Source: Nostoc sp. PCC 7120 = FACHB-418
GTDB lineage: Bacteria; Cyanobacteriota; Cyanobacteriia; Cyanobacteriales; Nostocaceae
Length of the DNA stretch: 32,000 nt
Assembly: GCF_000009705.1 (NCBI RefSeq)
Contig: NC_003272.1
Span: forward strand, 4,770,001-4,802,000
Reading direction: 5' to 3'
Below are positions 1 through 32,000 of the stretch, in pieces. Position numbers and translations under genes: made by a program. The notes under the pieces are model-generated. The model saw nothing but the letters and a program-made list of their open reading frames with translations. It did no database searches and was not told the DNA's origin. Positions within the stretch are counted from its first letter, which is position 1. Each line of letters starts with the position of its first letter.

Positions 1-564
1 GCGATCCGCATGGTAGGAACCGCCCAGGTTAGTGCTACTGCAAGTCAATTGACTTCTCGACGGATCAACAGAACCCCAGAAGAAGCTTTCTTGGGATTTG
101 TGGGCGCGGGACAACCGTTTGAAATTGTGGCTCAGTCTCCTTTCACGCTCCAGTCCTACGCTCACGTTGACCAAACCGCCGTACTGTGGATGTATTGGCA
201 CGATCTAGATAACTGGCCTCACTTCCGGCGTGAAGTGATGGATGCTTTCAGATACCAACACCAGCGTAAGTTGCTGTGGCTTAGTGCCTTGGGACAACGG
301 CGTACAATTGACAGACTCTTAGGATTCCTCACCCTATTGATTGAGGAATATGGAGAACCAGCCATGAGCGACACTGATCCCGATGTCATTCGTGGTTATT
401 GTTTGCCTTTCCCCTTAACCCATGCTCAAATTGGTAGCGCGATCGGTTCAACTCGTGTAACCGTTACTCGTTTAATGGGTAAGTTGCGTCAGCGTGGCTT
501 AATCCTTACTCAAGGGGATAACTTGATTTGTTTGCCAGCAGAGTCAATCAACAGAGCTAGCTAA
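1..564 (+). CDS. Crp/Fnr-family transcriptional regulator (5'-partial; frame is open to the window edge)
   Basis: The C-terminal helix-turn-helix THAQIGSAIGSTRVTVTRLMGKLRQRGLI is typical of Crp/Fnr DNA-binding domains. The reading frame is open from nt 1 (GCG ATC CGC ATG), so the N-terminus may lie outside the window. Confidence 0.7.
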   Translation, partial: AIRMVGTAQVSATASQLTSRRINRTPEEAFLGFVGAGQPFEIVAQSPFTLQSYAHVDQTAVLWMYWHDLDNWPHFRREVMDAFRYQHQRKLLWLSALGQRRTIDRLLGFLTLLIEEYGEPAMSDTDPDVIRGYCLPFPLTHAQIGSAIGSTRVTVTRLMGKLRQRGLILTQGDNLICLPAESINRAS

Positions 565-1188
565 AGCTTCATTGACTGTTTATAGGGCATCTACGGTTGG
601 GAACTACCACTCTGCCAACCAGCAATAGCAGATTTTGGTACATTTTAACGGTCAAGCTCCGCTTATCAGTTCCTACCCCCCGATCAGTCAGCAGTAAGTC
701 GTCGCCAGCAACACTCACTTACTGCTCAGTCTCATCAATCTGTTTGACCACCACAAACAGATTGTGTAATCGGGCAAGTTTTTGTTTAAAAGCTTCAGTG
801 TTCATTTTTTAGCCATCTACAGAGACATTTAGAGAAGAAGATGAGTTCTCAGTATTGAGTGATTTATTTCCCTTCGGTTTGCACCAAAAGCCAAGGGCAA
901 TGTCAACATCGAAGAACCCATCTATGGGATATATGATTTTTCATCGCTTTAAGTATTTATTATCTGACTGGCTCGAATTCAAATCCAGTGCGAGAGTAGG
1001 AACAAGTCACTATTTTAACAAGCTGAACTAGGACATTGCGATCGCTTGATCCCGTTTAAACTAATTACACTAGAGAGCTAAAGAGAGGGCTGGTTGGACT
1101 CTAACAAGTTTATATTGCGTTCCTACGGGAGTGATTAGCGCCACATAGTATATTAATGTCCTCACCATTAGGTGTTCTCGTAGAATAA

Positions 1189-1224
1189 GCTAGCGCCAAC
1201 AAGGAAAAATCCCTTAGCGCTAGC
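1189..1224 (-). terminator. Possible intrinsic terminator downstream of the LysR gene
   Basis: Perfect 8-bp stem GCTAGCGC (1189-1196) / GCGCTAGC (1217-1224) with a 20-nt loop. On the minus strand it is followed by TTATTCT. The tail is weak and the loop is long. Confidence 0.3.
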
Positions 1225-1270
1225 ATTTCTGTTGAGGAGAAGATTACTTTGGCTCACTAAGAACCAAATG

Positions 1271-2293
1271 TTAGCCATCATCGGAAGTGTTGGGAATGGC
1301 TGCATCTAGTACATTTACCACTAGTTTTTTTTGCGCCAGTTTTAACACATCTTGATTCCAGTCAGGAGTAGCGAACTGTGGTAATATCTCTTGGCTAAAA
1401 GCTTCTGCTGCTTTGGATCTGTAACGATTAGGATTGAAAATTAGCCACAGTGTCCGTTTAATGACTACACCGTCAATGGGGGTGCAGTGGAGTACACCCA
1501 TCTGTAATTCTTTAGCGATCGCACTAGTGGAAACAAAAGCTGCACCTAAACCCGACTGCACAGCATTTTTAATTGCTTCAATGGAATTTAACTCCATTTC
1601 AATCTTAAACCGCCTAGTATCAATCTCACTGCGAGATAGGACTTGATCGATAACTTTGCGTATTGTTGACTGAGAATCTAAAGTAATGAATTGTAATTTG
1701 TATAAATCTTCTTTTTGAATGGTGTCCAATTTGGTGAAGGGGTGAAACACTGGAAGAATGAGGGCTAGTTCATCTTCGGCATAGGGAATGATTTCCAAAG
1801 ATTCTGTTAGTTCCCCAGGAATTTCTCCTCCGATAATTGCCAAATCCACTTGTCCGTTAGCCACACTCCAAGCAGTGCGCCGAGTCGAATGGACGTGCAG
1901 TTGTACTGCCACATCAGGGTACTTCTGCCGGAACATCCCAATCATTTTGGGCAGAAGGTATGTTCCAGTGGTTTGAGAAGCACCAACAATTAAAGTACCT
2001 CCTTGGAGATTTTGTAAATCCTCAATAGCACGGCAAGTTTCTTGGCACAAACTGAGGATTTTTTCACCGTAACTCAATAGTAGATGTCCCGCTTCGGTTA
2101 ATTGTGCGCGACGGCCGCCACGGTCAAATAAAGGGACATCCAACTGCCGTTCTAAATTCTGCACTTGCAAACTCACGGCAGGTTGGGAGACATAAAGACT
2201 ATCAGCGGCGCGTTTGAAGCTCCCTTCTACGGCGATCGCTTTGAGAATGCGTAACTGATCTAAAGTGAAAGGAAGGTCAGACATAAGGCTCAA
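1271..2293 (-). CDS. rbcR: LysR-type transcriptional regulator, RbcR/Ycf30 (CbbR) subfamily
   Basis: The N-terminus [45 protein letters not shown] is the LysR wHTH and closely resembles plastid Ycf30 and cyanobacterial RbcR (named PacR in Anabaena). A full LysR substrate-binding domain follows. The start could instead be the second ATG (MSDLPF). Confidence 0.8.
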
Positions 2294-2398
2294 CCCACAA
2301 ACTTTGAAAGGAGCAACGTTAGCAATAAATCACGTTTTATAGCTTTGCAACTATTAGTACACGATGGCGCGAATAAAATACCCAATTCTAAATCAGGG

Positions 2399-2419
2399 AA
2401 AGCTTATATTTTAAGCTTT
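2399..2419. promoter_or_regulatory. Dyad-symmetric candidate operator in the divergent LysR/NnrU promoter region
   Basis: AAAGCTTA-TATTT-TAAGCTTT has perfect 8-bp arms and a 5-nt spacer. It lies 106 bp upstream of the LysR start codon. LTTRs commonly autoregulate through dyads in divergent promoters. It does not fit a strict T-N11-A spacing. Confidence 0.25.
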
Positions 2420-2656
2420 GTGAGTTTTGTAAAAATTGGGCGAGACGGAAACCGACACCGCCCAACGTTCCCAGAGGAATTTTGAATTTTAAATTCTGCG
2501 TAGCGTTACTGAGCATGATTTATTGCATCTTATAACTTGGAGGCTGGAATAGAAAAAGACAGTACCACAACAATCTTGTTGAAAGTCTCCTGTTGAATAC
2601 TTTGTGGTATTGGTTGTATGGAATTAACTTTTCTTTAAATTACTTCACCTGTATCT

Positions 2657-3373
2657 ATGATGCTGAATCCTTGGTTGACTCCGAGTCATTTTGTCATGCT
2701 GGGGTTACAATTAACTTTTGCGATCGCCCACAGTGGCGGCGCTGCGTTACGACCTTGGGCAGAAAAGTACACTGGGCCAAGGCTTTATCGCATTTTTTTT
2801 GCATTAGTCAGTCTACCGTTGGCTGTCATATTGATTATTTACTTCTTTAATCACCGTTACGACGGGTTGCAACTTTGGCAGGTACAGAACGTACCAGGAG
2901 TACAGGCTGTAGTTTGGGTATCATCAGCTATTTCATTTTTGTTTTTGTATCCTGCCACCTTCAATCTACTAGAAATTGCGGCTATTCAAAAGCCCCAAGT
3001 ACACTTGTATGAAACAGGAATTATTCGGATTACCCGTCACCCCCAAATGGTAGGACAGGTAATTTGGTGTATTGCTCATACTCTATGGTTAGGTACGAGC
3101 TTTACCCTTGTAACTTCTTTTGGGCTGATTTTGCACCATTTATTTGGAGTTTGGCATGGCGATCGCCGTATGAGCAAGCGTTACGGCGAGGCTTTTGAAA
3201 TTGTGAAACAGCGCACCTCAATCATTCCCTTTGCAGCAATTATTGATGGTCGTCAATCTATCAAGTGGGAAGAATTTATCCGCCCTGCATATTTAGGAGT
3301 TGCTATTTTTGTCGCTTTACTTTGGTGGGCGCACCCCCTGTTGTTTGTAGCAACTAGTAGGTTAGACTGGTAG
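2657..3373 (+). CDS. NnrU-family integral membrane protein
   Basis: Multi-pass hydrophobic protein with an RITRHPQMVGQVIWCIAHTLWLG segment characteristic of NnrU/DUF2306-like proteins. Recognised by eye only. Confidence 0.6.
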   Translation: MMLNPWLTPSHFVMLGLQLTFAIAHSGGAALRPWAEKYTGPRLYRIFFALVSLPLAVILIIYFFNHRYDGLQLWQVQNVPGVQAVVWVSSAISFLFLYPATFNLLEIAAIQKPQVHLYETGIIRITRHPQMVGQVIWCIAHTLWLGTSFTLVTSFGLILHHLFGVWHGDRRMSKRYGEAFEIVKQRTSIIPFAAIIDGRQSIKWEEFIRPAYLGVAIFVALLWWAHPLLFVATSRLDW

Positions 3374-3751
3374 TTTCACATGATCCCCACTATCAGAAGA
3401 AAATACAAACTCAGGGAAAATTTCCACTTATCAATTGCTACCAAATCAATGTAGGATAAATTGAAACAGCTGTTAGTGGGGGTCTGTTGATCCATTTTGC
3501 AATTTTTATAGTGGCACATTGCCGAGCAATCAAATCTCTTGGAGAGTATCCGGCAAAGTAGCCAAAATACTCTTTCTAGTAGAAGCGATCGGGATGACCA
3601 AAGCTTAAAATTGGTTTTTAGAATCTGCTGGCTTTTTTGCCGCAGTCAAAAGCGGTACTGAAATATAGCTGCTATAAAACATTAACTAGCTTGCTAACTT
3701 CTTCTGCTGATAGCTAGTTTGATAGTAAAACCCTATAATTCTAGAGGCGTC

Positions 3752-4138
3752 ATGGTGTTGTCGGTTAGTGAGCGGACATTTACTCAAGAAGTTTTAGAAT
3801 CTCCGGTTCCGGTTTTAGTAAATTTTGAAGCACCCTGGTGTGGATTGTGTCGCATTATCCACCCTTTGTTATTACAATTTCAATCTCAATGCGGCGAACA
3901 AATTAAACTAGTTGGGGTGAACGCTGACGAGAATTTCAAACTTTCTAACACTTATCGTTTAAAGTCTTTGCCCACGTTACTTTTGATTGAAAATGGAATC
4001 GTTCGCCATCGTCTAGAAGGGTTTCGCGGCAGAGATGACCTACGGTTAGCTTTAGAAGAAATCAAACTCAATTATACCAACCGTCCTAAAGCATACACTA
4101 GCTCTAAAACGGCAGACTTAGAATGTCGGACAGCGTGA
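3752..4138 (+). CDS. Thioredoxin with atypical WCGLC active site (cyanobacterial TrxC-like)
   Basis: Thioredoxin fold signature VLVNFEAPWCGLCRIIHP...LPTLLL. The active site is encoded at 3836-3850. I prefer the ATG at 3752 over the TTG at 3719 used by the ORF track, because it gives a canonical thioredoxin N-terminus. Confidence 0.8.
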   Translation: MVLSVSERTFTQEVLESPVPVLVNFEAPWCGLCRIIHPLLLQFQSQCGEQIKLVGVNADENFKLSNTYRLKSLPTLLLIENGIVRHRLEGFRGRDDLRLALEEIKLNYTNRPKAYTSSKTADLECRTA

Positions 4139-4223
4139 TTGGGAATTGGGTATTAAGTTTCGGGTGTTGGGTCAAATCCTTCCCAATTCCCAGTCTCCAG
4201 TCCCCAAATCTAAAACCATGCTT

Positions 4224-4257
4224 AATACCCCACTCAATTGTTATTGGGTGGGGTATT
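4224..4257 (+). terminator. Intrinsic terminator after the thioredoxin gene
   Basis: Perfect 10-bp stem AATACCCCAC (4224-4233) / GTGGGGTATT (4248-4257) with a 14-nt loop. The stem runs into a U-rich tail, TATTTTA. Confidence 0.5.
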
Positions 4258-4334
4258 TTATCCTCAAGGGTGTGTGTCACAATTGTTAACAGTTCCGACA
4301 ATTTAGTCAAGAATCCTAAAAGTACACGTCAGTG

Positions 4335-6425
<2,091 letters not shown>

Positions 6426-6469
6426 TTTGAATCAGGGGGTGGGCGGGTGTCTGCCCCTAAGTTTTTTAA

Positions 6470-6497
6470 GAGTCTAAATTTAGACTCCTTTTTTTTT
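6470..6497 (+). terminator. Intrinsic terminator after ndhF
   Basis: Perfect palindrome GAGTCTAAA/TTTAGACTC (6470-6487) followed by a run of 9 T (6489-6497). Confidence 0.7.
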
Positions 6498-6520
6498 GGC
6501 CAATAGTTGAGTAATTCAAT

Positions 6521-6550
6521 ATTCAAGTCTTCTTTATTCAAGTCTTCTTT
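6521..6550. repeat. Perfect 15-bp tandem duplication (ATTCAAGTCTTCTTT x2)
   Basis: Read directly: 6521-6535 and 6536-6550 are identical. It lies in the ndhF-ndhD spacer. Confidence 0.9.
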
Positions 6551-6832
6551 TACCTCATGCGGTGGTTCAAACATCATCTCAAAACCTACGCGATCGCAAT
6601 CTCTAGAATTTTAGTTTAGCGGCTTTTTGAGGGAAGATTTTTGACTTAGCTGGAAGTATCCCCAATCGATATTCATTACTCCATCAAGTCACAAGACACT
6701 CCCAATGGAAAAATGGGGCATTGCCAATTTGATTAAATCAACCTAACATTCAATGCCAAATCCTCAAAAAGCTGTTAGTTAATAAGCTAGTGGCTCATTG
6801 GCAAACATGAATTTAATAGCAGACGAATTGTG

Positions 6833-8410
6833 ATGAATACAGCTAATTTTCCGTGGCTGACGACAATTATTTTATTACCGATAGCCGCGTCGCTACTGAT
6901 TCCCATCATTCCCGATAAAGATGGCAAAACCATCCGTTGGTACGCTCTGACTGTAGGTTTGATTGATTTCGCTCTCATTGTTTACGCTTTTTATACCAGT
7001 TACGACTTCGCCAACCCCGATTTGCAACTGGTGGAGAGTTACCCCTGGGTTCCGCAGCTAGATTTGAATTGGTCAGTGGGGGCAGATGGCTTGTCTATGC
7101 CCCTGATTATTTTGACTGGATTCATTACCACCCTAGCCACCTTAGCAGCCTGGCCTGTCACCTTAAAGCCCAGGCTATTTTACTTTCTACTCCTGGCTAT
7201 GTATGGCGGTCAAATCGCTGTATTTGCCGTTCAGGATATGCTGCTATTCTTTTTGGTGTGGGAATTGGAATTAATCCCCGTTTACTTACTGCTAGCAATT
7301 TGGGGAGGTAAAAAACGGCAATACGCAGCCACCAAATTTATTTTGTACACGGCTGGCGGTTCGCTATTTATTTTACTGGCATCTTTGACAATGGCCTTTT
7401 ATGGGGATACAGTCACCTTTGATATGCGATCGCTCGCTCTCAAAGATTACGCCCTAAATTTCCAATTGTTGCTATACGCTGGCTTCCTTATTGCCTACGC
7501 CATCAAATTACCCATCATTCCCCTGCATACTTGGTTGCCAGATGCCCACGGCGAAGCTACAGCCCCCGCGCATATGTTGCTGGCAGGTATTTTGCTGAAA
7601 ATGGGTGGTTATGCCCTGATTCGCATGAATGCTGGCATTCTACCTGATGCCCATGCTTATTTCGCCCCTGTGCTGGTTGTCTTGGGGGTAGTTAACATCA
7701 TCTACGCTGCTTTGACATCCTTTGCCCAGCGTAACCTCAAGCGGAAGATTGCCTACTCCTCGATTTCCCACATGGGCTTTGTGATTATCGGGTTTGCTTC
7801 CTTTACCGATTTGGGTTTGAGTGGAGCGGTGTTACAAATGGTGTCCCACGGCTTAATCGGGGCAAGTTTATTCTTCCTCGTCGGTGCGACTTATGACCGG
7901 ACACATACCCTGATGTTAGATGAAATGGGCGGTGTCGGTAAGCGGATGCCCAAAATTTTCGCTATGTTCACAGCTTGTTCAATGGCTTCTTTAGCATTGC
8001 CGGGAATGAGTGGCTTCGTAGCAGAATTAATGGTATTCGTCGGCTTTGCTACCAGCGATGCTTATAGCTCCACATTTAAGGTCATCGTGGTATTCCTCAT
8101 GGCAGTTGGGGTAATTTTAACTCCGATTTATCTCCTGTCCATGTTGCGGGAAATTTTCTACGGCAAAGAAAACGAAGAATTAGTTTCTCATCAGCAACTA
8201 ATAGATGCCGAACCCCGCGAAGTCTTTGTTATTGCTTGTCTACTGGTGCCAATTATTGGTATTGGTTTCTATCCCAAGCTACTAACTCAGATGTACGACG
8301 CTACAACTGTACAACTGACAGCAAGATTACGTGATTCCGTCCCAACTTTGGCACAGGAAAAACAAGAGGTAGCACGAGTTTCTTTAAGTGCGCCAGTAAT
8401 TGGTAATTAA
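6833..8410 (+). CDS. ndhD: NAD(P)H-quinone oxidoreductase (NDH-1) subunit 4, NdhD1-type
   Basis: [24 protein letters not shown]..., [27 protein letters not shown]. It is about 525 aa, the size of NdhD1/D2 rather than the CO2-uptake D3/D4 forms. The ATG at 6833 follows the GTG at 6830. Confidence 0.9.
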
Positions 8411-8444
8411 CTGGTGCTTAATCCTTTCTACCTATATTGTTGTA

Positions 8445-8473
8445 AGAGCGGGTATTATACCTGCTCTTTTTTT
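8445..8473 (+). terminator. Intrinsic terminator after ndhD
   Basis: 10-bp stem AGAGCGGGTA/TACCTGCTCT (one G-U pair) with a 3-nt loop, followed by TTTTTT (8468-8473). Confidence 0.7.
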
Positions 8474-8641
8474 ACTACGTAAGGAAAGTATCATCGTAGA
8501 TATTGCTGTTGATAAATAATTCAAATTTATTAATATACTTGAGTGCTGAAGCTAACTCTAAAATATCCCTCACAAAGACTAGTAGAGAAATAAATCAATT
8601 TGTTTTTGACAATCAATCCTATAGAAAATTAGGAATAGGTA

Positions 8642-9379
8642 ATGCGACTTATGTTAAACTACAACCCGTTACACTGTTTACCATCGTCTGAAGAGTTACC
8701 CAATTCTGATGATACGCCTGTGGATAATGAACTACAAGATTTAATTCCTAGCTTGTTGAAGTCAACACTAGCCTTAGTGTGGTCAGATCGTTGGGATTGG
8801 TACTTTGGTGTAAATATGGGTATATATTATGACCCTAACAAGCCTGCCATTGTACCAGATGGTTTTCTCAGCATAGAGGTTAAGCGGTTTATTGATGGGG
8901 ACTTACGCCTAAGTTATGTATTGTGGGAAGAGCAAAAACCACCTGTTTTAGTGGTGGAGGTTGCTTCCCCCAAACATTTGGGAGAATATAGCAGTAAAAA
9001 AGAACTCTATGCCCAAGAATTAGGCATTTTGTACTACGTTGTGTACAATCCTTTTCGACGTAAGAAATCTCCCCTAGAAGTGTATCAGTTAGAAGATGGG
9101 GAATATGTCCTCATGTCAGGAGATCCAATTTGGCTGCCAGAAATTGGTTTAGGAATTGGAAGAGAACGGGGAATTTATCAAGGTATAGCGCGGGAGTGGT
9201 TGTATTGGTATAACGAAAAAGGGGAGAGGTTGCTTACCCCAGAGGAACGTATTTTGGATGCAGAACAAAGGGCAAATTTTGAAGCACAGCGACGTTTAGA
9301 AGCAGAAGAACAAGTCCATATTTTGACAGAAAGATTAAAAAGCTTGGGTTTTGAGCCAGAAACAATGGCTGGAAATTAA
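8642..9379 (+). CDS. Uma2-family (DUF820) PD-(D/E)XK-like endonuclease with C-terminal coiled-coil extension
   Basis: LPNSDDTPVDNELQDLIPSLL...DWYFGVNMGIYYDPNKPAIVPDGFLS...VLWEEQKPPVLVVEVAS matches the Uma2 pattern that is abundant in cyanobacteria. The charged tail EQRANFEAQRRLEAEEQ looks helical. Confidence 0.7.
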   Translation: MRLMLNYNPLHCLPSSEELPNSDDTPVDNELQDLIPSLLKSTLALVWSDRWDWYFGVNMGIYYDPNKPAIVPDGFLSIEVKRFIDGDLRLSYVLWEEQKPPVLVVEVASPKHLGEYSSKKELYAQELGILYYVVYNPFRRKKSPLEVYQLEDGEYVLMSGDPIWLPEIGLGIGRERGIYQGIAREWLYWYNEKGERLLTPEERILDAEQRANFEAQRRLEAEEQVHILTERLKSLGFEPETMAGN

Positions 9380-9477
9380 AAAAAGTGTAAATGGATTGTT
9401 TTCGTCCATGAATTCTCGTCCTTCGTAGAACATCGCATTTAATAATTTCATCATCAGATACTTCTAGTAAGTCTATA

Positions 9478-9511
9478 CTCACGCATCAGTTTTTATCTAT
9501 GCGTGAGTTTT
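9478..9511 (+). terminator. Intrinsic terminator after the Uma2 gene
   Basis: 9-bp stem CTCACGCAT/ATGCGTGAG with a 12-nt loop, followed by TTTT. Confidence 0.5.
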
Positions 9512-9672
9512 AATTTGACTATAATCTAACTTGAGTCTCCAAGGGAGGCGCACGTTAATCTACTTCGATGAAGTTGACTAATGCAATATATTTCATGTTA
9601 ATTGTTTTGATAATTGGGGAAACATATAAATAACAAACTCACTACTTAACAACACAATTACTTAAACTAGGT

Positions 9673-10353
9673 ATGGATATAAAATTAGGGTTCGGCTGTA
9701 TCCCCAAGCCTCAATATATCTTTGTTAGTAAAGAACATGATCACTGTTGGTATACGCTTTCGGATGATACAAAGCCGATTCCCATTTATGACCGAGCTTT
9801 GACAGGCTTAATTACAGGAATTGAAATTGATAAAAAAGTCGAAACTTCTCATGGAGAAAAGGAAAAAACTGACTTACATATTTTGGCAGATAAGCCGTAT
9901 GTTGTACGTTCGGGAAGCGAATCTTACTTTGCTAAAAGTTTGTTACTTTCACTTGATGTTTTGACCTGCGAGCAATTGCGTCATCCTCTAACCATCGCTG
10001 TTAGTCCTGGGGATAAAACAATTGTATTTTGTACAGTCTATAATCCACTAACTTATCGTGCTGTAGGTGTTAGCTGGGATGGACATAAAGAAACAGATTG
10101 GCAAGCTTTAGGGCAGAAAGTTAGTCTAAAAATTAATAATATTCAAAATGTTAATCAAGATTTTACTTCATCTAAGCATCGTGAAGGTTTCATCGCTCAA
10201 ACTGATACATATTTAGCTCAATTAAATTGGAGTCCAGAGCAGGGAAGGGAATTTTTACAGCAAAAGTATGGTAAGCGATCACGCTATCAACTTTCTGAAA
10301 CAGAACTGCTAAATTTTATCGATTATCTCAAGTTACAATTAACCCACAGCTAA
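9673..10353 (+). CDS. Hypothetical protein, 226 aa, no family recognised
   Basis: Long ORF in an otherwise empty interval, with a terminator upstream and a TA pair downstream. It is AT-rich. I found no motifs I can assign. Confidence 0.5.
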   Translation: MDIKLGFGCIPKPQYIFVSKEHDHCWYTLSDDTKPIPIYDRALTGLITGIEIDKKVETSHGEKEKTDLHILADKPYVVRSGSESYFAKSLLLSLDVLTCEQLRHPLTIAVSPGDKTIVFCTVYNPLTYRAVGVSWDGHKETDWQALGQKVSLKINNIQNVNQDFTSSKHREGFIAQTDTYLAQLNWSPEQGREFLQQKYGKRSRYQLSETELLNFIDYLKLQLTHS

Positions 10354-10492
10354 CAAAATTATATAGAATCATCAAACTGTATTAACGTGTATGTTTTCTG
10401 AGTGCGATCGCTTTACTCTCAACTTAGGCGATCGCTACCAATATGACTTATTCTGTATGATCAGGACAAAGCAATTTATATTGGGTTACTAA

Positions 10493-10726
10493 ATGAACTC
10501 AAAAGTTGAATTATTAACTCGCATTACCCAAATTCCTGGTCAATGTGGAGGTCGTCCTTGTATTCGCGGTATGAGAATCCGCGTGAGCGATATTTTAGAA
10601 ATGCTGGGGGAGAATATTAGCGTTTCTGAAATTTTAGAAGATTTTCCCGACCTCGAAGCAAAAGATATTCAAGCTTGTTTGTTGTTTGCTGCACGCCGCA
10701 CTGATTTTCCCCGACTGACAGCATGA
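10493..10726 (+). CDS. DUF433-family antitoxin-like protein
   Basis: ITQIPGQCGGRPCIRGMRIRVSDILEMLGEN.S..EILEDFPDLE..DIQACL is the DUF433 signature. It has a 4-nt ATGA overlap with the next ORF. Confidence 0.75.
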   Translation: MNSKVELLTRITQIPGQCGGRPCIRGMRIRVSDILEMLGENISVSEILEDFPDLEAKDIQACLLFAARRTDFPRLTA

Positions 10727-11064
10727 AAATTTGGATTGATGCTCAATTACCTCCTACATTAGCACGTTGGCTGAGTAAGACGTTCGATGTAGAGACTACT
10801 GCACTGCGAGAACTTGGATTAAGAGATGCTAAAGATGTTGAGATTTTTAATGAAGCACGAGCCGTTAATGCTGTAATTTCGACCAAAGATAGTGACTTTG
10901 TTGATTTAGCTTGTCGGTTAGGAACACCACCGCAAATTCTCTGGCTGACTTGTGGTAACGTCACGAATCGCAATTAGCAGCGAATACTAGCGATCGCTTT
11001 TCCTGATGCACTAGAACAGCTACGACAAGGAGAAGAAATCGTAGAAATTAGCAGTGTTTCATAA
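10723..11064 (+). pseudogene. DUF5615 (Mut7-C/PIN-like) toxin gene interrupted by an in-frame TAG at 10975-10977
   Basis: MKIWIDAQLPPTLARWL...KDSDFVDL...PPQILWLTCGNVTNRN, then a stop, then 28 further in-frame sense codons (QRILAIAFPDALEQLRQGEEIVEISSVS) before a TAA at 11062-11064. The total of about 113 aa matches the usual family length as I recall it. The annotated ORF (10723-10977) gives only 84 aa. Confidence 0.5.
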
Positions 11065-11079
11065 TTTGAATGCAGATGG

Positions 11080-11113
11080 GATGAGTGCTATCACATGATG
11101 AGTGCTATCACAT
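11080..11113. repeat. Perfect 17-bp tandem duplication (GATGAGTGCTATCACAT x2)
   Basis: Read directly: 11080-11096 equals 11097-11113. An 8-bp-stem hairpin follows (GATGTTAG...CTAACATC). Confidence 0.9.
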
Positions 11114-11206
11114 TATGATGTTAGATAGCGTATCTAATACGGAACTAACATCAGGTTTAAAAGTTGTGATGGTATGTACCAAATTATCATTGATGAAAAC
11201 TTACTA

Positions 11207-11827
11207 TTAATAACAGTTGTTAGTTGTGTTATTTGAATTTCCAGATTCATTGCTTCCAGAGTAAGTTGGAGGATTCGGATTATTAGGAGTTTTAGGAGAT
11301 TCCTGCGGTGCTTTTGGTGGTTGAGGACGTAATTCAGAAATGCCAGTCCAGCTTTTTTTATCTTCCTTGTTAACTTGGTAATCAATGTTAATTCTTTTTG
11401 TGTTGCTCATAGTTAAATTTTTCTCTTTCGACTCCATATCTGCCGAGGAAACGCCAATAATGACGACTAAAATTATACCTAAGATAAAACTTATTATAGC
11501 AACGTAGTCTAGAATTATTAAAATCTTATCTTGAGCTTTGTTTTGCTTAAGCATCTCTTGAATATATTTGGCATTTCGATCCAGAATACAAACAACTGCT
11601 ATTACTGTAATCAAGAAAAAGAAGAGAGCAAAAGAAAAAAGAGAGATTTGTATGTAGTTGGAAACTCCAGTCGTCCTTAGTAAAGTAACAAGTAAGCCTA
11701 TAGCAGTACTTGATAACCCTAATAATTGTTTATCACGCTCAATTTTAGTATTCAGCCAAGCACTAATCATGGCACTGTAGAATGCTCTATCTTTAGCTTC
11801 GTATTCTTCTTTATTTAAACTCTCCAT
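11207..11827 (-). CDS. Hypothetical membrane protein (about 3 TM) with a Pro/Asn/Ser low-complexity C-terminal tail
   Basis: Hydrophobic segments LSSTAIGLLVTLL, ISLFSFALFFFLITVIAVVCIL and ILDYVAIISFILGIILVVIIGV. The tail is PQPPKAPQESPKTPNNPNPPTYSGSNESGNSNNTTNN. The gene is very AT-rich and I recognise no family. Confidence 0.5.
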   Translation of the reverse strand: MESLNKEEYEAKDRAFYSAMISAWLNTKIERDKQLLGLSSTAIGLLVTLLRTTGVSNYIQISLFSFALFFFLITVIAVVCILDRNAKYIQEMLKQNKAQDKILIILDYVAIISFILGIILVVIIGVSSADMESKEKNLTMSNTKRINIDYQVNKEDKKSWTGISELRPQPPKAPQESPKTPNNPNPPTYSGSNESGNSNNTTNNCY

Positions 11828-11956
11828 ATCTTGAAAAATTGTGTATGACAGAGTAATTAAGTAAGTTTATTCCAATGGTTCACAATTTTCTGAATATACT
11901 CACTCGAAGCACAAAGCATCGTTAGTCATTTGGGGTATCATATTCAGTTTCCATAG

Positions 11957-12229
11957 TTAAAAATCTTCGTCATCGACGAAAAATTCTGCGTCTTCTTCTA
12001 AACGGGAGTTACCCGAACCAGAAAGACTCCAGAGGGGTTGTAGAATAGCCACACCAACAAATCCCACACCAGCACTAAACGCCAGCACTATACCAACTGG
12101 GATTTTAATTGATTGGAATGTTAAGAATTTTAACGATACTGGCTCGAAATTTTGGACAGAAAGAATGGCGATCGCCACTACCCAAACTGCTACAACTAAA
12201 GATGTGAAAAAAGGTGCCAAAGTTTTCAT
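11957..12229 (-). CDS. LapA-domain (DUF1049) small membrane protein
   Basis: Two TM helices (LAPFFTSLVVAVWVVAIAILSV and IPVGIVLAFSAGVGFVGVAIL) and an acidic tail. The likely start is MKTLAP at 12229 rather than the ATG at 12274. Confidence 0.55.
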   Translation of the reverse strand: MKTLAPFFTSLVVAVWVVAIAILSVQNFEPVSLKFLTFQSIKIPVGIVLAFSAGVGFVGVAILQPLWSLSGSGNSRLEEDAEFFVDDEDF

Positions 12230-12289
12230 AAAATCACGAACCACAAATACACGCAGATGAACGCCTGTGTTCATCTGCGGTTGAGATTC

Positions 12290-13717
12290 TTATCCTAACT
12301 TAGCGATCGCACTCTCTAACTCTTGCTCTAGTTTGCTGAGTTTTTCGGGAGAGTTGGTTTCTAGGTAAACACGCACCAAAGGCTCAGTACCAGAGGGACG
12401 CAGCAACACCCAGCTACCTTCTTCTAAATACAGCTTAATTCCGTCCTTACGTCCGACTTCCTTCACTTTAATTCCAGCTACCTCGGAAGGAGGATTTTTT
12501 GTAAAGGAGTCGATGACGGCGACTTTATGAGCTTCTGTTAAGTGTAAGTCAAGACGGTTGTTATATAAGGGGCCATCAGCTTCGGCGATCGCTTCCTTCA
12601 CCAATTGACTCAGGGGCTTACCTTCATAGGCGATCGCTTCGGCAATCAGCATATCAGCTAAAACGCCGTCTTTTTCGGGAATATGCCCAATAATGCTTAA
12701 ACCGCCTGATTCTTCACCACCAATCAGCACGGCGGTTTCCCGCATTTTTTCCCCAATGTATTTAAAACCTACGGCTGTCTCATAAATCGTCAAGCCGTAT
12801 TTAGCGGCGAAATTATCGAGTAGGTGAGTTGTAGCCACAGTGCGGACGATCGCGCCTGTTTTGCCTTTATTCTTGATTAAATGCCGCGCTAGAACTAACA
12901 ACACAGTGTTAGGAGTGAGGACGTTGCCTAGCTCATCCACAATCCCAAAGCGATCGCTGTCGCCATCTGTCGCTAGTCCTAAATCTGCATGATCGCGGCG
13001 GACAGCTTCGACTAATTCCACTAGCTGTTCTCCCTTTGGTTCAGGCATTCCCCCACCAAAGAGGACATCGCGCCAAGTGTGGAAACTTTCTAATTGCACC
13101 CCACTCTCTAGCAATACTTCATCTAAATAGCCACGGGATGTAGAATATAACGCATCATACTTGACTTTAAGTTGAGCGCTTTTAATTCGTTCTATATCCA
13201 GCAATGTGTAAATAAACTGTAAATAGTCCGGTTTGGGATCAAAAGTAGAAATTGTTCCCGATGGTTTGCCACTTGGCAATTCATCTGAAGCACTTTCAAT
13301 ATTTGCCACAATAGTATCAGTAATTTCTGGAGTGGCAGGCCCAGCATAATCAGGGATATATTTAATTCCACAATAGGGTGCTGGATTATGGCTAGCCGTA
13401 AACATCAATGCCCCTGCCGAATTCAGGTGACGGGCATTGTAAGCAATTACTGGTGTGGGGCAATCCCGATCAGTGACTTTGACATTCCAGCCCAAGTCAG
13501 CCAAGACTTGAGCTGCTGTCTGGGCAAACTGATCAGCTAAAAAACGAGTATCGTAGGCAATTAGAACTGGTCTATCTTTTGTGTAGGCTGTTTCCAGATA
13601 GCTGGCGATCGCTCTTGTCACTTTTCGCACATTGGGAAAAGTGAAATCATCGGCAATAATGCCTCTCCATCCATCAGTACCAAATTTTATCTTGCTGGAA
13701 TTGCTACTAGCGCTCAT
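12290..13717 (-). CDS. Phosphoglucomutase/phosphomannomutase-family alpha-D-phosphohexomutase
   Basis: Active-site loop TASHNPAPYCGIKY, metal loop ATDGDSDRFG and sugar loop GGEESGG. It is 475 aa long. Confidence 0.9.
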   Translation of the reverse strand: MSASSNSSKIKFGTDGWRGIIADDFTFPNVRKVTRAIASYLETAYTKDRPVLIAYDTRFLADQFAQTAAQVLADLGWNVKVTDRDCPTPVIAYNARHLNSAGALMFTASHNPAPYCGIKYIPDYAGPATPEITDTIVANIESASDELPSGKPSGTISTFDPKPDYLQFIYTLLDIERIKSAQLKVKYDALYSTSRGYLDEVLLESGVQLESFHTWRDVLFGGGMPEPKGEQLVELVEAVRRDHADLGLATDGDSDRFGIVDELGNVLTPNTVLLVLARHLIKNKGKTGAIVRTVATTHLLDNFAAKYGLTIYETAVGFKYIGEKMRETAVLIGGEESGGLSIIGHIPEKDGVLADMLIAEAIAYEGKPLSQLVKEAIAEADGPLYNNRLDLHLTEAHKVAVIDSFTKNPPSEVAGIKVKEVGRKDGIKLYLEEGSWVLLRPSGTEPLVRVYLETNSPEKLSKLEQELESAIAKLG

Positions 13718-13822
13718 GTTTGCTACTGTCCCCCATCTATTTGAACACTATAGGAAGCTTCCCGCAAAGCGTGCGTAGTCGCAAGCATCCTTCACCGTAT
13801 TTTTTCTCACTGCTCTTGACCA

Positions 13823-14680
13823 ATGTCAACCCCCGATCGACTTTTTGTTAGTTATCACCTCTGGTCTTTAGTTGCCCCAGCTGTGGGGCAAGAACGTTGG
13901 CATTGCCAGATGAGACGGGGGTTTATCAAAGCGCGTCAAAATGAACCACAAGTCAAAGCACTGCTAGGGAATGCTACTCCACCTCAGCGAATTGGGATAC
14001 TAGCCCAAAAAGGTGTTTATGAGTTTCATCATAATCGACATTTGTTAACCCGTTCTGATGGAGTCGAGCAAGTAGCACAGTTGTTGAAACTAAGTAACTC
14101 CACAATGCAAGTTCAACAACGGGTGCTGCAAATTCTGAAAAAATACTATAATGCACCGTTATTATTAGGTAAAAAGATTCTGCAATTAACTCGTGGTGAT
14201 GAAGGTTTTCCCAAACCAATTTTAATTGAACAGAAGGATGATCGTTTTCGTTTATATGCAGCGATGGATTGCGTTTTCATTGAGTCTGATGCTCACCATA
14301 CTTTGCATATTTTAGATTTTAAAACTGGTAAAGCTGCTTTTGACAAAAGACAAGCCTTAGTTTATTTATTAGCTGCTAACTACCTTTACCCAGGTAAAGA
14401 AGCTGTCGCCTCATTTTATAATCTAGAACTCTGCCAAGAATCAGAGTTGATTAGCCTTAAAAGAAATGAATTAGAAGATTTGAAAATTGAGTTAATAAAT
14501 ATAGCCAAAAAACACCAAGACGACGTACAGCAGTATCAGGAAGAAACTAGAGATTTCAGTGAGATATTTCCACCTAATCCTGGTTATCACTGTCGCTTTT
14601 GTCCATTTCAATCAATTTGTGATTTTTCAGTTCAAGCGTCTCAAGTTCAATCATTACCAATCATTAAAACCAATAGCTAA
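13823..14680 (+). CDS. PD-(D/E)XK nuclease-family protein with Cas4/AddB-like Cys cluster
   Basis: D in AAMDCVF, LDFKTGK (D/ExK), QALVYLL (QxxxY) and a C-terminal CRFCPFQSIC (Cx2Cx5C), plus an N-terminal Cys (HCQ). This arrangement is the Cas4/RecB-type nuclease with an Fe-S cluster. Confidence 0.7.
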   Translation: MSTPDRLFVSYHLWSLVAPAVGQERWHCQMRRGFIKARQNEPQVKALLGNATPPQRIGILAQKGVYEFHHNRHLLTRSDGVEQVAQLLKLSNSTMQVQQRVLQILKKYYNAPLLLGKKILQLTRGDEGFPKPILIEQKDDRFRLYAAMDCVFIESDAHHTLHILDFKTGKAAFDKRQALVYLLAANYLYPGKEAVASFYNLELCQESELISLKRNELEDLKIELINIAKKHQDDVQQYQEETRDFSEIFPPNPGYHCRFCPFQSICDFSVQASQVQSLPIIKTNS

Positions 14681-14715
14681 ATAGAAACTATTAATTAAAC
14701 TAATTTTTATAGTCT

Positions 14716-14740
14716 GTAGGGTGGGCAATGCCCACCCTAC
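14716..14740. terminator. Bidirectional intrinsic terminator between convergent genes
   Basis: GTAGGGTGGGC-AAT-GCCCACCCTAC is a perfect 11-bp GC-rich stem. It is flanked by TAATTTTTAT on both sides. Confidence 0.65.
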
Positions 14741-14823
14741 TAATTTTTATAATTTTATGAATAGTAATAGGTAATAGACAATTCATTTATTACCTATTAC
14801 CTATTACCTATCATCGTTAAATG

Positions 14824-15078
14824 TTACATCTTACCATGCTGCATAACTTCTTGCAGATGATGACGAATTTCTTGTGCTTGCTCAATCTCAGACTGACGAA
14901 GTTTTTGGAATAAATCTACACAAGGTTGAGAGTTAGCAGCTTGAGCATCTTCTATATAAGTTTCATAAGCTCTGACTGCTTCAGCCTTGTTTTGCAACAC
15001 AGTCAGAAAGTCATACTCTAAGTTGCTAATAGGTTCCTGAGAATGTCCATTACCTGTAGTCATTGATTCACACTCCAT
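14824..15078 (-). CDS. Small conserved hypothetical protein (helical, about 80 aa)
   Basis: ORF with plausible helical sequence (LEYDFLTVLQNKAEAVRAYETYIEDAQ...). The true start may be the MTTGNG ATG at 15063. I could not assign a family. Confidence 0.5.
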   Translation of the reverse strand: MECESMTTGNGHSQEPISNLEYDFLTVLQNKAEAVRAYETYIEDAQAANSQPCVDLFQKLRQSEIEQAQEIRHHLQEVMQHGKM

Positions 15079-15146
15079 AAGTTTATAATTAATTTCTACT
15101 TAACCGTACAGAGTCATTCATCCACCCAAAAGCGTAGAAAAAAGTA

Positions 15147-15174
15147 CATTGGTCATTGGTCAATAGTCCATAGT
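15147..15174. repeat. STRR-type heptamer array (CATTGGT CATTGGT CAATAGT CCATAGT)
   Basis: Four consecutive heptamers read directly. Short tandemly repeated repetitive (STRR) heptamers are a hallmark of heterocystous cyanobacteria. Confidence 0.8.
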
Positions 15175-15226
15175 AATTCTTCTTTACTTCCCTTGCTCCC
15201 TCTGCTTTCTTCAGTCTCCAGTTCGG

Positions 15227-15802
15227 CTAAATTAGAGTGCTAGGACTTAGTAGTGCTTTTTCTAGTAGGGTTTTATATTCTTTATCTTTAATACGGTAAG
15301 CGCCGAATCTTTCTAGGTGGGGATTCATCATTTGCGCGTCAAACATGACAAATTCCCTTTGGCGTAATCTTTCTACTAATTTCACCATCGCTACTTTAGA
15401 GCCTTCGGGAATGCGGTAAAACATCGATTCACCGATAAAAGCACCGCCAATGACAATACCTAAAATCCCGCCTGCTAGTTCTTCACCTTGCCATGTTTCA
15501 AAACTGTAGGCGTAACCCGTCTGGTATAGTAGCCGATAAATTTCTTGCAATTCCTGAGAAATCCAAGTGCTTTCTCGGTTAGCACAACCAGCCACTACAG
15601 CTGCAAAATCACGGTTAATCGCTACTGTAAACCTTTCTTGGTTTAAAACACGCTGTAAAGACTTAGGATAGCGAAATCGCTCATCTAAGGGAATCAAAGT
15701 GCGATCGCGGCTTCCATACCATCCCAGGCAATCATTGTCATCAGCCATGAGAAAATAGCCTTGAGCGTAGCCTTGAATAATAGAGGCGATATCATATTGC
15801 AT
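15227..15802 (-). CDS. aat: Leucyl/phenylalanyl-tRNA--protein transferase
   Basis: [15 protein letters not shown]...[24 protein letters not shown]...ESMFYR..EGSKVA matches L/F-transferase. It is 191 aa long. Confidence 0.8.
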
Positions 15803-15909
15803 AGATAAAATTAAAAATAAAAAATATCAGAGGAACGCGCTCTGATGTTGTTACTCATGCTTGGCGCTCCTCTGCACTCTCTATAATATTCCTCTGCGGT
15901 AAAAAACAG

Positions 15910-16239
15910 ATGACACAACCAATACCACCTATTACCCTACCGCCAGCCGCAAATCCTAACCTCGAAGGTCAATGGTTGCAAGATTGTTTGCTGCGCTGGC
16001 TAGATACAGAATTTATTCCCGAAGCAGTTAATCAAAAGATTGCTCAACGTGCAGCACAAATCTTTGTTCGCCAAAGAATGGAAGGCGAGAATGACCTTGG
16101 TTCTCTGGTGATTGCTATCGTCACAGAGATGCAGGCCTTTGATTTTTCCAAAAGCTTTTATGGAGAGTTTGCGATCGCCAACGCCGTCAGCGATCTACTC
16201 TTAGAGAGTCTAGGTATAGACCATTGTTGTGGGCAATAA
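15910..16239 (+). CDS. Conserved hypothetical protein, 109 aa
   Basis: Clean ORF divergent from aat, with no recognisable motif. Confidence 0.5.
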   Translation: MTQPIPPITLPPAANPNLEGQWLQDCLLRWLDTEFIPEAVNQKIAQRAAQIFVRQRMEGENDLGSLVIAIVTEMQAFDFSKSFYGEFAIANAVSDLLLESLGIDHCCGQ

Positions 16240-16243
16240 AGCC

Positions 16244-16271
16244 AGTCCATAGTCAAGAGTCCATAGTCAAT
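16244..16271. repeat. STRR-type repeat: 14-bp unit AGTCCATAGTCAA(G/T) x2
   Basis: Read directly. Two 16-bp direct repeats, ACTGTTGACCGTTGAC, follow at 16280-16295 and 16351-16366. Confidence 0.85.
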
Positions 16272-16365
16272 AGTATGAAACTGTTGACCGTTGACCCTTA
16301 CAGGTTCGATAGTTGCTTTCCGACGCAAAGCGACAGGAACGCACTATCTCACTGTTGACCGTTGA

Positions 16366-16668
16366 CTACCAGCTAGACTTAACAACTCCGGGTAAAAGAC
16401 CTTCGTGCGCCCATTCCCGCAGGACGTTCCGAGATAGCCCAAAGTCACGATAAACACCTCTAGGACGACCAGTTACCCAGCAACGGTTACGGCGACGATT
16501 AGGCGCACTGTTACGGGGTAGCTGTTGGATTTGTCGGTGAATTTCTAACTTCTCTAGGGGAGATTCTGTAGTTCTGAACTCTTCTAAAAGAGCTTCTCGC
16601 TTTTCAGAATACTTTTCTACCAACTTAGCGCGTTTTTTCTCGCGCTCAATCATACTCTTCTTTGCCAT
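16366..16668 (-). CDS. rpsN: 30S ribosomal protein S14 (long, zinc-independent form)
   Basis: [20 protein letters not shown]...[42 protein letters not shown] is unmistakably S14. It is 100 aa long. Confidence 0.95.
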
Positions 16669-16745
16669 AAATTAATTCAACAATTTAAAGACAGCATTTT
16701 CCATTCTACATTTATGAAAGGCGAATCGCCTCTATTTTTGTCCGT

Positions 16746-17438
16746 CTAGCCAACAATAATTGTTTTCGTGGCAGATGGGCATAAATCCGCCAATTCGCAC
16801 GCCTCGCATACAGGAGAACGGGCTTTACAGACAGCGCGACCATGATAAATTAGCCGAATTGACCAATTTTCCCAATCTGGTTGCGGTAATAACTTCATTA
16901 AATCCTGTTCAATGTGAACGGGGTCTGGATATTTAGTTAAACCGAGGCGTTGACTGAGGCGCTTGACATGAGTATCTACTGTTACCCCTGCATTGATGCC
17001 ATAAGCATGGGCTAAAACCACATTTGCGGTCTTCCGCGCCACACCAGGGAGTTTTAACAACTGTTCCATTGTGTTGGGAACCGCAGAGTTAAACTCACTG
17101 ACAATCATGCGACAGGCGGCTTGAATATTTTTGGCTTTATTACGATAAAACCCTGTAGAGCGTACTAGGTTTTCTAACTCTGTTAAATCAGCATTCGCTA
17201 GACTAGGCGCATCAGGAAAGCGGCTAAATAAAGCTGGTGTAACTAGATTGACTCGCTCATCTGTACACTGGGCTGAGAGAATTGTTGCCACCAGCAATTG
17301 CACGGTTGTGGTGTAGTTTAAGGAGCAAGTGGCATCGGGATAAAGACGCTTCAGGCGAGAGAGAATTTCTAACGCCCGTTGCTTTTTAGAAAGGGATTTG
17401 CGGGTGGTAGTACTCACTGGAACAATTTTTGTACCCAC
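16746..17438 (-). CDS. nth: Endonuclease III (DNA-(apurinic or apyrimidinic site) lyase)
   Basis: The HhH-GPD core LPGVARKTANVVL and the C-terminal 4Fe-4S cluster CKARSPVCEACELADLC. The alternative GTG start at 17417 would give a 4-nt GTGA overlap with the rseP stop. Confidence 0.9.
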   Translation of the reverse strand: MGTKIVPVSTTTRKSLSKKQRALEILSRLKRLYPDATCSLNYTTTVQLLVATILSAQCTDERVNLVTPALFSRFPDAPSLANADLTELENLVRSTGFYRNKAKNIQAACRMIVSEFNSAVPNTMEQLLKLPGVARKTANVVLAHAYGINAGVTVDTHVKRLSQRLGLTKYPDPVHIEQDLMKLLPQPDWENWSIRLIYHGRAVCKARSPVCEACELADLCPSATKTIIVG

Positions 17439-18508
17439 TCCAATTGGGTAGTTAATTGGGTGGTTTCTTTCACAATCAGAAAAATTCCCAGCCCTAAGAG
17501 TAACACCAGACCAGTCTGCATTACACCTTCTTGAATGCGGTTAGGTAAGGGCTTACCGCGTAAACCTTCAATGAGTAAAAACGCTAATTGTCCACCGTCC
17601 AAAGCTGGGAGCGGCAGAATATTGATGACTGCTAAGTTGATGCTAATTAAAGCGGCAAAGAAGAACAAACTACCTGTATCGTTTTGGGCAATGTTAGCGC
17701 CAATTTCGACAATTTTGATGGGGCCTGCAACTTGGCTGGCTGTTTCCCCAAAGTTAGTAACTAGTTGCCCAAAGCCTTTAAATGTCATCACGACAATGCG
17801 TTGAAATTCGCTAGCGCCAACGCTAAAAGCTTTGCTGAGACTAACTGGACGGCGTTCTACTTTGCCGTTAGGTGCCAGACCAATACCGATACTTCCCCCG
17901 GCAGGTTTTGCTTCGGGAATAACATTAACCGATAGCCTTTCGTCTCCACGGGCAACTGTGAGTTGAATAGACTTACCAGGGCTATTTTTAATGATGTCTC
18001 TTAAAGCTTCTATTTCTTGTAGGGAAGTGCCAAATTCTTTTTGATTAGCAGAGAGAATTACATCTCCTGGTTTCAGTCCAGCGTTGGTAGCAACAGCACT
18101 CACTTCTGGTGCTAACTGTTGGATTGAAACCCCTGGCTGACTGGCTTGTCCAATACCAACAAAGCCCACCTGGGCTAATAGGAGCATATAAGCGAAAATT
18201 AAATTAGCGATGACACCTGCACTGATAACGATCGCCCGATCTAAAATGGGACGGTTACGCAGCAAATTTGGGTCATTGGGGGGAATATCGCTATCGGGGT
18301 CATCATCGGGAAAGCCGACAAATCCACCCAAAGGAAAAGCCCTGATAGCATACTCAGTTTCCGCACCTTGGTACTTCCACAGAACAGGCCCAAATCCTAA
18401 CGAAAAGCGGTTCACATGAATACCTTGAGAACGCGCTGCGACAAAATGCCCCAACTCGTGTACCAAGATTAATACCGCCAAGACTGCGATCGCTGCTAAA
18501 ACTGACAT
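17414..18508 (-). CDS. rseP: RIP metalloprotease RseP (site-2 protease, M50 family)
   Basis: The HELGHF zinc motif near the N-terminus, a central PDZ-like region, and a C-terminal NLAVINILPLPALDGG motif. Confidence 0.9.
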   Translation of the reverse strand: MSVLAAIAVLAVLILVHELGHFVAARSQGIHVNRFSLGFGPVLWKYQGAETEYAIRAFPLGGFVGFPDDDPDSDIPPNDPNLLRNRPILDRAIVISAGVIANLIFAYMLLLAQVGFVGIGQASQPGVSIQQLAPEVSAVATNAGLKPGDVILSANQKEFGTSLQEIEALRDIIKNSPGKSIQLTVARGDERLSVNVIPEAKPAGGSIGIGLAPNGKVERRPVSLSKAFSVGASEFQRIVVMTFKGFGQLVTNFGETASQVAGPIKIVEIGANIAQNDTGSLFFFAALISINLAVINILPLPALDGGQLAFLLIEGLRGKPLPNRIQEGVMQTGLVLLLGLGIFLIVKETTQLTTQLEWVQKLFQ

Positions 18509-18628
18509 AGAGCAAATTAATCAAATATATTCCGATATATATTTTTATTGTAGTAGTTTAGAAAACCGATGCTGAGACTCAAAGCATACTACAGTAGGAA
18601 ACTATGCCTAAGTTAGACTGAGCGCCCA

Positions 18629-19030
18629 CTACTTCATCAAATGAGTATCAAGTTCAGGATACTGAGAGAACAAACTATCAACACTGGCTAACTTTGCTTG
18701 ATATTCCAATGTAGTAGCAACAATCAGGCGGTCAAACGGATCTTTGTGAATAGGAGATAAATCTACAGCACGGCAGACAATTTCGGGAGTTAAGGGAAAT
18801 AATGTAATATCTGCTGGCTGCAAAGCTTCCTGAAACCATTGATTAGCGGCACAGGGTAACTGTAGCCTTCCTCGCTGCTGTGCCAGTGCAATTTCATAAC
18901 AAGAAATAACCGAAATGCCTACTTGTTCAGCCGTTTCGATAGCTTCTCTCCACTGAGTAGGAAATCTTTGAAATTCTTGATTAATCAACCAGAACCAAAT
19001 ATGAGTATCGAGGACTATTACTTCAGACAT
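18629..19030 (-). CDS. vapC: PIN-domain ribonuclease toxin (VapC-like)
   Basis: VLDTHIWFWL (first acidic residue), a later D in DPFDRLIVATT, a length of 133 aa, and a 13-nt overlap with the upstream small ORF. Confidence 0.75.
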   Translation of the reverse strand: MSEVIVLDTHIWFWLINQEFQRFPTQWREAIETAEQVGISVISCYEIALAQQRGRLQLPCAANQWFQEALQPADITLFPLTPEIVCRAVDLSPIHKDPFDRLIVATTLEYQAKLASVDSLFSQYPELDTHLMK

Positions 19031-19239
19031 TCCCAGTCTTCTTCATCAACTATAGGACTGACAATATCCCCTAATGTTTTACCTTTGCCTGCAATAGATT
19101 CAGGGGCAGTGCGGCGTTTCTTTGATGGTAAAGTTTCTTCTATAAAGGTAACAATGACACGGGCAGTATTAACTTGAGGCTGTTCTGATATCCACTTTAT
19201 TTGACCATTTTCATAAATCGCTTCGTAACTTTTTAACAT
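19018..19239 (-). CDS. Antitoxin of the VapC module (AF2212/DUF104-like)
   Basis: The N-terminus YEAIYENGQIKW resembles DUF104-type antitoxins. The acidic tail IVDEEDWE is common in cyanobacterial antitoxins. It overlaps the vapC start. Confidence 0.65.
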   Translation of the reverse strand: MLKSYEAIYENGQIKWISEQPQVNTARVIVTFIEETLPSKKRRTAPESIAGKGKTLGDIVSPIVDEEDWECLK

Positions 19240-19277
19240 GGCAATCAGGGTTTTATTAACCTTTGCGCTTTCTTAAA

Positions 19278-19451
19278 TTATAGTTTAGGCGATCGCTTAT
19301 ATAGGGTTTCCTGTACAGATGACCAGTCTGCTTCGGATAACAAAATTGCATTGCCACTTTTTCCTGCAATAACAATGGGTTTATGTGACTGATTCACGGA
19401 ATCAATTAAATCCTGTAACTGTTTTTGAGCTTCGTTAATTGGAATCATCAT
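19278..19451 (-). pseudogene. Truncated Phd/YefM-family antitoxin remnant (57 codons; absent from the supplied ORF track)
   Basis: My own translation of the minus strand is MMIPINEAQKQLQDLIDSVNQSHKPIVIAGKSGNAILLSEADWSSVQETLYKRSPKL*. Up to QETLY it matches the Phd/YefM N-terminal domain. The usual C-terminal toxin-binding half is missing and the sequence diverges at a HIP1 site (AAGCGATCGCC). Confidence 0.55.
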
Positions 19452-19623
19452 CCGTCAACATTACTATTAATCTCTACCATCTATTTTAAAATTTCATAAT
19501 CTAATTATTAAAGTACATTTCAGTTACTTCGCGGATGTTTTGTATAAATTCATAAATTGTTTATCTTTGGCTTAATTTTTTTCAGTCAAATGTGAAGATG
19601 CAGAGACTTGTTGGGTAGCGTTT

Positions 19624-20835
19624 TTAAAGTTGAGAAGGGTTGTGAGTTACTCTAGAAATATACTCTCCATTATAACTAAGAATTCTTAAAATAATTTGTA
19701 TCAGTAAGTCATAATATTTCTTGAATAAATCTATCTTTTCACTTAACGTTAATAGGGTAATTCTACCTTGATGAAATAGTGGATTGCGGACTGAATCTCG
19801 CAAATTATCTTTCATCATTTCGCTGGGAATAAAACGGAGATACTTATTTAATTGATATAATTTCTTTTGAATATTGTCTCCGATATTATCTTGAGTTAAT
19901 TCTTTATTCAATAAGTACTTGAATGTAATATACTCATAAGCCATGATCATTGTTGCCAGTTTAAGATCAATATATTTCTGTTGGTTTATTTCTGCTAAAA
20001 ATCCAATACAAGTATTGATGTCTATCTTTGGTTGCAAGACTTTGTAAATTTCATAACAATCATTAAATGCTTTTGGTATACCTCCATTAATACGAAAATT
20101 ATCAATGATATAATTTCTGCTAAAAGGATTCTTAACTGTATTTTCTATGGAATACTGCATAACTTCATTATCCGCATAATATTCAATCAACGGAGTGAAG
20201 TTTAAATTTAGATCAAGAAAACTTAAAAACCAACTTATCGATATAATTTCTTCTTTAATAGCATCAATATTTTCATATTTATTAATAGGAATGCTAACTT
20301 GAGAAAGAATTGCATTGTTTATTCTCTGAATATCAATTAGGTCAACAAGTTGCTTATTATTCTCCAGCATCTGAAAGCATAGTTCTTTCCCCTTAATCTT
20401 AACAAAGAATCCTCGCTCGCAATCAAGCGGAGAAAAGATGAAATTACTGAAATAAGCTTTTGCTAGAGTTAAATGCTTAGTTTCTTGCTCTTTTTTCTTT
20501 AAAAAAATGTAATCTGGAAGATAGAACGAAGTTAGTCTGTTAGGTAGTTCTCCTGTCTGAGCTAGAAAATGAAGATTGGTACATTCAATCTCCCATATTT
20601 CATCATTAGATATCCCAGAAAAAGACTGAATTTGAGATCCATTTTCTAAATTCTGAAGAGGTTCTTTTCCATGTAATACGAAAATGATATTTCCAGAAGC
20701 ATCTATACATAGCTCCCAAAAATACTTTGTATTTTGATCAGATTTACCTTCACCACATTTATACGGTATTCTTGAGTATTGATAAATATCGCCTAGTCTA
20801 TTTGCAAAGTAATCTTGTTTAAGCATAATCCGCAT
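19624..20835 (-). CDS. Orphan 403-aa protein with C-terminal R-N-P-L-F-H (HEPN-type Rx4H) motif; candidate HEPN RNase
   Basis: Long uninterrupted ORF in strikingly AT-rich DNA. R350-N-P-L-F-H355 is encoded at 19771-19788 (verified: cgc aat cca cta ttt cat on the minus strand). I recognise no other motif. Confidence 0.55.
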   Translation of the reverse strand: MRIMLKQDYFANRLGDIYQYSRIPYKCGEGKSDQNTKYFWELCIDASGNIIFVLHGKEPLQNLENGSQIQSFSGISNDEIWEIECTNLHFLAQTGELPNRLTSFYLPDYIFLKKKEQETKHLTLAKAYFSNFIFSPLDCERGFFVKIKGKELCFQMLENNKQLVDLIDIQRINNAILSQVSIPINKYENIDAIKEEIISISWFLSFLDLNLNFTPLIEYYADNEVMQYSIENTVKNPFSRNYIIDNFRINGGIPKAFNDCYEIYKVLQPKIDINTCIGFLAEINQQKYIDLKLATMIMAYEYITFKYLLNKELTQDNIGDNIQKKLYQLNKYLRFIPSEMMKDNLRDSVRNPLFHQGRITLLTLSEKIDLFKKYYDLLIQIILRILSYNGEYISRVTHNPSQL

Positions 20836-20883
20836 TTAATGATGGCTGGGAATTATAACTGTATACGGTTGTAATGTATCAAT

Positions 20884-20925
20884 ATCTCCATATAACCACT
20901 CTTAGAGAAGTGATTATATGGAGAT
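20884..20925. promoter_or_regulatory. 17-bp inverted repeat between the serS stop and the start of the 403-aa ORF
   Basis: ATCTCCATATAACCACT (20884-20900), an 8-nt loop, then AGTGATTATATGGAGAT (20909-20925). 16 of 17 positions pair. No U-tract follows on either strand. Confidence 0.5.
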
Positions 20926-20979
20926 TCTTCGTAAGAAATTATGCCAAATCTGAAAACTTGAGAGTGCTTTGTATCAGTC

Positions 20980-22260
20980 TTACAACACTTCACGCCCTAA
21001 GAAAGGTTGCAATACTTCCGGTATCAAAATTGTCCCATCTGGTTGCTGATAATTTTCCAAAATAGCTGCCATTGTGCGCCCTACAGCCAAGCCAGAACCG
21101 TTGAGGGTATGGACAAACTGTGTACCTTTCTTACCTGCTTCCTTAAAGCGAATATCGGCTCGCCGCGCTTGGAAATCAAAACAATTAGAACAACTGGAAA
21201 TTTCCCGATATTTACCAGAAGATGGTAGCCATACTTCTAAATCATAGGTTTTCGTTGCCCCAAAACCTAAATCACCAGTACAAAGATTAATCACCCGGTA
21301 AGGTAATTTTAAAGCCTGTAAAATTGCTTCGGCATTCCCCACCAATTTTTCTAATTCATCAAAAGAAGTGCTGGGATGAACGACTTTTACCAACTCTACT
21401 TTATTGAATTGATGCAGGCGAATTAAACCCCGCATATCTCGTCCATAACTTCCTGCTTCCCGACGAAAACAGGGAGTATAAGCACAGTGATAAATGGGTA
21501 AATTTTCCGCCGCCAGGATTTCTCCGCGATAAAGGTTAGTAACAGGAACTTCTGCTGTGGGAATTAACCACAATTCATCATCAGCACACTTAAAGCTTTC
21601 TTCTGCAAACTTCGGTAATTGACCTGTTCCTGTTAAAGAATCGGTATTGACTAACAAGGGTGGACTAACTTCTATATAGCCAGCTGCGGTTTGCATCTTC
21701 AGCATAAAGTTAATTAACGCCCGCTCCAACGCTGCACCAGCGCCTATCAAGTTCACAAAGCGACTTTGGGCAACTTTGACAGCACGTTCAAAATTGAGAA
21801 TCCCCAGCTTTTCGCCGATTTCCCAATGGGGGATAATATTCGGATTCTGGGGTAGATATTCATCACCCCAAAGTCTTACCTCTACATTTTCTTCCTCACC
21901 TTTACCTATAGGTGTAGAGTCACTGGGTAAATTAGGGAGTGCGAGTATAAGTTGCTCAATTTCCGCTTTGAGTTCTTTTTCTCTTGGTTCTAGTTCACTC
22001 AATTGGGCTTTAATCGCGTTCCCCTCATCCCGCAAAGCTTGAATTTCTGGGTCTTGAGGATTAATACCCGATTTAATCTTCTGTCCGACAATTTTACCAA
22101 TTTCGTTACTCCGGGCTTGGATTTGACTGCGGGTCGCTTCCAACTCCCGTTGTTGCTTATCTAACTGTAATATGGGTTGAATGTCATAAGTACCATTGCG
22201 GCTATTCAACCGTTCCTGAATGAGTTGGGGATTTTCCCTTATTTGCTTAATATCCAGCAC
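20980..22260 (-). CDS. serS: Seryl-tRNA synthetase
   Basis: [18 protein letters not shown]..., an N-terminal coiled-coil arm, and class II motifs ([18 protein letters not shown]). It is 426 aa long. Confidence 0.95.
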
Positions 22261-22360
22261 AAATTTTTCTCAATCTTTCGCCTAGTATCTTCTTGCCAAC
22301 ACATCAGCATATACTGATTTTGACTTGCCATGCCAGGAAAGGCAAATACAAAAATCTTGT

Positions 22361-22939
22361 TTAAGATTTGTTGATGCGATTGAGTAGCCACAGGGAGCTA
22401 ACCAGCCCAGCAAAGTGGGCTGAGACTGTATTGATGTTCGCCTGAACTACCAACATATCTAGACCACTAATGATGCGGGTAGGGTCGAATAATTGGGTAG
22501 TGACAGCTTGGGGAGATATTGACCTAGCTACTAGTGTACCCACGATCGCCTGCGCTCCCAACAATGTCACCAAAGTCCCGCCTAAATTTATCCACAGTCC
22601 TAAACGTAATACTTGCACTGTCTCCACTTTCCGAGGTCGGTTGCTGGGGTTGGAGGATAGCAGTTGATTACCAATTCTGGTGTAACGGAAGGCTAAATAA
22701 ATACCCCCACCCAGCACTACCAATCCACAAATCGCTAAAAACACCCCAAAGCCAGTCCCCGGATTATTATTAGGGCTACCTGCTCTCTGGCTAAAAATGC
22801 CAAACAGTAGCACAATAATGCCAGAAATAACGCCGAGTACTAGCTGAATCCAGAAGCTAATCCAGCCTGTCATCCGGAACGTCTGGGCAATTGTCCGGAG
22901 ATTAGAAGAAGATGATGGAGCATCGGGATTTCGTGACAT
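22361..22939 (-). CDS. Conserved cyanobacterial membrane protein (about 4 TM; possibly DUF3611-like)
   Basis: Four hydrophobic segments. The N-terminal RMTGWISFWIQLVLGVISGIIVLLF pattern resembles DUF3611 as I remember it. Family assignment is uncertain. Confidence 0.5.
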   Translation of the reverse strand: MSRNPDAPSSSSNLRTIAQTFRMTGWISFWIQLVLGVISGIIVLLFGIFSQRAGSPNNNPGTGFGVFLAICGLVVLGGGIYLAFRYTRIGNQLLSSNPSNRPRKVETVQVLRLGLWINLGGTLVTLLGAQAIVGTLVARSISPQAVTTQLFDPTRIISGLDMLVVQANINTVSAHFAGLVSSLWLLNRINKS

Positions 22940-23739
22940 ACGGCTTGCTCACCAACTGGCTAGTACAAAATGCAAGTAAAACATCCACAATCTTGGCTGT
23001 GTGCTGCTCTAAAATACTATCTTTATTTCTGCCATGCTGTGCCAAAGATTTGTTAGTTTTTAAAATCACACTTGTTTTATCAGTAAATCGTTGGTGTAAA
23101 AAAGTGCTGTCTACGGAGGAAGAAAAAACTATTTAAAAGTTATTTTCCTCATACTTCCTCACCCTGTTATTTTTAATATTTGCTTGTGGGTTTTTACTGT
23201 AATTAGCAAACCCAAAAGAGTAAACAATGCTGTGAACTGAGGGGCTGTAAAGCTAGCTGCATAAGCATAAAACTCTCTATTTAGCCCCTAGTAGCTTTTT
23301 TATTCGTACTCGCGTAAGAGTTTGATAAACACAGATTTGCCTTCAGCAATGTAATCATTACCAAATAAACTATTTATTAACTTTTACGGAGTTACAGACA
23401 AAACGGCATTTTACCTGTAAAATTTCTTCGATAGCATCTTACGTTTCAGCAGTTCTAAACCAGCTCGGCATTACTTGACACCTAGATAGTGACAAAACCA
23501 CTGTCTAGGCACCTCCTCACAACACTAATTAGAGCTAGATAGAGGCGCAATTCTTTGCGTTACTCAAACTTTTGCTTGTGACCTGTACTGTTCACAGGGT
23601 AGTTCATCATTACTTGTTTACACTGGGTAAATTTTCCCCAGGTAGCGCTATATACTTACACATTTGCAAGTAGCGCCCTATACTGATGAAAAACCTTTAG
23701 CTTTCACCTTAAGGGATACTTTTAGCCATCCACGAACTT

Positions 23740-24087
23740 ATGAAAATTGAGGATATATATCAATTCTTTGAAAATCCTCCGCCAACTTACCTCTGCCAGG
23801 AAGTAGCAATTTGTTACATTCTGTATGTTTTACTACAAGGTGAATCCTACGGAACTGAATTAATTCAGCAACTAGAAACTGAACACCCTACCTATCGGCT
23901 CTCAGATACTGTACTTTATAGTGCCATCAAATTTCTGGAAGACAATAGGGCAATTACTGGGTATTGGAAGAAGTTGGAAGGGCGAGGTCGCCCCAGGCGA
24001 ATGTACCAAGTTTCTCCAGAATGGCAACATCAAGCGGAAGATTTAGCCCGGCTTTGGCAAAATTACATTTATGTGAGGACAAATTAA
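23740..24087 (+). CDS. PadR-family transcriptional regulator
   Basis: Winged-helix pattern GESYGTELIQQLE...LYSAIKFLEDNRAITGYWKK.EGRGRPRRMYQVS. Confidence 0.8.
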   Translation: MKIEDIYQFFENPPPTYLCQEVAICYILYVLLQGESYGTELIQQLETEHPTYRLSDTVLYSAIKFLEDNRAITGYWKKLEGRGRPRRMYQVSPEWQHQAEDLARLWQNYIYVRTN

Positions 24088-24139
24088 CCAATAATTAATA
24101 ATGAATAAATCTCCTCCTGTGAAAAATTAATAATTAGTT

Positions 24140-24670
24140 ATGGATACTGCTATTCTGCCATCAACGTTCTTACTCACCTTGTTACTGGCGGTTGGTTTGC
24201 TCTTCTTCATTCGGGCATCTACTAAAGACCGTACAGAAATGGCTCAATTGATTTCCGAGCAAGAAGAAACCGTTTTAATGCCGCAACTACAAGAGTATTT
24301 TCGCTCTCGGTCTTACCGAGTGGCAGAAGTAGACCATGAAAAAAACCAAGTGACTTTTGAAGGGTTCGTGAAACCCAGCATATTTTTAGCAGTGTTTCTC
24401 ACGCTGCTAGCATCTGCTGGTCTAGTGTGTTTGTCTTTGGTTTTCGCTTTGTTGTTCCCTAGATTCGGTAATATTTTTCTGGGATTGGTATTATTTGCGC
24501 CTTTGAGTGGAATTTTTTATTGGAAAAAAGCAGGTAGGCTAGAAAAAGTTGTGCTGAAACTAGAATCTGTGGCTAATCAGCCGCAATTGTTTAGTAAAAT
24601 TACTGTTGTTGCTCATCGTGATGAAATACTTGAGCTACAAAAAGCACTACCTTTAAAGCCTAATGAATAG
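24140..24670 (+). CDS. Membrane protein, 176 aa (possibly CCB1-like cofactor-assembly-of-complex-C protein)
   Basis: An N-terminal TM followed by IRASTKDRTE, then two more TM segments. It lies 53 bp downstream of padR. The CCB1-like call is from memory only. Confidence 0.4.
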   Translation: MDTAILPSTFLLTLLLAVGLLFFIRASTKDRTEMAQLISEQEETVLMPQLQEYFRSRSYRVAEVDHEKNQVTFEGFVKPSIFLAVFLTLLASAGLVCLSLVFALLFPRFGNIFLGLVLFAPLSGIFYWKKAGRLEKVVLKLESVANQPQLFSKITVVAHRDEILELQKALPLKPNE

Positions 24671-25172
24671 TTGGTAATTGAGTGTGTAGATGCAAACTGT
24701 ATGTCGATTTTTTAAATCGGGATAATCACTAGTACTAAGTAGCACAATTAGACACAAAGCAACATCAATCCTGCAAAATTTTGAATTGATATCACTCTAT
24801 GTTTTGCCCTTTGCTTTTTACCTATTGTCTTTTGTACTAGTGTTATTTTTCCCTACGAATGCAAATCGCAGGGAAAAGCGTGTATCTTGACAGAGTTTTC
24901 TGAACAATCCACAGGAGGAAAGTAAAGTTCAACTCTCGCTTCTGGGTGTTTTTTGCTCTATCCTGATACTCTTCTGCATCATGAGACCAGCAATCAACCC
25001 AGGCAAACCAAATTGGTCTGTTGAGAGTCAATTTTCCAATTACTTGGACTAGTTCTACTGGCAAATTAGTGACAAACTTAAAAAAAATGGAAATTTTGCA
25101 TAAACTGCACACTTTTGCCAGTTAAATGATTGTCAGAAGCTGTATTCAACACGTAAGATTATCATCGATGAA

Positions 25173-25511
25173 TCAGCGACTGCCTACCGCCACTGGTTCT
25201 GCCCCTGCGGGAGATTCAAGTACCCGCAGGCTGGGAAACAAGAAATGATTTTCCTCGACGTATTGAGCGCCAAACAGCCCTTTCTCTGCCCAAAAATAAC
25301 GGTCTGTAGTGTGTTCGTTTCGCTTTACGAGTAGCAACGCCGGTGGCAAGATACCTTCAGCTTGAATAAATTTTCTGGCTGCTGTCACGGGTTTCTCTTC
25401 ACCGCTTTCGATGCTGTATTGAGGTACGTGTTCTAAAATACGTCGTCCTTCCTGGCGACGACGACTTTTTCTTTTACGTCTCCTTGCCAACCTATTTTCC
25501 TCCTCTTTCAA
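25173..25511 (-). CDS. Hypothetical protein, 112 aa, with an extremely basic N-terminus
   Basis: The N-terminus is RLARRRKRKSRRRQEGRR, followed by a conserved-looking C-terminal half (LLLVKRNEHTTDRYFWAEKGLFGAQYVEENHFLFP). I recognise no family. Confidence 0.5.
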   Translation of the reverse strand: MKEEENRLARRRKRKSRRRQEGRRILEHVPQYSIESGEEKPVTAARKFIQAEGILPPALLLVKRNEHTTDRYFWAEKGLFGAQYVEENHFLFPSLRVLESPAGAEPVAVGSR

Positions 25512-25770
25512 GCTATAGATTGTAGTGATAGCTACAAAATCCGTCGTAATTATATAAGTTCTAGTTCAAAAGATCAATAGTTTTTAAACTTTAGATACAA
25601 CAAAGATATTACTATTGACGGTAGATAAATCAAAAGCTAATTAGTACATCACTCCTTGAGAAAAACCATTACTCGAAAGATTTAGTTAAGCTTTATTAAA
25701 TAACTGAGGAAAATAAAGTATCTTCTCTTATCTTCCCTCAAAAACCGTGATCCTGAGCAAGAGCTGAAAA

Positions 25771-27135
25771 ATGTTAATGTCTGCCAGTTCAGATTTTGTG
25801 GCTCTATGTCGAGAGCAAATAGCACTACTTACCCAAGGGCTAGGAGCTTCTTTAAGTGTAGTTTATCTAACCCAAGAATTGATAGAGTCGCCAACGGGGG
25901 AGGCGAAACTGATTCCTGTGGTTGTTTACCCAGAGACGGCAGTTATACTACCAGGAGAAGAGCTTGCTGAGGTGAATGCACGTAAACAATTACAAGTGGG
26001 TGAGGTACTGTTGCTACCTCAAAAACAGGGAAAGTTATTGACTGTAGCGCCAGCCGAAGAAACACCAGAGTCGGGGAGAGCGCCTACAGTAGGTGGAACG
26101 TCATCGCCTTTTGGTGATGATTACTTGTTAGATGAACGCCAAATAGTCTTACCTCTGGTGCATGAGGGCGTAATGATGGGATTATTGGTAACAAGCAGAG
26201 CCGATCGCCCCTGGAACGAACAAGAGCAAAGTCAAGTGGAGAAAGTCGGACAAACATTGGCGATCGCTTGTATTTTGGATCAGCGTCGAGCATGGTTGCA
26301 ACACCAACTGCATCAACAACAAATTCTGCAAGAACAACAGCAAGATTTACTTGATAATTTATTGCATCAGTTTCGTAATCCCTTAACTGCCTTACGGACT
26401 TTTGGTAAACTTCTCTTGAAAAGATTGCGCCCTGGTGATCCAAATCGAGATGTGGGCGAGAATATTGTCAGGGAGAGCGATCGCCTCAAGGAATTGCTAC
26501 AAAAGTTTGAGCAAGTTATTGATTGGACAGAGGCAGATTTATCTAGGCTAGTGTTACCAGAAAAAGAGGGATTTGTCGAAGCCACTGTCCAAAAAGAAGC
26601 CAAACCAGCGCTATTATTACCGGGGACGGGAGAGCAATTAACTGATTGTGCTGTAGTTGATTTATTAACACCATTACTCATGTCAGCCAAAGCGATCGCC
26701 CAAGACAGACATATCAAGTTAAAAGCAGATATTTCTCAAGATTTGCCATTAGTCAGGGTAAATATTAAAGCTTTGCAAGAAGTGTTGAGTAATATCATTG
26801 ATAATGCTTTAAAATACACACCCCAAGGTGGCAAGATTTATATTCAAGCCGGGCAAGAAAAACTGAACTTCCAAGGCATTGCGATTAGTGATAATGGCCC
26901 TGGTATTCCTCAAGAAGATTTAGTCCATTTAGGTGAAAGACATTACCGAGGCGTACAAGCCCAAACAGAAATTCCTGGCACAGGCTTAGGATTAGCGATC
27001 GCTAAACAATTAATTGAGCAAATGCAGGGCGAAATTGAAATTTTCAGCCCGGCAATTAACTCTAAATTAACCTCACCCAATACACCAGGAACGACGTTTA
27101 TTATTTGGTTACCGATGAGTCAAAGTAATTCGTAA
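25771..27135 (+). CDS. Soluble GAF-domain sensor histidine kinase (Hik2/CSK-like)
   Basis: N-terminal GAF-like region, H-box LLHQFRNPLTALRTFGKLL, N box IIDNALKYTP, and G boxes ISDNGPGI and GTGLGLAIAKQL. There is no TM segment. Soluble GAF+HK is the Hik2 architecture. Confidence 0.8.
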   Translation: MLMSASSDFVALCREQIALLTQGLGASLSVVYLTQELIESPTGEAKLIPVVVYPETAVILPGEELAEVNARKQLQVGEVLLLPQKQGKLLTVAPAEETPESGRAPTVGGTSSPFGDDYLLDERQIVLPLVHEGVMMGLLVTSRADRPWNEQEQSQVEKVGQTLAIACILDQRRAWLQHQLHQQQILQEQQQDLLDNLLHQFRNPLTALRTFGKLLLKRLRPGDPNRDVGENIVRESDRLKELLQKFEQVIDWTEADLSRLVLPEKEGFVEATVQKEAKPALLLPGTGEQLTDCAVVDLLTPLLMSAKAIAQDRHIKLKADISQDLPLVRVNIKALQEVLSNIIDNALKYTPQGGKIYIQAGQEKLNFQGIAISDNGPGIPQEDLVHLGERHYRGVQAQTEIPGTGLGLAIAKQLIEQMQGEIEIFSPAINSKLTSPNTPGTTFIIWLPMSQSNS

Positions 27136-27183
27136 TTAATAAATTAGTGTTGTTATTAATTGGGAATTACCAGCAGGGGTTGA

Positions 27184-28449
27184 CTATCTTAATGAAACCA
27201 GTAGATTTTGGTTAATGGTCATTTGTAAATCGGTGTCTGGGTCGATAGCGATTAAGTCAACACTATTTCTGCCGAAAAACAAGCTGATTAATCCACCAAT
27301 GGCCGCACCGCCTAAAACTTCTTCAGTAGCGATCGCGCGATCGCCTGTGACAGCAGAGACGGCGGCGGCGGCACTTGCACCCAGGACGGTATTCTTAATA
27401 ATTGTGCCGGTGCTAGCACCCTTTCTGACGGTTTCGGTTTTGTTAATGACTTCTGAAGTTGCATTCAGTTGATACTCTTGACCTGTAGTTAAAACGAGTT
27501 TTTGAGCCACGAATTGGGAACCGCCTTGAACTGGCTTCAGTTCCCCGACTACCTGGCTACCAGCCGGAATTACCACAGTACCCGCTTGAGTAACTACGTT
27601 TTCGTCTACAGTAAGGGTCAAAGGAGCAGTTTCATCCTTTGTTACGAGGATTTTCTCTGCCTTGTCGTACTTCACAGGAATCACAGTCCCTTGAGGAATG
27701 GTGACAGCAGTAGGTGTTCTGGGAATATTAGCTTGAGTAGCCACAATATAGGGTGAGGTGAGTGCTGAGGCTTGATTAGAACTAACTAATGCTTGGTAGA
27801 TAAAAGCTGCTACCTGCGCCCTTGTAGCTGTTGCTGTGGGATTTAAAAAGTTGACGTTGGGATAATTCACCACAATTTTCTGCTCAGTGGCGGCGGCTAT
27901 GGGACTACGAGCATAGCCGGCAATGTTAACAGCGTCGTTAAAGTATTGCAGAGTACTGTCAACGTTACCACTGGGAATATATTCCAGACCGTTCGCCAGG
28001 GAAACCAAAACCTGCTGGCGGGGAATAGCTTGGTTAGGCTCAAAACGATTGCCAGGGTATCCTGAGAGGAAACCGATGGTATAAGCTTGCCGAATGGCGC
28101 TAGATGCCCAATAGTTACTGGGGACATCAACAAAATTAATTGCTTGCCGTTCTGGTGCTTTTTGGAAAGCTTTATTGACCATCGCCGCAAATTGAGCGCG
28201 AGTTACTGGTTCTTCTGGACGGAATGAACCATCAGGGAAACCAGCAATGATGCCTCGCTGTGACAATTGTTGAATAAACTGTGCAGCCCAGTAGTTCGAG
28301 GAAACATCAGAAAAAGTAGTTTGAGCAAAAGATGGAGATACTACTAAAAAAGGTGCCACAGTTCCTGCTGTGATGCTCAAAGCCATGAGCGCAGATGTAC
28401 CAGATTGCCAACGAGTTAAATTAAACATAGACTTTCTTGACCTACTCAA
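27184..28449 (-). CDS. Secreted S-layer-homology (3x SLH) protein with a C-terminal beta-rich/Gly-zipper domain
   Basis: Signal-like N-terminus. There are three SLH repeats (FSDVSSNYWAAQFIQQL...GFPDGSFRPEEPVTRAQFAAMV, then FVDVPSNYWA..., then AGYARSPIAAA...ATRAQVAAFIY). The C-terminal 170 aa are paralogous to ORF 28764-29480. The likely start is MFNLTRW at 28428. Confidence 0.8.
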   Translation of the reverse strand: MSRSRKSMFNLTRWQSGTSALMALSITAGTVAPFLVVSPSFAQTTFSDVSSNYWAAQFIQQLSQRGIIAGFPDGSFRPEEPVTRAQFAAMVNKAFQKAPERQAINFVDVPSNYWASSAIRQAYTIGFLSGYPGNRFEPNQAIPRQQVLVSLANGLEYIPSGNVDSTLQYFNDAVNIAGYARSPIAAATEQKIVVNYPNVNFLNPTATATRAQVAAFIYQALVSSNQASALTSPYIVATQANIPRTPTAVTIPQGTVIPVKYDKAEKILVTKDETAPLTLTVDENVVTQAGTVVIPAGSQVVGELKPVQGGSQFVAQKLVLTTGQEYQLNATSEVINKTETVRKGASTGTIIKNTVLGASAAAAVSAVTGDRAIATEEVLGGAAIGGLISLFFGRNSVDLIAIDPDTDLQMTINQNLLVSLR

Positions 28450-28672
28450 TTATTTATTCGTCTTGTTAATTATTTAGACCGTATTAATAACTAAAAAGTT
28501 CCTTTTTTCTGTATAAAAATGGATGAGGTTATCACAAGTGAAAATAATCAAAATACATATATCATAAGTATTAGAAATTCAGGAATAGTGCTATTACTGA
28601 TGATTGATGATTAGCTAGCCTATATCTTCATTTATTTGGCGGTTGATATAGCTGAAAAATGAATTTTGGTAG

Positions 28673-28721
28673 AAAAAAATTCAGCGATCGCCTACATATA
28701 TTTCCAGGGGCGATCGCTGAA
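28673..28721 (-). terminator. Intrinsic terminator after the 238-aa gene, built from two HIP1 copies
   Basis: 13-bp stem TTCAGCGATCGCC (28680-28692) / GGCGATCGCTGAA (28709-28721). On the minus strand it is followed by TTTTTTT (plus-strand A-run 28673-28679). Confidence 0.65.
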
Positions 28722-28763
28722 AGAGAAATGATAAAATTCACTGCTGAATCTTCGGGAAACTTA

Positions 28764-29480
28764 CTAGCGGAAAACATCCACTGTCAGGTTAGAACTAAGG
28801 GCTAGTCGCAAATCTTGTTGGGGACGAACCACAAAGACTTCAGCTTCTTTCTTGCGTAATAATACACTAGCTAAAGCGCCTGCTGCTGCACCACCTACAG
28901 GTTCTAAAATTTCAATTCGGCGATTACCTGTAATCAAAGAAATTGCTGTGGCAGCACCTGCACCAATAGCAGCATCGGTTAATATTTTGCCAGAGTCATT
29001 TCTGCTGATTTTTTCTAGTCTAGTAACAGTTTGAGAATTGGCGCTGATTGACTGTCTATTACCAGAAGGAAATATTAATTCTCTGGCGACAAACCTTACA
29101 CCTCTGACATTACTTTGGTCGTTTCTGTCTTGGGAGAAATTACCATTGAAATATACGGGTTCTAGTTGTCCCACAACTTCAGTTCCCGCAGGAATCAAAA
29201 CGTTCCTGTTATTGTCAATAATATTGTTAGCGATTTTTAGAGTTAAAGATATAGTTTCTCCACGACTAACAACTACTTGCTCTTTATCGTAGGTAACAGG
29301 AAAAGTGACTCCAGCAGGAATAGAAACTCTCCGAGTTTGACCAATAAATTGGGCATTAGCAGCCGGAGCAAAGGCAATCATGGGGGCAACAGTTCCTGTT
29401 GTGACTGTTAATGCCATGAGTGCGGCGGCTCCAGATTTCCAGTGATTCAAGCGAGTCATAATAGTTTCGGGTTTCTGCAA
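28764..29480 (-). CDS. Secreted protein, 238 aa, paralogous to the C-terminal domain of the SLH protein
   Basis: The signal peptide LNHWKSGAAALMALTVTTGTVAPMIAFAPAANA parallels LTRWQSGTSALMALSITAGTVAPFLVVSPSFA. The shared blocks are IPAG..FPV.YDK, IPAGTEVVGQLEPV / IPAGSQVVGELKPV, and Gly/Ala-zipper segments. Confidence 0.7.
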   Translation of the reverse strand: MQKPETIMTRLNHWKSGAAALMALTVTTGTVAPMIAFAPAANAQFIGQTRRVSIPAGVTFPVTYDKEQVVVSRGETISLTLKIANNIIDNNRNVLIPAGTEVVGQLEPVYFNGNFSQDRNDQSNVRGVRFVARELIFPSGNRQSISANSQTVTRLEKISRNDSGKILTDAAIGAGAATAISLITGNRRIEILEPVGGAAAGALASVLLRKKEAEVFVVRPQQDLRLALSSNLTVDVFR

Positions 29481-29617
29481 TTATGTATTTCTTGACGAGG
29501 TTTTACTGAGATTGTTTCTTACTCTGTTTAAACCGTTCTTTGGGCATATTCCCCAGGAGTGGGGGGTTATTAAGTTTGAATTTTGTGGGCTGAATTCATT
29601 TCCTCTCCTGCTTCCTT

Positions 29618-31462
29618 TTAATTCGAGTTGTTGCCAGCCAGGGTAGCAACAATTTTTAATAACTGGATTGGCTCAATTGGTTTGGATATATGAATTTGAA
29701 ATCCGGCGGTTAGGGCTTGGAGGCGATCGCTTTGTCTGGTGTAAGCGGTAAGGGCGGCGGCTGGGACATTTCCCCCTTGTTCTGATGATAGCGCTCGAAT
29801 TTGCCGAATGAGAGCGTAGCCATCTTCATTAGGCATCCCAATATCACTTAATAGCACATCAGGCTTCACTAATTGCAACAGTTTTAAGGCTTCACGGGTG
29901 GAGGCTGCGGTTGTTACAATTGCTCCGTATTGCTCTAAGGCAGTTTTGAGAAATTCTCTAGTATCTGGTTCATCATCAACTGCTAAGATTTTTAGTCCTT
30001 TGATTTGGACTTTAGTATCCCAGGCTGTCTGTCGTTGAATCAAGGGTTCTTCTGGGGTGAGTGTGGAGTAAGTTGCTAAAAGTGGTAGTTGGACTGTAAA
30101 TGTGGCTCCTTGTCCTTCTCCTGGGCTAGCAACTGATACTTTACCATTGTGAAGCTCAACGAGATTACGCACGATCGCCAGACCTAAACCCAGTCCTCCT
30201 TGATTTCTGGTTGTGGTAGCATCTGCTTGGCGGAAACGGTCAAACACATAAGGCAAAAACTCAGGACTGATGCCTGTACCTGTGTCAATTACCTGAATCT
30301 GCACATTAGTCTCTACTTGTTCTAGGCAAATTTCTACCCGTCCACCTTCAGGAGTAAACTTGACTGCATTGGAAAGTAGGTTCCAAATCACTTGCTGTAA
30401 ACGTTCTGGGTCGGCAGAAACTAAACCAATATCAAAATTCAGGCGAGATATAATTTGGATTGATTTGGTATTGGCAATTGGGCGGACGGTATCTAGTGCG
30501 GCTTGAATTACCGGAATCAATTTTGTGGGGCGCACAAGCAAGCGAATGTTACCGCGAATAATCCGGGAAATATCGAGTAAGTCTTCAATTAATTGAGTTT
30601 GGGCTTGAGCATTGCGCTCAATGGATTCTAAAGCTTGTTCAATCTTTTCTGGTGACAGTTTGCGGGTGCGGAGCAGGCGCGACCAGCCTAAAATACCATT
30701 GAGGGGCGATCGCAATTCATGGGAAACTATCGCTAAAAATTCATCTTTCATACGACTGGCTCTTTCCAGTTCTATACGAGCTGCCCGTTCTCGTTCTAAA
30801 GCTTGCGCCCGCTCTTCAGTTACCATTAATTCGCTTTGGCGTAGTGCTTTTTCTGCTTGTATGCGCTCTGTTACATCTAACACTAGTGATAGCACAGAGG
30901 TAACACTACCTTCTTCATTAGTAATGCTGGAGTTGTACCATTCGCAATAAATGACTCTGCCATCTTTGGTATAGTTGCGATTGTATTGGATAATTTGCGC
31001 TTCTTGGCCACTGAGGAGGCGATCGCTCACCTCTGCGACTGCTGTCATATCTTCCTCATAAACTATATGCAAATCTTGAATGTATTTTCCTATTACTTCT
31101 TCTGCCAGCCAGCCAAAGATTTTTTCAGCAGCCGATGACCAACGGGTAACGCACAAGTGGCAATCCCACTGCACTACTGCCAAAGGAGTAGTATCTATGT
31201 GTAGATTTAAAAGCTGTAGGGCATTTTGCAAAGCCAATTCAGATTGTTTACGCTCTGTGATTTCCTGGGTAATGGTCATTCCCGCAAAAATCTCACCATC
31301 ATCATTCCTCACAGGTAAAACATGGACTTCATAAACGCGATGTCCATAGGGTGCTTCAAAACGGGAGCTGATGCCTGCAAATGCTTGGCGATAGGTTGAC
31401 ATCCTCCCCCGTTTAGAAAACGGGGGATTCCAAGAATCACTTCTTGGGCTTTCTCTTTCCAC
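29618..31462 (-). CDS. Hybrid sensor histidine kinase (PAS-PAS-HisKA-HATPase-receiver), apparently 5'-truncated by an IS insertion
   Basis: H-box SHELRSPLNGILGW, GGLGLGLAIVRNL, and a receiver ILAVDDEPDTREFL...LLSDIGMPNEDGY...K. The first 20 codons (31403-31462) are read out of the IS end. An internal ATG at 31402 (MSTYRQ) begins mid-PAS. Confidence 0.85.
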   Translation of the reverse strand: MERESPRSDSWNPPFSKRGRMSTYRQAFAGISSRFEAPYGHRVYEVHVLPVRNDDGEIFAGMTITQEITERKQSELALQNALQLLNLHIDTTPLAVVQWDCHLCVTRWSSAAEKIFGWLAEEVIGKYIQDLHIVYEEDMTAVAEVSDRLLSGQEAQIIQYNRNYTKDGRVIYCEWYNSSITNEEGSVTSVLSLVLDVTERIQAEKALRQSELMVTEERAQALERERAARIELERASRMKDEFLAIVSHELRSPLNGILGWSRLLRTRKLSPEKIEQALESIERNAQAQTQLIEDLLDISRIIRGNIRLLVRPTKLIPVIQAALDTVRPIANTKSIQIISRLNFDIGLVSADPERLQQVIWNLLSNAVKFTPEGGRVEICLEQVETNVQIQVIDTGTGISPEFLPYVFDRFRQADATTTRNQGGLGLGLAIVRNLVELHNGKVSVASPGEGQGATFTVQLPLLATYSTLTPEEPLIQRQTAWDTKVQIKGLKILAVDDEPDTREFLKTALEQYGAIVTTAASTREALKLLQLVKPDVLLSDIGMPNEDGYALIRQIRALSSEQGGNVPAAALTAYTRQSDRLQALTAGFQIHISKPIEPIQLLKIVATLAGNNSN

Positions 31463-32000
31463 GACTCGACTTATTTGGAGGAGTTACCTCACCCAAACAG
31501 AGGTCGATATCTCCAGAGACTTGAGATCCTGTGTGTCCCACAGTACGTAGTCCTAGTTCAAGTATGTTCCGTGCAGCGTTCCAATCCCTGTCTTGAATAT
31601 GTCCACAGTGAGGGCAAGCATGAGTTCTTGTACTCAGCGACTTTTTCACTACTTCGCCACAGTTGGAACAATTCTGCGAAGTGTGATGGGGTGGGACTGC
31701 AACAGTCACTACACCAAACACTTTGCCGAAATACTCAACCCATTGCCGAAACTGCGTCCACGCTGCATCACTAATCGACTTGGCAAGATGTCTATTCCTG
31801 ACCATGTTCCGCACCTGCAAATCCTCATAGGCTACCAAGTCGCTAGACTGGACTACGCACCTCGCCAACTTTACGGCGAAGTCTTTACGCTGCCTACTTA
31901 CTTTAAGGTGTTTTCTACTCAAGCGATTTCTTGCCTTGACTCTGTTGTTAGAACCCTTCTTGGTTTTAGACAATCTGCGTTGCAATCTCTTGAGAGACTT
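31400..32000 (-). mobile_element. Right-end portion of an IS200/IS605-family (IS1341/IS607-like) element carrying tnpB; continues beyond the window
   Basis: The tnpB 3' half is followed by a terminal perfect hairpin CCCCCGTTT-AGA-AAACGGGGG (31406-31426). The boundary at about 31400 is inferred, not proven. Confidence 0.7.
31437..32000 (-). CDS. tnpB: TnpB (RNA-guided endonuclease / IS605 OrfB) C-terminal part, partial at window edge
   Basis: RKDFAVKLARCVV...LVAYEDLQVRNM (RuvC-II Glu), the zinc ribbon CSNCG...CPHCG, and DRDWNAARNIL (RuvC-III Asp). The frame stays open through nt 32000 (KSLKRLQRRL). Confidence 0.9.
   Translation of the reverse strand, partial: KSLKRLQRRLSKTKKGSNNRVKARNRLSRKHLKVSRQRKDFAVKLARCVVQSSDLVAYEDLQVRNMVRNRHLAKSISDAAWTQFRQWVEYFGKVFGVVTVAVPPHHTSQNCSNCGEVVKKSLSTRTHACPHCGHIQDRDWNAARNILELGLRTVGHTGSQVSGDIDLCLGEVTPPNKSSRGKRKPKK

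Follow-up and report, generated by a model that had tools for sequence, protein, structure and literature searches.

A mobile accessory gene of Nostoc sp. PCC 7120 encoding a probable stand-alone HEPN ribonuclease with a β-rich N-terminal domain

Introduction

ApeA is reportedly a defence system of Gao et al. 2020. The characterised proteins Ec1ApeA and Ec2ApeA, about 580 residues long and mainly α-helical, consist of an N-terminal domain, a Mid domain and a HEPN domain that is split and carries insertions; their oligomers are ring-shaped decamers or dodecamers (bioRxiv 10.64898/2026.01.26.701840, 10.64898/2026.03.20.713152). A ligand pocket lies between the N-terminal and HEPN domains, and the enzyme cleaves the tRNA anticodon loop or phage RNA. 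The mechanism of ApeA-like effectors was worked out only in 2026, for these α-helical E. coli forms. Its authors give HepT (5YEP/7AE8) as the closest structure to HEPN_ApeA (bioRxiv 10.64898/2026.01.26.701840, 10.64898/2026.03.20.713152), and HepT is also the nearest solved fold for the C-terminal domain described here.

An architecture termed ‘ApeA-NTD1 + HEPN(Apea)’ was described in silico in 2013 by Anantharaman et al. (PMC3710099; Pfam PF18862 and PF18739), with PCC7424_5050 of Cyanothece sp. PCC 7424 as the prototype. The ApeA-NTD1 domain is about 300 residues long, consists of ‘mostly beta strands’, contains several conserved aromatics and is fused to HEPN; in the classic HEPN signature, R-[N]-x3-H, the arginine is followed by a polar residue, and the motif is located in a small helical domain ahead of its last long helix, about 50 residues from the C-terminus (PMC3710099). 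It is a well-established idea that a HEPN domain joined to a variable sensor can work in Abi or defence. Only a small number of cyanobacterial defence systems have been examined by experiment.

Here we analyse an open reading frame (ORF) of 403 codons located between rseP and serS in a stretch of 32,000 nucleotides (the window) from the model cyanobacterium Nostoc/Anabaena sp. PCC 7120. An earlier note had proposed it as a candidate for a horizontally acquired, single-gene defence or abortive-infection RNase. The protein resembles ApeA in being a single polypeptide with a probable C-terminal HEPN domain containing Rx4H and a presumed N-terminal sensor without an enzymatic signature; HEPN_Apea is also the Pfam HEPN model that matches the most members of its family. 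It differs from ApeA in its length, its β-rich N-terminal half, the lack of a Mid domain and the compact HEPN domain of about 150 residues. We rejected identity with the ApeA characterised in E. coli on the missing PADLOC and HEPN_Apea matches, the other N-terminal fold and the size (403 versus about 580 residues).

When compared by published description, the ORF fits the ApeA-NTD1 + HEPN architecture: it has a β-rich domain of about 245 residues, invariant aromatics and a HEPN fusion, and both are cyanobacterial. The Pfam models, however, miss the ORF, and ApeA_NTD1 matches one of 73 relatives (E 0.045). Such weak matching makes the ORF family at best a divergent branch of ApeA-NTD1. The type of architecture is already known from the 2013 prediction (PMC3710099), and as the fusion of HEPN to a sensor is an established idea, the gain is incremental and not conceptual.

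The gene and its surroundings

The features of the locus are collected in Table 1. The earlier note had judged the ORF by eye to be around 30% G+C against the low 40s for its neighbours, and measurement agrees: the GC content is 0.295 (GC3 0.243), compared with 0.427 for serS, 0.458 for rseP and 0.417 for the whole window. Translation probably begins at residue M4 (ATG at 20826), which makes the protein 400 residues long, because the position aligned with M4 is the first residue of the homologues (at least 90% conserved) and the 400-residue database version (P0180) also starts there. Compared with its orthologues, the ORF has a dN/dS of 0.17–0.38 (serS, 0.07), which identifies a real coding gene under purifying selection. 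Scanning the surroundings of the gene for promoters and terminators gave nothing better than shuffled sequences did and is uninformative. Literature searches with the accession BAB75674 and with guessed PCC 7120 locus tags gave no match.

Table 1. Location of the gene, its predicted domains and its neighbours (window positions)
Feature	Position	Strand	Basis
rseP (M50 protease)	17414-18508
Accessory islet, 2.47 kb, between rseP and serS	18509..20979		GC trough; gap comparison
vapBC-like toxin-antitoxin pair (context)	18629..19239	minus	PIN domain E 7.8e-13
PIN toxin	18629-19030	minus	PIN domain E 7.8e-13
73-aa ORF upstream of and overlapping PIN toxin	19018-19239	minus	VapB by position only; without Pfam match
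57-aa Phd/YefM antitoxin fragment, immediately downstream of ORF (context)	19278..19451	minus	PF02604 E 1.7e-9
Accessory gene, 403-aa ORF	19624..20835 (including stop codon)	minus	ATG start; sequence
C-terminal helical domain, residues 246-403	19627..20100	minus	AF2 helices, fold ranking, relatives' profile matches
Predicted catalytic motif R350-N-P-L-F-H355 (HEPN Rx4H); G357 next	19771..19788	minus	Invariance of R350/H355
E301 codon, conserved acidic residue, helix 289-310	19933..19935	minus	≥90% conserved across divergent family (E57 in domain alignment)
N-terminal β-rich domain, residues 1-245, two β subdomains (about 23-130, 142-231)	20101..20835	minus	AF2 model
serS	20980-22260

The islet between two housekeeping genes stands as described earlier. 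The proposed vapBC pair and decayed yefM stand in part: the PIN toxin and a partial YefM are found, but the partner of the toxin is assigned as VapB by position only. The YefM fragment covers profile positions 4–53 of 74, no space for a toxin gene is left between it and the next ORF, and it is not conserved beside the homologues. In the gap between aat and DUF3598 (14681-15226), the alternative hotspot in the window, no remnant of a second copy was found.

Distribution and mobility

The family has 333 representatives at 50% identity, from cyanobacteria, Bacillota and a clostridial phage-plasmid. A scan of 185,579 species genomes gave 15 loci with a narrow peptide pattern that undercounts the family; the single pattern was taken from a closer alignment, as the 73-sequence alignment contains no conserved stretch. 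In word-indexed homology searches, the 73-sequence profile brought in no more than three further proteins, and the divergent relative P0177 retrieved itself alone. One copy is carried by a Clostridium botulinum element recorded among the PLSDB plasmids and also among the IMG/VR viral contigs. The 50,697 GenBank phage records yielded no homologue.

The distribution in Nostocales is patchy and decay is frequent. Of 18 related loci that were examined, L008, L009, L019 and L020 have a disrupted or fragmentary gene. At least eight different insertion contexts are seen, and two hotspots lie inside one syntenic block of Nostocales. In Nodularia the ORF and hicBA occupy the equivalent serS-rseP gap, and the gene follows immediately after serS in the same orientation, as in PCC 7120. 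Comparison of the rseP-serS interval shows that the gene is not fixed there: in Desmonostoc muscorum (locus L002) only about 110 bp separate the end of serS (3926) from the start of rseP (4037), with the gene about 4 kb away from the adjacent pair, and two Nostoc MAGs also have the gap without the gene. The GC content of the gene is 5–20 points under that of its flanks in all 11 hosts tested, so the foreign composition noticed in PCC 7120 is found across the family. The gene is thus accessory and horizontally mobile, and it has no conserved partner; low GC relative to the flanks, several insertion sites and patchy presence bear out the claim of horizontal acquisition.

These observations weigh against a host housekeeping or regulatory protein that processes or binds RNA and whose gene owes its place next to the tRNA synthetase gene serS to its function. 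The shared position and strand downstream of serS in PCC 7120 and Nodularia would suit such a role, and some HEPN proteins are core RNA-processing or non-catalytic proteins (Las1, Swt1 and MtlR; PMC3710099). The gap, however, lacks the gene in Desmonostoc and the two Nostoc MAGs, distribution is patchy with repeated pseudogenisation, the composition is foreign in every host tested, the gene evolves faster than its neighbours, and the Bacillota and phage-plasmid copies are in unrelated contexts. Strict retention of the motif arginine and histidine argues against a non-catalytic binder. We rejected the housekeeping role on distribution, composition and decay, and regard it as extremely unlikely.

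An all-against-all comparison of neighbours across the insertion contexts revealed no conserved partner gene. An obligate two-gene system is therefore rejected, and the single-gene nature proposed in the earlier note holds. Toxin-antitoxin modules adjoin the gene in about seven of 11 cyanobacterial loci. Nostocales genomes generally contain a great many such pairs, which weakens the argument from adjacency for a defence role.

The protein might alternatively be the toxin of an addiction or stress module, a HEPN RNase curbed by a small neighbour or by its own N-terminal domain. The restraint would come from the 57-residue YefM fragment here and from HicB-like proteins elsewhere, and the role would be islet stabilisation or growth arrest under stress. 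A protein of about 400 residues with a large N-terminal domain is atypical for a type II toxin. In PCC 7120, Nodularia and Desmonostoc the gene is immediately followed, on its own strand, by a small gene of an antitoxin family, and in Desmonostoc a complete hicBA pair is accompanied by one more HicB-like ORF; the downstream HicB of Nodularia, however, has its own HicA. HEPN domains often act as the toxin in toxin-antitoxin systems, HEPN-MNT/HepT being an example (PMC3710099), and HepT-type toxins are the top fold matches of the C-terminal domain. Across the insertion contexts, though, no neighbour is kept, the adjacent families vary (VapBC, HicBA, MazEF, DUF5615), the side on which they lie and the way they point also differ, and several loci, including all those of Paenibacillaceae, have no toxin-antitoxin neighbour. 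We consider the toxin reading improbable.

The RNPLFH motif and the C-terminal domain

The motif is located where the earlier note had placed it, 48 residues from the C-terminus (about 50 had been given). The accompanying caveat that six residues can occur by chance was well founded: in 20,000 shuffles of the ORF protein, Rx4H occurs in 16%, Rx4-6H in 41% and RNx3H in 1.4%. With Rx4H this frequent, the motif alone is weak evidence, and it is conservation, not mere presence, that makes it meaningful. R350, N351, F354 and H355 are invariant among 23 homologues. In the alignment of 73 sequences (identity down to about 15%), every column varies except those of R350 and H355, and on this ground we rejected a chance origin; N351, G357 and E301 are each at least 90% conserved. 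RNxxxH is kept in 85 of the 87 full-length representatives at 50% identity, and is retained in the Bacillota copies and the phage-plasmid copy. E301 is a candidate for an additional active-site or structural residue.

In the AF2 model the C-terminal domain is helical, with helices at residues 252–271, 273–285, 289–310, 322–333 and 364–385. HEPN cores are all-α with about four helices, the motif preceding the last of them. In the model of the ORF the motif is positioned directly ahead of the long helix 364–385 and within the sole low-confidence loop of the monomer (residues 346–356, pLDDT <50). When the PDB was searched with the C-terminal domain only, ranks 1 and 2 were the HEPN proteins 7bxo (7bxo_H, HepT) and 2hsb, and 8xdj, 1jog, 5yep and 3o10 followed further down, giving six HEPN entries among the first 39 matches. 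The Foldseek ranking thus points to HEPN, but all of these matches are non-significant (E ≥0.3; TM 0.4–0.5, up to 0.50 when normalised to the target). Helical bundles draw spurious fold matches.

Pfam, NCBIfam and PADLOC scans do not recognise the ORF, HEPN_Apea included; NCBIfam gives one match at chance level (RpoD, E 0.14). The Pfam check of the HEPN clan gave sub-threshold matches for relatives and none for the ORF itself. Among the 25 Pfam families listed for the 73 members, only HEPN_Apea (four members) and HEPN_RiboL-PSP (three) recur. The HEPN matches of the relatives are to HEPN_Apea and MAE_28990-like, both named in the earlier note, and to RiboL-PSP-HEPN and DUF3644. They all lie on the motif region, reach E 2.2e-4 at best and score 16–22 bits, compared with cut-offs of 24–28; the best for HEPN_Apea is 20.0 bits (cut-off 24.4). 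In P0177, which matches the family profile with E 1.2e-12, four HEPN models match residues 291–426 around the motif at 389, with E from 2e-4 to 1e-3, all below the curated cut-offs. Searches of PDB sequences with the ORF and with a 23-sequence profile gave no match; a 35-sequence profile of the C-terminal domain gave four non-HEPN matches (E 0.2–0.9) and no HEPN protein. The PADLOC check proposed earlier came out negative: the library covers ApeA, yet no family matched the ORF at E up to 10, and 72 of the 73 relatives were also unrecognised, the other one matching Cas13-ApeA at 9.6e-6.

It is probable that the C-terminal domain belongs to the HEPN superfamily. The alternative is that RNxxxH is not a HEPN site and that the C-terminal bundle is an unrelated fold, in which the arginine and histidine bind a ligand or metal or serve another catalysis. 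The non-significant E-values of the fold search, the lack of any profile at its curated threshold, the position of the motif in a low-confidence loop and the presence of a lone Rx4H in 16% of shuffles would all be compatible with this. Set against them, none but HEPN families recur out of the 25, four independent HEPN models converge on the same region of P0177, the top PDB folds are HEPN, the pattern and placement of the motif match the classic signature (PMC3710099), and the source name of the protein links it to ApeA-type HEPN proteins. We consider an unrelated fold very unlikely.

Assigned to HEPN, the domain can be compared with two groups of proteins. HepT (7bxo, 5yep and 8xdj) and the minimal HEPN proteins 2hsb and 1jog share the Rx4H motif and the small helical bundle. 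HepT toxins, however, are single-domain proteins of about 130 residues that are neutralised by a separate MNT antitoxin via AMPylation, whereas the HEPN domain of the ORF is joined to a large N-terminal domain; no MNT gene was found at the ORF locus or at related loci. Other single-gene HEPN Abi and defence proteins (RiboL-PSP-HEPN, MAE_28990/MAE_18760-like, EC042_2821/DUF3644 and AbiD/F-type) share RN-x3-H and the arrangement of a variable N-terminal domain with HEPN at the C-terminus, and they also reside in mobile or defence islets. Their N-terminal domains are unrelated to that of the ORF, and the matches to them are sub-threshold and come from relatives of the ORF only.

The N-terminal domain

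The AF2 model of the ORF has a pLDDT of 88.3 and a pTM of 0.88. The N-terminal part is mostly above 90 in pLDDT, with strands spanning residues 23–231. Five aromatic residues, Y25, W40, W81, F134 and F154, are invariant among the 23 homologues. The domain is presumed to be the sensor or regulatory part and to be ApeA-NTD1-like. The earlier note had found the first 300 or so residues unrecognisable. This stands in so far as Pfam ApeA_NTD1 (PF18862) does not match the ORF at E up to 10, but the 2013 description of ApeA-NTD1 exists, and UniRef gives the ORF protein itself, and also two relatives from Paenibacillus, the source name ‘ApeA N-terminal domain-containing protein’. The Pfam scan of the ORF gave two weak matches in the N-terminal half, DUF7833 (E 0.0024, below its cut-off) and Adeno_E3_15_3.

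With the whole protein, the top Foldseek matches in the PDB are weak Hcp-like β-barrels (E 3e-3, TM 0.36–0.46). We rejected an Hcp-like fold assignment, as the matches are too weak, and take them as a faint resemblance. The viral structure library BFVD contains no match to the model.

Proposed function

We consider it fairly likely that the gene encodes a stand-alone, two-domain conflict protein composed of a sensor and a HEPN RNase. The protein is probably a stand-alone HEPN RNase, by analogy, and its most likely role would be defence or abortive infection. RNase activity, pairing and triggering are transferred from HEPN enzymes (PMC3710099) and from ApeA (bioRxiv 10.64898/2026.01.26.701840, 10.64898/2026.03.20.713152). 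On this model, two copies would pair via their HEPN domains, and R350 and H355 of both would form one metal-independent endoribonuclease site. The N-terminal domain would silence the enzyme until an infection signal binds; the signal could be some component of the phage or else a small nucleic-acid product. Once active, the enzyme would cut RNA. Its target may be host tRNA or another host RNA, resulting in growth arrest or abortive infection, or it may be the RNA of the invader directly; with either target, the spread of the phage or mobile element would be limited.

If the sensor and RNase reading is correct, PCC 7120 carries, in one gene, an RNase module for immunity or suicide whose type escapes PADLOC (v2.0, 2023). 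It would add a second sensor architecture, β-rich and compact, to the ApeA-like HEPN effectors and offer a tractable system for how HEPN RNases stay silent and are switched on.

A more far-reaching proposal is that the family is a distinct, uncatalogued single-gene anti-phage system, with a new β-rich infection sensor and a non-ApeA way of switching a compact HEPN RNase. We put this forward as tentative and think it rather doubtful. Its sensor would recognise a phage structural protein or a nucleic-acid product; the N-terminal domain is faintly Hcp/tail-tube-like, and no structural relative can be named for it with confidence. As PCC 7120 is genetically tractable, the new-sensor proposal is directly testable in the cyanobacterium.

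The locus also illustrates how tiny conflict islets, each combining one presumed defence gene with toxin-antitoxin pairs that can replace one another, come to occupy certain intervals between the housekeeping genes of Nostocales.

The ORF and its neighbours

The ORF product is identical (100%) to BAB75674.1. The residue aligned with M4 is the first residue of the homologues and of a 400-aa database version, so the true start is probably the ATG at 20826. The GC content is 0.295 (0.243 at third codon positions), compared with 0.427 for serS, 0.458 for rseP and 0.417 for the whole window, which bears out the AT-richness read by eye in the earlier note; the RNPLFH motif is likewise where that note had placed it, near the C-terminus. 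Read along the minus strand, serS is followed by the ORF, a 57-aa Phd/YefM fragment, a 73-aa ORF overlapping the PIN toxin gene, and finally rseP; the window annotation agrees with the earlier account of these toxin-antitoxin and flanking genes. The 57-aa ORF retains the N-terminal part alone of the antitoxin fold, and the vapB-like ORF begins 38 bp past its stop, leaving no space for a toxin of its own. Either this is what remains of a decayed yefM-yoeB module, severed by vapBC insertion, or it is an orphan DNA-binding remnant. Within the first beta subdomain Pfam gives a weak match to DUF7833 (E 0.0024; 18.3 bits, the cut-off being 24.3), which no other family member shows and which is probably due to chance.

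Features of the window and of homologue loci (L numbers)
Feature	Position	Strand	Remarks
ORF	20835 to 19624	-	403 aa
RNPLFH motif	19788-19771	-	residues 350-355, 48 residues from the C-terminus
DUF7833 match	about 20437-20610	-	residues 76-133
Phd/YefM-like ORF	19278-19451	-	57 aa; profile positions 4-53 of 74
vapBC pair	18629-19239		type II toxin-antitoxin, adjoins the ORF
serS	20980-22260	-	used for dS
285-aa ORF	13823-14680	+	terminal CxxCxxxxxC cysteine cluster
AT-rich gap	14681-15226		beside the 285-aa ORF
Nodularia homologue	L001:8001-9221		used for dS
Nodularia serS	L001:6557-7837		used for dS
hicBA neighbours	L001, L002
mazEF neighbours	L003, L005, L019
DUF5615/PIN_10 neighbour	L008:9842-10180
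Decayed copy	L008:8001-9203		disrupted
Decayed copy	L009:1120-2484		truncated
Decayed copy	L019:7959-8474		C-terminal fragment
Decayed copy	L020:7941-8249		C-terminal fragment
Clostridial locus L022 (= L023)	NZ_CP063966.1 47136-64374		C. botulinum plasmid p1

Conservation of the motif

Taken by itself, the Rx4H motif is no more than chance; in 20,000 shuffles of the ORF product, Rx4H arises in 16%, Rx4-6H in 41% and RNx3H in 1.4%. A word-indexed search gave 37 homologues (Nostocales, Crinalium and Paenibacillaceae), and an exhaustive profile search with a limit of E 1e-3 gave 333 representatives (50% identity), 173 of which stay within E 1e-10. In an alignment of 23 sequences, the least similar at 31% identity, R350, N351, F354, H355 and G357 show no variation. 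Across 73 sequences down to about 15% identity, R350 and H355 are the sole invariant columns of the whole protein, with N351, G357, E301, G74, N131 and G390 conserved in at least 90%. Of 87 full-length representatives, 85 have the motif in the corresponding position. Judged from these alignments, this is the pattern expected for catalytic residues. The caveat of the earlier note, that so short a motif may be accidental, holds for the motif alone but not once its conservation in the 73 sequences is considered.

Fold of the two domains

The AlphaFold2 model of the ORF product, built with the family alignment, has a pLDDT of 88.3 and a pTM of 0.88. Two beta-rich subdomains make up residues 23-231, and a helical region follows at 252-385. 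The motif loop (346-356) is the lone low-confidence stretch, which would agree with a site that only dimerisation completes. With the whole protein, the only matches from Foldseek against the PDB are weak ones of the N-terminal half to Hcp-like beta-barrels (E 3e-3 or higher, TM 0.36-0.46), and a structure search of BFVD gave no matches. A separate model of residues 241-403 (pLDDT 82.9) has HEPN proteins as its two top-ranked PDB matches, 7bxo_H (HepT toxin) and 2hsb ('hepn domain containing protein'), with 8xdj, 1jog, 5yep and 3o10 also within the top 39; however, all HEPN matches have E at least 0.33 and TM 0.4-0.5, and we regard the ranking of this model as supportive rather than as proof.

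None of the profile libraries recognises the ORF, and PDB sequence and profile searches found no HEPN protein. More telling are its relatives, which do give HEPN signals when scanned singly against Pfam: the only families matching more than one of the 73 members are HEPN_Apea (4) and HEPN_RiboL-PSP (3), while DUF3644, HEPN_MAE_28990 and ApeA_NTD1 match one each. The HEPN matches cover the motif region, and all Pfam matches lie below the curated cut-offs. In P0177, a homologue with E 1.2e-12 to the family profile, four HEPN models match residues 291-426 (E 2e-4 to 1e-3) around a motif at 389. Because the Rx4H is invariant, the domain is helical, the fold ranking is HEPN-first and the recurrent profile signals are of HEPN families only, we consider it highly probable that the C-terminal domain is a HEPN domain. 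Even with fold scores this low, it is very unlikely, given the same signals, that the conserved R and H serve some purpose other than a HEPN site.

P0177 bears a precomputed Pfam label, PF26308.1, absent from the local Pfam output; this may be a recent family covering the ORF's group. The distant relative P0155 has an N-terminal Xre-type HTH domain (HTH_3, E 1.9e-11), and P0141 (673 aa) and P0151 (612 aa), also distant, carry unexplained extensions. Profile positions about 17-49 are matched in 25 separate stretches of the 2865-aa P0149, and thus a short N-terminal segment of the family resembles the repeat unit of a giant repeat protein.

Relation to ApeA

The exact ORF product and two Paenibacillus relatives are named 'ApeA N-terminal domain-containing protein' in UniRef, so that an ApeA-related name in UniProt-derived sources is already known. 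The concept of a HEPN domain with a sensor, and even the architecture, has been known in silico since 2013 (PMC3710099). In the description by Anantharaman et al. 2013 (PMC3710099), ApeA-NTD1 spans about 300 aa, consists of 'mostly beta strands', contains several conserved aromatics and is fused to an ApeA-type HEPN domain, the prototype being from Cyanothece sp. PCC 7424. The predicted architecture of the ORF fits this description, including the invariant aromatics Y25, W40, W81, F134 and F154. The tested ApeA proteins are built differently. At about 580 aa they are longer than the 403-aa ORF product, and they are predominantly alpha-helical, whereas the ORF product is beta-rich over residues 23-231; they consist of an N-terminal domain, a Mid domain and a split HEPN. 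They form decameric or dodecameric rings, their substrates are tRNA anticodon loops or ssRNA-phage genomes, and they are activated via a pocket that the N-terminal domain and the HEPN domain enclose between them (bioRxiv 10.64898/2026.01.26.701840; 10.64898/2026.03.20.713152). PADLOC detects neither the ORF nor 72 of the 73 relatives; the remaining one matches 'Cas13-ApeA' (9.6e-6). The ORF product is therefore not ApeA in the sense of the tested system, and, by comparison with the published description, belongs most fittingly within or beside the 'ApeA-NTD1 + HEPN' group that was defined computationally.

The family is missing from PADLOC, and its candidate sensor domain is without a confident structural relative. 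In this last respect the earlier suggestion of a possibly novel sensor stands; that the N-terminal part matches nothing recognisable does not hold entirely, in view of the ApeA-NTD1-like description and the UniRef name. The family may represent an uncatalogued single-gene system with a distinct mechanism and a new sensor, though we are inclined to doubt it.

Genomic behaviour

The position of the gene differs among Nostocales. In Nodularia it occupies the serS-rseP gap as well, with hicBA in place of vapBC behind it; in Desmonostoc muscorum serS and rseP are adjacent (gap about 110 bp), and the gene lies about 4 kb off, between aat and a DUF3598 gene, followed by a hicB-like gene and hicBA. 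The aat-DUF3598 site is also occupied in two Nostoc MAGs, and in the window this site holds no remnant of the gene. A mazEF pair flanks the gene in Nostoc 210A (divergent, with a phytochrome gene on the other side) and in Crinalium (convergent, with an amylase gene on the other side). These mazEF pairs are 45-53% identical and the adjacent HEPN genes 52%, at differing genomic sites; the similar divergence may stem from insertion hotspots in common or from loose co-transfer. At the Paenibacillus and Cohnella loci no toxin-antitoxin genes adjoin the gene, and two of these loci border on an HTH_36/DnaD_N replication-type gene. A homologue at 33% identity with RNPLFH kept lies on the 203-kb C. botulinum 'plasmid' p1, which is identical to an IMG/VR viral contig and hence a phage-plasmid.

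Of 11 cyanobacterial loci, about 7 have type II toxin-antitoxin genes adjoining the gene; their families differ, and so do side and orientation. Comparison of the homologue loci found no neighbour conserved across contexts; the protein is therefore stand-alone, as the single-gene system of the earlier note required. Such genes are frequent nearby, but none of them is constant, and we regard a toxin-antitoxin-like or stress toxin as unlikely.

The gene is repeatedly lost in place: the decayed copies come from three Nostoc MAGs and one Dolichospermum MAG (all Nostocaceae), where the site is otherwise conserved, and in L020 the flanking mazEF pair is lost too. Its GC content is 5-20 points under that of the flanks in 11 of 11 hosts tested. 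Between PCC 7120 and Nodularia the gene diverges faster (74% identity) than its neighbours (83-89%), and its dN/dS is 0.17-0.38 against 0.07 for serS; the gene is functional but less constrained. Variable sites, decay, low GC, fast divergence and relaxed dN/dS are typical of defence and conflict genes; for a gene so variable in place, so low in GC and so often lost, a role as housekeeping RNA enzyme is very unlikely. The dS of the gene in this pair is 0.38, that of serS far higher at 0.92; the low value may reflect a more recent exchange between the two lineages or be an artefact of the extreme third-position AT bias.

Proposed mechanism

Beyond the HEPN-type catalytic signature, the two-domain architecture and the stand-alone, mobile and frequently lost gene demonstrated here, the reading that we favour, with some reserve, is a trigger-activated HEPN RNase. 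The HEPN domains of two copies would dimerise to form a composite, metal-independent RNase site, and the N-terminal domain would keep the predicted RNase inactive until a trigger binds. Cleavage of host tRNA, other host RNA or invader RNA would then block phage propagation, by growth arrest or directly.

Surroundings of other insertion sites

On p1 the clostridial homologue sits in a long series of small same-strand genes, with a DNA methyltransferase, a DUF4365 protein, a HicB antitoxin, a guanylate kinase, an HD-domain protein and an RNA 2'-phosphotransferase nearby; the last is an RNA-repair-type enzyme, notable beside a putative RNase. The 285-aa ORF of the window has a syntenic counterpart in Desmonostoc muscorum (L002) with a PD-(D/E)XK domain (PF12705). 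The AT-rich gap adjoining the 285-aa ORF, which is the aat-DUF3598 site and a second insertion hotspot in other Nostocales, contains an unannotated minus-strand reading frame, read by eye, together with a perfect GC-rich hairpin (GTAGGGTGGGCAATGCCCACCCTAC) and tandem TTACCTA heptamers.
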